Source: Myxococcota bacterium | GTDB lineage: Bacteria; Myxococcota_A; UBA9160; UBA6930 | DNA length: 64,000 bases | Assembly: GCA_965223415.1 (NCBI GenBank) | Contig: OZ245002.1 | Location: forward strand, 4,928,001-4,992,000 | Reading direction: 5' to 3' | Shown: positions 1 to 64,000 of the stretch, piece after piece | Position numbering within the stretch: position 1 is the stretch's first letter | How the letters are laid out: the number at the start of each line of letters is the position of its first letter | Notes under the pieces: generated by a model | What the model saw: the letters and a program-made list of their open reading frames with translations, nothing else | What the model was told of the DNA's origin: nothing | Databases searched by the model: none | Program-made: the position numbers and the translations under genes

Positions 1-66
1 CTTCGTTCCGCTCTCCCGACCGAACGCCTCCGGGGCGCCAGACAGTCGTTCTCGGAGAGACTGCGG

Positions 67-987
67 ATGACGGACACGACCACAGCCCTCGCCGAGCACC
101 TCTTCTACCCCGTCTTCGTGTACGGGCGGGGCATCCTCATCTTCTGGCTCTGCGTTGCGTTCGGCGCCGACAACCCGCAGCTGTTGCCACTGCTGATGCT
201 GGCCTTCCTGATCGGCAGCCTCGCGATCCTGGCCGTTGCAGAGCGCCTGCTTCCCTACCGGACCGACTGGCTCGAATCCGGCGACCCACAGATCTGGAAC
301 GACGTGGGCCACTCGTTCGTCTACCTGGTGGTGGGGACGCGTCTCGGCCAGATCCTCGTGCTCTCCACCGCCATCGCGCTCGTGGGCAGCGCCGAGGCGC
401 GGCTCTGGACGGGCGTGTGGCCCGACGCCTGGCCGCTCGGCGCCCAGATCGCGCTCGTGATCGTCCTAGGCGACGTGCTCGAGTACGGGTACCACCGGCT
501 CTCGCATACCCTCTCGTGGATGTGGCCGATCCACGTGCTGCACCACACGCCGGACCGCATCCACGCGCTCAAGACGTACCGGCACCACTGGCTCTACTCG
601 CTGCTACGAAGCCTCTTCGTGGGCCTGCCCCTCATGCTCGCGGGCGCACCACTGGGCATGCTGGTCTGGCCCGCAGTGGCGATCTCCATCGTCGGGTCGA
701 TCTCACACGCCAACGTCCGTCTTAGGATGAGCCCCTTCTGGTACCGCGTGCTCAACACGCCGGAGCTCCACCGTATCCACCACTCCGTCGATCCCGCGCA
801 CCACAACGCCAACTACTGCTTTGTGCTGCCGATCTGGGACCTCCTCTTCGGCACCTTCGTCGCACCCGAGCAGACGACGGTCCGTACTACCGGTCTCACC
901 GACGATCCCGTTCCCAACGGCTTCCTGCGCCAGCTCGCCCTGCCACTGACCCTTCGACGCGAGAATACCTCCGAGATAGATCACTAG
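67..987 (+). CDS. Sterol desaturase / fatty acid hydroxylase family membrane protein
   Basis: His boxes HRLSH, HVLHH, HANV and HRIHH, NY...WDLLFGT motif, several hydrophobic helices. Confidence 0.9.
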   Translation: MTDTTTALAEHLFYPVFVYGRGILIFWLCVAFGADNPQLLPLLMLAFLIGSLAILAVAERLLPYRTDWLESGDPQIWNDVGHSFVYLVVGTRLGQILVLSTAIALVGSAEARLWTGVWPDAWPLGAQIALVIVLGDVLEYGYHRLSHTLSWMWPIHVLHHTPDRIHALKTYRHHWLYSLLRSLFVGLPLMLAGAPLGMLVWPAVAISIVGSISHANVRLRMSPFWYRVLNTPELHRIHHSVDPAHHNANYCFVLPIWDLLFGTFVAPEQTTVRTTGLTDDPVPNGFLRQLALPLTLRRENTSEIDH

Positions 988-1047
988 GGCGGCGTGGGGT
1001 CGTACTCCATGAGGTGGCGCGTGCGTGCTCGGTGTGTGCGGACTCAC

Positions 1048-1081
1048 TGGCACGCCGGGAGGGATTCGAACCCCCGACCCT
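1048..1081 (-). pseudogene. tRNA-Arg(UCG) 3' fragment, part 1 (variable loop, T arm, acceptor 3' strand, CCA), split by IS110
   Basis: Reverse complement reads AGGGTCGGGGGTTCGAATCCCTCCCGGCGTGCCA, with a TTCGAAT T-loop and CCA end. Confidence 0.85.
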
Positions 1082-1094
1082 TGTATCTACTCCA

Positions 1095-1305
1095 CTCACC
1101 CGGATCTGGTTCAATAGGGTCAGAACGGGTTTCGGGGGAGGGTCGCCGTCCCGACCCAGAGGCATGGTCCTCGTACCTGAGAGAGGCGCCCTCGCCCGAT
1201 CTCGCAAGCTCGAACGGTATCCCGAGGCAGCGGTCTGCCGCTCGTCCTCGCATGCACAAGGAAGAGCACCGAGGTCGGCACCGAGGCTCCCGACGCTCCC
1301 GTTCG
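1095..1305 (+). ncRNA. IS110 bridge RNA (ends approximate)
   Basis: Target loop: CCCGACCC (1150-1157) and ACCTGAG (1175-1181). Donor loop: ACGGTATC (1214-1221) and ACAAG (1256-1260). Each pair flanks an internal hairpin. Closing stem GAACGGG (1123-1129) / CCCGTTC (1298-1304). Confidence 0.85.
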
Positions 1306-1320
1306 AGGAGGAAGAAGGGG

Positions 1321-2496
1321 ATGCGCTTCGTTGGGATCGACATCGCCTCGGAAACGCACGTCGTCGCGATGGTGGGAGAAGACGGGGGCGTGCTGCTGAA
1401 GCCGGTCTCGTTCCGGGAGGAGGCGGCTGGCTACGCACTGCTGTGGGAGAAGCTGGGAGGCCCCGAGGACACGCTCGTAACGCTCGAGGCAACGGGGCAC
1501 TACTGGAAGAACCTGTTCGCGGCGCTTGCGGCGAGGGGTTTTGCCGTGGCGTTGATCAACCCGCTGCGCAGTCGCCGGTTCGCACAAGAAGACTTGGAGC
1601 GGACGAAGACCGACGCAATCGATGCGCTCGGCCTGGCTCGCTTCGGAGCACAGAAGCGTCCGAGGGTGACTCGCCTTCCGGACGCGGCGACAGAAGAGCT
1701 TCGTGAGCTCGTCCGGCTCCGCGATCGTCTGGTTCAGGACTTCGGGGACTGCACCCGGCGGCTCCACCGCATGGTCGATCTGGGCTTCCCAGAGCTCAAA
1801 CGGTACGTGAAGCACCTCGATAGCCAGCTGTCGACGGGGCTGCTGCGGGAGTACCCCACGGCAAGAGCCTTCCAGGAAGCCTCTGTGGGGCGCGTGGCAA
1901 AGCTTCGCTACGACGGTCGTCATCGTGTAGGCGATGCGCTCGCGAAGCAGCTCGTCGAGGCTGCGCAGAACTCGGTGGGCGCCCATCATGGCCCGGCCTA
2001 CCAGGTGCAGGTGCGTTACCTGTGCGAAGACATGGACGTCTTGCGCAAGAGACTCGGCGACATCGACCGCGACATCGCGGATCAGCTATCCGCGCACGAG
2101 GTCGGAAGCTTGCTGACGACGATCGATGGGATCGGGCCGACGACGGCAGCACGGCTCATCGCGGAGCTCGGTGACCCGGCCGACTTCGCCACGGCCGCAG
2201 CCCTCGCCGCCTACGTGGGCGTCGTTCCAGGCCTAAAGCAGTCGGGCAAGCGCCAAGGCAAACGCGGGAACCTCTCGCCAATCGGTCACGCGCGGCTACG
2301 TCGCGCACTGTGGATGCCGACGTTGGTCGCCGTTCGGAAGAACCCCTGGGTGCGGGCCCACTACGAGCGGCTGCGCGACAACGGCAAGCCCGCAAAGGTC
2401 GCGCTGATCGCCTCGACGAGGAAGCTGCTCATCGCGGTTCACGTCGTGGCGAGGACCCGCAAGCCCTTCGTTCCACAGCTAGAGACCAACCCATGA
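1321..2496 (+). CDS. IS110 family transposase / bridge recombinase
   Basis: MRFVGIDIAS, TLEATGHYW and KTDAIDA (DEDD RuvC-like domain), IDGIGPTTAA, KQSG catalytic Ser, purine-rich RBS upstream of ATG 1321. Confidence 0.96.
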   Translation: MRFVGIDIASETHVVAMVGEDGGVLLKPVSFREEAAGYALLWEKLGGPEDTLVTLEATGHYWKNLFAALAARGFAVALINPLRSRRFAQEDLERTKTDAIDALGLARFGAQKRPRVTRLPDAATEELRELVRLRDRLVQDFGDCTRRLHRMVDLGFPELKRYVKHLDSQLSTGLLREYPTARAFQEASVGRVAKLRYDGRHRVGDALAKQLVEAAQNSVGAHHGPAYQVQVRYLCEDMDVLRKRLGDIDRDIADQLSAHEVGSLLTTIDGIGPTTAARLIAELGDPADFATAAALAAYVGVVPGLKQSGKRQGKRGNLSPIGHARLRRALWMPTLVAVRKNPWVRAHYERLRDNGKPAKVALIASTRKLLIAVHVVARTRKPFVPQLETNP

Positions 2497-2541
2497 ACCG
2501 AGAAAACCGGGCCCAGCCCCTTGCTGAAGATCACGGTATCT

Positions 2542-2556
2542 CAGGTTCGAAGCCTG
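2542..2556 (-). pseudogene. tRNA-Arg(UCG) 3' fragment, part 2 (anticodon stem-loop)
   Basis: Reverse complement is CAGG-CTTCGAA-CCTG (anticodon TCG). It joins part 1 seamlessly when the IS110 is removed. No D arm or 5' acceptor strand follows. Confidence 0.8.
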
Positions 2557-2597
2557 GGGCTAAATCGAGACGGAGCAGGTAGTTGGCCGGCTGCGAT

Positions 2598-2624
2598 CGG
2601 GAATGCTCGGGAATCTACGGGAAT
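2598..2624 (+). repeat. Three CGGGAAT heptamers at 10-bp period (possible att-arm protein-binding sites)
   Basis: Copies at 2598, 2608 and 2618, about 40 bp from the tRNA fragment. Confidence 0.6.
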
Positions 2625-2688
2625 GCGGGCACGATCTGGTCACAACCCGAGTGAGATCGATCTGGCGCACAGGATGGGCCAACGATCT

Positions 2689-3144
2689 TCAGTGCTTGTG
2701 TTGATGCTCGTGAGAATCCTCTTCTCCGAAGGTCGCGACAAGTCCGCTGATCACGTCAGCGCGGTCATCATCCGAAAGCCGTGCGCCCGGATGTAGCGGT
2801 AGATAGAACCAAGGTGGCATCTCGCCGTCCCGGACGAGCTCCCCGGCCTTGTCTCCGTGGTTCTCCTTCTCTCCCCACTCGGAGACGTTGAAGTGCGAAC
2901 GGCCTTCTTCGACGTCCCATTGGACTAGCCAGGAGGACGGCGCTACGAGGCTGTACCACGGCCACTCAGTCTCGTTGCTGTGGCAATCCTTGCACGCTCG
3001 AAAGAAGAGCTCTCGCGTGCGAGGCCGGTCCCAAGCTGGCTCTCGAATGATCTCCGGATTCGATCGATCGCGCCCGTACGGAACGACCTGAACGACCAGC
3101 AGGAGACCGGCGATCAGCGAGAGGGAGAATCGGATCTTCCGCAT
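2689..3144 (-). CDS. Haem-binding domain (cytochrome c-type) protein
   Basis: N-terminal hydrophobic segment, CKDCHSNET-WPWYS motif, EMPPWFY axial Met motif, His-rich tail. Confidence 0.88.
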   Translation of the reverse strand: MRKIRFSLSLIAGLLLVVQVVPYGRDRSNPEIIREPAWDRPRTRELFFRACKDCHSNETEWPWYSLVAPSSWLVQWDVEEGRSHFNVSEWGEKENHGDKAGELVRDGEMPPWFYLPLHPGARLSDDDRADVISGLVATFGEEDSHEHQHKH

Positions 3145-3210
3145 GGATGCTCCTCGGTCCGACGATAGAGGACCGAACGCCACTCCGGCAGTGACCGGTG
3201 GCCTCAGGGG

Positions 3211-3486
3211 TCAGGCCCGTCGCGTGAAGGGCTCGAAGAACGACAGCAGTCGATGCTTCACGACGACGAGCACGACGAAGACCAGCACCTCCTCGATGAA
3301 GAACTGCATGCCGGAGATGAAGCCGGCCAGGACCAGCCCAAGAAGGGTCACCGAGACCCACACGAAATCCTGAACCTGGTCGCAACAGATGTCGCAGACC
3401 GGGAGTCGAAAGAGTCGCACGCCGGTGCTCATACGGCAGAAGAGACAGCGCCAAGAGAGTTGGTCGGAATCCGTAATGGCTCGCAC
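3211..3486 (-). CDS. Small hypothetical membrane protein with two CxxC motifs
   Basis: CLFC and CDIC followed by two hydrophobic helices. GTG start is inferred. Confidence 0.55.
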   Translation of the reverse strand: MRAITDSDQLSWRCLFCRMSTGVRLFRLPVCDICCDQVQDFVWVSVTLLGLVLAGFISGMQFFIEEVLVFVVLVVVKHRLLSFFEPFTRRA

Positions 3487-3686
3487 CTCGGAATGGGAAC
3501 GCCTGCGGCGGGAGAGTGACGACCCGCCGGGTTCCGCTGTCGATACCCGCGCGACGCTCGCCAGGTCAAGGCCGGAGAGCCTCGATCCGGCACTTCGTTC
3601 CGTTGTACCTCGGTGGACGTCTGAAAACCGGCCAAAGGTGGACGTCTCAAAGGCGGCCAAAGGGCCGCGCCCAGGACAGAGGGGTT

Positions 3687-4448
3687 CTACCGCGCCGGGG
3701 CCTCCTTCGGCAAGGCGGTGGTCTTCTTGGTGCGCCAGCTGCGGGGTCCGCACTTGAGCAGGTGGCCGTGGTGGAGGAGGCGGTCGAGCATGGCGGTGAC
3801 GGCTGCCGTGTCGCCGAGGAGCCGGCCCCAGTCGTCGACGGGTCGGTTCGAGGTGACGAGGGTGCTGGTGCGCTCGTAGCGGCGCATGATCAGCTCGAGG
3901 AGGTCCTCGGCGGCCGTGGTGGGGAGCTTGCGCATGCCGAGGTCGTCGAGGATGAGCAGCGGCACGCTCGCGATCTCGGCCAGGTACTCCTTGCGGGTGC
4001 CGTCGAGGGTCGCATCAGCGAGTTCCTCGAGGAGGACGTGGACCTCGCGGTAGGCGACGCGATGGCCCTGGTGGATGACGGCGAGGCCGATCGCCTGGGC
4101 GAGATGGCTCTTGCCCGTGCCCGGCGGGCCGAGGAAGACAGCGTCCTCGGCTTGCTCGAGGAAGCGGCCCGTGGCGAGCTCGAAGACCAGGGCGCGATCG
4201 ATCTTCGTATTGAAGCGGAAGTCGAAGCCGTTGAGGGTCCGGTTGGCGTCGCGGAAGCGGGCCTGCTTGATGCGCCGGGCCAGCAGTCGGTCCTGCCGGC
4301 GCTCGAGCTCGTCCTGGACGAGCGCCGAGAGCAGGTCGATGGCCGCCCACTCGCCCTTCTGGGCTTCGAGGAGCCGCATCTCCAGATGCTCGGCCATGCC
4401 CGAGAGCCGGAGCTTGCGCAGTGCGGGATCGAGTTCAGTCAGATTCAC
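3687..4448 (-). CDS. istB: IS21 helper ATPase IstB
   Basis: LRKLRLSGM, Walker A GPPGTGKS, Walker B LILDDLG, TSNRP, LDRLLHH, SWR. Confidence 0.95.
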   Translation of the reverse strand: MNLTELDPALRKLRLSGMAEHLEMRLLEAQKGEWAAIDLLSALVQDELERRQDRLLARRIKQARFRDANRTLNGFDFRFNTKIDRALVFELATGRFLEQAEDAVFLGPPGTGKSHLAQAIGLAVIHQGHRVAYREVHVLLEELADATLDGTRKEYLAEIASVPLLILDDLGMRKLPTTAAEDLLELIMRRYERTSTLVTSNRPVDDWGRLLGDTAAVTAMLDRLLHHGHLLKCGPRSWRTKKTTALPKEAPAR

Positions 4449-6024
4449 GAGAGGTCTCCTCGGTGCGGCGATCGATGAGATCGCGGTAGTGGGTGAGCTG
4501 GCGGATGAGCGGGTCCACCTGCTTGAGCGAGAGCGGCAGCTCGGGCTGACGCTCCAGGTAGCGCTTGACGAACGCGTAGGTGGGCAGCTCGAGGGCCAGG
4601 GCGGTGGCGCAGGCATCGTCGACGCGAGGGATGCCGTGGCGCTTGCACAGGGAGAGCACGCCCAGGATGCGACGCACCCCGGGCTCGCCGTCCAGGCGAT
4701 GGATCGCCTCACACACCTCGCCCACGTGGACGCCGGCGCGCCGGGCCCGCGCGAGCAGCTGGAGGGTCGTGGCCGGCGTCCGCTTCGGGCGGTCCTCCTC
4801 CCGCATCCTGCGGCGCCCCCGCCTCTGGCGGACGTGCTCGCGCAGCAGCTCCCCCGTCTGCAGATCGAGCATCCGCACCCGCAGCCCGTCCCATTGGACG
4901 GCCACCCGCCGCCCCAGCCAGCCCGGCGGCGCGTGGTAGTAGGCCCCCTCCACCTCGATGGCCCCGTCGAGGTGCACCGTGCGCTCGCCGTGCTGGTAGT
5001 AGCGGAAGGGCTCGATGGGAAGCCCGAGCAGGTGCGGCTTCTCCTCTTCGTACATCGCCGCCACCTGGCGCTTGGTCGTGCCGTGGATGCGGGTGTCGGC
5101 CCATCGGCGCTCCCAGCGGTCGAGGTAGGCCTGGGCCTGCTCGAGCGACTCGAAGCGCATCCCGCGGACCTTCTGCTGCGCGTGGCGCACCCCGGACTCG
5201 ACCTTCCCCTTGCGATCGGGGTGGCGCACCCGGCACGGAAGCGCCGTCACGCCGTAGTGGGCGAGCACATCGCGGTAGAGGGGGTTGAGCGCGGGGTCGT
5301 AGACGTCGGGCTTGAGAACGCCCTCCTTGAGGTTGTCGAGGACGACGGTGCGCGGTGCACCGCCCAGCCGGCGGAAGGCCTTCTCGTGCAGCTCCGACCA
5401 GACCTGGCTGCTCGACTTCCACACGAGCAGCCGAACGCACTTGCGGCTGTAGCCCAGGGTGAAGACGAACAGCCTCGTGCGCCGGTACTTCCCCGACCCG
5501 GGATGCCGCACCATCGGCCCGTCGCCGTAGTCGACCTGGCCCTCTTCTCCCGGTGCCGTCTCGATCACCGGGTGCGCCTCGCGCGGCGCCGCGGCTCGCT
5601 GCTTCGCCACGAAGCGCTTCACACTCGCATAGCTGAAGGCGAAGCCGTGGTCATCGACTAGGTCCTGCCAGATCGCCATCGCCGTCCGGCCCTGGCGCAC
5701 GCCCGCCTCGATCCACTCGCGGTAGGGCTCGCAGGCGCTGGCCTGGGGGCTCCGGCCCGGCATCGGCGGCCAGGCCGGATCGGTGGACGCCTCTTTGGCC
5801 GCTTTTGCCGGGGCCTTCGAGTCGGTGGACGCCTCTATGGCCGGGTTTGGGGCCCCGTGCCCCCAGCGACCAGGAGATCGCACCGCGATCCCCGCGGCCC
5901 GGAGGTAACGGCTCGCCGTCTCCCGGCGCACGCCCGTCGCCTCCTCGATCCGCCGAAGCGACCAGCCGAGGCGGCCAAGTGCCAGAATCTGCTCGCGTTT
6001 CTCGTTGCCCAGAAGGTTCGCCAT
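4435..6024 (-). CDS. istA: IS21 transposase IstA
   Basis: N-terminal HTH (WSLRRIEEATGVRRETASRY), DDE motifs QVDYG, VLDNLK and KGKVE, RIHGTT. Confidence 0.95.
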   Translation of the reverse strand: MANLLGNEKREQILALGRLGWSLRRIEEATGVRRETASRYLRAAGIAVRSPGRWGHGAPNPAIEASTDSKAPAKAAKEASTDPAWPPMPGRSPQASACEPYREWIEAGVRQGRTAMAIWQDLVDDHGFAFSYASVKRFVAKQRAAAPREAHPVIETAPGEEGQVDYGDGPMVRHPGSGKYRRTRLFVFTLGYSRKCVRLLVWKSSSQVWSELHEKAFRRLGGAPRTVVLDNLKEGVLKPDVYDPALNPLYRDVLAHYGVTALPCRVRHPDRKGKVESGVRHAQQKVRGMRFESLEQAQAYLDRWERRWADTRIHGTTKRQVAAMYEEEKPHLLGLPIEPFRYYQHGERTVHLDGAIEVEGAYYHAPPGWLGRRVAVQWDGLRVRMLDLQTGELLREHVRQRRGRRRMREEDRPKRTPATTLQLLARARRAGVHVGEVCEAIHRLDGEPGVRRILGVLSLCKRHGIPRVDDACATALALELPTYAFVKRYLERQPELPLSLKQVDPLIRQLTHYRDLIDRRTEETSRESD

Positions 6025-6225
6025 GGCGGCGGGGGATCGCAGGTCCCTCGCCGTCGTCAACGTCCTGGGCGTCAGCCCCTATGGCCGCTTTTCAGACGTC
6101 CTTCTATGGCCGGTTTTGGGTGTCCACCGAGGGAGAGAGTCGAGGCGGGCGACGATCCCTTCGCGGTCGTCGAGGTCGAGGACGGGAGGCTCGGGCTGGG
6201 ACATGGCTCAGGAGTTCGCGGTGCG

Positions 6226-6281
6226 GAGCTTCCGGCGATTCGGGAGCGACCCTAGGCCCCGCTCGATAGTCTCAGTTCGGA
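6226..6281 (+). repeat. Imperfect direct repeat, copy 1 (~56 bp)
   Basis: GAGCTTCCGG..GGAGCGACCCTAGGCCC..TCGA..TCTCAGTTCGGA, matching 6696-6752. Confidence 0.85.
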
Positions 6282-6312
6282 GTTGCCTCTGCCAGCTGAG
6301 GAGGCGTCTGCG

Positions 6313-6666
6313 ATGGAGACGCGCTCGGATGATGCGCAGCTGGGGTCCTTTCTGAACCTTCTCTTTGCCGCGGACTCGGCGGTTCTCGCTTTCTTCCTGT
6401 TCACGAGACCGGGGAACATGCTTCCTGCGAAGCTACCCTTCACGTTGGGGCCGGTGCTCCCCCTCAAACACCAGGCTGCTGCCTTGGCGGTCTGCGCCGC
6501 GGTTGCTCTGATCCTCCGGGCACTGACTCTCTTTCCCGGGCGCCACGAGCGACTCCGAGCCAGCGAGCGCTGGATTGCCGTTGTGGTCTTGGCCGTGAGC
6601 CTGGTCGCGATGGGCACGGGTGGCGTAGCCATTGCAGGTGATCCGTCGCTCCTTCCTGGAGGCTGA
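6313..6666 (+). CDS. Hypothetical membrane protein (about 3 TM helices)
   Basis: GAGGAGG upstream of ATG 6313, three hydrophobic segments, lies between the two direct repeats. Confidence 0.65.
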   Translation: METRSDDAQLGSFLNLLFAADSAVLAFFLFTRPGNMLPAKLPFTLGPVLPLKHQAAALAVCAAVALILRALTLFPGRHERLRASERWIAVVVLAVSLVAMGTGGVAIAGDPSLLPGG

Positions 6667-6695
6667 CTCCGCGCGGAACGGCAGACCAGGCCGGC

Positions 6696-6752
6696 GAGCT
6701 TCCGGGCCTTCCGGAGCGACCCTAGGCCCTCGGTCGAGGTTCTCAGTTCGGA
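6696..6752 (+). repeat. Imperfect direct repeat, copy 2
   Basis: Shares GAGCTTCCGG, GGAGCGACCCTAGGCCC and TCTCAGTTCGGA with 6226-6281. Confidence 0.85.
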
Positions 6753-6821
6753 ACCAGCATTGCCAGGCGGGCAAAAGCGCGGAGCGTCCCGAGGGACCTC
6801 TGGACGAGTGGAGGACCAGTC

Positions 6822-7535
6822 CTAGCCGGAGGCTGCCCGGACGCCGTGGTGACGGTAGGCAGGGTACTTGAAGAGCGGCTCAAGCTTGCCCGCCGCACGG
6901 CCTTCTTCCTCCGTTGGGAAGCCCTCACATCCGATCCTCACCGTACAGACAAAGAAGGTCGCCGCCCCGCCTTCGAAGTGCCACACGGCGCCCTGGACGG
7001 TCAGTAGTTCTCCGCTTCGGCCTACGGCCAGCTGAACGATCGGACGCTCCGCTCCATCGACGACCTCAAGGAATCGGCCATCAGAGTTGATGTCGTATCC
7101 GAGCCCGGGCAGGAGATAGAGGGCTGAGTCCTGCACGAACGCGATCGTCGCACCTCCTTCGTTGACCAGCTTGCCGGACAGTGTCGCGCCCCGGCCACGA
7201 AGTACCACTGCAAGCCCTGGCAGAACTGGGAAGGTCCCTTCTGAGATCCGGATGCTGCTCTTCCCCACCGAGATCGTATCAACGTTGGCGCCCGCGATTT
7301 CGTGACCGAACGCAGTCGCGTACGCGATCCTTGCGCTGGTGTCATGAGAACGTTCTTCGAAGAACAGGCTCGCCCCGATGGTGACTGCGACTCCTATGAG
7401 AAGCGTGGCGATTGGGAGGCCCCAGTCATGGCCGCGTGGGTAGTGGAAGAAGCAGAAGCGCGACCTTGGGAGCGGGCGCTTCGAACACGGTTTGCGCTTC
7501 CGCGTTACAGCCCGGCAGTAGTCATCGGAACTCAT
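6822..7535 (-). CDS. Hypothetical protein: N-terminal CCCH-like zinc finger, one TM helix, beta-rich C-terminal domain
   Basis: CRAVTRKRKPC-x10-CFFH, then hydrophobic LPIATLLIGVAVTIGASLFF. Confidence 0.7.
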   Translation of the reverse strand: MSSDDYCRAVTRKRKPCSKRPLPRSRFCFFHYPRGHDWGLPIATLLIGVAVTIGASLFFEERSHDTSARIAYATAFGHEIAGANVDTISVGKSSIRISEGTFPVLPGLAVVLRGRGATLSGKLVNEGGATIAFVQDSALYLLPGLGYDINSDGRFLEVVDGAERPIVQLAVGRSGELLTVQGAVWHFEGGAATFFVCTVRIGCEGFPTEEEGRAAGKLEPLFKYPAYRHHGVRAASG

Positions 7536-7579
7536 TGGGACTTGAACATGGTTACATCTTCCGTCCTGCGAATAGCTCG

Positions 7580-8239
7580 CTACGTCGAGCGGCTCGCATT
7601 CGCAGGAGGCGGGTAGCTCGCGCCGCCGGCGCTTCGATGCGTGCTAAGGAACTTCAGCGCACGCTCAAGCGTTCCGAAGCAAGGTAGCGCCGCACCACGG
7701 ACAGTGTTGAAGTCGATCATCCTCGTCATCGGTAGCTGGTCCAGGGTGGGCTTGTACGAACGACCGGCGGGAAAGTGTCGTGAGAGCCATCCCTTCGCGC
7801 CGCGGATCGCCTGAGGGTCATCGGGTGGGAGAGCGTCTTCGACGAGCCCTGGGCGCTCTTGACCGGACGAGCCAACAAGAGGGCGGCCTGCCATCTCTGC
7901 GACACATGGCAGGAAGAGCACCTCGTACTCGCGGTGGAGGAGGACAACTGCGACCGGAAAGGAGAGCCCGAGGCCGGCTGTCCATGACGCTACGAGAGGG
8001 CCGATCTCTGCCGGGCACCCGTCGTCTTCGTCGTGGAGAATCAGCAGCGCGTCCGCGTTTTTCTTCGTCGCTACGACTCGACACCCCCGCTCGATGCTCT
8101 CCTTCAGGGTGATCTTGGACCAACGCATCGGGTTGGACCATGGCATGTAGGGAAGGCCGAGATCAGCCCACAAGCGGCTGAGTAGGTTGCCGACTGCCTC
8201 GACCTCACCGCGTCCTTCAACTAGCACGTAGCCGGGCAT
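7580..8239 (-). CDS. DUF4276-family (TOPRIM-like) protein
   Basis: N-terminal VLVEGRGE, ILHDEDD (DxD), REYEVLFL, GAKGWLS..YKPTLDQ, directly downstream of an ABC/AAA ATPase. Confidence 0.8.
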   Translation of the reverse strand: MPGYVLVEGRGEVEAVGNLLSRLWADLGLPYMPWSNPMRWSKITLKESIERGCRVVATKKNADALLILHDEDDGCPAEIGPLVASWTAGLGLSFPVAVVLLHREYEVLFLPCVAEMAGRPLVGSSGQERPGLVEDALPPDDPQAIRGAKGWLSRHFPAGRSYKPTLDQLPMTRMIDFNTVRGAALPCFGTLERALKFLSTHRSAGGASYPPPANASRST

Positions 8240-8256
8240 GGGTCTTCTTGCGCCGT

Positions 8257-9390
8257 TCAGTCCTGCGGAAAGCCCAGTTCTTGCTGGAAGCCTTCGACCC
8301 GAAGAACTTCGCCGAGGGTCATCAGCCCCGCGGTGACTGCCTGTCGCTGTGACTCCTGCATTGGGGCGATCGTGGTCTCACTTCCGCGGCGAGCAACGAC
8401 TCGAACGTGGTCGGCATCGAAGCGGTCGAGGAGGTCTGGGCTGTGCGTAGTCACGACAATCTGGCTGTAGTTGGATGCCTCAGCGATGTAGTCATAGATC
8501 AACGGGAGGGCACCTGGATGGACGGTGAGTTCCGGCTCCTCGATGCCGATAAGCGCGGGGCGTGGCTCCTGCTTCAGCGCAGTGATGATTCCTGCGACGC
8601 GGAGCGTCCCGTCGGATTCCTGCGCAGCGTCTAGCCACTTCAGCTTCTTCTTGAGGCCGGCACGGTGGTGGTGTTTGAATGTGACAGTGAGATACCCACC
8701 CGCCTGCTGGACTTTGATGTCCTCCACGTCGCCAGCGAGCTTGTTGAGTGCCTCGACTAGGTCGGGCTTCCAGTCACCCTGTTTCATGTCTTTGAGAATC
8801 GACACCCAGTTCGAGCCGTGCTGGTCCATCGGACGCGTCGCATCGTAGACGTGTGGCGTCCGAAGGGTGTCGGGGAAGATCGAGTAGACCGCGATGCTCC
8901 TGAGAACACGGGCGAGCGGTGCGAAACGTGTGTCCCCGGCGACGAGAGGGAGCACGAGACTCATCGGGTCAACTTCAGGGCGCAGATCGCTAGGCATATC
9001 TCGCCATTCCTGCTCAACGCGATGAATCCGGTGGGACCCACTCTCCCCGGTTACCGAGGCGACCTCGGACTTGACGCGATAGTCCTCGGTTCGGTCGCCC
9101 CCCAACGTGAACTGGTAGATGCCCGAGAACGAGGTGTTCTTGATCGTCAGCTGCACATTGAGGTCGAAGGGGGCACCAGAGCTGAACCGTCGGACCCTTC
9201 CGATGCCGCCGCGGCGGCTGATGGCTCCCTCAAGGCCGATCTGCACGCACTCGGAGACGAAACGGAGGAGGTCAACCGCGTTGCTCTTTCCAGAGCCATT
9301 GGGTCCAACGAGCGCCGTCAGGTTGTCCAGCTTCAGCCGAACGTCTCGCCCGAGGCTTCGGAAGTTGGATGCGCGGAGTTCCGTGATCAC
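8257..9390 (-). CDS. AAA_21 / ABC-type ATPase
   Basis: NFRSL, Walker A GPNGSGKS, signature-like ESDGTLR, Walker B IGIEEPE, H-loop TTHSP. Confidence 0.92.
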   Translation of the reverse strand: MITELRASNFRSLGRDVRLKLDNLTALVGPNGSGKSNAVDLLRFVSECVQIGLEGAISRRGGIGRVRRFSSGAPFDLNVQLTIKNTSFSGIYQFTLGGDRTEDYRVKSEVASVTGESGSHRIHRVEQEWRDMPSDLRPEVDPMSLVLPLVAGDTRFAPLARVLRSIAVYSIFPDTLRTPHVYDATRPMDQHGSNWVSILKDMKQGDWKPDLVEALNKLAGDVEDIKVQQAGGYLTVTFKHHHRAGLKKKLKWLDAAQESDGTLRVAGIITALKQEPRPALIGIEEPELTVHPGALPLIYDYIAEASNYSQIVVTTHSPDLLDRFDADHVRVVARRGSETTIAPMQESQRQAVTAGLMTLGEVLRVEGFQQELGFPQD

Positions 9391-9637
9391 CTGGTTCGGT
9401 CCAGAAGCGGCGCCCCACAATAGCCGGATTCCCCGGGGGACGCTCAAGCGGCCCACGGCAGCCGCAGTCGCGTCCCGAAGCGGTCCCCGCTACCACGTCC
9501 GCTCCCCGGGGGCCAGGGCTCCCGGTCATGGGGGCACCGCAGCCGCGCGGCCCTCTCCTTGGCTTTCCCGCGACCGAGAATCGTCTCAACCCGGCTCGTG
9601 CGGGCTGCCGATAAGGGGGCGAGGAGGTGGCGCGACC

Positions 9638-10108
9638 GTGGGGACGACGACTCGGCGATGGCTTGCCCAGCTGGCGGTGTGCCTTCTCTTCGCAGTGGCC
9701 CCGGCTTCGGCTGAAGACGAGGCGCTATGCGAAGGCAAGAACCCCCAGCACTGCAACGACGGCACCAACCAGGAGAAGAGCTGGGAGGAGGGTGCGCCGC
9801 CGGCCGCTTCCGAGAGCCCCACTGCGCCCTCCGATGGCGAGGTCGCGGTCGAGAAGTCCGAGGAACGCTGCGCGGGGAGGAACCCGCTCCACTGTGGCGG
9901 TCTGAGCGTGAAATCCCGCGACGAGGACGAGGTGGCGACCGACATGCCGCCCGGTGCGTGCGAGGGCCGGAACCCGAAGTTCTGCCAGGAGGTCGAGCCC
10001 GAGCCGGAGGTCGAAGAGGAGCCGCGAGAGCGCGAACGCTCGAACCCCAACAGCCGAAACCCCAACCGGAATCCCAACCGGAGGTCTCGGAAGGGCGGAG
10101 GAGACTAG
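9638..10108 (+). CDS. Secreted hypothetical protein with three CxG(K/R)NPxxC repeats
   Basis: GAGGAGG upstream of GTG, signal peptide ending APASA, repeats CEGKNPQHC, CAGRNPLHC and CEGRNPKFC. Confidence 0.7.
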   Translation: MGTTTRRWLAQLAVCLLFAVAPASAEDEALCEGKNPQHCNDGTNQEKSWEEGAPPAASESPTAPSDGEVAVEKSEERCAGRNPLHCGGLSVKSRDEDEVATDMPPGACEGRNPKFCQEVEPEPEVEEEPRERERSNPNSRNPNRNPNRRSRKGGGD

Positions 10109-10662
10109 GCCTCCCGCTGCGGCTCGGGGGGCTGGCCGGGTCGGATGCCGCGGTAGGTGAGCACGCCCGAAGCCGGATCCGTGCTGGCGCCCTGGATTCG
10201 CGGCAGGACGGCCGTCGCATACTCCCGAAACGCCTCGTCGTCGGCGAGCTGCTCGAGACGTCGGCCGATCGTCGGGAAGGTGCCGAAGGAAGCGGAGATC
10301 TGGACGATCTCCTCCCGGTAGACCTCGTCGTTCACGCTCTTCGCGCCCTGGAAGCCGCGCCAGAGGCCGAAGAGGAGCTCGTTCATCAGCTGGACGAAGC
10401 GCTCCGCGTCGGTGTCGTCCAGCGGCTCTCCAGCGCAGCCCCTATGCCAGATCGCCGTGAGGTCCGGCTGCTCGACGAGCAGGGTCCGCCAGCGCGACAG
10501 GTCCTTGAAGTTGCGATCGGCGACCGCACGTCGCGCGGTGCGGCTGTTCTCGTCCAGGGCCCGGGTGTTCTGACGCAGCTGCGCCAGCAGGAAGATGAGG
10601 GTGACGACGACGGCGGCCGCGCCGACGACTTCACCGATCGCGCCGATCGCTTCCCAGCTCAT
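10105..10662 (-). CDS. Hypothetical protein with N-terminal TM helix
   Basis: MSWEAIGAIGEVVGAAAVVVTLIFLLAQLRQNT N-terminus, normal codon pattern. Confidence 0.8.
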   Translation of the reverse strand: MSWEAIGAIGEVVGAAAVVVTLIFLLAQLRQNTRALDENSRTARRAVADRNFKDLSRWRTLLVEQPDLTAIWHRGCAGEPLDDTDAERFVQLMNELLFGLWRGFQGAKSVNDEVYREEIVQISASFGTFPTIGRRLEQLADDEAFREYATAVLPRIQGASTDPASGVLTYRGIRPGQPPEPQREA

Positions 10663-10734
10663 GAGGGTTCCTTCAGCAAGGGTTCTGCGAGCTCGCGGGG
10701 AGCCTAGGCCATCGAGCCGGGTGGCTCCGGGAGC

Positions 10735-13068
10735 TCACGATTTCGGGTGGGCGATCGCCCGGGCCAGCGGCGCCAGGACGAACGAGAGCGCCACGCCGAC
10801 GCCCGTCGTCACGCCGATGGCGCGCAGCGCCGGATGGGAGGAGAGCGCGAGGGTGCCGAACACGAAGACCGTCGTGAGGCACGAGAGCAGCAGGCTCAGC
10901 AACGTGGCCTCCAGGCCGGGACGGTCCCGCGCGTCCACCACGAAGATGCCGTAGTCCACGCCCATGCCCATCACGAGGAGCAGGCTGATCGCGTGGAGGA
11001 GGTTCGCCTCCTGCCCCAGCAGGCCCAGCCCGCCGAGCAGCAGCACAGCCGTGGCCACCGAGGGGAGGAGCGCGGCAACGGTCGGGCGCCAGCGGCGGTA
11101 GCGCGCCGCCAGCAGCAGGACGACGAGGCCGGAGCCCACGGCCATCTGCCGCAGCGTCGTGGCCCGGAACTCGCCGAACAGGTCGTCGATGAGGGCGGTC
11201 TGGTCGAAGAGGCGGGCGCCGGGCACCTCGGCCACCGCCGCCGCCACGCGACCCTCCTGCCGCACGCCGCGCAGGTAGGTGATCAGGGCCAGGTCGTCGC
11301 CGACCGGTGCGACGAGGGAGTCGACGAGGGGGGCCAGGGGCGAGGCCTGCAGGCCGTCCAGGGTGAGGGGCGCGGGGGGTGGTGCGGCGAGGGTCTCGAG
11401 GAAGGGCGCGACGGCGCCAGCGCGGAAACCCTCGGCGACGAAGGCCGCCTCGATGCGCGCACCCAGCTCCGGATCCCCGCGCACGGCGGCCTGGCTCTGG
11501 CGCTGCAGCTCCGCCGGCCACAAGAGGGCGTGGAGCGAGCGGATGCCGTCGAGCGCGCCGTGGCCGACGGCCTCTTCGAGGCGCTCGGACAGCTTGCGGT
11601 TGCGCTCCAGGGCCGTCGCCTCGTCGCCGGCGCGCAGCAGGACCAGGCGGCTCGTATCGAACTGGGAGAGGCGTTCGCGCACACGCCGGTCCTCCGCCAC
11701 GAGCTGCGGGTCGAGCTGGGAGAGGCCGCGGAGATCGTTGCTCCAGTGCAGGCGGGGGAGGCCCATCGCTGCCACCGCCAGGCAGGCCACCAGCACGAGC
11801 AGGCTCGCCGGGCGTCGCGCGGCCAGGCGCTCGGCGCCGCGGGCCAGGCGCCCGGCCAGGCGCTCGGCGGCCGGTGCCGGCCGCTCCGGCCCGAGCAGGA
11901 CGGGGAGCACGCCGAGGGTGACGGCCAGGGCGACCGCCACCCCGATCATCGCGATGAGCCCCATCTCGCGGAAGCCCGGGAAGTCCGTGAGCGCGAGGCC
12001 GGCGAAGCTGGCGATGGTGGTGAAGGCGCCCAGGGCGAGGGTCGGGCGGAGCGCCCGCCGGGTGGCGGCCGGGGTCGTGCCCGGTGGCGCGAAGGCGTGG
12101 TGGTTCACCAGGTGGATCGCGTAGTCGATGGCGACGCCGGTCAGGCTGGTGCCGAACGCGAGAGTGAGGACGTCGAGATCCCCGAGCAGGACGATCCCCG
12201 CGCAGACGGCGACGAGCATGCCGAGGAGCGGGGGAAGGAAGGCCAGACCCAGGAGTCGCGGGGCTCGGAGCAGCCCGACGAAGAGGAGCCCCAGCCCGGC
12301 CACCGAGACGAGCGCGATCCGCAGGGCATCACCGCGGATGGTGCGCTCGATGCGCACCGCGAAGCGGTTGATGCCGCTCGCCTCGAGGACGAGATCGTCG
12401 CCGGAATGCGCCAGGCGAAGCGCCGCGAAGGCGTCGCCGATCGCGGCGACGAGCGGGGCCTGGCGGGCGGTGTCGAAGGCCGGTGGCCGGGTCTGGACGA
12501 GGAGCAAGGCGTGGCGGCCGTCCGGGGACACGAACTGCCCCGCCTCCACCCGCAAGCCCGGGTCGGTTCCGCGCACGCGCGCCAGGATGCGCTCGAAGCC
12601 GCCCAGGGGATCGCGGGCGACGAGCCCCGCCCAGGCCGATCCGCCCGGAGCCGCGAGTCGAGCCCGGGCCGATCGGGCGGCTGCGCGCAGGGCGGCGTCG
12701 GCAGTGAGCGCGTCGATCTCCTCGGGCGTCTCGGCCAGGAAGCCCAGGCGATGGTGAAAGTACGTCGCGTGAAGCGCGGCCGGGAGCTCCGGGTCCGGCG
12801 TCACCCGGGCCCAGGCGATCTCCGGATGGGCTCGCAGGCGCTCCGCCAGCTCGCGGGCCGCCGCGCGGGCGCGAGCCGGACGGCGTGCGCCCACGCTCAG
12901 GACCATGCCCCGCGTGGGCGCGGAAGCGGCCAGGGCGCGCACGAGGGCGCCCTCCCCTGCGGCCTGCTCGGGCAGGAAGTGGGTCACGTCCGTGCGCAAG
13001 CCGAGCTGGCTCGTCGCGAAGGCCAGCAGCACGGCCGCCACCGCGAAGACCGCCAGCCAGGCCCTCAC
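10735..13068 (-). CDS. MMPL/RND-family exporter (aryl-polyene cluster type)
   Basis: Two TM blocks with GVAIDYAIH and GMGVDYGIF motifs, large periplasmic loops. Confidence 0.88.
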   Translation of the reverse strand: MRAWLAVFAVAAVLLAFATSQLGLRTDVTHFLPEQAAGEGALVRALAASAPTRGMVLSVGARRPARARAAARELAERLRAHPEIAWARVTPDPELPAALHATYFHHRLGFLAETPEEIDALTADAALRAAARSARARLAAPGGSAWAGLVARDPLGGFERILARVRGTDPGLRVEAGQFVSPDGRHALLLVQTRPPAFDTARQAPLVAAIGDAFAALRLAHSGDDLVLEASGINRFAVRIERTIRGDALRIALVSVAGLGLLFVGLLRAPRLLGLAFLPPLLGMLVAVCAGIVLLGDLDVLTLAFGTSLTGVAIDYAIHLVNHHAFAPPGTTPAATRRALRPTLALGAFTTIASFAGLALTDFPGFREMGLIAMIGVAVALAVTLGVLPVLLGPERPAPAAERLAGRLARGAERLAARRPASLLVLVACLAVAAMGLPRLHWSNDLRGLSQLDPQLVAEDRRVRERLSQFDTSRLVLLRAGDEATALERNRKLSERLEEAVGHGALDGIRSLHALLWPAELQRQSQAAVRGDPELGARIEAAFVAEGFRAGAVAPFLETLAAPPPAPLTLDGLQASPLAPLVDSLVAPVGDDLALITYLRGVRQEGRVAAAVAEVPGARLFDQTALIDDLFGEFRATTLRQMAVGSGLVVLLLAARYRRWRPTVAALLPSVATAVLLLGGLGLLGQEANLLHAISLLLVMGMGVDYGIFVVDARDRPGLEATLLSLLLSCLTTVFVFGTLALSSHPALRAIGVTTGVGVALSFVLAPLARAIAHPKS

Positions 13069-13703
13069 GGCGACGGGTCGGCGCCGAAGAACCGGGCCCG
13101 CTCCTCGGCGGAGAGGGGACGATCGGTCTCGAGCCCGTGCAGGCGGGTGATCGCGTGGCCGCCGCCGGGCTCCTGGAGCTCGAGGGACACGAGTCCCGTG
13201 CCCCGTCCCCGCAGCGCGAGGCGCTCGACGAAGCGACGGGCACCGGCCGAGCGCGGCACCAGGGCGAGCACCCAGCTGCCGTCCCGGGCCTGGAAATCGA
13301 GCTCGTAGCGCTCGCGGAGGGTGGCGAGGTCTCCGGCGAAGATGGCGCGCAGCTCCTCGGCTACGCGACGTGCCGCCGGCTCGGTGAGGTCTCCCGGGCC
13401 CGCCTGGCCCTCGACCCGCAGCTCGTCCCCGTCGAGCACCAGGCGCGTGGCGCTCGGCGTCTCGGTGGTGCGGGCGAAGCGGTCCGGCGGCACCACGGCG
13501 ATGTGTCCGTGGGACTCGATCGGCTCGGCGAGGAGCGGCAGGGTGCGCACCTCGACGAAGCCGGTGCGCAGGCCCGGGCTCCCGGCCAGGCGATCCATCA
13601 GCGCGTCGAGGCTGGGCTCGGCGGCGGCGCTGCTGGCCGCCGCGAGGGTCGCGGCGGCCAGCACGCCGGCGATGCGGCGCCTAGCCACCGGCCCGCGCCT
13701 CAT
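13065..13703 (-). CDS. LolA-like outer-membrane lipoprotein carrier protein
   Basis: Signal peptide, F-x-E-x-R-x-L-x-LL-x-EP..S-x-G motif, WVLALVP, position within the cluster. Confidence 0.8.
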   Translation of the reverse strand: MRRGPVARRRIAGVLAAATLAAASSAAAEPSLDALMDRLAGSPGLRTGFVEVRTLPLLAEPIESHGHIAVVPPDRFARTTETPSATRLVLDGDELRVEGQAGPGDLTEPAARRVAEELRAIFAGDLATLRERYELDFQARDGSWVLALVPRSAGARRFVERLALRGRGTGLVSLELQEPGGGHAITRLHGLETDRPLSAEERARFFGADPSP

Positions 13704-14307
13704 CCTCGGGCGGCGGCCGGAACAGCCGGCGGAAGAGCGGCTCCACGGGCGTGCCCGCATAGCGCCCGAAGCGCCAGGCCCGCACGACGAACTCGGCGGC
13801 GAACAGGAGCCCGATCAGCAGGTAGGACACGAGGCCCGTGTAGAGGGTCCAGAGCCAGGTCGGCCCGACCCAGGCGAGCCGGGCGCAGACGGCACCGTTG
13901 GTGAGGAAGAAGACGCACCAGATCCCGGTCACGCTGCGGCAGTAGCGAACCTCGTCCGGGGGCAGATCCGGGACCTGCATGCGCGCGAAGGTCTCGACGA
14001 GCGGCGGCCCGGTGACGAGGGTGCGGGCGAAGGCCACGAGCAGGGCCAGGTTCACCACGACCGGCACCAGCAGGAGCGCGTGCTCGTCGTTGGCCGCGAC
14101 GGTGAACGCCAGCGCGGCCGCCACCAGGAGGGCCGGCGCGAGCAGGCGGCGAAGGTCCTCGGCTCGGGGGGCCCGGGCCCGCGCGAGCCCGCGCAGCAGG
14201 AGGAGCCCGGCGATGCCCAGCGCCACCCAGCGGGCCTCCAGCAGCCGAAGGCCGGCGAAGACGAGGAACGGGTAGCCGACGCCCAGCGCCACCTGGAGCG
14301 CCTTCAT
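13681..14307 (-). CDS. COG4648-type membrane protein
   Basis: YPFLVF, FARTL..GPPLVETFAR, YCRSVTGIWCVFF, WTLYTGLVSYLLIG. Confidence 0.82.
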   Translation of the reverse strand: MKALQVALGVGYPFLVFAGLRLLEARWVALGIAGLLLLRGLARARAPRAEDLRRLLAPALLVAAALAFTVAANDEHALLLVPVVVNLALLVAFARTLVTGPPLVETFARMQVPDLPPDEVRYCRSVTGIWCVFFLTNGAVCARLAWVGPTWLWTLYTGLVSYLLIGLLFAAEFVVRAWRFGRYAGTPVEPLFRRLFRPPPEDEARAGG

Positions 14308-15023
14308 TGCCGGAACCCGAGATGGCGCGCGATCGTCTCGAGCACGAGCCGCGCGTGCAGGGCCGAGATCCGCAGGTTGTCGCGCAGCATCTGGAAGTGG
14401 GAGACGCCGCCCTCTTCCGTCGTCAGGTAGCGGACCCGCGTCGGCAGGTTCACGACCGGGACGCCCCGCCAGACCATGCGGACCGGAAGCTCCTGGTCGA
14501 ACTGCATGCGGTTGCCGCGGGCGCGCGCGGCCAGTGCCGCCTCCGCCGGGTAGACGCGGAAGCCGCACTGGGGATCGGCGATCACCCGCCCCCCGGTCTC
14601 CAGGTCCACCCAGAACCGGCTGATCTGGCGGCCGATCGCGCGGCCCCGGGGCTGGGTGCGGTCGAAGACCGGCTGGCCGAGCACCAGCGCCTCGGGGTGC
14701 GCCCGCGCGGCCTCGAGAAAGCGCGGCAGATCGTCGATGCGGTGCTGCCCGTCCGCGTCGATCTGGATCGCGTGGCTGAAGCCCCGGCGCCGCGCGACGG
14801 CCAGGCCCTCCTTCACGGCGGCGCCCTTCCCGCCGTTCGTCGGGCGCCTGTGGATCGTCGCGAGCTCGGCCAGGGCCTGGACCGCGGCTCGTCCCTCCGC
14901 GCCGCTGCCGTCGTCCACCACGATCACGTCGTCCAGGTGCTTGCGGATCTCGCGCACGACCGTCCCGACGGTGCGGGGGTTGTCGAAGGTCGGGACGAGT
15001 GCGCAGAAGCGGGGCGACGTCAT
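14304..15023 (-). CDS. Glycosyltransferase family 2
   Basis: VPTFDN, VVDDGS, NGGKGAA, IDADGQH, DPQCGFRVY. Confidence 0.92.
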   Translation of the reverse strand: MTSPRFCALVPTFDNPRTVGTVVREIRKHLDDVIVVDDGSGAEGRAAVQALAELATIHRRPTNGGKGAAVKEGLAVARRRGFSHAIQIDADGQHRIDDLPRFLEAARAHPEALVLGQPVFDRTQPRGRAIGRQISRFWVDLETGGRVIADPQCGFRVYPAEAALAARARGNRMQFDQELPVRMVWRGVPVVNLPTRVRYLTTEEGGVSHFQMLRDNLRISALHARLVLETIARHLGFRQ

Positions 15024-15024
15024 G

Positions 15025-16254
15025 TCAGCCGTCGCGTCGGAAGACCAGGGAGGTGTTCACGCCGCCGAAGGCGAAGTTGTTGCTCACCGCCACCGTCACC
15101 TCCGCCTCCCGCGGCTCGTCGCGCACATAGTCGAGGGACGCGCAGCGCGGGTCGGGCGACGCCAGGTTCAGGTTCGGCGCCAACCAGCCCTCCCGCATCA
15201 TCCCGATCGTGAGCCAGGCCTCGATGGAGCCGCAGGCGCCCAGCGCGTGGCCCAGGTGCCCCTTGAGCGTGCTCACCGGCACCCGGTCCCCGAAGACGGC
15301 CGCGGTCGCCTGGCTCTCGGCGATGTCGCCCACCTCGGTGGCGGTCCCGTGGGCGTTCACGTAGTCGACGGCCTCGGCCGGGAGCCCGGCGCTCGCCAGG
15401 CCCATGCGCATGACCGTCTCCATGCCCTCGGCGTCCGGGTTCGTGATGTGGCGCCCGTCGCAGTTGGTGGCGAAGCCCAGCACCTCGGCGTGGATCGTGG
15501 CGCCCCGCGACAGGGCGTGCTCGCGCTCCTCCAGCACGAAGGTCGCGGCGCCCTCGGAGCACACGAGCCCGTCCCGGTCCACGTCGAAGGGGCGCGGGGT
15601 GGCCTCAGGCGCATCGTTGCGGGTCGAGGCGGCGAACAGGATGTCGAAGACCGCCGCGTCGATCAGCCCGAGCTCCTCGGCGCCGCCGGCCACCATGATC
15701 TTCTGGTGGCCGTGCTTCACCGCCTCGTAGCCATAGCCGATGCCCTGACTGCCCGAGGTGCAGGCGGAGCACGTGGGCACGACCCGGCCGCGCAGCTGGA
15801 AGAACTGGGCCAGGTTGGCGGCGCAGGTGTGGCTCATGAAGCGGATGTACTCGTTGGCCCCGATCCCGCTCAGGCTCTGGCGCCGGTAGAAGCGCTCGGC
15901 CCAGGCGTCGAGGGCGCCGGGGCTCCCGGCGGTGGACCCGTAGGCCACGCCGGTCGTGCCGTCGGAGAGCTCCGCGCCGCCCAGGAGCCCGGCGTCCTCG
16001 AGGGCGGCCTCGGTGGCGCGGACGGCCATGGCCGAATCCCGCCCCATGGTGCGGGTCTTCTTGCGCGGCCAGCTCCGCGGCGTCTCGAAGCCCGGCACCG
16101 GGGCCCCGAGGCGCGTCTTGAGCCCGCCCATGAAGCCCCATTCGTCGAGCACCCGCGTGCCGCTGCGCCCGGCCAGGAGGCCGTCGCGTACGGTCTTCCA
16201 CTCCTGCCCGAGGGAGCAGAGCCCGCCCATTCCGGTGATCACGACGCGGTTCAT
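15025..16254 (-). CDS. Beta-ketoacyl-ACP synthase (FabF-like, aryl-polyene cluster type)
   Basis: RVVITG, SACTSG catalytic Cys, NAHGTAT, KGHLGH, NNFAFGGVN. Confidence 0.93.
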   Translation of the reverse strand: MNRVVITGMGGLCSLGQEWKTVRDGLLAGRSGTRVLDEWGFMGGLKTRLGAPVPGFETPRSWPRKKTRTMGRDSAMAVRATEAALEDAGLLGGAELSDGTTGVAYGSTAGSPGALDAWAERFYRRQSLSGIGANEYIRFMSHTCAANLAQFFQLRGRVVPTCSACTSGSQGIGYGYEAVKHGHQKIMVAGGAEELGLIDAAVFDILFAASTRNDAPEATPRPFDVDRDGLVCSEGAATFVLEEREHALSRGATIHAEVLGFATNCDGRHITNPDAEGMETVMRMGLASAGLPAEAVDYVNAHGTATEVGDIAESQATAAVFGDRVPVSTLKGHLGHALGACGSIEAWLTIGMMREGWLAPNLNLASPDPRCASLDYVRDEPREAEVTVAVSNNFAFGGVNTSLVFRRDG

Positions 16255-17195
16255 GCCCGCGAGGCCTCCCCCCAGTAGTCGTAGAAGTTGAACCACTGGC
16301 GCGGAGCCAGCTTGCAGTAGTGCTCGAGACGACGAGCATAGAGCTGCGCCATCGCGTGGGCCCGGGCCTCTCGCTCGTTTCGCGGCGCGCGCGCCCCGCC
16401 CGGGGCGAGGGGCTCCGCGTGGATGTCGTAGTGCCGCCCCTTCCCGCGCAGGCCGACGACCAGCACCGCCGGACAGCCGAGGACCAGGGGCAGCAGGAAG
16501 GGACCCTCGGGCAGGGCGACCTTGCCGCCCAGGAGCTCCACCTCGCACACCCGGCCGCGATCCCCCGGCTCCACCCGGTCGGCCAGGATGGCGACGAGCT
16601 CGCCCCGGTCGATGCACGCCTTGATCTCGAAGCTCGTCCGCGCGGAGTCGGGATCGGCGCTGATGACGCGGAGCTCCGCGTCCGGTGAGAGCTCCCGGAA
16701 GATCTCGTTGATCTTCGGCGCATGGCGTGTGTACATGAGGACATTCACCGGCACGCGGTCGCGGGAGGAGAGCACGCGGAGCGCGTCGAAGCTCCCCAGG
16801 TGGGCGCCGAGGACGATCGCGCCCTTCCCCTCTACGAGGTGGGGCTCGAAGTGCTCCCGGCCGTGGAAGCGGAAGCCGAACGCGTGGGCCGATCCGCCCC
16901 ACAGGGCCACCCGGTCCGCGATCGAGGTGGCGAAGGCCCAGTAGTGCAGGAAGCACTGCCACAGGCCCGGCTTCCACGAGGGCGTCGGTGAGATGTGCGC
17001 CGCCACCCGGGCCAGGAAGGCCCGGGAGGCGGCGCGGCCCTTCCCATCGGTGACGAAGAAGTAGGCGACCACGCCCACCACGAGTGGAAGGCTCACGAGC
17101 CGCCCGAGGGTGCGCACGCTCCGCACGGTCAGGCGAAGGCCCCACATGGAGCCGCGTTCCTGGACCCGGCTCCAATGGCCGGTGGGCTCGCCCAT
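16251..17195 (-). CDS. Lipid A lauroyl/LpxL-like acyltransferase
   Basis: HWSRVQERGS, GAHLGSFD (HxxxxD), LADR, PRQWFNFYDYW. Confidence 0.85.
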   Translation of the reverse strand: MGEPTGHWSRVQERGSMWGLRLTVRSVRTLGRLVSLPLVVGVVAYFFVTDGKGRAASRAFLARVAAHISPTPSWKPGLWQCFLHYWAFATSIADRVALWGGSAHAFGFRFHGREHFEPHLVEGKGAIVLGAHLGSFDALRVLSSRDRVPVNVLMYTRHAPKINEIFRELSPDAELRVISADPDSARTSFEIKACIDRGELVAILADRVEPGDRGRVCEVELLGGKVALPEGPFLLPLVLGCPAVLVVGLRGKGRHYDIHAEPLAPGGARAPRNEREARAHAMAQLYARRLEHYCKLAPRQWFNFYDYWGEASRA

Positions 17196-17465
17196 CTATC
17201 CGGCGGTCCGCCCGCACCGCCCGTGGATGAGATCGACCACGTCCTGCAGGGTCCGCAGAGCGGCGAGGTCCTCGGTCTCGAACTGGAAGCCGATCTCCTC
17301 CTCCACCGAGACCGCCAGGTCCACGGCGTCGATGCTGTCCATGTCGAGGTCCTCGAAGCCGGAGGTCAGCTGGATCTCGTCCTCGTGGAGGTCGAACTCC
17401 CGCACCATGATGCGCCGGAGCATGGCGAAGATCTCGTCGGGGCGGGTCGGCGCGCCGTCACCCAC
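17196..17465 (-). CDS. Acyl carrier protein
   Basis: EDLDMDSIDAVDL phosphopantetheine site, small acidic protein. Confidence 0.93.
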   Translation of the reverse strand: MGDGAPTRPDEIFAMLRRIMVREFDLHEDEIQLTSGFEDLDMDSIDAVDLAVSVEEEIGFQFETEDLAALRTLQDVVDLIHGRCGRTAG

Positions 17466-18249
17466 GCGGCAGCTCCAGCTTCTTCTCGAAGTGCTCGCGA
17501 TACACGGCGGTCAGTCTCCGGGAGGCCCGCCCCCGGCTCTCCCCGTTCGCCGGCGGGGCCGGCGAGAGCGCCGGCGTGGGGATGGGCTCCCCGACGTCGA
17601 GGACGAATTGCATGCGGCTCTCGGGGACATCATACCAGGGCTGCCCGCGCATCAGCCCGCGGGGCTCGCAGCGGATGGTCACCGGCCGGGCCGCCACCCC
17701 CGTGGCCAGGGCGATGTGCGCCGCGCCGCGCTGGAAGCGGCCGAGGCCGTCGCGCGGCGACCGGGTGCCCTCGGGAAACAGCAGGACCGTGCGCCCGGCC
17801 CGAACCCGCGCGGAGCAGGCCTCGAGGGTGGCTTCGCCGGTGTCGTTCGGCACGTAGCCCGCGCCGCGGACCGTGCCCCCCGTGAACGGGTTCGACCAGT
17901 GGGAGCGCTTCACGACCACGTCCGCCTGGGGCATGTGGGCCACCAGCAGCACGTAGTCGATCAGCGTGGGATGGTTCGCGATGACCAGCTGCCCCCCCTC
18001 CCCGGCCAGGCGCTCCGGGTGCCGGACCTCCACCGCGATCACGCCGACCGCCTCCATGAAGGCAGAGAACCACCGGAAGGAGCGGTAGATGAGCCACTGC
18101 ATGCGGCGCTCCCGAAGGTCACGCTCGCCGCCCCGGAGCTGGAGCACCGGATAGGCCAGCACGCCCAGGAGCATCGAGCCCACGCCGAACAGCGCGAACG
18201 AGGTGCCCGTTCCGAGGACGCGCTTCCAGCGATCGAACGTCTTCCCCAA
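17458..18249 (-). CDS. Lysophospholipid (1-acyl-G3P) acyltransferase
   Basis: NHPTLID, FPEGTRS, FQRGAA. Confidence 0.92.
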   Translation of the reverse strand: MGKTFDRWKRVLGTGTSFALFGVGSMLLGVLAYPVLQLRGGERDLRERRMQWLIYRSFRWFSAFMEAVGVIAVEVRHPERLAGEGGQLVIANHPTLIDYVLLVAHMPQADVVVKRSHWSNPFTGGTVRGAGYVPNDTGEATLEACSARVRAGRTVLLFPEGTRSPRDGLGRFQRGAAHIALATGVAARPVTIRCEPRGLMRGQPWYDVPESRMQFVLDVGEPIPTPALSPAPPANGESRGRASRRLTAVYREHFEKKLELPRG

Positions 18250-18426
18250 GAGCTCCGACCCGCTCGGGCACTCTTCCGGGCCCGGCGGCGCAGTGTAGCG
18301 GCTCCCGCCGGCGAGCCATCCATCGCCCGGCCGTCCCGCGGGGACGAGGCGGGGCTGTGAAGCACTTCATACGCCTCACCGTCCCCGCCGGCGGATCCTG
18401 CCGAGGCGGAGCCACGGGGAGGCGGC

Positions 18427-19707
18427 ATGTACCGACGGGACTCGGGATTGCGGCGGCACTCGGGCACGGACCCGGGATGCCAGGTCATCGTCAAGCTCAA
18501 GCGCACGCGACAGGCGCGGCGGGTCCTGCACGCCGCTGCGGCGGACGGCCGGATGCCCCGCACCCGCGGCGTCCTGGACCGATTGCTCTCGGGCCGTCGG
18601 ATCGTTGCCATGGAATCCGTGTTCGGGGCGGTCAAGGACCGGAGTCTGGCCGGCTTCCGACGGCTGGCCGTCGAGGCCGAGCGCGAGGTGGAGGCCGAGC
18701 TCGCGGGCCTCTCGATCCTGTCGACGCGATCCCGGCGGGACGCCGCTCGCGTCTGTGACGAGCTGGGGAAGGACCCGCTGGTCGGGCGCGCTTACGTCGC
18801 GCCGGAGCGCTTCCTGCTCACGGCGCGCCGCTCCCGCTCGCAGGACCCGATGGCGAACCGGCAGTGGGGCCTCCGCGCGATCCAGCTCTTCCAGGCGGAG
18901 CAGCTGGCCTCGTTCCCCGACGCCCGGGACGTGACGGTGGCGGTGATCGACTCTGGAGTCGACTCGTCCCACCCGGACCTGGCCGGGATCTTCGCGGAGG
19001 AGAAGAGCTTCACGTCACGACGGAAGAGGGACACCTCCGGCCACGGCACCCACGTGTGCGGGATCATCGGGGCCGTTCGCAACAATCGGCGCGGCATTCG
19101 GGGGATCAACCAGACCCGCAGCATCATGTCCCTGAAGGCACTCGAGCCCTACGAGCCCCTCGGCTACTACCGTGCCCTGCGGCATGCCACCGACGAGGGC
19201 GCGAGGGTCCTGAACCTGAGCCTCGGCGGGAGTCACGATCCGACCGAGGAGGACCTCGTCCGGCGCGCGATGCGGAGGGGCGTCGTGGTGGTCGCGGCGA
19301 TGGGCAACGACAAGCTGGAAGGCAATCCCAAGAGCTACCCGGGAGCGATCGGCGGGGTCGTCGCGGTGGGGGCGACCGACGAGATCGACCGGATCGCGGA
19401 CTTCAGCCAGACCGGATCCCACATCGACCTGGTGGCGCCGGGCGTGAACGTCCTCAGCACGGTGCCGACCTACCGCACCACCGACGCGGACGGCACCGAC
19501 TACGAGGCGTGGCCGGGCACCTCGATGGCGGCTCCCTTCGTCTCGGCGGCGGCTGCCCTGGTGCTGGCGCGGCGCCCCACCCTCAGCGTGGCGGGGGTAC
19601 GTCGGGCGCTCGTCCGCGGAGCCCAAAAGGTCTCTGGGCAGCGCGGGTTCAATACCACCTACGGGCACGGTCGGCTGAATGTCCGCACCACGTTGCAGCG
19701 GCTGTGA
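18427..19707 (+). CDS. S8 subtilisin-family serine protease without signal peptide
   Basis: Triad VIDSG, GHGTHV and GTSMAAP, oxyanion AMGN, N-terminal prodomain, GGAGG RBS. Confidence 0.93.
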   Translation: MYRRDSGLRRHSGTDPGCQVIVKLKRTRQARRVLHAAAADGRMPRTRGVLDRLLSGRRIVAMESVFGAVKDRSLAGFRRLAVEAEREVEAELAGLSILSTRSRRDAARVCDELGKDPLVGRAYVAPERFLLTARRSRSQDPMANRQWGLRAIQLFQAEQLASFPDARDVTVAVIDSGVDSSHPDLAGIFAEEKSFTSRRKRDTSGHGTHVCGIIGAVRNNRRGIRGINQTRSIMSLKALEPYEPLGYYRALRHATDEGARVLNLSLGGSHDPTEEDLVRRAMRRGVVVVAAMGNDKLEGNPKSYPGAIGGVVAVGATDEIDRIADFSQTGSHIDLVAPGVNVLSTVPTYRTTDADGTDYEAWPGTSMAAPFVSAAAALVLARRPTLSVAGVRRALVRGAQKVSGQRGFNTTYGHGRLNVRTTLQRL

Positions 19708-19739
19708 AACCGGCATGGGGTGCAGGCTAGGCTCTCGTC

Positions 19740-19994
19740 ATGGGCGGCAAGACGCTGGTCATCGTCAAGCTCCGCGAGGCGGCTTCCCTGAAGGACGGCT
19801 GCGCTCGCGTTCGGAAGCTGGCCGGAGACGAAGCGGCGTCCGTCGAGGCGGTCTTCCCCGGGGACGAGGAGCAGAGGCTCTTCGCCGTCACGCTCCGGGA
19901 TGCATCGAGCGCCCCGGACGTCCTCGACGCCCTCGAGGGCCAGGTAGACGTCGAGTACGCGCACACCACGCCAGAACGACGTCCCGCGCGCTAG
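19740..19994 (+). CDS. Small protein resembling a subtilase prodomain / I9-type inhibitor
   Basis: VIVKL..VEAVF..VEYAHTTPER parallels the protease prodomain VIVKL..MESVF..VGRAYVAPER. Confidence 0.7.
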   Translation: MGGKTLVIVKLREAASLKDGCARVRKLAGDEAASVEAVFPGDEEQRLFAVTLRDASSAPDVLDALEGQVDVEYAHTTPERRPAR

Positions 19995-20082
19995 TTGCCC
20001 GGAGCACGAGCGCCCGCGCCCTTCCCCGTCCTGCGCTCCGCGCCCCTGCGGGCCGGGCGGAGCCCTAACCCAGGAGGAGACC

Positions 20083-20943
20083 ATGCCCTACGACCCGAGC
20101 TTCATCGCCGACTGTCGGATTCCGCTGCCGGAGCTCGGCGACCGCGTCCGGCCAACGGTCTTCGGCGGCGGCGTGGCGGTGGACCACACGCGCTTCTCGA
20201 TCCTCTTCAACCAGGACCGGGGCTTCGCCGTCGCGACGGCCCACAACATCGACGGGGGCCGGATCATCCCGGAAGGGAGGATCCCGCGCCGCGACCGCTT
20301 CCGTTTCGACCCCGACGTTCCCAACCACCTCCAGGTGGACGATCGCCGGGGGTACTCGGGGCGCCACAATCTCTGGGACCGGGGGCACCTGGTCCGGCGC
20401 CGCGCGCTCCACTGGGGCCCGCTCGCAACGGCCCGGCGGGCGGACAACGAGAGCTTCTTCTGGACGAACATCTCCCCCCAGCACCGGCGCCTCCACCACA
20501 GTGCGTGGGGGCGGATCGAGGACTGGATCCTCGGCGTGGCGGAGGACGAGGACAAGCGGGTCTGCGTCTTCACCGGGCCCGTGTTCACGGCCGAGGATCC
20601 GGAGATCGTGAACCGCCGGGGCGAGGAGCCCGTTCGCATTCCGGCCGGCTTCTGGAAGATCGTCGCCCTGAAGCACCGTCGCCGGCTCCGCGGGGCCTCG
20701 TTCCTCGTGTGGCAGCGCGACTTCGACCGCGATCGGCCGCTCACCTTCGATCCGGTGCTGGAGCAGGTCCGCTTGACCACGGTGGAGTACCTGACTGGTC
20801 TGTCGTTCACGTCACTGCGGCGCTCGGATCCGCTCCGGTTCGGCGCGAGCTTCGAGCGGGTGCGGGGGCAGCGCCGGGTGCGCGTCGGCTCCGCCCGGGT
20901 CCGCCCGGCCGCAGTCACCTGCGCCGAGGACATCGTGCTCTGA
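20083..20943 (+). CDS. DNA/RNA non-specific endonuclease (NucA/EndoG-like)
   Basis: DRGHL, TNISPQH, WGRIE, FTGPVF, IPAGFWKI, AGGAGG RBS, no signal peptide. Confidence 0.92.
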   Translation: MPYDPSFIADCRIPLPELGDRVRPTVFGGGVAVDHTRFSILFNQDRGFAVATAHNIDGGRIIPEGRIPRRDRFRFDPDVPNHLQVDDRRGYSGRHNLWDRGHLVRRRALHWGPLATARRADNESFFWTNISPQHRRLHHSAWGRIEDWILGVAEDEDKRVCVFTGPVFTAEDPEIVNRRGEEPVRIPAGFWKIVALKHRRRLRGASFLVWQRDFDRDRPLTFDPVLEQVRLTTVEYLTGLSFTSLRRSDPLRFGASFERVRGQRRVRVGSARVRPAAVTCAEDIVL

Positions 20944-21107
20944 TGCCCGGCCGTCGGAGCATCGTGTTGCTCTCGGCGGCACGGGCAACCGCGCAGCCAG
21001 GCTGAATTGGCGGCTCTACTCCACGGGCAACCGATCGGACCATCCCGCGGTAGCCTCTTCGGGCGCCATCCGCCGGCGCCGAACGAGCGCGCCCCGGAGC
21101 GAGGACC

Positions 21108-22613
21108 ATGTCACGCCGCCGCACCCTGATCGCCGTCGCGGCCGTCGCTCTGTTCGGCGGTGGATGCTTCATCGTGGTTCGGGTGCTCGAGGCCGTCATG
21201 CGCGACCCCTTCGCCCCGGTCTACGAGGAGCACTGCACCGAGTGCCATGGCGAGGATCTCCAGGGCACCCCGCTCGGGGTCCCGCTGGTTGGCCGGGAGC
21301 TGCTTCACGGAGAATCGGCGGAGGCCATTGCGGCGAGCATCGCCCAGGGCTTCCCGCTGGCGGGCATGCCGGCCTTTGGGGAGGCCCTGGACGAGGGGAG
21401 GATCCGGGGGCTTTCGATCCTGATCGCGGAGAAACGCGCCCACTACGGCCGCGCCGACTTCAAGGTCGATGCGCCGCTGGTCATGCCGGAGGGCCCGGTC
21501 CCGAGCGAGGAGCACGCCTTCCGGCTCGAGACCGTCGCCAATGGCCTCGACCCCCTGCCCTTCTCCATCGCGCCGCTCCCGGACGGAGGCTTCCTCCTCA
21601 CGGAGAAGATGCGCGGCCTTCGCATCGTCTCCGCGGACGGCGTGCAGTCGGCGCTCGTTCAGGGGACGCCGCCGGCTCACGAGGGTGGCTTCGAGCTGCT
21701 CCAGCTGGTCTACGGCAACGGCTGGATGCTCGACGTGGCGATCCACCCGGCCTACGAGACCAACGGCTGGGTCTACCTGCACTTCGGAGATCGCTGCGCC
21801 GAGTGCGATACCTCGATGAACAAGCTCATCCGTGGGCGTATCCGGGAGGGCCGCTGGGTCGACGAGGAGACGATCTGGAGCGCCGCCGAGGAGACCTACA
21901 CGCGTACCCCGGACATGGGCGCGGGCGGGAGGATCTGCTTCGACGACCGGGGCCACGTCTTCCTGAGTGTCGGGATCAAGGGCACCTCGAACTACCACGG
22001 AATCCAGGACCTGGGCCTGCCGTACGGGAAGATCCACCGCGTCCACGAGGACGGCCGGGTTCCCGCGGACAATCCGTTCGCGAACGATCCGGACGCCCTT
22101 CCCAGCATCTGGACCTACGGCCACCGGAGCCCGCAGGGTCTGGAGTTCGACCCGAGCACGGGTCGCCTGTGGTCGACGGAGATGGGCCCCCGCGGCGGCG
22201 ACGAGCTCAACCTGCTCCGGCCGGGGCGGAACTACGGCTGGCCCCTCACGTCGAAGGGGGTCGACTACGACGGGACGCCCGTCGAGTACGGCAAGGATCT
22301 TGGGATCGCCGTGGATCTCGCGACGATCGAGCAGCCGGTGGTCGACCTGACGCCTTCGCCGGCGGTCTCGAGCTTCGCGTTCTACCGGGGCGAGGCGTTC
22401 CCCGGCTGGCGGGGCCATGCCCTCGTGGGGACGCTCAAGGCCACGGAGCTGTATCGCTGGGTGCTGGACGGGGACCGGGTGGTCCACAGAGAGACGCTGC
22501 TCTCGGGCTTGGCGCGCATTCGCGACGTGGAGATCGGGCCCGATGGGCTTCCGTACCTGCTGCTCGAGCACGCCTCCGGCGGGCGGGTCGTGCGGCTCGT
22601 GCCCGCCGACTGA
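21108..22613 (+). CDS. PQQ-dependent sugar dehydrogenase (GSDH) with N-terminal cytochrome c
   Basis: CTECH, PADNPF, YGHRSPQG, GPRGGDELN, NYGWP, RIRDV. Confidence 0.9.
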   Translation: MSRRRTLIAVAAVALFGGGCFIVVRVLEAVMRDPFAPVYEEHCTECHGEDLQGTPLGVPLVGRELLHGESAEAIAASIAQGFPLAGMPAFGEALDEGRIRGLSILIAEKRAHYGRADFKVDAPLVMPEGPVPSEEHAFRLETVANGLDPLPFSIAPLPDGGFLLTEKMRGLRIVSADGVQSALVQGTPPAHEGGFELLQLVYGNGWMLDVAIHPAYETNGWVYLHFGDRCAECDTSMNKLIRGRIREGRWVDEETIWSAAEETYTRTPDMGAGGRICFDDRGHVFLSVGIKGTSNYHGIQDLGLPYGKIHRVHEDGRVPADNPFANDPDALPSIWTYGHRSPQGLEFDPSTGRLWSTEMGPRGGDELNLLRPGRNYGWPLTSKGVDYDGTPVEYGKDLGIAVDLATIEQPVVDLTPSPAVSSFAFYRGEAFPGWRGHALVGTLKATELYRWVLDGDRVVHRETLLSGLARIRDVEIGPDGLPYLLLEHASGGRVVRLVPAD

Positions 22614-22642
22614 GGCCTCGGCGCCCGCGGTATGCTGCCAGG

Positions 22643-23101
22643 ATGCCCATGAGCCTCGAAGAGCTGTCGGACCGGCTGGAGATCGACGACCTCCTGACCC
22701 GCTACGCCACCGGCGTGGACCGCAAGGACTGGGACCTGTGGGAGTCCTGCTTCACGGCAGACGCGCGGATCGACTACACCGCCTTCGGTGGCATCTGCGG
22801 GGGGGTCGCGGAGGTGCGCGCCTGGCTGGAGAAGACCATGGCGATGTTCCCGATGAGCCAGCACATGATCCTGAACAAGGAGATCGCGATCAGCGGGGAC
22901 ACGGCCACGAGCCGCGCCGGCTTCTACAATCCCATGTCGCTCCCGATCGAGGACGGCGAGAACCGGCTCCTCTTCTTCGAAGGCGGCTACTACTGCGACC
23001 GGCTCGTGCGCACCGAGGACGGCTGGAAGATCCGCGAGCGGATCGAGGAGTTCGGCTACTCGACCCGCCTCAACCCCCAGCTCAAGCCCAAGACCCGATG
23101 A
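22643..23101 (+). CDS. SnoaL-like / NTF2 family protein
   Basis: DRLEIDDLLTRYATGVDRKDW, YCDRLVRTEDGWKIRER. Confidence 0.9.
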   Translation: MPMSLEELSDRLEIDDLLTRYATGVDRKDWDLWESCFTADARIDYTAFGGICGGVAEVRAWLEKTMAMFPMSQHMILNKEIAISGDTATSRAGFYNPMSLPIEDGENRLLFFEGGYYCDRLVRTEDGWKIRERIEEFGYSTRLNPQLKPKTR

Positions 23102-24114
23102 CCGACCACCCGATCTACCACGACGACGACGCGGACCTGGCCGAACTCGAGGGCGAAACCGTGGCCGTGATCGGCTATGGCAACCAGGGCCGCTCGCAGG
23201 CACTGAACCTGCGCGACGGCGGGCTCCCGGTAGTGATCGGCAACCGGGACGACGAGGCGGCGGCGAAGGCGCGGGCGGACGGCTTCGACGTGCTCTCCGT
23301 CGGCGAGGCGGCGGCGCGAGCCCGGGCGGTGCTGGTGCTGATCCCCGACGAGGTCATGGCCGCGGTCTGCGCGGAGGAGATCGCCCCCGGTCTCGAGGCC
23401 GGCGACCTGCTGGACTTCGCCAGTGGATACAACGTGGCCTTCGGCCTGATCGAGCCCGCGCGGGATCTGGACGTGGTGATGATCGCCCCGCGCATGATCG
23501 GCGTCGGCGTCCGCGACCGGTTCGTGGCCGGCGAGGGCTTTCCCAGCTTCGTCGGCGTCCACCAGGACGCGACCGGGCGCGCCCGCCAGCGCATGCTGGC
23601 CCTTGCCAAGGCGATGGGGTCGACTCGCGCGGGCTGCATCGAGATGTCCCTGGCCGACGAGGCGGCTCTCGACCTGTTCACCGAGCAGGGCTTCGGGCCC
23701 GCCTTCGGGCGCGTGATGATGAGCGCCGTCGAGACCCTGGTAGAGGCCGGCTATCCGCCCGAGGCGGTGCTGCTCGAGCTCTACCTCTCCGGGGAGCTGG
23801 CCTACACCTTCGAGAAGATCCGCGAGGTGGGCATGATGCGGCAGATGGACTTCCACTCCCGCACCAGCCAGTACGGCAGCATCACCCGCGGCGCCCGCTA
23901 CCTCGACCTCGGTCCGGCCCTCCAGGAGAAGATGCGCGAGACCCTGGAGGAGATCCGCTCCGGGGCCTTCGCCAAGGAGTGGAGCGAGGCCCAGGAGCAG
24001 GCCGCCGAGATCTTCGAGAAGGTGAAGGCCGCCCGCGACCAGATGCCCATGGCCCAATGGGAGCAGGCCGCCCGCCGCGCCTTCCGCATGGATGGAGAAA
24101 CGGAGCCAGAGTGA
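23098..24114 (+). CDS. ilvC: Ketol-acid reductoisomerase
   Basis: VIGYGNQGRSQALNLRD, LIPDE, APRMIG..VR, DLFTEQ, GYPPE, SRTSQYG. Confidence 0.88.
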   Translation: MTDHPIYHDDDADLAELEGETVAVIGYGNQGRSQALNLRDGGLPVVIGNRDDEAAAKARADGFDVLSVGEAAARARAVLVLIPDEVMAAVCAEEIAPGLEAGDLLDFASGYNVAFGLIEPARDLDVVMIAPRMIGVGVRDRFVAGEGFPSFVGVHQDATGRARQRMLALAKAMGSTRAGCIEMSLADEAALDLFTEQGFGPAFGRVMMSAVETLVEAGYPPEAVLLELYLSGELAYTFEKIREVGMMRQMDFHSRTSQYGSITRGARYLDLGPALQEKMRETLEEIRSGAFAKEWSEAQEQAAEIFEKVKAARDQMPMAQWEQAARRAFRMDGETEPE

Positions 24115-24118
24115 ATTC

Positions 24119-24859
24119 TCAACTCTGGCCCCGTTTCTTCACTGCGAGGCGGGCGGTGGCGAGGTCGTCGGGGGTGCCGACGTCGATCCACAGGCCTTCG
24201 GCGCGGACGGCGCGGAGCTGGCCGGCGGCGCACCACCACTCGGCAAGGTGGCCCAGGTTGTCCGGCGCGCCGCCCGACGCGAGGTAGGCGGCGACGTCGG
24301 GCAGGTGGGCGCGGGGGATGCCGTAGAGGGCGGTCACCGCGAGGCTGGACGGCGGGTTCGGGTCCTTCTCGACCAGGGCGGCGACCCGTCCGTCCGGGGC
24401 CAGGCGCACGCTTGCGTAGCGGCGCACCCGTGCGGCACTCCCGACGTCGAAGGTCACGACCGTGGGGGCGACGCGGCTCCCGGCGGCCAAGGGCGCGAGT
24501 TCGAAGTCGAACACGTTGTCGGCGGCCAGGACCAGCAGGTCCTCGTCGGGCGACGCCTCGGCGAGATACGCCGCCAGGTCCACCACGGCCCCGCGACGAT
24601 CGCCCAGCCGCGCCACGCCGTTGCCGAGCACGCGAAGCGGGGCGCGTCCGCGTCTCGCTTCCGCCCACCGGGCGAGCGCCGGGCGGCTCGCCTCGTTCGC
24701 CAGCACGTCGACGGCGCGGACCTCGGCCAGCGCCTCGGCCGCGTCGGCGGCCCAGTCGATGGCGCGACGTCCGCCCAGGGGAAGCAGCGCCTTCGCATGC
24801 CCCCGCTCGCCGGCACCCAGACGGGTGCCCCAGCCCGCCGCCAGCAGCAGCGCGCGCAC
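24119..24859 (-). CDS. Sugar-phosphate nucleotidyltransferase family protein
   Basis: LLAAGWGTRL..KALLP, AADN, VEKDP, WIDVGT. Confidence 0.85.
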   Translation of the reverse strand: MRALLLAAGWGTRLGAGERGHAKALLPLGGRRAIDWAADAAEALAEVRAVDVLANEASRPALARWAEARRGRAPLRVLGNGVARLGDRRGAVVDLAAYLAEASPDEDLLVLAADNVFDFELAPLAAGSRVAPTVVTFDVGSAARVRRYASVRLAPDGRVAALVEKDPNPPSSLAVTALYGIPRAHLPDVAAYLASGGAPDNLGHLAEWWCAAGQLRAVRAEGLWIDVGTPDDLATARLAVKKRGQS

Positions 24860-24871
24860 CGCCGCCCGCCG

Positions 24872-25831
24872 CTAGCTGCCGGAGCTCCCGCCGCCGTTCG
24901 GCCGCCGGGCGCCGTCCCCGCTTCCGTCGCGCCCGATCCCGGTGGCCAAGGCGATCACCGACGCGATGTCCGAGAGGTTCGAAGGCACGACGAAGGTGTT
25001 GCCCTCCTTCGCCAGGTTCCCGAACTCCGCCACGTACTGCTCCGCGATGCGCAGCTGCATGGCCTCGCCGCCGCCCTGGGCGCTGAGCGCCGCCGCCACC
25101 GCGCGCAGGCCTTCGGCGGTGGCCCGGGCCACGGCCAGGATCGCCTCCGCCTCGCCCTCGGCCTCGTTGATCTGCCTCTGCCGCGCGGCCTCGGACTCCT
25201 TGATCACCTTCTGCTTGTCGCCCTCGGCCTGGTTGATCGCCGCATCGCGGGAGCCCTCGGATTCGAGCACCACGGCCCGCTTCTCCCGCTCGGCGCGCAT
25301 CTGCTTCTCCATGGCCGAGAGCACGTCGTGGGGCGGGTTGATGTTCTTGATCTCGTAGCGCAGCACCTTCACGCCCCACGGGTCCGAGGCCATGTCGAGC
25401 TCGGAAACGACCGAGGCATTCATCTGTGCGCGCTCCTCGAAGGTGCGGTCGAGGTCGATCTTGCCGACCTCGCTGCGCAGGGTGGTCTGGGCCAGCTGGG
25501 AGATCGCGAAGACGTAGTTGCCGATGCCGTAGGAGGCCCGCCGCGCGTCCAGCACCTGCAGGTAGAGGACGCCGTCCACGCCCACCTGGACGTTGTCCTT
25601 GGTGATGCAGATCTGCTCCTGGATATCGATCGCTCGCTCCTTCAGCGAGTGCTTGTAGGCCACCCGATCGACGAAGGGCATGAGAATGTGGAAGCCGGCC
25701 TGCAGGGTGTCTGAGTACTTGCCCAGCCGCTCCACCACATAGGCACTCTGCTGGGGCACGACCACCGCCGTCTTGGCCAGGACGAACAGGACCAGGGCGG
25801 CCAACACGCCGACACCGATGAGCGTCTCCAT
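24872..25831 (-). CDS. SPFH/stomatin-like (paraslipin, QmcA-like) protein
   Basis: VVERLGKY, QICITKDNV, QTTLRSEVGK, WGVKVLRYEIK, QMRAEREKRA. Confidence 0.93.
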   Translation of the reverse strand: METLIGVGVLAALVLFVLAKTAVVVPQQSAYVVERLGKYSDTLQAGFHILMPFVDRVAYKHSLKERAIDIQEQICITKDNVQVGVDGVLYLQVLDARRASYGIGNYVFAISQLAQTTLRSEVGKIDLDRTFEERAQMNASVVSELDMASDPWGVKVLRYEIKNINPPHDVLSAMEKQMRAEREKRAVVLESEGSRDAAINQAEGDKQKVIKESEAARQRQINEAEGEAEAILAVARATAEGLRAVAAALSAQGGGEAMQLRIAEQYVAEFGNLAKEGNTFVVPSNLSDIASVIALATGIGRDGSGDGARRPNGGGSSGS

Positions 25832-25850
25832 GCGAATCTCCTTCCGTGGA

Positions 25851-26288
25851 TCAGGTGCGCGGAGCGCGGACGCGAAGAACGACTCCGTCGACGCCGTCGA
25901 CCTGGGCGACGGCCTGGGGCGGGAGCTCCTGGGTTCCCTCGTTGCGTGCGCGCCAGGTCGAGCCGCGCAGCTCCACCTGGCCCATGCCGCCCGGCGCGAT
26001 GGCCGCGCCGACGACCCGGGCTCGCTCTCCGAGAAGCTCCGGCGCCAGGTCCTGGGTCCCGGCCATCAGGCGCTCGTAGGCGGGACCCCGCACGAACACC
26101 GCCAGGAGGACCGAGAGACCGGCGAAGACGAGCCATTGGACCCAGATGGGGGCGTCGACGCCGAACAGCCCGAGCAGCGACGTGCCGAAGGCGGCGGCGC
26201 CGATCACGGCGAGCCAGAAGTCGGCGCTCACGCCGAGCTCCGCCGCGAGCAGTGCCGCGCCGACCACCATCCAACCCCACCAGGGCAC
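25851..26288 (-). CDS. NfeD family protein
   Basis: Three TM helices, then G-x-V-x-x-RGSTWRA OB-fold, upstream of SPFH gene. Confidence 0.88.
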   Translation of the reverse strand: MPWWGWMVVGAALLAAELGVSADFWLAVIGAAAFGTSLLGLFGVDAPIWVQWLVFAGLSVLLAVFVRGPAYERLMAGTQDLAPELLGERARVVGAAIAPGGMGQVELRGSTWRARNEGTQELPPQAVAQVDGVDGVVLRVRAPRT

Positions 26289-26327
26289 GTCGACCCTCCC
26301 TCTGGTCCGCGCCAGTCAGTCTAGGAA

Positions 26328-27143
26328 GTGTTCGGACGAACGGGGGGCCCGCTGGAGGAACGGCGGGCCTGCTACCCTGCCCTCGTGTCGTTGGGGGGAA
26401 GCGCCCGCACGCGAGGAGGGTTCGCGGTCTGCTGCGCGCTCCTGCTCGGTGTGGTCCCGGCCGCCGGCGAGAGCGCGGCTCGGCTCCTTCCCGAGCCCGG
26501 TGAGGAAGCGTGGGTCCCGCTCACCTTCCCGAGCATCGACCGCCACACCCGCTACGAGGTGGCGCGGCCCGAGGACCTGCCGGGCCGCCGCGCCTTCCGA
26601 AGCCGTGCCGATTGCTCCGCCTCGGCGATGGTCCTGCGCCTCGACGGCGTCGACCTCGCGCGCACGCCGCGCCTCTCCTGGCGCTGGCGCATCGACGAGC
26701 CCATGGACCTCCCCGGCGAGGAGACCCGGGCCGGCGACGACTTCGCTGCCCGCGTCTACATGATGTTCCGCTTCGAGCCCGAGCACGCGGGCATGATGCG
26801 GCGTGCCCAGCAGGGCCTGGGTCGGGCGCTCTACGACGAGGAGCTGCCGGGGGTCGCGCTCAGCTTCGTGTGGGCCAGCCGGCTCTCGGCCGGGCGTCGC
26901 TGGCGCAACCCCTTCGCCGAGGATTCCGCCATGCTGGCCCTGCGCTCCGGCCGCGCACCCGACGATCGCTGGGTGCGTGAGGACGTCGACCTGGACGCCG
27001 AGCACCGGCGCGCCTTCGGTCGCGCGCCCGGCGTCCCCGCGGCCCTCGCGGTGATGACCGACAGCGACGGCAGCTGCAGCCGAGCGGGCGCCGGCTTCGC
27101 CGATTTCCGTCTGCTTCCCGCCCGCGAGGAGGCCACGCCGTGA
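26328..27143 (+). CDS. DUF3047 domain protein (start uncertain)
   Basis: LSWRWRI, GDDFAARVY, LSFVW, AVMTDSD. Confidence 0.82.
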   Translation: MFGRTGGPLEERRACYPALVSLGGSARTRGGFAVCCALLLGVVPAAGESAARLLPEPGEEAWVPLTFPSIDRHTRYEVARPEDLPGRRAFRSRADCSASAMVLRLDGVDLARTPRLSWRWRIDEPMDLPGEETRAGDDFAARVYMMFRFEPEHAGMMRRAQQGLGRALYDEELPGVALSFVWASRLSAGRRWRNPFAEDSAMLALRSGRAPDDRWVREDVDLDAEHRRAFGRAPGVPAALAVMTDSDGSCSRAGAGFADFRLLPAREEATP

Positions 27144-28555
27144 GCGGTCTCGTGGCGGAGGGCTGGATCGACGACCTCTGGGAGCGGTCCATCGTCCCAG
27201 CCCTCGAGAGCTACATCCGCATTCCCAACAAGTCGCCGCTCTTCGACGCCGACTGGCGGGCCCACGGGCACATGGATCGGGCGGTGGCCGAGGTGGCGGC
27301 GTGGTGCCGGAGCCGCCAGGTCCCCGGGCTCAGCATCGAGGTGATCGAAGACCCGGAGCGCACGCCGCTGCTGCTGATGGAGGTCCCGGGCCGCGGCGAG
27401 GACACGGTGCTCCTCTACGGCCACCTGGACAAGCAGCCGGAGATGACCGGCTGGGAGGACGGCCTCGGCCCGTGGGCGCCGGTGCGGCGCGGCGATTGCC
27501 TCTACGGCCGGGGCGGCGCAGACGACGGCTATGCGGCCTTCGCCTCCCTGGCGGCGCTGGAGCTCCTGGCCCGGGAAGGCGTCCCCCACGCCCGCTGCGT
27601 GCTGCTCATCGAGTGCTGCGAGGAGAGCGGCAGTCCGGATCTGCCCCACCACGTGCGGCGGCTGCTTCCCCGGATCGGCCAGCCTTCGCTGGTGGTGTGT
27701 CTCGACTCCGGCTGCGGGAACTACGACCAGCTCTGGGGAACGACCTCCCGGCGCGGCATGGTCACCGGCGAGCTCACGGTCGAAGTGCTGCGCGAGGGTG
27801 TGCACTCGGGGGATGCGGGCGGGATCGTGCCCTCGAGCTTCCGCCTGCTGCGCCAGCTGCTTTCGCGGCTCGAAGAGGAGGAGACCGGACGCATCCGGCC
27901 GAAGGAGCTGAACCCGCCGATCCCCGAAGACCGACGGTCCCAGGCGCGCCGGGTGGCCGACGAGATCGGCAACGCCGTGTGCTCGCGCTTCCCCTTCGTC
28001 GACGACACCCGCCCGATGGCCGGAGATCCGGTGGAGGCGATCCTGAACCGGACCTGGCGGCCCGCGCTGGCGGTCACAGGGCTGGGCGGAGCGCCGGCCC
28101 CCGGCGACGCGGGCAACGTCCTGCGCCCGGCGACGACCGCGAAGCTCTCCCTGCGGCTGCCGCCAACGGTGGACGGCGAGGCGGCCACGGCCCAGGTGAA
28201 AGCGCTCCTCGAAGCCGATCCCCCGAGCGGCGCCGCCGTCCACTTCGAGCCGGAGCCCGCGGCCACGGGCTGGGACGCTCCGCCCATCGCCGCCTGGCTC
28301 GAGCGCGCGGTCGAGGACGCCTCCCAGGGCACTTTCGGCCGCCCCGCCCTCTTCATGGGCGAGGGCGGCACGATCCCGTTCATGGCCATGCTGGGCGATC
28401 TCTTCCCGGGCGCCCAGTTCCTGATCACCGGCGTGCTCGGCCCCGGCTCGAACGCCCACGGCCCGAACGAGTTCCTGCACCTCCCCACGGCCAAGCAGCT
28501 CACCGTCGCCGTCGCCCGCATCCTCGCGGACCATGAGACAAGGGGACGTTCCTGA
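27140..28555 (+). CDS. M20 family metallopeptidase
   Basis: YGHLDKQP, GRGGADDG, CEESGS, HSG, NAHGPNE. Confidence 0.93.
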   Translation: MSGLVAEGWIDDLWERSIVPALESYIRIPNKSPLFDADWRAHGHMDRAVAEVAAWCRSRQVPGLSIEVIEDPERTPLLLMEVPGRGEDTVLLYGHLDKQPEMTGWEDGLGPWAPVRRGDCLYGRGGADDGYAAFASLAALELLAREGVPHARCVLLIECCEESGSPDLPHHVRRLLPRIGQPSLVVCLDSGCGNYDQLWGTTSRRGMVTGELTVEVLREGVHSGDAGGIVPSSFRLLRQLLSRLEEEETGRIRPKELNPPIPEDRRSQARRVADEIGNAVCSRFPFVDDTRPMAGDPVEAILNRTWRPALAVTGLGGAPAPGDAGNVLRPATTAKLSLRLPPTVDGEAATAQVKALLEADPPSGAAVHFEPEPAATGWDAPPIAAWLERAVEDASQGTFGRPALFMGEGGTIPFMAMLGDLFPGAQFLITGVLGPGSNAHGPNEFLHLPTAKQLTVAVARILADHETRGRS

Positions 28556-28612
28556 TCGTCTCACGGCAGCGCACCGCATGCGTGAGACAGAAAAGAACGT
28601 CCCCTTGTCTCA
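28534..28612. repeat. REP-like palindromic doublet
   Basis: Perfect 18-bp inverted repeat TGAGACAAGGGGACGTTC (28534-28551) / GAACGTCCCCTTGTCTCA (28595-28612), inner IR GTCTCACG / CGTGAGAC. Confidence 0.8.
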
Positions 28613-28613
28613 C

Positions 28614-29486
28614 TCAGAGCTTCTGGAGGATGTCGTGGGCGAAGCGGTGGATTCCGTCGATCTTGTCTTCGAGGGAGGCGGGATCGGCGCCGTAGAAGAC
28701 CCAGGGCATCGTGGTCAGGTGGGTGACGCCTGCGTCGTGCAGGCGCCGGTAGCCGTCGAGATCGGCCGTGTCGCTGCAGGAAGCCACGATGTCGAAGGGC
28801 CGGCTGGCACGGGGGCCTTTGGCGCGCAGCTCGGCGAGGGTGGTGACGAGCTCGGAGAGCTCGGAGGTCGTGTGGAGGTCGGAGATCCAGCCGTCGCCGC
28901 GGGTCGCTGCGCGCCGCAGGGCCGGCTTCGAGAAGCCGCCGATGTAGATGGGCACCGGCGCCTCGGGGACCGGGCTCATCTCGAGGCGCGGGAAGTCGTA
29001 GAGCTCGCCGTGGTGCTCGACCCAGCCGCCCTGCCAGAGCGTGCGCAGCACGTCGATCATCTCGTCCATGCGGCGGCCGCGGGCGGCGAAGGGCTGCTCC
29101 ATCAGGGCGAACTCCTCCGCCATCCAGCCGGCCCCGGCGCCCAGGGCGATGCGCCCGCCGGAGAGAACGGCGGCGGTTCCAATGGCCTTCGCGACCAGGA
29201 ACGGGTTGCGCATGGGCAGGACGAAGATGCTGGTGATGACGCGCAGCCGCTCGGTCACCGCCGTGAGCGCCCCGGCCGTGACCCAGGGATCCGGCCAGTC
29301 CGTGAAGGGCTCCCAGCGCGGTTGGCCGTCCGGCGTGTACGGGTACGGCGTCTCGAGCTTCTCCGGATGGATCACGTGGTCCGAGAGGGCGACGGCGTCG
29401 AAGCCCGCCTGGTCCGCCGCACGGGCGAGGGGCGCCAGATGGGCCGGCGGCTGGAAGGCCAGCGAGATCACGAAGCGTAGGGGCAT
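28614..29486 (-). CDS. LLM-class (probably F420-dependent) oxidoreductase
   Basis: GFDAVALSDH, DPWV, RNPFLVAK, GAGWMAEEF, ALRRAA..GDGW. Confidence 0.9.
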   Translation of the reverse strand: MPLRFVISLAFQPPAHLAPLARAADQAGFDAVALSDHVIHPEKLETPYPYTPDGQPRWEPFTDWPDPWVTAGALTAVTERLRVITSIFVLPMRNPFLVAKAIGTAAVLSGGRIALGAGAGWMAEEFALMEQPFAARGRRMDEMIDVLRTLWQGGWVEHHGELYDFPRLEMSPVPEAPVPIYIGGFSKPALRRAATRGDGWISDLHTTSELSELVTTLAELRAKGPRASRPFDIVASCSDTADLDGYRRLHDAGVTHLTTMPWVFYGADPASLEDKIDGIHRFAHDILQKL

Positions 29487-29564
29487 GGATCCTCCGGTGG
29501 AGCCGGAGTCTGCCTCGGTCCGGCGTCACCGCAAGCTGGAGTACGCTGGGCCGAGGAGGCAGCC

Positions 29565-30413
29565 ATGACCCGCACCCTCACGACCCTGCTCGATGGTCTG
29601 GTCTTTCCGGAAGGCCCGCGCTGGCACGACGGCCGGCTCTGGTTCTCGGACATGCACGCCCGCGCTGTCCTCACCGTCACCCCGGACGGCAAGACCGAGA
29701 AGGTGCTGCGGGTCGAGGAGCGCCCTTCGGGCCTGGGCTGGCTGCCGGACGGACGGCTCCTGGTCGTCTCGATGCACGATCGCCGCCTGCTCCGCCGCGA
29801 GGCCGACGGCCGCCTGGTGGAGCACGCGAACCTCTACGACCTCGCCCGCTACCACTGCAACGACATGGTCGTGGACGCCCGCGGCCACGCCTTCGTCGGG
29901 AACTTCGGCTTCGACCTCGATGCCGGCGACACGCCCGTCCCCACGGAGCTGCTGCGGGTCGACCCGGACGGCTCGGTGCACGTCGCCGCCGAGGAGATGC
30001 GTTTCCCCAACGGTGCGGTCGTCACGCCGGATGGCAGTACGCTCATCGTCGGCGAGTCCTTTGGCGGGTGCCTCACCGCCTTCGACCTGGCGCCGGACGG
30101 AAGCCTGGCGGAGCGCCGGGTCTGGGCCCAGCTCCAGGGCGCCGTGCCCGACGGCATTTGCCTCGACGCCGAGGGCGCTGTGTGGGTCGCTTCGCCGGTG
30201 TCGAACGAGGTGCTGCGGGTGCGCGAGGGAGGCGAAGTCGCCGAGCGCATTCCGACGGATCAGATGGCCATCGCCTGCATGCTCGGGGGCGACGACCGCC
30301 GCACCCTCTTCGTCCTCACCTCGAAGAGCACGAACCCGGAGGAGTGCGAGACGGCGCGGGCCGCGAAGATCCTCACCTGCCCGGTCGACGTGCCCGGAGC
30401 CGGCCTGCCCTAG
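29565..30413 (+). CDS. SMP-30/gluconolactonase/LRE family protein
   Basis: FPEGPRW, CNDMVVD, FPNG, PDGICLDAEG. Confidence 0.93.
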   Translation: MTRTLTTLLDGLVFPEGPRWHDGRLWFSDMHARAVLTVTPDGKTEKVLRVEERPSGLGWLPDGRLLVVSMHDRRLLRREADGRLVEHANLYDLARYHCNDMVVDARGHAFVGNFGFDLDAGDTPVPTELLRVDPDGSVHVAAEEMRFPNGAVVTPDGSTLIVGESFGGCLTAFDLAPDGSLAERRVWAQLQGAVPDGICLDAEGAVWVASPVSNEVLRVREGGEVAERIPTDQMAIACMLGGDDRRTLFVLTSKSTNPEECETARAAKILTCPVDVPGAGLP

Positions 30414-30928
30414 TAGTCGAGGACGACGTGGCAGTCCACGTCGAGCTTGTCGCGGCCGGCCAGGGCCTGGAGCTCGATCAGGAAGGCGCAGCCCACGACC
30501 TCCCCGCCGCACTTGCGCACCAGCTCCACCGCAGCGGCGGCGGTGCCGCCCGTGGCAATCAGGTCGTCGACGATCAGGACGCGCTGGCCCGGCTCCACCG
30601 TGTCGACGTGCATCTCCACCGTGTCGCTGCCGTACTCGAGCTCGTAGCTCGCCGAGTGGCTCTGCCAGGGGAGCTTGCCCGCCTTGCGCACCAGCCCGAA
30701 GCCCGCGTCCAGGGCGAGGGCGACCGGGGTGCCCAGGATGAAGCCTCGGGACTCGATGCCCAGCACTCGATCCACGCGCTGATCGCGGAAGGGAGCCATC
30801 AGCGCGTCGAGGGCGGCCCGCAGGCCGGCCGGGTCCAGCAGGAGGGGCGTGACGTCCCGGAAGAGGATGCCCTCCTTGGGGAAGTCGGGGACGTCCCGAA
30901 TCAGCGCGCGCAGTTGATCGGCAGTCAT
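30410..30928 (-). CDS. apt: Adenine phosphoribosyltransferase
   Basis: PDFPKEGILFRDVT, IESRGF, RKAGKLP, LEYG, VDDLIATGGT. Confidence 0.96.
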   Translation of the reverse strand: MTADQLRALIRDVPDFPKEGILFRDVTPLLLDPAGLRAALDALMAPFRDQRVDRVLGIESRGFILGTPVALALDAGFGLVRKAGKLPWQSHSASYELEYGSDTVEMHVDTVEPGQRVLIVDDLIATGGTAAAAVELVRKCGGEVVGCAFLIELQALAGRDKLDVDCHVVLDY

Positions 30929-31000
30929 GGCTCCAGCACCGCATCGGTCTCCGCGCCGAAATGCCTGAGGTGGATTCGGAGCTCGCACCGGGACGTTCGT

Positions 31001-31690
31001 TCAGGGCAAGAAGAGTAGCGGGTCCTGGGCGATCTCGTCCCGGCGGATCTCGAAGTGGAGGTGGGGGCCGGTCGCGTTGCCGGAGGTCCCGACCTCGCCG
31101 ACGACCGCGCCCTTGTCGACGAAGCCCCCCCGCCCGACCCGGTTGCGGCGGTGATGGGCGTAGACGCTGGCATACGCGGGCGAGTGTCGGATGACGACGA
31201 CGTTGCCGTAGCCGCCCATGCGCCCGCTGAAGACGACCCGGCCCGCCTCGGCGGCGCGCACCAACGAGCCGCGGGAGGCGGCGATGTCCAGGCCTTCGTG
31301 GAGGCGCCGGCCGCGGGGTCCGTAGCTGGAGGTGATGCGCCCGCGCACCGGCCAGGCGAACTGCAGCCCGCCTGCGGCCAGGGCGTCGGCCTCCGCCCGC
31401 GGGCGCGACTGGAAGGGCGGCCGCAGGGCTCGGACCGGCCGCGGCCCCCGGGCGCCGGGGATCCACAACCGCGTTCCGACCGGCATGTCCCGGACGTTCG
31501 GGATGTCGTTCGCCTCGACGATCGCCGACACGGACACGCGATAGTGCCGGGCGATCCGGAACAGGTTCTCGCCGCCCTGCACCGTGTGCACCAGGCCCTC
31601 GCCGCGATGGGCACAGGCCGAGCCCAGCCCCACCAGCAGGAGGAGAGCCACCAGCACCGGGCACAGTCTCGTGCGCGTCAGGCGGCCCAT
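31001..31690 (-). CDS. nlpD: LysM + M23 peptidase lipoprotein (NlpD-like)
   Basis: Lipobox GSAC, LysM HTVQGGENLFRIA, HEGLDI, YAH, HLHFEIR. Confidence 0.88.
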   Translation of the reverse strand: MGRLTRTRLCPVLVALLLLVGLGSACAHRGEGLVHTVQGGENLFRIARHYRVSVSAIVEANDIPNVRDMPVGTRLWIPGARGPRPVRALRPPFQSRPRAEADALAAGGLQFAWPVRGRITSSYGPRGRRLHEGLDIAASRGSLVRAAEAGRVVFSGRMGGYGNVVVIRHSPAYASVYAHHRRNRVGRGGFVDKGAVVGEVGTSGNATGPHLHFEIRRDEIAQDPLLFLP

Positions 31691-32346
31691 CCGTGATCGC
31701 CTACCAGGTCCACGAAGCGACAGGGGCCGAGGCTCTCCCGTCGCAGCTCGTCGGCGGGAGTGCGGCGCACGCGCACGAGCTCCTGGCGTCCCCGGTCACC
31801 GAAGGGGCCGACGAGTCGTCCGCCCGGCCCGAGCTGGGCCAGCAGGGGCTCGGGGATCTCGGGCCCTCCGGCGGTCACCACGATGGCGTCGAAGGGCGCC
31901 TCGGCGGGACGCCCGCGGGTCCCGTCGCCGAGGTGCACCACCACGTTGGTGACGCCGAGGACGTCGAGGGCCGAGCGAGCCCGATTGGCCAGGCCGGGCA
32001 GGCGTTCGATCGAGACGATGTGGGCCGCCAGCCTGGCGAGGATCGCCGCCTGGTAGCCGGAGCCGGTGCCGACCTCGAGAACCGTCTCCTCGCCGCCGAG
32101 CTCGAGGGCCTCGGACATGGCGGCGACGATGCCCGGGGCCGAGATGGTCTGACGCTCGCCGATCGGCAGGGCCACGTCCTGATAGGCGCGCTCGCGAAGG
32201 GCCTCGTCCACGAGCAGGTGGCGCGGTACCGAAGCCACTGCATCGAGCACCCGCGTATCGCGCACCCCGTGCTCCCGTAGACGCTCGCGCAGCCGGCGCC
32301 GCGCACCGGCCCAGTCGCCCGCTCCCTCACGGCGCGCCGCCCCCAT
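31678..32346 (-). CDS. pcm: Protein-L-isoaspartate O-methyltransferase
   Basis: VPRHL, QTISAP, VLEVGTGSGYQ, APFDAIVVTA. Confidence 0.95.
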   Translation of the reverse strand: MGAARREGAGDWAGARRRLRERLREHGVRDTRVLDAVASVPRHLLVDEALRERAYQDVALPIGERQTISAPGIVAAMSEALELGGEETVLEVGTGSGYQAAILARLAAHIVSIERLPGLANRARSALDVLGVTNVVVHLGDGTRGRPAEAPFDAIVVTAGGPEIPEPLLAQLGPGGRLVGPFGDRGRQELVRVRRTPADELRRESLGPCRFVDLVGDHGWAA

Positions 32347-32363
32347 CGCGGCAGGCTAGCGAA

Positions 32364-34406
32364 GTGGGCACCGGCGGGCCGAGGCGGGCTCACGGCGGTT
32401 CGCGTAGGCTCGGCGGCGTGTCGAGGGGCAGCGGCGCGAGGAAGCGGAGTCGTCAGGGGGAGCGGCTCGCAGCGGCGCTCGCCTGCGTGTGGGCGCTTGC
32501 CTGCTCGCCCCCGCTCCCGCCGCCGCCCGCGCCCGGCCCCGCGGCCGGCTGGCCGACCTGGGGCGGGCCGCCGGGGGGCACCCGCTACTCGCCCCTCGAC
32601 CAGATCCGTCCCGAGAACGTGCACCGGCTCGAGCTCGCCTGGAGCGTGCGCACCGGCGACTACGATCCCAGCGGCACCGTGCGCAGCTCCTTCCAGGCCA
32701 CGCCGATCCTCATGGACGACGCCCTCCTCCTCTGCACCCCCTTCAACCGGGTGCTGGCCGTGGATGCGGAGACCGGCGAGATCCGGTGGAGCTTCGACCC
32801 GGAGGTCTCGCGGGAGGGTCGCTCCGGTCGCACCTGCCGCGGCGTCGCGGCATGGAGCGGCGAAGGTGCTTCCGGCGCCTGCACGAGGCGCGTCTTCACG
32901 GGAACCATGGACGCGCGACTCATCGCCCTGGACGTCGCCACCGGGAAGCCCTGCCGGGATTTCGGGCGGGACGGAGAGATCGACCTCACGGGACACCTGG
33001 GCGACGTTCGTCCCTGGGAGGTGCAGGTGACCTCGCCGCCGGCGGTCCTGGGAGACGTGGTGGCGGTGGGCACCGCCGTCGCCGACAACCGGCGCGCCGA
33101 CGCTCCCGGCGGCGTGGTCCGCGGCTATGACGTGCGCAGCGGCGCCTTGCGCTGGGCCTTCGATCCGGCGCCTCCCGGCGCCGCCCCTCCACCGCGGGAC
33201 GACGGTGCCCGCTACCACCGTGGCACGCCGAACGCGTGGAGCGTCCTCTCGGCCGATCCGGAGCGCGGGCTCCTGTACGTGCCGACGGGCAACCCCAGCA
33301 ACGACTTCCATCGCGGAGGCCGCGGCGCCATCGACCACTATGGAAGCTCCGTCGTCGCCCTGGACGCCGCGACCGGAACCGTCCGCTGGCACTTCCAGAC
33401 CGTGCACCACGACCTCTGGGACTACGACGTCGCCTCCCAGCCGAGCCTGGTGGGCCTGCGGAGCGCAGGAGAGACCCGCGCGGCGGTCGTGCAGCCCACG
33501 AAGGTCGGCCACCTGTTCCTGCTCGATCCCGCCACCGGCGAGCCGCTCTACCCGGTGGAGGAGCGGCCGGTCGCGCGCTCCGACGTTCCGGGCGAGGAGA
33601 GCGCTGCCACCCAGCCGTTCCCGACGCATCCCCCGCCGCTCCACCCCTCGGGCCTCGACCCCGCGGACGTCTGGGGGCTTACGCCCTTCGACCGCGCGGC
33701 CTGCCGCCGGCAGCTCGACGGCCTGCGCAACGAGGGCCCGTTCACGCCGCCGAGCCTCCAGGGCTCGATCCAATACCCGAGCGTGGCCGGCGGCGCGAAC
33801 TGGGGAAGCGGCGCCTTCGATCCGGCGTCGCAGCTCTTCGTCCTGCTGCAGACCCGCCTGGCGAACGTCCAGCGCCTGATTCCCGCGGACGAGCTGGCCA
33901 CCACCGCGTCCCGCCCGCCGCGGGAGATCCTCTTTCCCCAACGCGGCGCGCCTTACGGCCTGCTGCAGGGGGTGTTCGTCTCACCTCTCGGCATCCCCTG
34001 CACACCGCCTCCCTGGGCCACCCTCACGGCGGTGGACCTCGTGAGCGGCGAGACCCGTTGGGAGATCCCGTTCGGCACGACGCGGACCCAGGCGCCGTGG
34101 CCGTTCTGGCTCGGCTGGGGCATCCCGGGTATGGGCGGACCGATCGTGACCGGCGGAGGCCTGGTCTTCATCGGCGCCGCCATGGACGGTGGCTTCCGCG
34201 CCCTCGATCTGGCCACCGGCCGGGAGCTCTGGCGAACCTGGCTCCCCGCTGGCGGCCAGGCGACGCCCATGACCTATCGGGTGCGCGACGGAGGCCGCCA
34301 GCGGGTCGTGATTGCCGCCGGGGGGCACAGCACGCTGGGCACGAAGCGGGGCGACTGGCTGTTGGCGTTCGCGCTGCCGGAGCCCGCCTCGTCGGACGGC
34401 CCCTAG
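32364..34406 (+). CDS. PQQ-dependent membrane glucose/quinate dehydrogenase family (start uncertain)
   Basis: RYSPLDQI, FQATP, CRGVA, PNAWS, HHDLWDYD, GGANW, GGQATPMTY. Confidence 0.92.
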   Translation: MGTGGPRRAHGGSRRLGGVSRGSGARKRSRQGERLAAALACVWALACSPPLPPPPAPGPAAGWPTWGGPPGGTRYSPLDQIRPENVHRLELAWSVRTGDYDPSGTVRSSFQATPILMDDALLLCTPFNRVLAVDAETGEIRWSFDPEVSREGRSGRTCRGVAAWSGEGASGACTRRVFTGTMDARLIALDVATGKPCRDFGRDGEIDLTGHLGDVRPWEVQVTSPPAVLGDVVAVGTAVADNRRADAPGGVVRGYDVRSGALRWAFDPAPPGAAPPPRDDGARYHRGTPNAWSVLSADPERGLLYVPTGNPSNDFHRGGRGAIDHYGSSVVALDAATGTVRWHFQTVHHDLWDYDVASQPSLVGLRSAGETRAAVVQPTKVGHLFLLDPATGEPLYPVEERPVARSDVPGEESAATQPFPTHPPPLHPSGLDPADVWGLTPFDRAACRRQLDGLRNEGPFTPPSLQGSIQYPSVAGGANWGSGAFDPASQLFVLLQTRLANVQRLIPADELATTASRPPREILFPQRGAPYGLLQGVFVSPLGIPCTPPPWATLTAVDLVSGETRWEIPFGTTRTQAPWPFWLGWGIPGMGGPIVTGGGLVFIGAAMDGGFRALDLATGRELWRTWLPAGGQATPMTYRVRDGGRQRVVIAAGGHSTLGTKRGDWLLAFALPEPASSDGP

Positions 34407-34410
34407 CTTA

Positions 34411-36069
34411 CTTCCCGTCCGAGAAGAGCCGTTCGTCGGCCTCTTAGTGGATCGTTGGCGGTCTTCGCGGGCGTTGAGAGTAGCGATGTCACAGCAGTCC
34501 CGGAGCCGTCGGGGTGAGTGAGCGACCGTGTTCCGATGCGCGGGCGCACGTGTCCACCGACCGAACCACTCTCAGGGGTTCAGGCGAACTCGCGAGTCAG
34601 CAGGTGGCGGGCCAAGGCGACGAGGTTGAAGCTCGTCACACTGGCCCAGACATAGGCCTTGAAGGACGCCAGGCCCCGCCAGGTGCATCGGTCCATCTGG
34701 AACGCTCGCTTGAGCGTCGAGATCACGCCCTCGATCCCCGAGCGGAAGTCACGAAGGCGCCGGAAGACCCAGGCGCTGCGCACCATCTCGTGGACCTCGA
34801 GTCCGCTCTTCTTGTTGAAGGCCATGTCTTCCACGCCGAGCGCCTTGGCCTTGGCAACGTTGTCCATGGACGCGAAGCCTCCGTCCATCGCCACTTGGCG
34901 GGGTGCCTTGCCGAAGAGATCTGCATGGCGCTCGAGCGTACGTTCGACCAGCGTCGAGTCCGTAGGGTTTCCTTCCTCGATGACACAGTCGAGGACGAGT
35001 GACGACCTGCCGCCAGTCAGACAGACCTTGTGACCGTAGTAGGTGCCTCGATTGTCCTTCACGAGGATGTCCGAGTGCGGCTCGAAGATCGACACGATCT
35101 TCTCGGCTGCAGGGACGCGCTCGCCTTCGAGGACACGGCGACGGCTCTGATCGATGACGCGCTCGACGAGGGGAAGCACCGCGAGGAGCTCTTCGCGAAG
35201 CGGCGTCGTGTCTTCGACTCGGGCGACCCTCTCCGCGACGCTACGGGCCGCTTGGCAGACCTCTTCCGTGGCCCGGATCATGCACCGATAGCTCGCGACC
35301 AGGTTGATCGACCGCCGGTGGAACTTGATCGCGTAGGCGCGTCGCTTCACGCAACGACGACGATCCGGGAACATCTTGCGCAGCGAAGGGCGTTGCTTCG
35401 CCATCCTTCGCAAAATCCGCGTCATCACCCGAACGCTGTCCCAGAGCAGGGCCGAGTCGGCGGGCTCGTGGATGTTCGCCTCGACGACCGTCGTATCCGC
35501 CCGAATCGTCTCGCCTCGTTCGATTCCTTCCCGGCGAGCCAGGCCGATCAACGCACGGTGGATGGCTTCCCACGTCTCGGGCCGGATCCGTTTGACGTTG
35601 TCCTGAAGGGTCTGGAAGCGGGGCCAGTCACCGAGCCCGAGTCCTACGAAGCTGCGGAAGGCGGCCGAGTCCTGGAGGTGAAACTCCAACTCCCGGTAGC
35701 TCAGCCCGTGGATCTGCTTGAGTAGGGCGATTCGAAGGACCTGATCGCCGCTGAGGCCCCGACGGCCGGTATCGGCGCGACGTTCCCCGATCAGATCTCC
35801 GTGCACAACAGCACCCAAGCGCGGATCCGCCCCGAGGATCCTGGCGATCATCTGCAGCTCTCGGGTATGTTGATGCGGACCCCATGTGGGCGTGAGTGAG
35901 AGCTGAGTTTCTCGGAATCGGCGCATCGCTTCACCCCCCGGTTGGCGAATTGCTGTGTATGTTCGGTAGGTTGGCACCACCTAACATACACCAATCGAAA
36001 CTCGATCGGGAGGCGCGTTTGCGCCAATTCCTTTTCTTCTCAGTGACTTACGAGTTCTTGGACGGGAAG
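34411..36069 (-). mobile_element. ISNCY-type (ISDol1-like) insertion sequence with 7-bp target duplication TAGCTTA
   Basis: IRs CTTCCCGTCCGAGAA / TTCTTGGACGGGAAG, TAGCTTA at 34404-34410 and 36070-36076. Confidence 0.88.
34580..35926 (-). CDS. DDE transposase (ISNCY / IS5-like)
   Basis: LSYRELEFHL, RADTTVVEANIH, KIVSIFE, YGHK, MDGGF, RSGIEGVIS. Confidence 0.92.
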   Translation of the reverse strand: MRRFRETQLSLTPTWGPHQHTRELQMIARILGADPRLGAVVHGDLIGERRADTGRRGLSGDQVLRIALLKQIHGLSYRELEFHLQDSAAFRSFVGLGLGDWPRFQTLQDNVKRIRPETWEAIHRALIGLARREGIERGETIRADTTVVEANIHEPADSALLWDSVRVMTRILRRMAKQRPSLRKMFPDRRRCVKRRAYAIKFHRRSINLVASYRCMIRATEEVCQAARSVAERVARVEDTTPLREELLAVLPLVERVIDQSRRRVLEGERVPAAEKIVSIFEPHSDILVKDNRGTYYGHKVCLTGGRSSLVLDCVIEEGNPTDSTLVERTLERHADLFGKAPRQVAMDGGFASMDNVAKAKALGVEDMAFNKKSGLEVHEMVRSAWVFRRLRDFRSGIEGVISTLKRAFQMDRCTWRGLASFKAYVWASVTSFNLVALARHLLTREFA

Positions 36070-36170
36070 TAGCTTAGGGACGCCCGACCCCGCCGGTTGA
36101 CACCCGTTCTCCGCCGCCGATACGCTCGGCGGGGATCTGACGGACCGTCAGATCCATTCCAGGAGCCGCC

Positions 36171-37991
36171 GTGAGCTACGAGGTGAACCGCCGCCTGGTG
36201 GCGCCGCGCCCGCCGCTGCCGACGGGCGCCGAGCTGGACCCGGTGACCGCCGGCATCGTCCGCGGCGCCCTGGAGACGACGTGCTACGAGGTGGCGACCC
36301 ACCTCGGGCGCTGCGCGTCGTCGGCCATCATCAATCAGTCGAACGAGCGCAACGGCAGCGTGATCGACGGCCACGGGCGCCTGGCCGCCGTGTCCGTCGG
36401 CATTCCCCAGCTCCTGTTCATCTCTCCGCTCACCGTTCGCTACGGGCTCGAGAACCGGGTGCCGGACGACTGGGGGCCGGGCGACGTCTTCGTCGGCAAC
36501 GACCCGGAGCACGGCGGCGGCCATCTTCCGGACTACAACGTCTACGCCCCCTGTTTCGACGCCGACGGCGAGATCGTCGCCATCCAGGCGCTGCAGGCTC
36601 ACCAGGGCGACACCGGCGGCAAGGACCCGGGTGGCTTCTCGGTGGACGCCACGGAGCTGTACGCCGAGGGCTTGATCGTTCCCTGCGTGAAGCTCGTCCA
36701 CCGCGGCGAGCGTCGGCGGGACATCCTCGAGCTGCTGGTCCGCAACAATCGCATGCCGTCCTTTGCCGGGGACCTGGCGGCGATGATCTCGGCGGTCGAG
36801 CTCGGCGTGGCGCGGATCGGCGAGCTCGTGGACTGGCACGGCGCCGACGGCGTCCGGGCGGCGCTCAACTGGAACATCGCGGAGGCCGAGCGCCGCTTCC
36901 GCGCCGAGGTGGAGCGCTGGCCAGACGGGGTCTACGAAGCCGACGTCTTCATCGACCACGACACGGTCGGCCACCGCGATGTGCGCGTGCACGTGAGCTG
37001 CCGGGTCGAGGGCGATCGCCTCACCGTCGACATGACCGGGAGCGACGAACGCCCGGAGCTGGTCTGTGTCTGGAACACCTTCTCCAACACCCGCGGCTAT
37101 GCCATGGCCCAGCTCGCCTCGATGGTGGATCCGACCATCCCGAAGAACGAGGGGCTCTTCGACGCGGTGGAGATGATCATTCCCGAGGGCTCGATCCTGC
37201 AACCGCCGCCGGGCAAGCCGGTGGCCCTGGGTGCGTTCCATCCGGCGGTGGAGGTGGGCGAGGCCATCTGTGTGGCGCTCTCGAAGATCCTGCCGGAGCG
37301 CTCCTCGCCCCAGGTCTACAAGCTCGGGATGCCGCCGGCGGTGGTGGGCTTCGACGACGATGGCCAGATGTGGATGGACCAGGGCGTCGACGTGCGCGCC
37401 TCGGATGCCTCGGCCGCCCAGGGCGTCGACGGCTGGGGCGCCCTGTGCAGCGGGCTCGGCAACCTCATCTTGGCCACCGCCGAGGAGGCGGAGAGCCGCT
37501 TCCCGGTGCTGAACCTCTCCCGGGAGCTTACGCCGGACACCGGCGGTGCCGGCCGTTGGCGGGGGCAGCCGGGCACCGAGAACGTGAAGCAAGTGCACGA
37601 GCCCTCGAACGCCGCCGCGTGGATGGTGTCCCAGCGCCATCCGCTCCGCGGCCTGTGCGGCGGAGACGACGCCGCGCCCTACCGCAACCGCTTCCTCGTC
37701 GGTACGCCCGACGAGTACGAGATCGAGGGCTCGGTCCAGGCCCAGCTGCCCGCAGACGCGGTGATCGCCTACCAGTACGGAGGGGGCGGAGGCTTCGGCC
37801 CCGCCCTCGAGCGGGATCCCGGTGCGGTGCGGGAGGACGTGCTCGACGAGTACGTGAGCCGCGAGGCGGCCCGGGATCGCTACGGCGTCGTGTTCACCGG
37901 CGAGGTGGAGGACGAGAGCCTGGCCGTCGACGAAGCCGCCACCCGGGCGCTGCGCGAGCGCCTCCGCACCGAGCGGGAGCGGACGGCTTGA
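36171..37991 (+). CDS. Hydantoinase B / oxoprolinase family protein
   Basis: NDPEHGGGHLPD, HQGDTGG, GGAGRWRG, GGGGFG, VREDVLDEYVS. Confidence 0.92.
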   Translation: MSYEVNRRLVAPRPPLPTGAELDPVTAGIVRGALETTCYEVATHLGRCASSAIINQSNERNGSVIDGHGRLAAVSVGIPQLLFISPLTVRYGLENRVPDDWGPGDVFVGNDPEHGGGHLPDYNVYAPCFDADGEIVAIQALQAHQGDTGGKDPGGFSVDATELYAEGLIVPCVKLVHRGERRRDILELLVRNNRMPSFAGDLAAMISAVELGVARIGELVDWHGADGVRAALNWNIAEAERRFRAEVERWPDGVYEADVFIDHDTVGHRDVRVHVSCRVEGDRLTVDMTGSDERPELVCVWNTFSNTRGYAMAQLASMVDPTIPKNEGLFDAVEMIIPEGSILQPPPGKPVALGAFHPAVEVGEAICVALSKILPERSSPQVYKLGMPPAVVGFDDDGQMWMDQGVDVRASDASAAQGVDGWGALCSGLGNLILATAEEAESRFPVLNLSRELTPDTGGAGRWRGQPGTENVKQVHEPSNAAAWMVSQRHPLRGLCGGDDAAPYRNRFLVGTPDEYEIEGSVQAQLPADAVIAYQYGGGGGFGPALERDPGAVREDVLDEYVSREAARDRYGVVFTGEVEDESLAVDEAATRALRERLRTERERTA

Positions 37992-40072
37992 GCTGGCGGC
38001 TCGGCATCGACATCGGCGGCACCTTCACGGACTTCGCGCTGCTGAAGGACGACGGTGTCGTGGTGCTCGACAAGACCCTCTCCACCCCCGACGACCGATC
38101 GCTGGCCGTGATGGAGGGCATCGAAAGCCTCGCCGCACACGAGGGCCTCGAGGTGCGCGGCCTGCTCGCGCGCCTCGATGCGATCGTCCACGGCACGACC
38201 GTCGCCGACAACACCCTGATCGAGATGAACGGCGCCCGCACGGGCCTGCTCACGACCGAGGGCTTTCGCGACGAGCTCGAGCTGCGCCGCGGCTACAAGG
38301 AGGACATCTGGGACGTACGGCTCCCGCCGCCGCCGGCCATCGTGCCGCGCCGCCGCCGCCGCACCGTCCCCGAGCGCATCCGCTTCGACGGGAGCGTGCA
38401 CCGGCCCCTCGACGAGACCGCTGCTCGGGAGGCCATCGAGCGGCTGCGCCGCCAGGGCGTGGAGTCGGTGGCGGTCTGCACCCTCTTCTCCTTCGTGAAC
38501 CCGGTCCACGAGCTGCGCCTGGCCGAGCTACTGGCTGAGGCCTTGCCCGGCATCCCGGTCTCCCTCTCCCACCAGGTCCTTCCCAAGGCGCCGGAGTTCG
38601 AGCGCACCAGCACCACCGTGGTGAACGCCTATGTGGGGCCGCGGGTCACCGGGTACCTGGACCGCCTGAATGAGCGGCTCCGGGAAGCGGGCTACGCCCG
38701 GGAGCTCCTGGTGATGCAGTCGAGCGGTGGCGTCATGACCCGCGCCTACCTTCGCCAGGCGCCGGTGCGGGTGCTGGCCTCGGGCCCCGCCGGCGGTGTG
38801 ATCGGCAGCGCCCGGGCTGGCGTCGCGAAGGGGGAGCCCGACCTCCTGTGCGTCGACATGGGCGGGACCAGCTACGACGTGTCGCTCGTGCGCGGTGGCA
38901 CGGCGCCGGCGGAGACCGGCTGGAACTGGCACCACCGTTACGTGATCGGGCTCCCGATGGTCAACGTCGAGACGCTCGGGGCCGGCGGGGGCTCCCTGTG
39001 CCACGTGCACGAGGGTCGGCTGGTGGTGGGCCCGGAGAGCGCCGGCGCCGACCCGGGCCCGGTCTGCTACGGCCGCGGCGGCGACCGACCCACGGTGACC
39101 GACGCGAACCTCGTGCTGGGCCTTCTCTCGGAGGAGAGCCTCTTCGCCGGCGGCCGATTCGCCCTGACCCGCGACGGAGTCGACGAGGCCTTTCGCCGAC
39201 ACGTGGCCGAGCCCCTGGGCTGCAGCGTCGAGGAGGCGGCCTTCGACGGCTGGCGCGTGGTGAACGCGAACATGACCCAGGCGGTGCGCCGCCTCACCGC
39301 CGAGCGCGGCACGGATCCGCGCGGCCTCACCCTTCTGGCCTACGGCGGCAACGGGCCGCTGTTCGCCGCCGCCCAGGCCCGGGAGCTGGGCATCACGCAG
39401 GTGCTGGTGCCGCGCAGCTCGCCGGCGTTCTCGGCACTCGGCGCCCTGGCCGCGCGGCCGGGGCTCGACGAGGAACGGTCCTTCCTCGTCCCCGCCGGCC
39501 AGGCGGATCCCGCACGCCTGCGCACGCTCTGGGAGGAGCTCCACGTCGAGGCCCTCCGCCAGCTCGAGGCCGCCGGCTTCGGCCCGGACGCCTGCCTCTC
39601 GCGCCTGCAGCTGAACCTCCGCTATCCGGGGCAGAACTGGTCGCTCACCGTCGACGCCCACGAGGCCCAGGGCCCGGTCGATTGGCGCTTCGCGGACGAG
39701 GGCCTCCTGCCCGAGACGATCGAGCGCTTCCATCGCCGGCACGAAGCGGAGTACGGCCATCGCCGTGCGGCGGAGGAGCCGGAGATCACGGGCGTGCGGT
39801 TGCTCACCAGCGCGCCGGTTCGAGAGCCTCCCTTCGCCGGGGGCTTCGAGGCGGCGCTCCGGGACGCAAAGCCCGCCGGGCGACGCCGCGCCCATCTCGG
39901 CCGCGGCTTCGAGGACACCGACGTCTTCCATGGGCCCGATCTCCGCCCCGGAGATCGCATTGCGGGCCCCGCGCTGGTCGAGGAGAGCTTCACGACGGTG
40001 GCGATCCCTCCGGGCTGGCAGGTACGGGTCGACGACGCCGGAGATCTGCAGCTCTCCGCCGTGCCGTCCTAG
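37988..40072 (+). CDS. Hydantoinase A / oxoprolinase family protein
   Basis: GIDIGGTFTD, HGTTVADN, SGPAGG, DMGGTS, GPESAGADPGPVCYGRGG, TTG start overlapping the upstream stop. Confidence 0.92.
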   Translation: MSWRLGIDIGGTFTDFALLKDDGVVVLDKTLSTPDDRSLAVMEGIESLAAHEGLEVRGLLARLDAIVHGTTVADNTLIEMNGARTGLLTTEGFRDELELRRGYKEDIWDVRLPPPPAIVPRRRRRTVPERIRFDGSVHRPLDETAAREAIERLRRQGVESVAVCTLFSFVNPVHELRLAELLAEALPGIPVSLSHQVLPKAPEFERTSTTVVNAYVGPRVTGYLDRLNERLREAGYARELLVMQSSGGVMTRAYLRQAPVRVLASGPAGGVIGSARAGVAKGEPDLLCVDMGGTSYDVSLVRGGTAPAETGWNWHHRYVIGLPMVNVETLGAGGGSLCHVHEGRLVVGPESAGADPGPVCYGRGGDRPTVTDANLVLGLLSEESLFAGGRFALTRDGVDEAFRRHVAEPLGCSVEEAAFDGWRVVNANMTQAVRRLTAERGTDPRGLTLLAYGGNGPLFAAAQARELGITQVLVPRSSPAFSALGALAARPGLDEERSFLVPAGQADPARLRTLWEELHVEALRQLEAAGFGPDACLSRLQLNLRYPGQNWSLTVDAHEAQGPVDWRFADEGLLPETIERFHRRHEAEYGHRRAAEEPEITGVRLLTSAPVREPPFAGGFEAALRDAKPAGRRRAHLGRGFEDTDVFHGPDLRPGDRIAGPALVEESFTTVAIPPGWQVRVDDAGDLQLSAVPS

Positions 40073-40233
40073 TGGACTAGACTCGCCGCCAACCGGGACG
40101 CGAGGGGCACCGCCGCCGCCGTTCGACCTCGAGCGACTTCGAGAGAAGGCTGGGAATCGCTCGAAAAAGAGAGGAAAAGTGGCTGCGGCCGCGCTGCCGC
40201 CACAATAGGGCCGGCACCGGCCCGGGGGGATCG

Positions 40234-41688
40234 ATGGGCGACGAGCAACGAGCGGGTGTGCAGTTCCGGGGCGGGCGCGGCGGTGCCGCCCTCCTCTACC
40301 GCCAGCTGCGCGGCCAGGCCGAGCGGGATCCCGCCGCCTACGCCGGCGCGCTTCCCGAGGAGCTGCGGCCGTTCCGGCGCGGCTATGGCGAAGCGTTGGT
40401 TCGCTTCGAGGCGGCCCGCGCTGCTCACCCGCAGCGCGGCCAGCACGCGGTCGCGCTGGCGGCGGCGACCGCCGCGGACATGGCGTTCGTGGACGATGCG
40501 GGCGAGCGCCCGCTGGCCGAGGCGCTTGCGGGGGCGAGCCCGCTCGTGCTCGAGCACCGGCGCTTTGCCGGAGCGGGCGGCCTGGCCCCCGCGCTTCCGG
40601 AGCCCGTGCCCGCAGAGGGGCCCGGCTCCTTCGACGCGGCGACGGGGAGACTCCTCGCGGACGGTCGGCTCACCGCCGCCGCCGCCCGGGCACTCGGCTG
40701 GATCTGCGAGCGGGCCCGCCGCGAGGGCGGAGAGATCGACCTGCGCGGCACGTCGTTCGCCATCCTCGGTGCCGCCGCCGAGCTGGCTCCCACCCTGCTC
40801 CTGCTGGAAGCCGGTGCCCGGGTGCTGTGGATCGATCGCGTTCCGCCGCCGGAAGGGCTCGAGAAGCAGAGCGAGCTGTCCGGCGAGCTGTGGTGGGCGC
40901 CGGAAGGCGCCGACCTCCTGGCGCGGCCCGGGGAGATCGCCGCCACCCTCGAGGCCTTCGCCGGCACCGGGCCCCTGCACCTCGGGCTGTACGCCTACGC
41001 GCCCGGCGCCGCCCGCGAGTGGCGCCTGACCCACGCCATGAACGCGATTGCCCGGGCGGTCGCCTCCCGGCTCGCATCGGTCTCGCTGCTCGTCTCGCCC
41101 ACCACACCCGTGGTGCTGGAGCCCGAGGATCGGGAGGCTTCGACGCGGCGGCGCGAGAGGCGGCCGGCCTGGCAGGCCGCCCTCGACCGCCTGGCGCGCT
41201 TCCCGGCCGGTGCGGTGGAGCACGGCCCGGCGGCGGTCGCCCGTTCGATCGTCTCGATCCAGGGCGCCTCCTACCAGGCGGCCCAGTACCTGGGCAAGCG
41301 CATCACCGCCGAGGCCTGGCTCGCGGAGGGGATCGAAGGCCAGCGGGTCACGGTCTCGGCCAACGTCGCCCCGATCAGCCGCACCCGCTCCCTCTCCCAT
41401 CCGGTGTTCGAGGCGGCCTTCGGTGGCGCCCGGGCCTTCGGCGTGGAGACCTACCCCCCGCCCTTCACCCGCTCGCTGATGGGCTGGCTGATGCTCCACG
41501 ACCTCCTGAACCCCGAAGCCCCCGGCGCCGCCGCTCCCGTCGCCGAGCGCGCCCCCCTGGCGGGGGCCCAGCAGGTCCACGGTGGCCTCCTCAGCCTGCC
41601 CTACGCGCTGGATCCCGCCCTTCGCTTCGCCGCGATCATCGGCTTCGCCCGCCGTCCCGGACTGGCCATGCGCCTCCTGCGCCGCTGA
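40234..41688 (+). CDS. Hypothetical protein with Rossmann-like segment
   Basis: Long ORF with typical codon bias, FAILGAAAELAP segment, QGASYQAAQY. Confidence 0.75.
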   Translation: MGDEQRAGVQFRGGRGGAALLYRQLRGQAERDPAAYAGALPEELRPFRRGYGEALVRFEAARAAHPQRGQHAVALAAATAADMAFVDDAGERPLAEALAGASPLVLEHRRFAGAGGLAPALPEPVPAEGPGSFDAATGRLLADGRLTAAAARALGWICERARREGGEIDLRGTSFAILGAAAELAPTLLLLEAGARVLWIDRVPPPEGLEKQSELSGELWWAPEGADLLARPGEIAATLEAFAGTGPLHLGLYAYAPGAAREWRLTHAMNAIARAVASRLASVSLLVSPTTPVVLEPEDREASTRRRERRPAWQAALDRLARFPAGAVEHGPAAVARSIVSIQGASYQAAQYLGKRITAEAWLAEGIEGQRVTVSANVAPISRTRSLSHPVFEAAFGGARAFGVETYPPPFTRSLMGWLMLHDLLNPEAPGAAAPVAERAPLAGAQQVHGGLLSLPYALDPALRFAAIIGFARRPGLAMRLLRR

Positions 41689-41725
41689 GTCCGGTATCCT
41701 GCCCACCCCGCGACAAGGAGACGCC

Positions 41726-42184
41726 ATGATCCTCGGAGTCCACCACCCCGCCCTCGCCGTCCCGGACATCGAAGCCGCCCTTCGCTTCTACTGCGATGTG
41801 GTGGGCTTCCAGGTGGTGATGGACGCCGAGATCCCCTCCGGCATCCCGCCCATGGACCAGGCCTTCGGCGTGGACGACGCCGGCTGCAAGGTACGCATGA
41901 TCCGCAAGGGCAACTCCTGCATCGAGCTCTTCGAGTTCAACACGCCGGAGGGGGGCGATACCAAGCGGCCCGTGAACCGGGCCGGGATCACTCACATCTG
42001 CCTCGCCACGGACGACTACGCTGCTGACTACGACCACCTCGCGGGCCACGGCGTCGTCTTCAACACGCCGGCGATGGGCGAGCCGGGCACGCGCTGGGCC
42101 TATGGTCGGGATCCGTTCGGAAACGTCCTGGAGCTGCTGGAGCACGCGCCGGAGGGTCCCACCTCCCTCCGCTTCGACGAATAG
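41726..42184 (+). CDS. VOC/glyoxalase family protein
   Basis: HHPALAVPD, IELFEF, GITHICL, RDPFGNVLEL, AAGGAG RBS. Confidence 0.92.
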   Translation: MILGVHHPALAVPDIEAALRFYCDVVGFQVVMDAEIPSGIPPMDQAFGVDDAGCKVRMIRKGNSCIELFEFNTPEGGDTKRPVNRAGITHICLATDDYAADYDHLAGHGVVFNTPAMGEPGTRWAYGRDPFGNVLELLEHAPEGPTSLRFDE

Positions 42185-42226
42185 GCTGGGCCGAATCCTC
42201 GCCGGCGCACCGGCATCCCCCCCACG

Positions 42227-42856
42227 ATGTCCCGTCCCCTCTCCCTCGCCCTGCTCCTGCTCGCGATCGGGGCGGCCCTCTCGGCCGCTGCCCGCCCGCG
42301 CTCCGGCGCCGTGATCGCGCGCCCGGCCCCGGCCATCGCTTCGGAGGTGTGGCTCAACAGCGAGCCGCTGTCCGCCGAAGACCTGCGCGGCAAGGTGGTG
42401 CTCGTCGAGTTCTGGACCTTCGGCTGCTGGAACTGCCACAACGTCGAGCCGTACGTGAAGGCCTGGCACGAGCGCTATGCCGGCGACGGCCTGGTCATCA
42501 TCGCGGTCCACACGCCCGAGTTCGAGAGCGAGAAGCGCGTCGAGCGCGTGCGCGACTACCTCGCGAAGAAGGGCATCCGCTACGCGGTCCCGATCGACAA
42601 CGACCATGCGATCTGGAAATCGTTCGGCAACCGCTACTGGCCCGCCTTCTACCTGATCGACAGGCGGGGCCAGATCCGCCACGTGCGGGTCGGCGAGGGC
42701 GGCCATGCCGCGACGGAAAGCGCGATCCAGCGGCTTCTCGCCGAGCCCGCCGGCGGCCCCTCGGATCCGGAGCCTCGTGGACCGCGGCCCGGTCGTTCTC
42801 CCGGTGGGGCGTCTGCGGTCTTCCCCGGTGAGGCGGAACTCCGGGCGGGCTCCTAG
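42227..42856 (+). CDS. Redoxin / DipZ-like thioredoxin domain protein
   Basis: Signal peptide, LRGKVVLVEFWTFGCWNC, HTPEF, NRYWP. Confidence 0.9.
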   Translation: MSRPLSLALLLLAIGAALSAAARPRSGAVIARPAPAIASEVWLNSEPLSAEDLRGKVVLVEFWTFGCWNCHNVEPYVKAWHERYAGDGLVIIAVHTPEFESEKRVERVRDYLAKKGIRYAVPIDNDHAIWKSFGNRYWPAFYLIDRRGQIRHVRVGEGGHAATESAIQRLLAEPAGGPSDPEPRGPRPGRSPGGASAVFPGEAELRAGS

Positions 42857-42919
42857 GAGGTCGCCACCCGTTCGCGCTGCAGGGCTCGCACTTCGCCCAG
42901 GAAGGGGCCCAACCCCGTG

Positions 42920-44284
42920 TCAGCGGGAGATGTGCTTCTCCAGCAGCGTGTGGAAGTGGCGGATCTTGGTCTCCTGGTAGAGGCCGTAGACCGCTTCCTC
43001 GTGCTGCGCCGCGCGCAGGCCCGCCTGCACCTGGCCCAGGTTGAAGACGTCTTGGTTGAACACCTTGGTCAGGAAGCCCAGCTCCGGCGCCTTCGTCCAG
43101 TCCTCGTCGTCGCCGAGCCAGTGCACCGGCGCCGGCGGCGGACGCCGCCCCCGGAAGGGGGAGAGGTAGATCACCTCCATGATGCAGTGGTGCGGATCGT
43201 TGCCGTGGGGCCGGAAGCGGTAGACGATGCGGTTGTAGGCGCCCCAGGGATGGAAGTTGGGGAAGACCGTGTAGTAGATGGAGTCGGCCAGCTCCGCATC
43301 CGACACCTCGCTCACGCTCGGCACGGCGCCCTGCAGGCCCATGCGTGACATCTGGGCCAGCATCTGCCGGGCCGTCATGCCCTCGGGCACGGCCATCACG
43401 GGCGGACCGTCGATGTCCCGCGTCATCATCGAGTCGAGCATGTCCTGCTCGGTCGGCTCGCTTTCCATGTGCGGGCTCGGTGTCATCTGGGGCGTGAGCG
43501 CGCGGCTGAAGGTGTCCCAGGCGTCGTACTGGGAGTTCGCGTCGCCGATGCCCGGCAGCAGCTGGGGGTGGGTGCCCACCACGTGGTAGGCCTCCATGAA
43601 GGCCTCCTGGGCCACCTTCCAGTTGCAGGGCAGCACCTTGGCGACGTGGGCCTCCTTGTAGCGCTCTTCGAGGGGCCAGGGCACGAAGTGCTCGGGCAAC
43701 TCGCCCAGGTGGTCTTCGAGGGGGCCGGCGTCCGGGTCCGGATTGATGAACACGAAGCCGCCCCAGGTGCCGACCTGGAGCTCCGGAAGCGAGTACTCGC
43801 CGCGTTCGACGTGGGGGAAGTCCCAGCGGCAGGGGATCTTCTTCAACGAGCCATCGAGGTTCCAGCTCCAGCGGTGGAAGGGGCAGCGCAGCTCGTCGGC
43901 CCGGCCGTCCTCGTCCCGGAGCCTTCGGCCCCGGTGGAGGCAGACGTTGTGGAAGGCCTTGATCTCGCTCTCGCTGGCCCGCACGACGAGGACCGAGAGA
44001 TCGGCGACGTCGTAGACGACGTGATCGCCGATCTTCACGAGCTCCTCTTCCCGGCAGGCGAACTGCCAGACCCTCTTCCACACCTTCTCGACCTCGAGGT
44101 CGTGGAAGGCCTGGCTCGTGTAGCGCTCGATGGGAACGCGCACGACCGGGAGCTCCCGGGCCGATTGGCGCCGGAGCACCTCCGGAACCGAACGCGTGTC
44201 CTCGTCGAGGAGCTCCTGGTAGCTCTGGCCCTTCGAACGGGCGCCCTGCCTGGGATCGGCGGGTGCGAGGGGTTCCACGGCCAT
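42920..44284 (-). CDS. Rieske aromatic ring-hydroxylating oxygenase alpha subunit
   Basis: CLHRG..CPFH Rieske motif, NWK..EAYHVVGTH, QD. Confidence 0.92.
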   Translation of the reverse strand: MAVEPLAPADPRQGARSKGQSYQELLDEDTRSVPEVLRRQSARELPVVRVPIERYTSQAFHDLEVEKVWKRVWQFACREEELVKIGDHVVYDVADLSVLVVRASESEIKAFHNVCLHRGRRLRDEDGRADELRCPFHRWSWNLDGSLKKIPCRWDFPHVERGEYSLPELQVGTWGGFVFINPDPDAGPLEDHLGELPEHFVPWPLEERYKEAHVAKVLPCNWKVAQEAFMEAYHVVGTHPQLLPGIGDANSQYDAWDTFSRALTPQMTPSPHMESEPTEQDMLDSMMTRDIDGPPVMAVPEGMTARQMLAQMSRMGLQGAVPSVSEVSDAELADSIYYTVFPNFHPWGAYNRIVYRFRPHGNDPHHCIMEVIYLSPFRGRRPPPAPVHWLGDDEDWTKAPELGFLTKVFNQDVFNLGQVQAGLRAAQHEEAVYGLYQETKIRHFHTLLEKHISR

Positions 44285-44305
44285 CGGGGGTCCTCCGCGC
44301 GCCGA

Positions 44306-45358
44306 TCAGAAGGCGGCGCGCTTGGTGAAGCCGCCGTCCACGACCAGGTTCGCACCGGTGACGAGGCTCGCAGCCGGGCTCGCCAGGAAGACGACGGCGC
44401 GTGCGACTTCCTCGGGCGTGCCCATGCGGCCGATGGCGCACTGGGCGAGGGCGCCCTCGTACATCGCCGGCATCGCCTGCTTGATCATCTCCCAGTTGCC
44501 GCCCTCGAAGTAGATCGGTCCGGGGGACACCACGTTCACGCGCACCCCCTGCTTGGCCAGGGCCTGGGAGAGGTCCGAAGCGTGGGTAATCAGCGCGGCC
44601 TTCATGGCGTTGTAGGGCTGCGGCACGCCCAGGAACTCCAGGGCGGCGGTGCTGCTGATGAAGATGATGCTGGCGGCCTCGCTCTGGCCCAGGTGCGGCA
44701 TGGCCGCCTCGACGCCGCGGGCGGCGCCCATCACGTCGATGTCGAAGGTGGCCTGCCAGGCGTCCTCGCCCATGCCGCCGCCGGCGGAGGCATTGCTGAC
44801 GAAGACGTCGAGGCCGCCCAGGGCGTCCGCCGCCTCGCCGACGAAGGCCTTGACCGCGTCGCCGTCGGCCACGTCGACCGACTTCGTGAACACCTTGGCG
44901 CCGCGCGCCTCCAGATCCTTGCGCGCCGTCTCGAGGCCGGCTTCCGCCCGTGCGCAGATCGCCACGTCTGCGCCCTCGTCGGCCAGGGTCTGCGCGATCG
45001 CCAGGCCGATGCCCCGGCTGGCGGCGGTGACCAGTGCCTTGCGTCCGTTGAGTCCGAGATCCATGCCCTTGCTCCTTCGCGTGGGATCCGAGTCGAGCTC
45101 TGCGCGACTCGCGAGTTCGGGGACGGCGACGCCGCCCGTCTGGCGCGGGGGCCGGGGCCCGCCCATGCCGCTTCGCGGCTCCGGGGCGGGCCCGCCGATC
45201 CACCCCAGCAGGTGGGGATCGGCGTCCTTCAGCTCTCCGGAGCGGTGGTGGCCCTTTGCATCGAAGACCCCGGACAGGCCGTCGGGGCGCTCGACGCGGA
45301 TCAGCCCGTCGTCCTGCAGGTGGTAGGTGGCGCCAGTGAGCGGGTGGCGGAGCTTCAT
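44306..45358 (-). CDS. SDR oxidoreductase (domain from Met at 45064) with in-frame ~98-aa N-terminal extension
   Basis: TAASRGIG, SSTA, YNAMK, VSPGPI, VDGG. Upstream in-frame MKLRHPLTGATY.. segment has no stop. Confidence 0.8.
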   Translation of the reverse strand: MKLRHPLTGATYHLQDDGLIRVERPDGLSGVFDAKGHHRSGELKDADPHLLGWIGGPAPEPRSGMGGPRPPRQTGGVAVPELASRAELDSDPTRRSKGMDLGLNGRKALVTAASRGIGLAIAQTLADEGADVAICARAEAGLETARKDLEARGAKVFTKSVDVADGDAVKAFVGEAADALGGLDVFVSNASAGGGMGEDAWQATFDIDVMGAARGVEAAMPHLGQSEAASIIFISSTAALEFLGVPQPYNAMKAALITHASDLSQALAKQGVRVNVVSPGPIYFEGGNWEMIKQAMPAMYEGALAQCAIGRMGTPEEVARAVVFLASPAASLVTGANLVVDGGFTKRAAF

Positions 45359-46056
45359 CGCCGGGCTCCGGAGGCGCGCCGGCCGCGCGGCTGCGGGCCA
45401 GCGAGACGCGCCTGGGCCTTGCGGGCCGCGGCCTCGAGAGTCGCCCGCGCCTTGCCGCGAACCAGGCCGAGCAGGGCCAGCGAGGTCTCGAGGCGCGCGA
45501 CCGCGTGGAACGCATCGTCGTCGAGCTCGCCGGACGCCCACTGTAGGGAGGCCATCCCCAGGTGCGCCGCGATCCGCAGGCGCAGGACGTCGGAATCGGC
45601 CCAGCTGGCGAGCAGGCCCTCGCTCTCCATGGCCGTCAGCGCCTTGCCGAGCTCGCGGCTCAGGGCGGCACCCACCTCGCGCTGGACTTCCGCTGCGCCC
45701 TCGGCGGTGAAGATCCAGGCGAGGAGCGGCCGATAGTAGGCGGGACGGCGGAGCAGCTCGCCGGTGCAGGAATCGGCCACCGAGAGCACCCGTTCGACCG
45801 GCGCAGCCTCCGGTGCGGCGGCAATGCCCGCGACGAACCGCGCCGTCTGCTCACGGACGGCCTCGAGCAGGACCCGGTCGCGACCGCCGACCAGGTTGTA
45901 GACGGTCGGCACGGTCACCCGGCTGGCCCGGGCCAGCTCGCGCATGGTGAGGGCCTCGATGCCCCTCGCGGCGATCAGGTCGCGTGCGGCGGCGAGGATG
46001 CGCTCGCGCCGCTCGGCCATGCGCCCCCGCCGGACGGGCTGCTCCAGGGACTCCAC
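45355..46056 (-). CDS. TetR/AcrR family transcriptional regulator (start uncertain)
   Basis: RERILAAARDLIAARGIEALTMRELARASRVTVPTVYNLVG helix-turn-helix. Confidence 0.9.
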   Translation of the reverse strand: MESLEQPVRRGRMAERRERILAAARDLIAARGIEALTMRELARASRVTVPTVYNLVGGRDRVLLEAVREQTARFVAGIAAAPEAAPVERVLSVADSCTGELLRRPAYYRPLLAWIFTAEGAAEVQREVGAALSRELGKALTAMESEGLLASWADSDVLRLRIAAHLGMASLQWASGELDDDAFHAVARLETSLALLGLVRGKARATLEAAARKAQARLAGPQPRGRRASGARR

Positions 46057-46132
46057 GAGCCGGACTTTAACACGTTCAATTGGCTCGGAACACGGCTGGC
46101 GCGACCCGGCGCGACCGGTACCGTGCGCCCTC

Positions 46133-46588
46133 GTGAGGGGCCCCCGACTGCCGATCGTCGCGCTCCGGGGATGCCTCGGCCTCGTCGTGATCGGCGTGTA
46201 CCTGCTGGCAGCGGTGGCGCCCTGCCCGCCCGGCCTCTCGGCGGCCGCGGCCACCGGGGCGGCCCGGGTCGACGCTGCAGGTCCTAGCGCGCCGGCGCAC
46301 CCCGGTTTCGGCCACGCGCCGCACCACGCCGCCCACGGATCCCGGTCCTCCGCCCCCGCAGCCTCCGCGGCGGCTCCCCATGCCCAGCCGCCCCGCCTTC
46401 GCGCGCCCTGCACCTGCGGCTGCGATACCCGACCGACGCCGGGTGTCGTCGCGTTGGCCGTCCACGGACCCGCGACCTCCGCGGCGCTCGCCCCGCCGCC
46501 GCGGGCCATCGCCGCTCCTCGCCGGGAGCCCCTCCGCGCTCCGGACCGCCCCCGGCGGCCACCTGCCCCCGTCCCCCTCGTCGGCTGA
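46133..46588 (+). CDS. DUF2946-like His/Cys/Pro-rich leader protein
   Basis: N-terminal hydrophobic helix, HAPHHAAH, CTCGC, Pro-rich C-terminus, directly upstream of an outer-membrane barrel. Confidence 0.6.
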   Translation: MRGPRLPIVALRGCLGLVVIGVYLLAAVAPCPPGLSAAAATGAARVDAAGPSAPAHPGFGHAPHHAAHGSRSSAPAASAAAPHAQPPRLRAPCTCGCDTRPTPGVVALAVHGPATSAALAPPPRAIAAPRREPLRAPDRPRRPPAPVPLVG

Positions 46589-46660
46589 CGTCGCCCGGCC
46601 CCGCCGGGCCTGCCCGTACTCATCGCGACGAAGGCCGAAACCCACGGACGAGGAGATGGC

Positions 46661-47731
46661 ATGCCCATCCGCCGACCCCTGCTCGGGGTCCTGCTTCTGC
46701 TCTCGATACCCGGAGCGGCGCGGAGCGACGCGCCGCCCCATCCCAGCCACCATCACGCCGACGAGGCGACCGACCACGCGACCGTTCACGAGGCCGCCCA
46801 CGGTGCGTCGGCCCGTGCCGACGATCACGCGCCGATCGGGGTGATGGGCGACCACCTGCACCACGCCGGTGGCTTCATGCTCTCCTACCGCTTCATGCGC
46901 ATGGAGATGGACGGAAACCGCGATGGATCCAGCCGCGTCAGCACGAACGCGGTGCACCGCCGCTTTCCGGTCGCGCCGACGGACATGGACATGGAGATGC
47001 ACATGCTGGGTGCCATGTGGGCGCCGAGCGACGCGGTGACGCTGATGGGCATGGTGCCGTTCACGCGTCTGGACATGACCCACCGCACCCGCACGGGACG
47101 TCGCTTCCGCACCCGGTCCAAGGGCATCGGTGATGTTCGGTTCTCGGCCCTCGTCCGGCTCTTCGAGCAGGAAGCGCATCGTCTCCACCTGAACGCCGGG
47201 ATCAGTGCGCCCACCGGCCGCACCTCGGCGAAGGACGACACGCCGATGGGACGGGTGCGGCTCCCGTACCCGATGCAGCTGGGCTCCGGCACCTGGGATC
47301 TCCTGCCCGCGATCACCTACAACGCCCGGAGCGGCGACCTCTCCTGGGGTTCCCGGCTCGAAGCCACGTACCGGACCGGCCTCGGCAACAAGGGCTACCG
47401 CTGGGGCCATCGCTGGGGCGCATCGGGTTGGCTCGGCTTCCAGCTCGCGCCCTGGGTGTCGAGTTCGTTGCGGCTCGCCTACACGGACTGGCGGGGCGTT
47501 CGCGGCGACGACGACGACCTGCTTCGCGGCCTCGTGCCGACGGCCGATCCGGACCTGCGGGCGGGACGTCGGCTCGATCTGCTGTGGGGGGTCAACCTCC
47601 TCGCCCAGGGCGGCTTCCTTCGCGGCCATCGGCTGGCCCTGGAAGTGGGCCGCCCGATCGTCCAGCGCCTCGACGGCCCCCAGCTCGAGACCGATTGGCA
47701 GCTCACCCTCGGCTGGCAGAAGGCGTTCTAG
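46661..47731 (+). CDS. Outer-membrane beta-barrel transporter, His/Met-rich (putative metal uptake)
   Basis: Signal peptide, His-rich N-terminus, HAPIGVMGDHLH, MDMEMHM, LPYPMQLGSGTWD, C-terminal Phe. Confidence 0.82.
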   Translation: MPIRRPLLGVLLLLSIPGAARSDAPPHPSHHHADEATDHATVHEAAHGASARADDHAPIGVMGDHLHHAGGFMLSYRFMRMEMDGNRDGSSRVSTNAVHRRFPVAPTDMDMEMHMLGAMWAPSDAVTLMGMVPFTRLDMTHRTRTGRRFRTRSKGIGDVRFSALVRLFEQEAHRLHLNAGISAPTGRTSAKDDTPMGRVRLPYPMQLGSGTWDLLPAITYNARSGDLSWGSRLEATYRTGLGNKGYRWGHRWGASGWLGFQLAPWVSSSLRLAYTDWRGVRGDDDDLLRGLVPTADPDLRAGRRLDLLWGVNLLAQGGFLRGHRLALEVGRPIVQRLDGPQLETDWQLTLGWQKAF

Positions 47732-49251
47732 CCGCTGCCGGAGGCTTCCAACGGCGGGCGTCCCTTGGGGCGCCCGCCGCGCGGGAGACACCCGAGCAGG
47801 GCGAGGGCGACGAGCACCTCGTCGAGGTAGCGGCCGCCGCGCGCGTAGAGCGTCTCGATGCTGCTCGGATCGAACCGCACCACCCGGGCCTCCCGGACGT
47901 CGCGACCGACTCGCGCGAGCTCCCGTCCCAGGCCGTCGACCACGAAGCCCTCGCCCCGGTTGGCCACCCGCACGAGGGGCCGCCCGAGCTCCACACTGCG
48001 CAGGCGAGCCATCACGCCGTGCTGGGCGGCTCCGCGATCGGGGAAGAAGGCGTCGTTCGAGAGGTTGACGAGCACGTCCGCGCCCGCAGCCACGGCTCGC
48101 TCCGGGAGCTCCGGGAACATCGCCTCGTAGCACACGAGCGCCCCCAGGCGATGGCCCGCCACCTCGATGGGCGCCGAGCTCTCACCGCGGGCGTAGGAGC
48201 TGGCCGCGGCCAGGCGCCGGAGGCTGCGGCGGAGCCGCGGGCGCTGCTCGATCCACGCGGGGATCTCCTCGACCAGGGGGAACAGGGCGATCTTGTCGTA
48301 ACGGGCGACCTGCCCGCCGTCCGGGTCGAAGCCGGCGATGCTGTTCGTGAGGCGGCCGTCGGGGCGCTGGAGGAGCAGGCCCGTCACGAGCGGCGCCCGG
48401 AGACGGGAGAGCTTCGGGGCGAGCGCGCCGATCTCGTCCGGCGCCGCATCGATGGCGGTCTCGCTCCAGAAGAGGAGCTCCGCGCCGTCGGCCAGTGCGC
48501 CTTCCGCCAAGGCGAGCTGGCGCTCCAGGTTCGGTCGCCAGCTGTCCGACTGCCAGCGCTCCTGCTGGGGCGTCGCCGCCTGCACCAGGCCGACAGAGAG
48601 AGTAGCCGGGCCCGGGGGATGCATGGCGAGGCGGGCGGCGCCAAAGGCGGCCCATAGGACGACCACGGCCACCGCCCAGGCGAGCGGCCCGCGCCGCCGC
48701 TCGCTTCCCGCCTGGAGGAGCAGCGCGCCGACGAGGGCGATGCCGAAGGAGAGCAGCGGAACGCCGCCGACCGCCGCAGGCTGGAGCCAGAGCGTCTGCG
48801 CGAAGAGCGCGTCGCCGAGCCGCAGCCACGGAAAGGGACCGGCGAGCCGGAGCCACTCGGCGCTGACCCAGGCGAGGGCCTGCCCCAGCGCGAAGGGCAG
48901 TCGTCCCCGCCTCAGGAGGATGGCGAGCGCGCCGAAGACGACGAAGGCCGACGCGCCGGAGACGGCCACCGCCAGAGCGGCCGCCAGCGCCACACGGCGG
49001 GCGACGTCGAACTCCTGCGCAGCCGGGTAGAGCCAGTTCGCGACGGCGACCGACCAGCCCGCGGCGAAGAGCAGGCCCACGAGAGCACCGCCGAGGGGCC
49101 CTCGCATGCGCTGGAGCAGTGCGAGGATCGGAAGGAGCGCCAGGGGCGCTGCCCACCACAGGCCGTAGGGAGGGAACGGCAGCGCCGCGATGACGCCCGA
49201 GGCGACGGCAGCCAGGCCGATGCGGAGAGGGCCGGTCCAGCGGGTGCGCAT
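47728..49251 (-). CDS. lnt: Apolipoprotein N-acyltransferase homologue
   Basis: Multiple TM helices, FPWLRLG, nitrilase triad FWSE, YDK and VCYE, SNDAFF, RVANRG. Confidence 0.85.
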   Translation of the reverse strand: MRTRWTGPLRIGLAAVASGVIAALPFPPYGLWWAAPLALLPILALLQRMRGPLGGALVGLLFAAGWSVAVANWLYPAAQEFDVARRVALAAALAVAVSGASAFVVFGALAILLRRGRLPFALGQALAWVSAEWLRLAGPFPWLRLGDALFAQTLWLQPAAVGGVPLLSFGIALVGALLLQAGSERRRGPLAWAVAVVVLWAAFGAARLAMHPPGPATLSVGLVQAATPQQERWQSDSWRPNLERQLALAEGALADGAELLFWSETAIDAAPDEIGALAPKLSRLRAPLVTGLLLQRPDGRLTNSIAGFDPDGGQVARYDKIALFPLVEEIPAWIEQRPRLRRSLRRLAAASSYARGESSAPIEVAGHRLGALVCYEAMFPELPERAVAAGADVLVNLSNDAFFPDRGAAQHGVMARLRSVELGRPLVRVANRGEGFVVDGLGRELARVGRDVREARVVRFDPSSIETLYARGGRYLDEVLVALALLGCLPRGGRPKGRPPLEASGSG

Positions 49252-49368
49252 CAGCCTCCGGAGCCCTGATGCGCGGGGAGGGTCGCGAGGAGAACCGCTC
49301 GAAGACCTGCCAAACCGGCGCGTCTCCCCCATCGGGAGACCCGCCGGATCAACGCGCTGTGGCTTGCG

Positions 49369-49560
49369 CTACTTGCGGCGCCTGCGCAGGGAGACCATCA
49401 CGATCGCCGCACCCGCGGCGAACACCGCAGCGCTGGCCGGCTCGGGCACACCGGGCACGATGGCCCCGGTTCCCTTCGGCGGTGCCGTGAGGGCCCACGC
49501 CGAAGCCGGTGCGAGGGCGAGCGCGGCGAAGACGGCCTTGTGGATCAGCTTGTTCAACAT
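49369..49560 (-). CDS. Minimal PEP-CTERM protein (63 aa)
   Basis: Signal peptide ending ASAWA, then VPEP, a TM helix and RRRRK, GGAG RBS. Confidence 0.82.
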   Translation of the reverse strand: MLNKLIHKAVFAALALAPASAWALTAPPKGTGAIVPGVPEPASAAVFAAGAAIVMVSLRRRRK

Positions 49561-49677
49561 GGTTCTCCGGTTGGCCTGAGGTGGCCGGAACAGCGGCCCG
49601 ACGGACATCATGCCCATAGGGGAGTGCCTCGTCAACCGTGTCCTGGGTCACAATTTTCTCGGAAATCCCTGTGGGGA

Positions 49678-50478
49678 TCAGCCGATCCGGGCGCTCTGGC
49701 CGCCGTCCACCGGCAGCACGGCGCCCGTAATGAAGCGGGCCTCCTCCGAGGCCAGGAACAGGGCGGCATGGGCCACGTCCCAGGCCGTGCCCATCTTCGC
49801 CCCGAGGGGAACCTGGGCGTCCCGGGCCCGGATCAGATCGTCCTTCGGAATGCCCCGCTCCGAGGAGATGCCCTCGATCGCCATGGGAGTGTTCATGAGG
49901 CCGGGCATGATCACGTTGGCTCGGATGCCGTACTGGGCGTTGCCCACGGCCAGGGCCTGGGTGTAGGCGTTGAGGCCGGCCTTGGACGTCTTGTAGGCGA
50001 CGATGCCGGTGGCGCACACGGCGGCGATCGAGGAGATGTTCACGATCGCGCCGCCGCCCTGCCCGCGCATCACCGGCAGCACGTGCTTGCAGGGGATGAC
50101 CGCGCTCTTCAGGTTGACGGCGAGGATTCGGTCCCAGGCCTCCTCGGTGATATGGGCCGGCCCGGCGTCGGCGCCGCCAATGCCGACGTTGTTGTGGAGC
50201 ACGTCGATCCGGCCATGAGCTTCGCGGCACGCTGCGACGAGCGCTTCGACCTCGGCCTCCATCGTCGCGTCGGCCCGATGGGCCGTGGCGCGGCCGCCCT
50301 CCTCGCGGATGCTCGCCACCGTCGCCGCCGCCGACGCCTCGTCGCGATCGACCGCGATCACGGTGGCGCCCTCCCGGGCGAACAGGATCGCGGTGGCGCG
50401 GCCGTTTCCGATCGTGTCGCCCGGCGTCTGTCCGGCACCGACCACCACCGCGATCTTGCCGGCGAGCCTCCCGCTCAC
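49678..50478 (-). CDS. SDR oxidoreductase
   Basis: [33 protein letters not shown]. Confidence 0.92.
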
Positions 50479-51017
50479 GACGGAAGCTTGGGGAGGCCCG
50501 CCTCGGGCTGGACGCCCAGGGTGTTCAGGGCCATGGACACCAGGTTGTACTGCCCGACGGCGAAGACCAGGTCCATGAGCTGCTGGGTATCGAGGTGTTT
50601 CGACAGGGTCTTCCAGGTCGGGTCCGAGACGAAGGCGTCCCCGTGGAGCTCGTCGGTGGCCTGGAGGAGCGCGCGGTCGAGCTCGCCCCAGCTCCCGGCC
50701 TCCGGGCCCTCGGCGATGGCGGCGATCTCCTCCTCGGTGAGCCCGGTCTGCTTGCCGATCACCACGTGCTGGCCCCACTCGTAGCCGGCGCGGCACAGGT
50801 AGCCGATGCGGAGGATGACCAGCTCCCGCTCGCGGGCGGGAAGCGTCGATTTGCCCAGCACGTGGTTGCCGAACACGAGCCAGCGCCGCATCAGGTCCGG
50901 ATGATGGGCCAGGGTCCGGAAGATGTTCAGGAGCGGTCCGTCTCCGAAGCGGACCTTGAGCTCCTCGTCCATCTGCTCCGGATCGAGGGGCGGGACGCGG
51001 GGCGTATCGAGGCGCAC
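50475..51017 (-). CDS. Carboxymuconolactone decarboxylase family protein
   Basis: [25 protein letters not shown]. Confidence 0.9.
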
Positions 51018-51031
51018 GGGGCCCCTCCTTC

Positions 51032-52279
51032 CTAGTTGCCGAAGTCCCAGGATTCGCCGGAGTGGTACTGCTTGAGCACGTTCTTCGCGATCAGGATCTT
51101 GTGCACCTCGTCCGGGCCGTCCGCGAGGCGCAGCGTGCGGGCGCCCTGGTACATGCCCGCCAGGGGCAGATCCCCGGAGACGCCCGCCGCGCCCCACACC
51201 TGGATGGCGCGATCGAAGACCTGGCTGGCCACGTGGGGCACGAAGATCTTCAGGGCCGAGATGTCCGTGCGCGCGTCTCCGCCGCCGTCCATCTTCTCGG
51301 CGCAGTTGATCGTCATCAGCCGCGCCGCCTGGATGTCGATCCAGGACTCGGCGATCCAGCCCTGCACGAACTGCTTCGTCTCGAGGAGGCCGCCGTGCAC
51401 CTCGCGGGTCATGGCGCGCTCGACCATCAGGTCGAAGGCCCGCCACATCTGGCCCACCGAGTTCATGCAGTGGTAGACCCGGCCGGCACCCAGGCGATCC
51501 TGGGCGGCCGCGTGGCCCGAGCCGGTCTGGCCGAGCTGGTTCTCGACGGGCACTCGCACGTCGTCGTAGATGATCTCGCAGTGGTCGCTGGGCCGGCCCC
51601 ACACCTCGACGCCGCGGATGAGGTTCACGCCGGGGGTGTCCGTCGGCACGATGATCTGGGTCATCTTCGCGTTGCGGTCGCCCGGCGCGTCCGGGTCCTC
51701 GGTGCGGCACATGACGATCAGGAAGTCCGCCCGCTTGCCGTTCGAGGTGAACCACTTGTGGCCGTTGATCACCCACTGGTCGCCCTCCTTGCGGGCGGTG
51801 GTCTTGATCGAGCGGGGATCGGAGCCGGCGTTGTCCGGCTCGGTCATCGAGAAGCCGCTCTCCATCTTTCCCTCGGTGAGCGGGACGAGCCACTTCTGCC
51901 GCTGCTCCTCGGTACCGTATTTGAGCAGGATCTTCTGGTTGCCGGAGTTCGGCGCCACGACGCCGAACAGGGACGCGGCGCCGATGCTGTAGGCGAGCAC
52001 CTCGTTCATGTAGGCGTGCTCCATGAACCCGAGCCCGCAGCCGCCGTACTCCTCCGGAAGGTGCGGCGCCCAGAGCCCCGCCTGCTTCACCTTCGCCTGG
52101 ATCTCGTGCCGGAGCTCCCGCGCGCGAGTGCGGTCGCTCTCCTGGAAACCCTCCTGGTTCCAGCGCCAGAGTGCATTCTCGTTGGGCAGGATCTCCTCGT
52201 TGACGATCTTGGCGGTCAGCAGCCGCACCTCGTTGATGCGATCGGAGACGTTGGGAATGACCTGGACGTTCATGGGCAT
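51032..52279 (-). CDS. Acyl-CoA dehydrogenase
   Basis: FSMTEPD..GSD, INGHKWFTS, RLGAGR, DRAIQVWG, RLADGPDEVH. Confidence 0.95.
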   Translation of the reverse strand: MPMNVQVIPNVSDRINEVRLLTAKIVNEEILPNENALWRWNQEGFQESDRTRARELRHEIQAKVKQAGLWAPHLPEEYGGCGLGFMEHAYMNEVLAYSIGAASLFGVVAPNSGNQKILLKYGTEEQRQKWLVPLTEGKMESGFSMTEPDNAGSDPRSIKTTARKEGDQWVINGHKWFTSNGKRADFLIVMCRTEDPDAPGDRNAKMTQIIVPTDTPGVNLIRGVEVWGRPSDHCEIIYDDVRVPVENQLGQTGSGHAAAQDRLGAGRVYHCMNSVGQMWRAFDLMVERAMTREVHGGLLETKQFVQGWIAESWIDIQAARLMTINCAEKMDGGGDARTDISALKIFVPHVASQVFDRAIQVWGAAGVSGDLPLAGMYQGARTLRLADGPDEVHKILIAKNVLKQYHSGESWDFGN

Positions 52280-52332
52280 GGTGGGTTCTCCCTCGCCTTG
52301 AAAGATGGCATGGACCGTGCCATTTTTCGACC

Positions 52333-53094
52333 GTGAATTGGCGACTCGACGGAAAGGTGGCGCTCGTCACCGGCGGCTCGCGAGGCATCGGCAAGGGCAT
52401 CGCGCGCGCCTTTTCCGAGGCGGGCGCCCAGGTGATGATCACCTCGCGAAAGGCCGAGAGCTGCGAGCAAGCGGCGAAGGAGATCGGCGAGAACGCCCAC
52501 TGGGAAGCGGGGCACATTGGGCGTACCGACGACGCGGAGCGGGTCATCGATACCACCCTCGAGCGGCTGGGCGGCCTCGACATCCTGGTGAACAACGCCG
52601 CCACCAACCCCTACGCCGGTCCCACCATCGACGTCGACCTGCCCCGCTGGCAGAAGACGCTGGATGTGAACCTCACGGCCCCACTCCTCTGGACCCAGCT
52701 GGCCTGGCAGCGGCGGATGCAGGAGCACGGTGGGGCGATCGTCAACATCTCCAGCGTCGGCGGCCTCGGCACGAACCCGATCCTCGGCGTCTACGACGTC
52801 ACGAAGGCCGCCCTGATCCACCTGACGAAGCAGCTCGCCGCGGAGCTGGGGCCGGGCGTGCGGGTGAACGCGATCGCCCCCGGCCTCATCAAGACCGATT
52901 TCGCCCGGGTGCTGTGGGAGGGGGACCGGGGCGATCAGGTGGCGAAGGCCTACCCCGTGCAGCGACTCGGCGAGCCGGAGGACGTGGCGGCGGCCGCCCT
53001 CTACCTCGCCCACGATGGCGCCAGCGGCTGGGTCACGGGCCACACCCTGGTACTGGACGGCGGCGGGCTGGTCGGCTTTCAGCGGGTCGGCTGA
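52333..53094 (+). CDS. SDR oxidoreductase
   Basis: TGGSRGIG, NNAATNP, YDVTK, APGLIKT. Confidence 0.94.
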   Translation: MNWRLDGKVALVTGGSRGIGKGIARAFSEAGAQVMITSRKAESCEQAAKEIGENAHWEAGHIGRTDDAERVIDTTLERLGGLDILVNNAATNPYAGPTIDVDLPRWQKTLDVNLTAPLLWTQLAWQRRMQEHGGAIVNISSVGGLGTNPILGVYDVTKAALIHLTKQLAAELGPGVRVNAIAPGLIKTDFARVLWEGDRGDQVAKAYPVQRLGEPEDVAAAALYLAHDGASGWVTGHTLVLDGGGLVGFQRVG

Positions 53095-53101
53095 GCGACC
53101 G

Positions 53102-53648
53102 GTGGGCGAGGCGGGCTACGTCCTCTACGGCACGTCGCGGAGCCTCTTCACCCGCAAGCTCGAGGCGGCCCTGCGCTTCTACGGCGCCCGGTTCGAGATG
53201 CGTCCCCCGGGAGGGAACGAGCCCGGCTCGGCTCAGCAGCGGGCGGCCACCCACCAGATTCCGGTCCTCGAGACTCCGGAGAACTGGATGTTGGCGGACA
53301 CGACGCCCATCCTCGAGCTGCTCGATGCCCGCTTCCCTGCCCGCCGGCTCTTCCCGGCCGGCCCCCTCGGCGTGCTGGTGCACGTGGTGGAAGAGGTGCT
53401 CGACGAGTGGGTCGCCCGGGTGATGGTCCACTACCGCCGCCCGCGCGCTGGCCGCCGGGGACAAGCCCTTCGTGATCCCGACCTACGGCGAGGAGACGAG
53501 CTACCTCGCCCGCCCGTACCCGGAGCAGTCGCGGCGCATGATCCAGCGGCGCATCGAGGATCAGCTCGGCGTAGAGGAGCGCGCGGCGGTCACGAGCTGG
53601 CTCGAGCAGGCCGGACTCACCGAGGCCTTCCTCAGAACGTCTCCTTGA
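53102..53648 (+). pseudogene. Glutathione S-transferase-like gene with internal deletion and frameshift
   Basis: GST N-domain (SLFTRKL, IPVL, DTTPI, DEW..MVHYR). The C-terminal part RALAAGDKPF..AFLRTSP* follows immediately in another frame. Confidence 0.75.
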
Positions 53649-54357
53649 ACGGCCGCAGGTCGAGCTCGAGGGTCCAGGTGGTCTTCGGCTGGGTGTGGAG
53701 CATCCAGAAGGCGCCAGCGATGTCGTCGGGCTGCAGCATGCCGTCGCTGCCAAGCCGCTCCTTGATCTGCGGGAAGCGCTCGTTGACGATGTCACCGTCG
53801 ATCGCGCCGTCGATCACCACGTGGCCGACGTGAAGCCCCTTCTTGCCGAACTCCCGCGCCATGCCGTGGGCCACGGCGCGGAGGGCCGCCTTGGCGGAAG
53901 CAAAGGCCGTAAAGGGCGGCCGGGCGCGGAGGGAGGCCGTGGCGCCGGTGAACAGCAAGCTGCCGCCTCCGGCCGGGACCATCCTCCGCGCGGCCTCCCG
54001 CCCGGTCAGGAAGCCGCCAAAGCAGCACACCCGCCAGACGTCCTCGAAGAACGCGTCGGTCATGTCGAGGAGCGAGCTGAAGGCGTTGTTCCCGGCGTTG
54101 TAGACGACGAGCTCCGGCACGCCTCCCGCCGCTTCCGCGGCGTCGAAGAGCCGGGCGACGTCCTCGGCCCGGGTCGCGTCCACGGCGACGGGCGTCGCCT
54201 CTCCGCCGCTGCTGTGAATGCCCTTCGCCACCGCCTCGATCTTCGTCGGCGTGCGCCCGGCGACGAGCACGTGCAGCCCTTCCTTCGCGAAGCGCCGGCA
54301 CAGGGCGCCGCCGACGCCGGTCTCCGCGCCCACGCCCACCACGATGGCCGTCGCCAT
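53632..54357 (-). CDS. SDR oxidoreductase
   Basis: GVGAETGVG, YNAGNN, TGATASLR, FASAK, ELDLRP. Confidence 0.92.
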   Translation of the reverse strand: MATAIVVGVGAETGVGGALCRRFAKEGLHVLVAGRTPTKIEAVAKGIHSSGGEATPVAVDATRAEDVARLFDAAEAAGGVPELVVYNAGNNAFSSLLDMTDAFFEDVWRVCCFGGFLTGREAARRMVPAGGGSLLFTGATASLRARPPFTAFASAKAALRAVAHGMAREFGKKGLHVGHVVIDGAIDGDIVNERFPQIKERLGSDGMLQPDDIAGAFWMLHTQPKTTWTLELDLRPFKETF

Positions 54358-54359
54358 CG

Positions 54360-55357
54360 CTAGGCGTCCCGGAGCCAGCGCAGGCAGCCGGTGCGCTCCA
54401 GCACCGGATCGAGCTCGCGCTTGTCGGGCACCGCGGCGTAGCGCTCGCGAAGCTTGCCGAGCGAGCGCGCGTGGTACTTCTGGGGCTTCTGCGTCCAGGT
54501 CCCGGACGCGAGCTCGACGCTGAACTCCTCCTGACCGCCCTCGATGGCTCCGCGGTTCGCCTCGGACCAGGGAAGGAAGAGCCCGCCGACCTGCGTCTCG
54601 AGGAGCCGCAGGAGGGTCGGCTCGAGGGCCGACCAGGGCTCGAACTCGCCCTCGCTCTTCGGGTCGAGCATGCGCTGCACCCAGGCGAGGAGGTTCGGGT
54701 GGCGCTCGACGATCTCCTTGCCGGTGGGGTCGGTCCACGCGTTGTAGATCTGGCCCCAGAGGCCGAAGTCGGCGAAGGCCGGCCGCCCGCCGAACAGGTA
54801 GGGCCGCCCGCTCAGATGGGCCTTGAGGAGGGCTGCCGCGTCCTGGAAGGACTGCTCGATCTGGGGCGCGGTCTGCTCGCTCGAGCCGACGAACCACACC
54901 CGGTTCACCATGCGGTCCTTCACGCCCTGTACGATGCCCTGGAGCTGCTCGCCTTCCACGCCCGGCGCCATGGTCGCAGCGATGCGCTCCGCGGCGCTGT
55001 TCTGGTCCGCCTCCCGCGCCCAGCGGTAGTGGAACATCCACTTGTTGCCCCACTCGTCGCCGAACTCCTCCAGGAGCGCGGAGACGAAGCAGGAGACCGG
55101 ATCGCTCGGGTGGATGGAGGGCTCCGGGTTGCGCGCCTCCAGGGTCTCGAGGATCGGCGTCGAGTCCTGGAGAGCCTCGCCGTCCGGTGTCGCGACCACC
55201 GGGACCAGGGGGAGCTTCGCGTACTTCTGGTACTCCTCCATGTTGTCGGGCCCGCGCACGATCCACTCGTGGGGGATGCCCTTGTAGCGGAAGTAGGAGC
55301 GGACCTTCACCGAGTACGGCGAGATCTCCGCGCCCCAGATGCGGTGCACGTCGGCCA

Positions 55358-55358
<1 letters not shown>
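54360..55358 (-). CDS. Glutathione S-transferase family protein
   Basis: SPYSVKVRSY, VPVV, QDSTPI, DEW..MFHYRW, YLFGGRPAFADF. Confidence 0.9.
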
Positions 55359-56398
<1,040 letters not shown>

Positions 56399-56517
56399 GG
56401 GAGGGCTCCTCCTTGGAGGGTGGGCAGAAAGCGCAGGCGCGCCGAGGCATGCTGACACAATCCCTGCCAATAGACGAGGGCATCGCGCGCCTCCGCTCGC
56501 GAGGGCATCATGCGGCC

Positions 56518-57645
56518 ATGCACGCCCTCACCCGTCGCCTGTCCCCGATCCTCGTGGCCCTGCTCTGCAGCGGCTGCCTCACGAACCGCCTCGACGGACC
56601 GATCCACAGCGCCGACGGCATGCCCTGGATCGCCAACGGCGCCGGGGTGCGCGCGCCGGCCCTCGCCCTCGACCACCGGGTGCTGCTGGTCGGCGACGCG
56701 GGCCTCTGGCTCGAAGAAGACCCGACCCTCGCCGCTCTGGGCGAATGGGCGGAGACGGCTCCCGCGAGCACGACCCTCTTCCTCGGCGACAACCTCTACA
56801 ACGAGGGCCTGCGCGACGACGACCGCGAGCGGGGCGAGAAGATCCTGAAGCAGCAGCTCGCCGCGACGGGGGGCCGCAAGATCTTCGTGCCCGGCAACCA
56901 CGACTGGGGGCTCTTCCCGAGCAGCTACAGCGTGCGCGCGATCCGCAACCAGCAGGAGCTCGTCGACGGCTGGCCCGACGGCAGCGCCGCCTTCCTGCCG
57001 AAGGACGGGTGCATGGGACCCGTGGCCCGCGAGCTCGCACCGGCGGCGCCGGGCCGCCGCGCCCTGGTCGCCGTGCTCGCCGATCCCACGCCCTGGCTGA
57101 ACGAGAACGTCCTCGGCGAGTGCCCCGAGGAGGAGAGCTACGAGAGCCACGTGGCACGGCTCGACGAGGTGCTCACCGCCCACGCGGACGACTGGGTGAT
57201 CCTGGCCACCCACTATCCGATCCTGACCGGCGGCCCCCACGGAGGCCTCACCTACGGCTTCTTCATCGACCTCCTGCTGGGCATCCTCACCGTCCCCACC
57301 GGCGGACGCCTCGCGAACACCTACGAGCCCGGCTATGCGGACTGGATCGAGGCCATCGAGCCGGTGCTCCGCGCCCACCCGCCCATCGTCTATGCCGCGG
57401 GCCACGACCACAACCTCCAGGTGCTCGACGCCGACGGCCGCGCCGGCGCCTTCGTCGTGAGCGGCGCGGGCGCGGTGGAGCGCGTCTCGACCGTCACCCA
57501 CCTTCCGGAGACCCTCTTCGCCCACGCCCACCCGGGCTTCGTCGTCCTCGACTTCGGCCGCCGGGACGGCCGCGAAGTGGTGCTGCTGCGGGTCGTCGAG
57601 GCCGGGAAGGACGCGCCGGTCTTCGAGCGGGAGCTGGTTCGCTAG
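56518..57645 (+). CDS. Metallophosphoesterase (lipoprotein)
   Basis: Lipobox CSGC, GDAG, GDNLY, GNHDW, GHDH. Confidence 0.88.
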   Translation: MHALTRRLSPILVALLCSGCLTNRLDGPIHSADGMPWIANGAGVRAPALALDHRVLLVGDAGLWLEEDPTLAALGEWAETAPASTTLFLGDNLYNEGLRDDDRERGEKILKQQLAATGGRKIFVPGNHDWGLFPSSYSVRAIRNQQELVDGWPDGSAAFLPKDGCMGPVARELAPAAPGRRALVAVLADPTPWLNENVLGECPEEESYESHVARLDEVLTAHADDWVILATHYPILTGGPHGGLTYGFFIDLLLGILTVPTGGRLANTYEPGYADWIEAIEPVLRAHPPIVYAAGHDHNLQVLDADGRAGAFVVSGAGAVERVSTVTHLPETLFAHAHPGFVVLDFGRRDGREVVLLRVVEAGKDAPVFERELVR

Positions 57646-58013
57646 GCCTCAGCCTTCGAGGCGCCGAAGAGGAGGATGGCCGTCATGACCACCTCCGCGA
57701 CGATGAAGCCGGTGGCGAACTCGGCGCCGTGAGCCGCCCAGGCGAGGGTGCGGATCACCGCTGCGCCGCCCAGGAGCATGGCGCCGCACAAGAGCCAGGT
57801 GCGCTTCCGGGTCCAGGCGCCGAGCAGGATCGTGGCGGCGGCGGTGGCGAAGAAGGCGCCCAGGTCGCCGACCTGGGTGCTGCGGGCCATCCCATCGAGG
57901 AGCGGCATGGCGAGCCCCTCCGCCGTCGGCCCCGGACGAACCAACCAGCCGATGGCGTTGCCCAGCATCATGAGCCCCGGCAGGGCGACGAGGATCCGGA
58001 TGGGTGTGCTCAC
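57642..58013 (-). CDS. Four-TM hypothetical membrane protein (DUF4345-like)
   Basis: Four hydrophobic helices, ARSTQVGDLGAFF. Start is inferred. Confidence 0.7.
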   Translation of the reverse strand: MSTPIRILVALPGLMMLGNAIGWLVRPGPTAEGLAMPLLDGMARSTQVGDLGAFFATAAATILLGAWTRKRTWLLCGAMLLGGAAVIRTLAWAAHGAEFATGFIVAEVVMTAILLFGASKAEA

Positions 58014-58060
58014 GGGGGCTCCTGGGAGGGATCGCGCGGAGCCTACCATGGCCGGGCCGG

Positions 58061-58486
58061 TCATCGGAACAGCAGCCACTTGCGCACGCCGAAGTTCCAG
58101 CCGAAGACCACGATGGCGGCGATCGCCTTCGAGAGCGTGTAGTGGAAGGACAGGCCGTCGGTGAGGCCCCACATCACGGCCTCATTCAGGGCCAGGCCGG
58201 CCGCACCGATCGCGGCGAACACGCCGAACTCGGCACGGGCGCTGTCGAGGCTGCGGCGCGCGAACACCCAGCGGATGCTGAGTGCGTAGTTCACCACGAG
58301 CCCAATGCCGAAGCCGGCGGCGGCGGCGACCAGGTAGTGCCAACCCGCCCATTCGGTGAGCGCTACGAGGGTGCCGAAGTCCGCGGCGAGGGCCACGCCG
58401 CCCACCATGCCGTAGCGAACGAGCTGGCCGAACGTGTCGTCGCGCCGCCCGGCGAAGAGCCTCCTTGCGGCATGCCACGTCGCCAA
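58061..58486 (-). CDS. GtrA family flippase-like protein
   Basis: RYGMVGG, NYALSIRWVF, WNFGVRKWLLF. Confidence 0.9.
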   Translation of the reverse strand: MATWHAARRLFAGRRDDTFGQLVRYGMVGGVALAADFGTLVALTEWAGWHYLVAAAAGFGIGLVVNYALSIRWVFARRSLDSARAEFGVFAAIGAAGLALNEAVMWGLTDGLSFHYTLSKAIAAIVVFGWNFGVRKWLLFR

Positions 58487-58549
58487 CGATCGTCTCCCCG
58501 GCGAACTCTAGCGTGGCGGCCGCGAGAGGGGTTTCCCACTCTCCGGTCC

Positions 58550-59881
58550 ATGAGCAGGTCGAACGCGACAGCACTTCCGGATCGGGTCCTGCGGCTCGGG
58601 GCCTGGGTGCTCCTCGCGGCGGGCAGCGCGTTTCGCCTCTACTGGGCCTTCGCGAGCCGGGAGAGCTTCGGCCGCGACGGCAACCGGCACGGCACCCTGC
58701 TGGCGCTCGCGCGCAACCTGCAAGAGCGTGGCTTCTACTCCGCCGACGGCATGTTCGCGAACGTCAGCGAAGAGCCGCTCTTCCCGTTCCTGATCGCCCT
58801 GGCCGATGCGCTCCCGGGGCCGCACTGGCTGGGCTTCACCGTCGTGCAGCTCGTCATCACCGCCATCGGCGCCCGGTGCGTCCACCGCTTCTGCACCGCG
58901 TGCGCCCTGCCCCGCTCCCAGGCGCTCCTGGCAACGGCGCTCTTCGTGGCCCATCCCTACCTGGCCAGCCAGGCCGTGGTGATCGCCGATACGCAGCTCT
59001 TCGCGAGCGTCCTGGCGGCGAACGCCGCCGCCTGGGCGGTGCTCCTCGAGCGAAACCGACGATCCGCCGCCATCGCAGCGGGCCTCTGCCTGGCCCTGGG
59101 ATTCGCCACCCGCGGCACGGCCCTGCTCCTGCTGCCGACCCTCGCCGTGTTCTTCGGGCTGCCCCTCTGGATGGAAGGTTGGACCTCTGCACGCCGGCGG
59201 CTTCCTCAACTGGCACTCGCGGCCAGCGTGACACTGGCGGCCCTCTCTCCCTGGCTTCTGCGCAACTGGCTCCTCACCGACCAGCTCTTCATCGCCACAC
59301 ACGGCCGCGCCGAGTTCGCCATCGGAAACAACTCGGTCCTGCGGCAGGCTCTCGAGCTGGGCGTGAGCCTGGACAGCATCGACATCGATCCCGGGGGACA
59401 CATCGCCACGGCCGCCCGGCGCCGCGCCCCCGTGGGCTCCCCGCACTACGAGCTCACCTACGCGAACCTCGCTCGCCAGAAGGGCATCGACTGGATTGGT
59501 GAGCACCCAACCGAGTTCCTGGGCTTGATCCCGCTGCGCTTGCACAGCACCTGGAGCTGGAACCTGACCCCGATCTTTGCCACCGAGGGGACGTTCCGGC
59601 CTAACTACGACCGCCGCGCCACGGTGCTCCGGCTCTACCTCGTCCCGGTCACCCTGCTGGCCCTGCTCGGCTTCCTCCACCCGGGCCTGTGGAGCCGCGG
59701 CACCCTCTTCTGCTCCGCTCTGCTGCTCGCGTTCAGCTGTGCCGTGGCCGTGCTCTACGGCTACACGCGGCTCCGGGCTCCCTTCGACACCTTTCTCGTG
59801 GTTCCGGCGGTGCAGGCGGCGGGGTGGATCCTGGCGACGGGACACCGCGCGGTCCTGGGGGCACGCACCGAGGCTGACTGA
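58550..59881 (+). CDS. ArnT/PMT-like (GT-C) membrane glycosyltransferase
   Basis: Many TM helices, PLFPFLIA, PWLLRNW, R-x-R-x-P near the C-terminus, divergent from GtrA. Confidence 0.72.
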   Translation: MSRSNATALPDRVLRLGAWVLLAAGSAFRLYWAFASRESFGRDGNRHGTLLALARNLQERGFYSADGMFANVSEEPLFPFLIALADALPGPHWLGFTVVQLVITAIGARCVHRFCTACALPRSQALLATALFVAHPYLASQAVVIADTQLFASVLAANAAAWAVLLERNRRSAAIAAGLCLALGFATRGTALLLLPTLAVFFGLPLWMEGWTSARRRLPQLALAASVTLAALSPWLLRNWLLTDQLFIATHGRAEFAIGNNSVLRQALELGVSLDSIDIDPGGHIATAARRRAPVGSPHYELTYANLARQKGIDWIGEHPTEFLGLIPLRLHSTWSWNLTPIFATEGTFRPNYDRRATVLRLYLVPVTLLALLGFLHPGLWSRGTLFCSALLLAFSCAVAVLYGYTRLRAPFDTFLVVPAVQAAGWILATGHRAVLGARTEAD

Positions 59882-59916
59882 CGGGTACACCAGGGCCCCG
59901 GCGTGTGCTGCCGTTC

Positions 59917-60112
59917 TCAGGCGGCCTTCGACGCAGGTGCGCCGGCAGAGAAGTCCTCGAGCGCATCCGTGGCGCGGCGATCGCTGGCCGCCACGACCCG
60001 GAGGTCGGCGACGCCGACGAAGAACGCGCGGGGAATCCCCTCGAAGCCGAGCAGGAACGGGGCCGCCAGGAGCGCAACGCCCGCCAAGGTGTCGAGCGCC
60101 CGATGGACGCAC
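59917..60112 (-). pseudogene. Fragment resembling an SPW-repeat membrane protein C-terminus
   Basis: HRALDTLAGVALLAAPFLLGF without a convincing N-terminus. Confidence 0.35.
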
Positions 60113-60232
60113 CAGGGGCTCGTGGGAGCGGAAGGTCGGGGATCCGGTTCCCCTGCGCGGGCGGGGTGGCGGCAGCGGCGCTCCGTGGCGAAGATCTGTT
60201 GCGGGGCCTCGGCGGGCGCCAAGAGGAGCGAC

Positions 60233-62975
60233 GTGAGCGGCGAGCGGCTGGCCTTCGGCGACTTCGAGCTGGACACCGGCGCGCTCTCTCTCGAGCGGCG
60301 GCGAGCCGATCGACCTTCAGTCGCGCACCTTCGACCTGCTGGCCTACCTGGCTCGCCACCCGGGCCAGGTGCTGTCGCGGGAGCACCTCCTGGCCCAGGT
60401 GTGGGAGGACGTCCACGTGAGCGACGGTGCGCTCAGCACCGCCGTCTACGAGGTGCGGCGTGCCCTCGACGATGCGTCTCGCGAGCCGCCGTGGATCCGC
60501 ACACTGCGTGGCCGGGGCTTCCGCTTCGACGCCGATGTCCGTCGTGTCCTGATCGAGCCTGGCCGTGTCCAGCTGCGCCAAGGGCCACCCTACCTCGGGC
60601 GGGCCCCCCTGCTGCGCGAGCTGTGCGCTTCGCGCGCGGGCCGCGGGCAGCTCGTGCTCCTCGAGGGCGAGGCGGGGATGGGCAAGACCCGCACGGCCCT
60701 CGAGGTGGCTGCGATGGCCGAGGGCTGCGTGGTAGCGCGTGGCTGGTGCGACGAACGCCGGGCGGCTCCAGCCTTCTGGCCGTGGACCCAGGTGCTGCGC
60801 GAGCTCCCGCGCGTCCCGATCTCCGAGGGCGTGGCCGAGGCGCTGGGCCTCGGCGGTGGCGAGGCGGAAGACGCCGGCCTGGCCTGGGACGCGCCGATCC
60901 TCGGCTCGCGCGTCGACGTGCTGGATGGAATCGTCTCGAGCCTGAGGGCCGCAGCATCCGCGCAACCCCTGCTCGTCGTCCTCGAGGACCTCCACGACGC
61001 GGACGGTCCGAGCTTCGCCGCGCTGGAGTTCGTCGCCCGGCGCATGGCCGAGTGGCCGCTGTTCGTGCTCGCAACCTATCGGCCCGACGATCTGGCCGAC
61101 TTGGGCGCCTCGATCGGTGGTGTCGTCTCGCTGCCCCACGTCCGTCAGATGGAGCTCGAGCCCCTCGACCCTGCCCCGATCTTCGCGCTCCTGCACTCCG
61201 CCCTCGGGCGCGCGCCGGCCCAGTGGATCGGTCGCGAGATCTTCGAGCGCTCGGGCGGCAACCCCTTCTTCGCGTGGGCCCTGGCTGGCGAGGTGGACCC
61301 GGTCGAGGGACTCCGGTCCGATCTCCCTCGCGGCGTGCGCGCCGTCTTGAACCGGAGCTTGAACCGGCTTCGCCCCGCGACGCGGGATGCGGTTCGGCTT
61401 GCGGCCGCCCAGGGCGAGGGCTTCGAGGTCGCCGTCGTGGAGGCCCTGGCCGACCCGGGCCTCGCGCCCGATTGGTGCGAGGAGGCACAGCGCCACGGCG
61501 TGCTCGAGCCGGATCGGGGCGATGCCTCGGTCGCTGGGCGTCTCCGCTTCCGGCACGCGTTGCTACGGGAGACGGCGGAGGCCGAGCTCGACGTCAGCCG
61601 CCGTGCCGTGCTCCATCGCCAGCTTGCGGACATTCGCCTGGCCCGGGCCGGGAGGCCTCGCGGGAGGGAGCTCACCGAGATCGCGCACCATCTCGTGCAG
61701 GCGATGCCGGCTTCCAAGGACGGCGCCGAAGCCCTGCGCTATGCGCGTGCGGCTGCCGAAGAGGCGCTACGCGCGTCGGCCTGGGAGACCTGCGACCAGC
61801 ACAGCGCAGCCGCCTTGCAGATCCTGGAGGGCGAGCCCGACCGCCACTCGCCTCACGACCTGCTCGAGGTGCTCGCGCTGCGTTGCGTGGCGCTCAACTC
61901 TCGCGGCGGTCGCGAGCAGGAGACCAGCGACCTGCTCGCGAAGGCGGCTACCTGGCTCGATCAGGCGGGGAACGACGAAGAAGACCTCCGGGTCGTGTTC
62001 GCGGGCCTCGAGTTCGTCCACGCGGGGAACCTGGGCCACTACGAGCGGGCGCGGCGCGGTGTCGAGGCCCTGCGACGAGCCGCCACCGCGCCTCCCGGCA
62101 TGGCCGAGGTGTGGGCAGCCACCCTCCGCGCCATCGGCGGCGAGTTCGCGCCCGCCCGCGCGGTCGATCCCGAGGCGCTCCTCGAGGAGCGAAGCCCGGC
62201 CTTCTCCCGCCATCTCCTCCAGGATCCGGAGGTGGTCGGGCTGGCCATCGGCGCCGTGGCCTGCCTGGCCTACGGGGACGAACGCGGTGCGCTCCGGCGG
62301 CTGCCGGCCTCGGTCGCCAAGGCCCAGGAGCGGCGGGACCCGTACAGCGAGGCGATGGCCCACTTCGTGGCCTGCATCGTCCATGACCTGCGCGGAGATG
62401 CGGACGCCCTCGAGGCCTCGGCCGCCCGCGTCGACCCGCTCTGCACGGACCACGGGATCGCGCGTTTCCTGGGTGCGGGCTTCATGTTCGATGCCTGGGC
62501 GGCGGAGCTTCGCGGTGAGCCGAAGCTCCCCCTGACCAACCTGGCGAGCGTCCTCGCGCCGCGCTTCGAGCGACCGGAAGGCGGCGGCTATCGGGGCTAC
62601 ATCCAGGACCTGGTCGCGCGGATCTTCGAGCGCACCGGCAACCTCGACGAAGCGAGCCGCCACGCCGCTGCGGTCAGGGCCTGGGCCGAACAGCACGGCG
62701 AGCGTTGGGTCCTTTGCGAGACCTGGCGGTTGGTCGGGCGGCTGGCCCAGAAGGGAGGCCAGGCGTCGGAAGCGCGCGACGCGTGGCGCGCCGCCGTGGA
62801 TCTGGCCCGCCTTCAGGATGCGGCGCTCTTCGAGCTGCGCGCCTGGCTCGACCTCCACGCCCACGGCGATCCGGGCGCCGCCGCCGAAGTCGAGCGACTG
62901 CTCCGGGCCGGGCGTGAGCTGACGGTGGCGGACCGTACGGCCGCGTCACGCCGCCTGAAGGAGGCTTCCGAATAG
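60233..62975 (+). pseudogene. Winged-helix (OmpR/CadC-type) + AAA ATPase + TPR-like regulator, frameshifted near 60295-60305
   Basis: LAFGDFELD in one frame, then EPIDLQSRTFDLLAYL..IRTLRGRGFRF, GEAGMGKT, LEDLH, GGNPFF and FRHALLRE in another. Confidence 0.8.
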
Positions 62976-63012
62976 TCGGCCACCACAAGGAAGGCCCGGT
63001 TCGGGCCCGGGC

Positions 63013-64000
63013 TCAGTCGATCAACGAGGCGTGCACCAGGTCCGACAGGCGCTGGTGCCGCTCGGTGGAGCGCGTCTCCTCCATCAGTCCCGTCGACAGG
63101 AACGCGTAGCTGAGCTCCTTCTCGGGATCGACGTGGAAGGCGGTGGACCCTGCGCCGACGCCGCCGAAGCTGCGCGGGCTCGCCAGCGAGCCCAGAGGGG
63201 TGGGATGGGTCCCCTCGCCGCGGAGGAAGAAACCCAGGCCGAGGTAGGCCGGGAAGACCGGCCATCCCCGCGCACCCACCGCGTAGTCCCAGATGTCGTT
63301 GGGCATGTCTCCCGTCTGGTTCCGGGTGGCGAACTCGAGGGTCGCGGGTGAGAGGACGCGCGCGCCGTCCAGCTCCCCGCCGTTGCGGAGCATCTCCGCG
63401 AAGCGCGCGAAGTCGGAGATCGTGGTCACGTAGCCGCCCGCCGGGATCTCGGTCTCGGGCTGGAGCATGACGTTCCAGGCCTCGAGCATGACCGGATCGA
63501 GGAGCCCATCGGAGCGATCGCGCACGACGATCCGGCAGAACCGCTTGCGCAGGTCGTCCGGCAGCCCCAGCGCGGTCTCCGTCATGCCGATCGGGTCGAA
63601 GACCTCCTCCTTCACGATCTGCCGGAACGGGCGGTGCCCGCCGTCCACCCGCCGCACCATCTCCGCCATCACCGCGTGGCCGGGAAGGATCGAGTAGCGC
63701 ACGCGGTCGCCCGGAATCGACTCCGGTGCCGTCGCGCACATGGCGGCCACGAACGCCTGGAGATCGCCCATCGACTGGGGCGGCAGCGTGGGAGGCGGCA
63801 GCGCGGCGATCCCGCTGGTGTGGCTCAGCAGCTGGCCGAGGTTCAAGCGGCCCTTGCCGTTGGCGCCAAACTCCGGGATCACCTCCGCCACCGGCGTGTG
63901 CAGCTGGAGCAGGCCCTTCTCGATGCACTGGAGTACCGCCACGGCGGTCATCTGCTTGCCGGAGGAGAAGGTCGCGAAGACGGCATCGCGCGCGAGCGGG
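63013..64000 (-). CDS. Serine hydrolase / beta-lactamase family protein (5' end outside window)
   Basis: FSSGK (SxxK), LLSHTSG, RYS, LGLGF. Confidence 0.9.
   Translation of the reverse strand, partial: PLARDAVFATFSSGKQMTAVAVLQCIEKGLLQLHTPVAEVIPEFGANGKGRLNLGQLLSHTSGIAALPPPTLPPQSMGDLQAFVAAMCATAPESIPGDRVRYSILPGHAVMAEMVRRVDGGHRPFRQIVKEEVFDPIGMTETALGLPDDLRKRFCRIVVRDRSDGLLDPVMLEAWNVMLQPETEIPAGGYVTTISDFARFAEMLRNGGELDGARVLSPATLEFATRNQTGDMPNDIWDYAVGARGWPVFPAYLGLGFFLRGEGTHPTPLGSLASPRSFGGVGAGSTAFHVDPEKELSYAFLSTGLMEETRSTERHQRLSDLVHASLID

Follow-up and report, generated by a model that had tools for sequence, protein, structure and literature searches.

An IS621-type IS110 element at a tRNA-Arg remnant matched by the target loop of its own predicted bridge RNA

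Introduction

Elements of the IS1111 subgroup, which use a seekRNA, share both the protein family and the guide logic of the element described here, but they encode their RNA on the downstream side of the gene, whereas in our case it lies upstream, in the left end. Islands and prophages mobilized by tyrosine integrases resemble our element in their address, which is the 3' region of a tRNA gene together with the att duplicate of that region; they differ in that their att sites are read by protein, while here a 14-nt site would be read by RNA and acted on by a DEDD/serine recombinase.

The most informative comparison is with IS621 of E. coli (PMC11208160, PMC11208158). Its bridge RNA runs from a 5' stem-loop through a target loop to a donor loop, the former ordered as left target guide (LTG), hairpin, right target guide (RTG) and handshake, and the latter as an 8-nt left donor guide (LDG), hairpin, a 9-nt discontinuous right donor guide (RDG) and handshake. 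IS621 also has a CT core, a promoter split across the junction of its right and left ends (RE-LE), a recombinase that combines DEDD and serine domains, and a strong preference for pairing to both core strands. The order of RNA parts, the core and the two-part recombinase all have counterparts, observed or predicted, in our element, which may have a split promoter as well. ISPpu10 and ISPpu9 of Pseudomonas putida likewise use RNA to select a short, conserved sequence of the host; in ISPpu10 the left guide is strict close to the crossover, and overall a rigid right guide is combined with a more permissive left one, a division that recurs in the family studied here.

Below we describe an IS110-family element within 64 kb of bacterial DNA (the whole stretch analyzed, hereafter the window). 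We put at roughly 85% the probability that it is an intact, probably active IS621-type element residing at a site specified by its own bridge RNA, a reading that comes from the sequence.

Results

Element boundaries and recombinase

The element spans 1082-2541 on the forward strand (1460 bp when the right-hand CT core is included), lacks terminal inverted repeats and has CT on both sides (1080-1081 and 2540-2541). The CT core closes the right end in 36 of the 36 relatives examined, and the relatives also keep the element ends, with TGTAT or TGTAA at LE and ACGGTATCT at RE. When the two flanks were joined by script they gave CCCGACC-CT-CAGGT, and the RE-LE junction gave ACGGTAT-CT-TGTAT, in which the left donor ACGGTAT and the right-hand copy of the core come from 2533-2541 (+). 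The guide strings, CT cores and both junctions listed in the preliminary description of this DNA were all recovered where it had placed them. Only a single copy of the element is present within the window, a blastn search of E. coli genomes found no DNA similarity to it, and the top match in a plasmid search was 68% identical, from Sandaracinus. To the right of the insertion site lies a lower-GC islet that contains an IS21 element, 1.1 kb from the element described here, and a HEC-01 defence candidate.

The gene of the element (P0001; 1321-2496, +) has GGAGG just upstream and encodes a 391-aa recombinase with RuvC-like DEDD and Tnp_20 domains. Its Pfam matches are PF01548 (DEDD_Tnp_IS110, 3.4e-36) and PF02371 (Transposase_20, 3.3e-28), and it scores 254.5 bits against the NCBIfam model NF033542, 'IS110 family RNA-guided transposase', for which the cut-off is 140. 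Among solved bridge recombinases in the PDB, the best relative is the ISCro4 transposase (PDB 9t56, 4.6e-37), with which the GID, EAT, KTDA-DA and SG motifs align in what is a protein-level comparison only. The IS621 protein is also matched, though it is distant (phmmer, 1.2e-35); a further difference is some 67 additional residues that separate the two domains. Relatives with 84-99% identity (P0002-P0026) are found on metagenome contigs. These matches agree with the original assignment of the element to the RNA-guided recombinases of the IS110 family. The open reading frame is intact and has every catalytic residue: no variation is seen among 22 relatives at D7, E56, D98, D101 and S308, and S308 is most likely the nucleophile. 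The sequence from 1082 to 2541 is an intact IS110-family element of a known family at an atypical address; its anatomy and its family membership are matters of direct observation.

Donor-side guides and handshakes

The LDG, ACGGTATC (1214-1221, +), is identical to right-end bases 2533-2540 at 8/8 positions, and the same complete match holds in 36/36 loci, 3 co-varying variants among them. On the other side of the junction, the RDG was first described as ACAAG; that string is present at 1256-1260 but is too short, and the full guide is the 9-nt discontinuous AT-gc-ACAAG (1252-1260, +), which pairs with donor CT-TGTAT at 7/7 positions around a 2-nt bulge. A discontinuous 9-nt guide with such a bulge is the pattern published for IS621 (PMC11208160, PMC11208158). 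Base 1 of the RDG pairs with donor position 14 in 43/43 sequences (A:T in 26, T:A in 16 and G:C in 1). The donor itself had been placed one base away from that of IS621; the comparison covers positions 6-14, and there our donor is identical to every residue named in PMC11208158.

The concept of handshake guides comes from the IS621 structure paper (PMC11208158), and both can be located here. In the donor loop the handshake guide is GA (1261-1262, +), of which G1261 can pair with target C7 at 1079; the equivalent pair is Watson-Crick in 30 of 40 loci, with another 4 forming G:U, compared with a mean of 18.5 after permutation (0/5000 permutations reach 30). The target-loop handshake is AG (1182-1183, +), where A1182 can pair with donor T7, a position that is A:T in 34/36 loci.

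Joining the two ends would also complete a predicted promoter of sigma-70 type. The right end has a -35-like hexamer, TTGCTG (2521-2526, +), and the left end has TATCTA (1084-1089, +), a -10-like hexamer, so that only in the circle junction are the two brought together with a 17-nt spacer. The TTG of the -35 and the TA of the -10 are each present in 36/36 joined junctions with this spacing, and the -10 hexamer ends in A, not T. A promoter rebuilt at the junction has been published for IS621 (PMC11208160).

Target-side guides match the insertion site

The RTG, ACCTGAG (1175-1181, +), is complementary to CT-CAGGT at 7/7 positions and lies in the register used by the family; at 7 nt it is longer than the 4-nt RTG of IS621. 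Target positions 10-11 are CA in 31/31 loci, and the three variable RTG bases are all matched (3/3) in 24 of 31 loci, giving a summed match of 84 against a permuted mean of 31 (0/5000 permutations reach 84). For LTG positions 1-7 the sum is 148 versus 95 when permuted, again reached by 0/5000 permutations. Covariation of guides with flanks, which had been proposed as a check, is thus seen directly across the homologues. Within the window itself, the guides match their own flanks at 13/14 positions and those of 29 other loci at 9/14 or fewer, and there is no other site for the 14-mer target in the 64 kb with fewer than two mismatches. The element therefore sits at a site matched by its own target loop.

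The LTG comprises CCCGACCC (1150-1157), which matches target positions 1-8, plus a ninth base, A1158, that mismatches the core T (1150-1158, +; 8/9 overall). An 8/8 match had been claimed for this guide; the string is indeed at 1150-1157, though with the ninth base mismatched and the register off by one, the LTG being displaced by one nucleotide towards the hairpin relative to its place in most relatives. It abuts the hairpin with no linker, a difference from IS621. The two bases just ahead of the linker are identical to the core in 30/43 sequences; at this place the window reads CC-A, and consequently its match in the family register is only 4/9.

These irregularities make it conceivable, although we consider it unlikely, that the insertion is a near-cognate one, in which the true and possibly multi-copy target is one base shorter (CCCCGAC-CT-CAGGT) and the present site was hit as an off-register look-alike, so that its tRNA identity, described below, would be incidental. 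The shifted register (28/40 loci fit the normal one better) and the mismatch at position 9 are in keeping with this, as is the frequent occupation of imperfect left targets by the relatives, for which a full match of LTG positions 1-7 in the normal register is seen at just 2/40 loci; a half-matched insertion has also been reported for IS621 (10.64898/2026.08.31.748434). On the other hand, the LTG has eight contiguous matches, the RTG is matched at 7/7, the handshake base pairs, and the window's total of 15/16 is the joint best among the 30 loci scored. Moreover, the LTG register is not rigid in the family, since 10/40 loci also fit the shifted register better, and the 5' linker of the target loop varies from 1 to 4 nt. 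We therefore favor an insertion directed by the element's own target loop.

Fold and covariance of the bridge RNA

The RNA predicted for the left end, which precedes the gene, has two internal loops that are each split by a hairpin. A 5' stem-loop (1098-1130, +) appears in the MFE fold, and its IS621 counterpart precedes the target loop of that RNA (PMC11208158). The core (1133-1292, +), as delimited by a covariance model (R1), consists of the two loops and an outer helix, 1133-1137/1288-1292, that encloses both and is additional to what is seen in IS621. The target-binding loop (1138-1193, +) has a closing stem, 1138-1147/1185-1193, and an internal GAGG/CCTC hairpin at 1159-1172, whereas the donor-binding loop (1196-1278, +) is built from an outer stem (1196-1204/1270-1278), an inner stem (1208-1211/1264-1267) and a hairpin (1223-1250).

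The RNA alignment contains 43 of 81 loci chosen by pattern rules (50 matched the pattern, 43 of them with a recognizable left end), and is for this reason biased towards scaffolds resembling that of the window; the 38 loci left out comprise 28 pattern misses, 3 without upstream DNA and 7 without a left end by rule. Model R1, built from the 42 homologous loci with the window excluded, identified 1133-1292 (+) at 140.8 bits (E 4e-25), compared with 12.9 bits for the second-best match in the 64 kb. A covariance search with the left ends of homologues had been suggested as a check, and its outcome is this strong match. The consensus fold has 39 pairs, with 98.4% of cells paired versus 39-48% in slid controls, and 15 of the pairs show compensatory changes; the guides fall in internal loops. 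Compensatory pairs number 6 in the outer stem, 3 in the inner stem and 2 in the hairpin of the donor loop; in the target loop the hairpin has 2, and the closing stem is invariant in the 43 sequences. The hairpins and closing stem drawn in the preliminary description are present in this covariation-supported fold, with the correction that the outer TCGGG is also able to pair with 1288-1292. Together, the covariance model, the consensus fold and the order of parts bear out the IS621 bridge-RNA architecture that had been proposed.

Folding of the single sequence is less telling. The naked-RNA MFE structure (-72.8 kcal/mol) is lower than the canonical fold (-65.5 kcal/mol) and pairs LTG bases 1152-1157 with scaffold bases 1141-1146. 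The unpaired probability of the LTG is 0.34 in the window and has a median of 0.39 in the family, with 13/42 relatives lower. Because the relatives behave alike and covariation backs the canonical fold, we do not count this burial of the LTG as a refutation, although it belongs with the off-by-one register and the A1158/core T mismatch as a point against our preferred reading. Relative to shuffled sequences, the MFE has z = -0.43, a value that is uninformative in an RNA of 66% GC. No Rfam family is found at or near its gathering score; the best match, sX15 on the opposite strand, reached 23 bits against a gathering score of 55 and was set aside as chance.

Were the guide-flank matches fortuitous, or the element a decayed relic lacking a working bridge RNA, the unexceptional z score and the want of an Rfam match would be expected. 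We regard either as very improbable given the E value of the R1 match, the intact 391-aa frame with all its catalytic residues, the four matched guides and a family-wide covariation whose observed sums none of 5000 permutations reach.

The insertion site is a tRNA-Arg remnant

The sequence interrupted by the element is derived from tRNA-Arg, and in this too the locus differs from IS621. On the minus strand, the left part of the remnant (1048-1081) includes CCA (1048-1050), the discriminator, the 3' strand of the acceptor stem (1052-1058), the T arm (1059-1075), the variable loop (1076-1080) and position 43 at 1081; the right part (2542-2557) includes the anticodon loop together with the anticodon-stem 5' strand. 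Both halves of the target thus fall inside the remnant, the left one as CCCGACC (1073-1079) with the left core CT (1080-1081) and the right one as CAGGT (2542-2546). The 1046-1081 (-) segment is 91-94% identical over 32-34 nt to annotated tRNA-Arg genes, and an alignment with two such genes shows that the remnant extends from the anticodon stem to CCA, with anticodon TCG on the minus strand. Its features are an anticodon arm, a 5-nt variable loop, a T arm with a TTCGAAT loop, the acceptor 3' strand and CCA. In all it is 50 nt long, covering tRNA positions 27-76; the likeness ends at 2557, and where the 5' half would be there is unrelated DNA that does not align with tRNA-Arg. Accordingly, the view of the target as a tRNA-Arg gene holds for the sequence but not for the gene, as what remains is a 3' remnant. 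The more specific address given with it (anticodon-stem 3' strand, variable loop, T stem) is confirmed by the alignment, from which the tRNA origin of the site can be read directly. ARAGORN found no tRNA genes in the 64-kb window and none in the restored site; at a relaxed threshold it returned only implausible calls, including one of 97 nt with a four-base anticodon over the site.

The end of the tRNA likeness at position 27 coincides with the start of the anticodon stem. In integrase att sites of the anticodon-loop type, identity blocks reportedly begin at this same point, as Williams is said to have described in 2002. Most simply, the remnant would be a displaced att-type repeat left by an old integration, in which case insertion into it would cost the host nothing. 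An alternative that we rate as improbable is that the element entered a live tRNA-Arg(TCG) gene, whose 5' half then disappeared or gave way to other DNA in a rearrangement, perhaps one involving the IS21. All of the 3' features are retained, including CCA, the IS21 is close by on the right, and a search of the window found neither a further copy of the remnant nor a tyrosine integrase, which leaves the att reading there lacking its partner repeat and integrase. Against a live gene stand the position at which the likeness stops, matching the reported start of att identity blocks, and the character of the DNA on the right, an islet of lower GC content carrying mobile and defence genes.

Whether homologues sit in tRNA sequence had also been raised as a check: the restored sites of 35 relatives gave 0/35 that were tRNA-like. 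A literature search for IS110 elements or bridge RNAs with tRNA targets found nothing relevant. ISPpu10 and ISPpu9 differ from our element in having multi-copy REP hairpins as targets, with a 5' stem-loop boosting insertion; across our family a left-flank hairpin gave no general signal as a shared trait (median z -0.32, with 5/39 below -1.5).

Discussion

The above observations suggest the following course of events, in which transcription, circle formation and catalysis are inferred from IS621. Excision would join RE to LE, creating the donor ACGGTAT-CT-TGTAT and placing the -35 hexamer 17 nt from the -10 hexamer, and an RNA of ~200 nt would then be transcribed from the left end. Its donor loop (LDG 1214-1221, RDG 1252-1260) would hold the RE-LE junction, and its target loop (LTG 1150-1158, RTG 1175-1181) would hold CCCGACC-CT-CAGGT. 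The DEDD/serine recombinase would exchange strands after CT, with help from A1182 and G1261, the handshake bases for position 7. Within a tRNA-Arg(TCG) sequence, the address so specified would comprise the region of the anticodon stem, variable loop and T stem.

A broader interpretation is that the lineage retargeted its bridge RNA to a conserved part of a tRNA gene, the 3' half, with the left guide displaced by one nucleotide, and that it homes to tRNA-Arg(TCG) genes and att repeats and so rides on or next to islands. Homing to tRNA or att sites as a strategy would at this point rest on one insertion, and we hold this wider reading only tentatively, as a doubtful one. If it were true, the element would occupy a niche long held by tyrosine integrases, and its target loop would have to tolerate register slippage.

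Irrespective of how the address arose, the locus provides a clean natural example of bridge-RNA logic, and does so in a lineage that is high in GC and distant from E. coli. Each of the six published guide elements (LTG, RTG, LDG, RDG and the two handshakes) can be read in it, and covariation of these with the flanks is seen in about 40 relatives. This comparative set can be used to derive rules for the subfamily, such as the 7-nt RTG, the fixed CTCA at the crossover and the variable 5' linker. It also includes, in the window, a left guide that abuts the hairpin and mismatches the core T, yet evidently directed an insertion or at least survived one. Neither this detail of the LTG nor the tRNA address alters the known workings of bridge-RNA elements. 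Should a tRNA-derived address prove general among its copies, insertion sequences guided by RNA would be tied to the hot spots that genomic islands have at tRNA and att sites.

A bridge recombinase element in the window

Our analysis confirms the observation, made in a preliminary description from the sequence, that the window contains a bridge-RNA element. This IS110-family element lies at 1082-2541 (+), between CT dinucleotides at 1080-81 and 2540-41, and is present in one copy within the 64-kb window. Its single long ORF is a complete recombinase gene (+), best started at ATG 1321, with GGAGG ahead. The 391-aa product, P0001, contains the Pfam domains DEDD_Tnp_IS110 (3.4e-36) and Transposase_20 (3.3e-28) and scores 254.5 bits with NCBIfam NF033542, 'IS110 family RNA-guided transposase' (cut-off 140). 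Among solved structures it is closest to the bridge recombinases ISCro4 (4.6e-37) and IS621 (1.2e-35), and residues D7, E56, D98, D101 and S308 are invariant in an alignment of P0001 with 21 relatives (68-90% identity). P0001 differs from ISCro4 and IS621 at residues 142-224, between the RuvC-like and Tnp domains, where it is ~67 residues longer; all 22 relatives in the alignment (391-396 aa) share this extra stretch.

Conserved structure of the bridge RNA

Homologous loci were taken from species-representative genomes (80 loci, protein identity 47-71%), the source bins being mostly MAGs of Myxococcota-like, alphaproteobacterial and betaproteobacterial origin. Regions upstream of the homologous genes could be aligned with the left end of the window element. 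A target-loop pattern matched 50 of 81 sequences (28 were unmatched and 3 had no upstream DNA), and the 43 of these 50 with a recognisable left end formed alignment A2, a selection biased to window-like scaffolds. The RNAalifold consensus of A2 has a first loop with a closing stem and inner hairpin, a second loop with two stems and a hairpin, and an outer helix enclosing both. Overall 98.4% of cells are paired on this structure, compared with 39-48% after shifting the partners by 1-3 columns, with compensatory changes at 15 of 39 pairs and a covariation score reached by none of 500 shuffles. A covariance model built from 42 relatives, leaving the window out, detected 1133-1292(+) at 140.8 bits (E 4e-25; runner-up 12.9 bits), while Rfam holds no family matching this RNA.

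The outer helix (1133-1137 with 1288-1292; A2 columns 79-83 with 268-272) is paired in 95.8% of cells with 2 compensatory pairs, and is not mentioned in the portions of the IS621 literature available to us. A conserved tail 3' of the donor loop, CCGAGGCUCCCG, is able to pair with the stretch preceding the target loop, enclosing both loops. Three relatives (L007, L021 and L060; Parvibaculum, Azospirillum) carry an additional GC-rich insertion of ~28 nt in the donor-loop hairpin (A2 columns about 185-223).

Guides buried in stems, which the preliminary description would have counted against a bridge RNA, do appear for the left target guide (LTG) in the minimum free energy fold of the single sequence, but the consensus fold places all four guide segments in internal loops. 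For the naked window RNA, ViennaRNA prefers a fold of -72.8 kcal/mol over the canonical -65.5, pairing LTG bases 1152-1157 with scaffold 1141-1146. The LTG is complementary to GGGUCG, the invariant scaffold strand of its own loop stem, because tRNA variable-loop and T-stem sequence resembles this motif, hence the competing hairpin in that fold. Since relatives show the same tendency (LTG unpaired probability 0.34 in the window, family median 0.39, with 13 of 42 relatives lower), we treated single-sequence folding as uninformative beside covariation.

Guides, donor and a putative split promoter

In the sections of the IS621 studies available to us (PMC11208160, PMC11208158), the target loop comprises a 9-nt LTG, a 1-nt linker, a hairpin, a 4-nt right target guide (RTG; some orthologues have a longer one) and a 2-nt handshake guide, and the donor loop an 8-nt left donor guide (LDG), a hairpin, a 9-nt right donor guide (RDG), whose pairing with 7 donor bases is discontiguous, and another handshake guide. 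Guides in the window bridge RNA follow this same order. Its RTG, ACCTGAG (1175-1181), pairs 7/7 with CT-CAGGT in the family register, and its LDG, ACGGTATC (1214-1221), matches 8/8. The RDG bases ACAAG reported earlier are present, but five bases is too short: the full guide, AT-gc-ACAAG (1252-1260), pairs 7/7 with CT-TGTAT around a 2-nt bulge. In the handshake positions, A1182 of the target loop can pair with donor T7, and G1261 of the donor loop with target C7. The proposed likeness to the IS621 donor holds over positions 6-14, the span compared, where the window donor equals the residues named in the available part of PMC11208158.

Joining the element ends brings TTGCTG (2521-2526) to 17 nt from TATCTA (1084-1089), and all 36 junctions examined retain TTG and TA in these positions. 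The integrated copy has GGGATT at the -35 place. These putative promoter halves would agree with the IS621 model, in which, in the part of PMC11208160 available to us, the RNA is expressed from the circle.

The target is derived from tRNA-Arg

On the minus strand, the restored site reads as an anticodon stem, the loop CTTCGAA, a stem, a 5-nt variable loop and a T arm with TTCGAAT, then the acceptor 3' strand, discriminator G and CCA. This tRNA-like part spans 50 nt (tRNA positions 27-76), with the core at positions 43-44. The 36 nt left of the element share 91-94% identity over 32-34 nt with annotated tRNA-Arg genes from phage records and a Burkholderia plasmid; by ARAGORN these all have anticodon TCT, and the window anticodon aligns as TCG. 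Since nothing tRNA-like precedes position 27 and ARAGORN finds no tRNA gene in either the 64-kb window or the restored site, the target is a tRNA-Arg-derived sequence rather than the tRNA-Arg gene first proposed.

To the right of this remnant, GC content is 60-65% to about 9.5 kb, versus 70-77% beyond. The lower-GC stretch holds a haem-binding-domain gene, an IS21-type pair 1.1 kb right of the element (istB, 3687-4712(-), IstB_IS21, 2e-61; istA, 4435-6060(-), rve and Mu-transposase C) and the adjacent genes of a PADLOC candidate defence system, HEC-01 (HEC-01B, DUF4276, 7580-8239(-), 2e-32; HEC-01A, AAA_21 ATPase, 8257-9456(-), 3e-94). Because this stretch with IS21 and HEC-01 adjoins it, the remnant would suit a displaced att repeat of a decayed island; a search of the 64-kb window found no partner repeat, integrase or intact tRNA. 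An IS5-like transposase gene (34583-35980(-); DDE_Tnp_1, DUF772) lies amid housekeeping genes.

A tRNA or T-loop motif occurs at none of the 35 restored sites of relatives with both ends defined, and no tRNA in the 80 fetched loci. Closer relatives (84-99% identity) lie on metagenome contigs. Our literature searches turned up no description of tRNA genes as targets of IS110 or bridge-RNA elements, although the supplementary target tables of PMC11208160 may list some. Homing to tRNA sequence is an idea resting on one insertion (n = 1).

Register of the left target guide

The two bases ahead of the one-base linker are the same as the core dinucleotide in 30 of 43 sequences; at this place the window reads CC, followed by A and then the hairpin. 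Its LTG matches 4/9 in the family register and 8/9 one base closer to the hairpin, where A1158 faces core T. The eight matching bases noted previously are thus real, but the offset and the mismatch had been missed. An alternative that we keep is that the true target is one base shorter, fitting the LTG in its normal register, and that the present site is an off-register match. IS621 has a strong preference for pairing with both strands of the core in the available parts of PMC11208160 and PMC11208158, and the ISPpu10 left guide is strict near the crossover, both of which favour this view given the mismatch at core T. On the other hand, a shifted register fits better in 10 of 40 loci and the 5' linker can be anywhere from 1 to 4 nt long, so this family does not keep to a rigid register.

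Guides follow flanks across the family

Covariation of guides with flanks, suggested as a check in the preliminary description, was found for the LDG, RDG, RTG, LTG and donor-loop handshake: guides follow flanks across the family. The LDG is identical to the right end at all 36 loci, three single-base variants having changed on both sides, and every one of 43 sequences has a first RDG base that pairs with donor position 14 (A:T 26, T:A 16, G:C 1). At target positions 12-14, the three variable RTG bases match 3/3 in 24 of 31 loci, 2/3 in 5 and 1/3 in 2. In rows that are partly non-independent, as four pairs of loci have identical guide pairs, these sum to 84 matches versus a permuted mean of 31, LTG positions 1-7 to 148 versus 95 (neither reached in 5000 permutations), and 30 of 40 loci have the handshake base paired to target position 7 (a further 4 as G:U), versus 18.5.

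All 31 loci have CA at target positions 10-11, and the RTG bases TGAG do not vary among 43 sequences; therefore only three of five right-target positions are reprogrammed in this subfamily. Three copies in one MAG (L044, L045, L063) have left targets fitting their own LTG poorly (3-5 of 9) but a common right target, CAGCG, read at L045 and L063, which suggests that the right side dominates site choice there. Four loci from different MAGs (L003, L029, L015, L080) have a nearly identical right flank, CATTGGAC..., possibly a conserved repeat or gene end serving as a common target; the L003 RTG does not match it (5/7).

The window guides match 13/14 on their own flanks versus at most 9/14 on those of 29 other loci. 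The element as a whole is a regular bridge recombinase unit of the IS621 type, sitting at a site that matches its own guides.

Follow-up and report, generated by a model that had tools for sequence, protein, structure and literature searches.

The window, by which we mean the whole stretch of 64,000 nucleotides analyzed here, opens close to an insertion sequence of the IS110 family, which raises the question of what sequence this element is programmed to enter and what it may gain there. A sequence-only reading had proposed an RNA-guided recombinase aimed at a tRNA-Arg(UCG) sequence and able to reach both tRNA genes and the tRNA-derived att sites of genomic islands. The explanation that we favor, and consider probable, is that of an IS621-type IS110 programmed for the antisense strand of positions 38-51 of tRNA-Arg(UCG) in its U27-A43 form, living in att sites left by tRNA-Arg-integrating elements.

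The element and its predicted bridge RNA

The element is an intact IS621-type IS110 of 1,462 bp (window 1080-2541), with a CT dinucleotide at either end; the coordinates given for it earlier were all correct when re-checked on the sequence. From the left CT core (1080-1081), whose T1081 corresponds, on the opposite strand, to the A allele of tRNA position 43, it runs on the forward strand through a non-coding left end of 239 nt (1082-1320), in which the right donor arm comes first and is followed by the predicted bridge RNA, and through the gene for a recombinase of 391 aa (1321-2496). The right end, by contrast, measures only 43 nt (2497-2539), with a -35-like hexamer at 2521-2526 and the left donor arm at 2533-2539, and leads to the right CT core (2540-2541). 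The recombinase, recognized by Pfam and PDB matches and by its motifs, contains PF01548 (E 3e-36) and PF02371 (E 3e-28), both above cut-off, and its best PDB matches are ISCro4 and IS621. By motif match, D7, E56, G59, D98, D101, and S308 align with D11, E60, G63, D102, D105, and S241 of IS621, and the catalytic D-E-D-D residues and serine (D7, E56, D98, D101, and S308) are intact. These motifs are complete in 28 of the 30 best protein matches, P0017 being without one and P0027 partial. Since rebuilt sites equal the empty paralogues in length, there is no target duplication, and CT is present at both ends in 5/5 copies. The element is a member of the IS110 (IS621-like) group, all six features that could be settled being present. 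Placement in the IS1111 group was rejected because the right end is just 43 nt, not long, and the guides lie in the left end.

The protein cluster of the recombinase has 28 listed members at 84-100% identity (26 full-length and two partial), the next proteins being at most 75% identical. The 5.83-Mb single-contig genome (G000) holds five copies of the element that are 100% identical, and on sequence grounds the element is probably an active, recently multiplied IS110 of the IS621-like group. The same genome also carries, in six copies (G000:C1:1178640, 2066482, 2534137, 2778508, 3943803, and 4166731), a second IS110-family element with 39% identity over the C-terminal domain.

The left end contains four guides, in the order and orientation proposed earlier. 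The left target guide (LTG, 1150-1157) equals target positions 1-8 and the right target guide (RTG, 1175-1181) is the reverse complement of positions 8-14, while the left donor guide (LDG, 1214-1221) equals donor positions 1-8 and the right donor guide (RDG, 1256-1260) is the reverse complement of positions 8-12. When the 239-nt left end was base-shuffled 200,000 times, the four guide words arose at frequencies of 0.014, 0.015, 0.0024, and 0.16, the product of which puts their joint chance at ~8e-8, guide order not counted. The LTG base opposite position 9 is A, and the LTG therefore does not read the core T. As stated earlier, the donor lies one base from that of IS621, the latter being printed in the accessible text of bioRxiv 10.64898/2026.08.31.748434.

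Homologs, for which we took the best 80 of 135 relatives (54-71% identity) from a scan of genome contigs, have the scaffold in common and vary in their guides. A consensus fold of 49 sequences, namely the window and 48 of 66 extracted homolog ends, forms two internal loops with the guides unpaired except for one lone pair. The target-binding loop (1138-1193, forward strand), which is also backed by pair counts and flank covariation, consists of a closing stem (1138-1147/1185-1193), the LTG, a hairpin (1159-1162/1169-1172), the RTG, and handshake bases at 1182-1183. The donor-binding loop (1196-1278, same strand) comprises the LDG, an inner hairpin, the RDG, and handshake bases at 1261-1262. 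The longer closing stem first suggested for the target loop (1132-1147/1185-1199) is indeed complementary, but the consensus retains only its inner part, and positions 1196-1204 close the donor loop instead. Compensatory changes are seen in 17 of the 38 consensus pairs, a count matched by none of 500 shuffles, and in slid controls the paired fraction falls to 40-51%. The expectation that the guides would lie in loops and not in stems holds in this consensus, but in a single-sequence fold the LTG pairs with the scaffold (mean unpaired probability 0.26), so the open loops rest on the alignment and not on single-sequence energy. The open two-loop form costs 10.2 kcal/mol here versus a median of 11.2 in 48 homologs, and since the homologs pay a similar energy the LTG is probably opened by protein binding. 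No Rfam family scores above the gathering threshold in the left end, where one match is at chance level. The two-loop structure and the covariation described below hold across homologs, which upholds the proposed IS621-type bridge-RNA architecture.

We compared guides with flanks in 58 (LTG) and 57 (RTG) non-redundant elements from 81 loci, window included. The homologs are kin and not independent, which makes all the shuffle P values of this section overstatements. Agreement between the LTG and its own left flank is 5.14 of 8 positions versus 3.66 in shuffled pairs (n = 58), that of the variable RTG bases is 2.74 of 3 versus 1.12 (n = 57), and pairing of the first donor-loop handshake base with target position 7 is seen in 83% versus 53%, with 0/5,000 shuffles as high in each case, whereas the second handshake base reaches 57% versus 40%, with 1/5,000 as high. 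The LDG, for its part, tracks three donor variants among the homologs. The LTG match in the window, at 8/8, is among the best in the 58 relatives, and the RTG is naturally 7 nt long. The RTG bases that read positions 8-9 are identical in 73/73 homolog guides. As a separate observation, 71 of 73 relatives (L010-L089) keep the same four RTG bases and their targets thus carry a fixed 4-mer, which reads as a TGA stop in the opposite direction; a REP-like repeat is the insertion site of several betaproteobacterial members of this set.

That the guide matches are incidental, the site being chosen by protein or DNA structure and not by RNA, is extremely improbable in our judgment. Many homologs do match their left flank poorly (3-4/8), and the bridge RNA is predicted from sequence; yet this explanation has to face the finding that, across homologs, the two target guides, the donor guide, and the handshake base all covary with their partners, the compensatory pairs (17/38, with 0/500 shuffles as high), and the mechanism established for IS621 in the accessible text of PMC11208160. 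At the right end, 56 of the 59 listed homologs (counted by eye) share the spacing between the core and the TTG of the -35-like hexamer, and the -10 formed at the circle junction is weak (3/6 match to consensus). No circle joint is listed in the contigs of four assembled sequencing runs, where rare forms are invisible.

The target and its occupancy in the host genome

The programmed target equals standard positions 38-51 of tRNA-Arg(UCG) (linear nt 39-52), as first proposed, but the site in the window is an att-type fragment and not a tRNA gene. The guides match the flanks of the rebuilt empty site, in keeping with an on-target insertion. An intact tRNA at this site was rejected, ARAGORN finding 0 genes in the rebuilt site. 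The likeness to tRNA runs on the reverse strand from the anticodon arm to CCA only (window 2557 down to 1048), after which comes a non-tRNA arm. The 3' part of the tRNA copy (1048-1079, reverse strand) comprises the variable loop, T arm, acceptor strand, and CCA, with the left target at 1073-1079, and window 1048-1080 is identical at 33/33 positions to the 3' end of the intact tRNA-Arg(UCG) gene. On the other side of the element, the anticodon arm (2542-2557, reverse strand) holds the right target (2542-2546), the anticodon loop, and the 5' stem strand, where tRNA likeness stops. The att arm that follows (2558-2650) is 75-80% related to the arms of unoccupied att fragments at genome positions 4924958 and 5416938. 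The site therefore has what defines an att site of this kind, a tRNA 3' part from the anticodon arm onward joined to a non-tRNA arm. The insertion separates tRNA positions 42 and 43, 4 bp outside the anticodon loop, and is antisense to the tRNA. GC content is 64-66% in the first 10 kb of the window (71% in one 2-kb bin) versus ~72% beyond, which is in line with an island edge. An IS21-family istA/istB pair (3687-6060, reverse strand) lies ~1.1 kb to the right of the IS110, and an AAA_21 ATPase and DUF4276 gene pair, a defence-like module (7580-9456, reverse strand), lies at the low-GC island edge.

All five genomic copies are inserted at the same base of tRNA-Arg(UCG) fragments, the 14-mer being perfect in four and having one mismatch (position 4) in the remaining one. 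This bears out the proposed access to tRNA-derived att sites, and no copy in this genome sits at an unrelated target. The proposed access to the tRNA gene, however, is not supported in this host, in which the single full tRNA-Arg(UCG) gene (1217012-1217088) has C at core position 9 and is unoccupied; two more ARAGORN calls, 70 nt each, are without the 5' half. Core position 9, which is tRNA base 43, is T at both junctions of the five occupied sites and C in 13/13 unoccupied tRNA-derived sites (the intact gene and 12 fragments). Six sites, the intact gene and five others, differ from the programmed 14-mer at position 9 alone, and all are empty. No unoccupied perfect 14-mer is left in the 5.83-Mb genome, and two empty T9 sites have one right-arm mismatch each and no tRNA likeness. 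Among near-matching sites, the split of occupied/empty is 5/0 versus 0/9 (Fisher P 0.0005). The first copy (G000:C1:2539250-2540760) is in a mirror-image att site: the anticodon loop is flanked on either side by variable-loop/T-stem sequence in inverted order, an arrangement such as recombination between two oppositely oriented att sites through the nearly palindromic loop would leave.

Base 43 belongs to a fully compensatory pair. Among the intact genes of 47 relatives whose loci were fetched, 29 are C27-G43 and 18 are U27-A43 (T27-A43 in DNA); the guide reads the A43 form, and the host and three congeners have G43. Did the five sites carry T9 before the element arrived? In homologs, the left junction has T9 in 66/66 with position 8 varying (TT in three, GT in three), while the right junction stays CT in 65/66; in each of the six parsed elements (of 58) with a non-C left junction, that junction matches the guide of the element itself. 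The left junction therefore reports the bases of the target, and T9 was most likely present at the site before insertion. The alternative is core overwriting, in which the element entered ordinary G43 att sites and left its donor T at both junctions, by biased repair of a 1-2 nt heteroduplex or by excision and re-insertion, the gene being spared by lethality only. We regard this as rather unlikely, since both junctions of all five copies must resolve to T, six otherwise perfect G43 sites are empty, and homologs with a non-C position 8 keep the target base on the left and the donor base on the right. Several observations nevertheless speak for it: each occupied site has unoccupied G43 arm paralogues in the same genome, the accessible text of PMC11208158 leaves open the repair of mismatched bases, and the A43 share of fragments is 5/14 in this genome versus 3/22 in G43 hosts overall (binomial P 0.023, 13 sites), although it is not clearly above that in congeners (4/15).

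Empty A43 fragments do occur. They make up 4 of the 15 fragments in congeners G001-G005, occur in congeners in which no element copy was detected, and include members of the same arm families (L319 and L134), which again argues against core overwriting; they are also found in both of the viral contigs (2/2) that contain this sequence and in X2 and X4 run contigs, where other organisms may be the source. The assembled-run contigs contain no pre-insertion allele of the five loci, and T9 before insertion is thus what we infer. Overall, a pre-existing A43 stands well ahead of core overwriting, if not beyond doubt. According to the accessible text of PMC11208158, T9 in the IS621 structures is almost invariant and contacted by G63, and the top strand is cut after it; the equivalent of G63, G59, is conserved in the recombinase described here.

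A probable owner of the att sites is found at the intact gene. A tyrosine integrase adjoins tRNA-Arg(UCG) there and a full 3' repeat lies 40 kb off, the island (1217012-1256830) thus having a cognate integrase and a matching second border. The reading frame of the integrase runs through the tRNA/att sequence, which places att within the 3' end of int, past the catalytic motifs. For this integrase (G000:C1:1217003-1218256, L347), as for L311 in G162, integration swaps the C-terminal tail, and the A43/G43 difference alters one tail residue (Leu in G162, Pro in G000). The window's own att module has no PF00589 or PF07508 match, and an integrase may be used there in trans. Other att fragments form stacks with shared arms at 4.91-4.93 and 5.38-5.45 Mb, and no integrase match was found between 4.75 and 5.48 Mb, the region in which att fragments cluster. 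Pieces of tRNA-Asp 3' sequence interleave with att fragments at 4.91-4.92 Mb. Upstream of the window lie a 3' fragment of another tRNA-Arg (G000:C1:4908082-4908126) and four tRNA-Asp 3' fragments (4913191-4923746). Elsewhere, repeats of the tRNA-Arg(UCG) 3' end ~90 bp apart are found downstream of the gene in two relatives (G009:C107:62725-72927 and G018:C163:917-2288). A 25-nt repeat resembling a tRNA end was discarded, as it lies inside another multi-copy element.

The aim of the element in its relatives

We searched 225 genomes of the class with the DNA of the element only, the target not being used, and found four genomes besides G000 (G003, G144, G162, and G030). The close relatives in G003, G144, and G162 are all at tRNA-Arg(UCG) sequence (3/3): those in G003 and G144 have the same LTG and a left junction in tRNA-Arg 3' sequence, and that in G162 has its right junction in an att fragment. 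The G030 relative (69%) has a different guide and target. Intact A43 tRNA genes are present in the G144 and G162 hosts, and G144 retains an empty, perfectly matching A43 fragment (L317), which shows that matching sites are not always filled. A metagenome junction scan, in which loci were selected for target by the junction itself, gave three element loci among 80 listed; its pattern varied position 8 and not 9, which made CC left junctions invisible. Two of these loci are same-guide elements (85-91% protein identity), and in the third an att fragment contains both junctions of a mini-element that has undergone internal deletion. This mini-element (L182:618-1002, ~385 bp) has lost most of the bridge RNA and gene but has both ends intact, and small genes lie on either side of its tRNA-Arg att fragment. 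Close relatives whose flanks run on into tRNA-Arg sequence are also present in contigs from two other studies; for X2 and X4, the contig of the element has ~5-10 times the depth of its flanks and reaches into the shared target bases. Three of the junction-bearing loci map to different sub-branches of the 84-100% protein cluster, so that the whole 28-member cluster probably shares the guide. Junction patterns with both core bases free, run on 401 genomes (a sample that does not include G003, G144, and G162), gave CT junctions in G000 only, and the seven other matches have no IS110 nearby. Among viral contigs, eight homologs at 53-61% have other guides, and no junction was found.

The aim was not seen in the wider family. 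Across the 60 homolog loci (of 80) given to ARAGORN, a single tRNA was called, a tRNA-Met lying apart from the junction, and the window alone, among 47 rebuilt empty sites (46 homologs and the window), matched the tRNAs of G000 well, the homolog sites giving one weak 26-nt match and relaxed ARAGORN calls being noise; tRNA targeting as a family trait was therefore rejected. Likewise, the idea that sparing of the host gene is an evolved trait is weakened, since the clade is also found in A43 hosts and the RTG bases for positions 8-9 are invariant (73/73). With two of three close relatives in A43 hosts, sparing looks like a by-product and not a tuned trait, and the A43 genes of G144 and G162 make the clade independent of the mismatch.

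The presence of the clade in G144 and G162 also suits an explanation in which it was the tRNA-Arg(UCG) gene itself, a conserved landmark, that the guide evolved to match in A43 hosts, att fragments being where the survivors show and the link to mobile elements one of shared sequence only. The 14-mer lies wholly within tRNA sequence, no att-arm base being read, and sequence match alone does not separate this explanation from the one that we favor. However, insertion between 42 and 43 splits the gene and the ends of the element supply no replacement half, no junction is in an intact gene where this can be judged (the five G000 copies, L182, and G162), and for a guide to persist across 82-93% DNA identity its targets must tolerate insertion. 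We consider it quite unlikely.

A proposed mechanism and its place among known systems

If the element lives in att sites, as we think probable, its cycle may be pictured by analogy with IS621. Circularization at the cores would join a weak promoter that drives the bridge RNA. The donor loop would bind the circle junction and the target loop the 14-mer, as the matches and the covariation in homologs suggest. Top strands would be cut after core T9 and exchanged, as in the IS621 structure, and the element would land antisense to the tRNA. C9 sites would be refractory because T9, as in IS621, would be read both by an RTG base and by the protein. This may be why, in this G43 host, the element has filled every A43 att site and passed over the essential tRNA gene and the att sites with G43. 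In A43 hosts, the tRNA gene itself would be a perfect target, presumably kept clear by lethality. The gain for the element would be a multi-copy, mostly dispensable site on mobile DNA, and a ride between hosts. Bridge RNA expression, circle formation, and effects on island excision and integration are what we infer from this picture.

For IS621 and ISCro4/IS622, we relied on the accessible text of Durrant 2024 (PMC11208160), Hiraizumi 2024 (PMC11208158), and Perry 2025 (bioRxiv 10.1101/2025.05.14.653916). The element resembles both in its DEDD and serine recombinase, CT cores, long left end, target and donor loops, and handshake bases. In contrast to IS621, its recombinase has 391 aa versus 326 aa, its natural RTG is already 7 nt, and its target is a tRNA-Arg-derived att sequence and not REP; its protein cluster (28 listed, 84-100% identity) is separate from IS621/ISCro4. 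IS110-family members aimed at the sites of other elements are known, the targets being attC, Tn21 ends, and REP (accessible text of PMC11187229). The IS1111-attC group (ISKpn4 and ISPst6) and IS4321/IS5075 are similar in that they occupy the ends of other mobile elements or the sites at which these recombine, but belong to the IS1111 group, with the RNA downstream of the gene and sub-terminal repeats, and target attC or Tn21 inverted repeats (Siddiquee 2024, PMC11187229, accessible text), whereas here a bridge RNA in the left end is aimed at a tRNA-derived att sequence common to an essential host gene. IS1202-family elements that target dif/pdif are likewise insertion sequences aimed at tyrosine-recombinase sites (same source). 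Their transposase, however, is of a different family from this IS110. To our knowledge, they are not known to be RNA-guided.

Myxococcus phage Mx8 is a precedent for att inside int. The archaeal SSV type also has its integrase att site inside int (accessible text of PMC5861418), and the tRNA-Arg integrase of G000 (and that of G162) is like both in reading through att/tRNA with its C-terminal tail swapped. This likeness concerns the integrase that probably owns the att sites and not the insertion sequence. The machinery is thus known and the mechanism itself is not new, but the target class is apparently unreported: in the literature searched, with ISfinder and most subscription papers outside its scope, we found no report of an IS110 element that targets tRNA genes or att sites derived from them.

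We also put forward, tentatively and as a doubtful extension, that guides against tRNA-derived att sites may arise repeatedly in bridge-RNA elements, which would thereby parasitize, ride, or lock islands. An invariant core T placed on a compensatory pair (U27-A43 versus C27-G43) would then give one-base discrimination of incoming att sites from the host gene, the flip of the pair may be a host escape, and insertion in an attP inside int would cut the C-terminal tail of the integrase. No copy of the element was found inside an int gene.

The element adds a target class to natural bridge-RNA programming, namely sequence that island docking sites have in common with an essential host gene. It also offers a natural test of the core-T rule in one genome, where five filled T sites stand against six empty, otherwise identical C sites, and its natural 7-nt RTG and 8/8 LTG match may interest tool builders. 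Finally, it points to a testable conflict between mobile elements, since with an insertion sequence in attR the tRNA restored by excision would be a broken one, and a copy in attP would disrupt integration.
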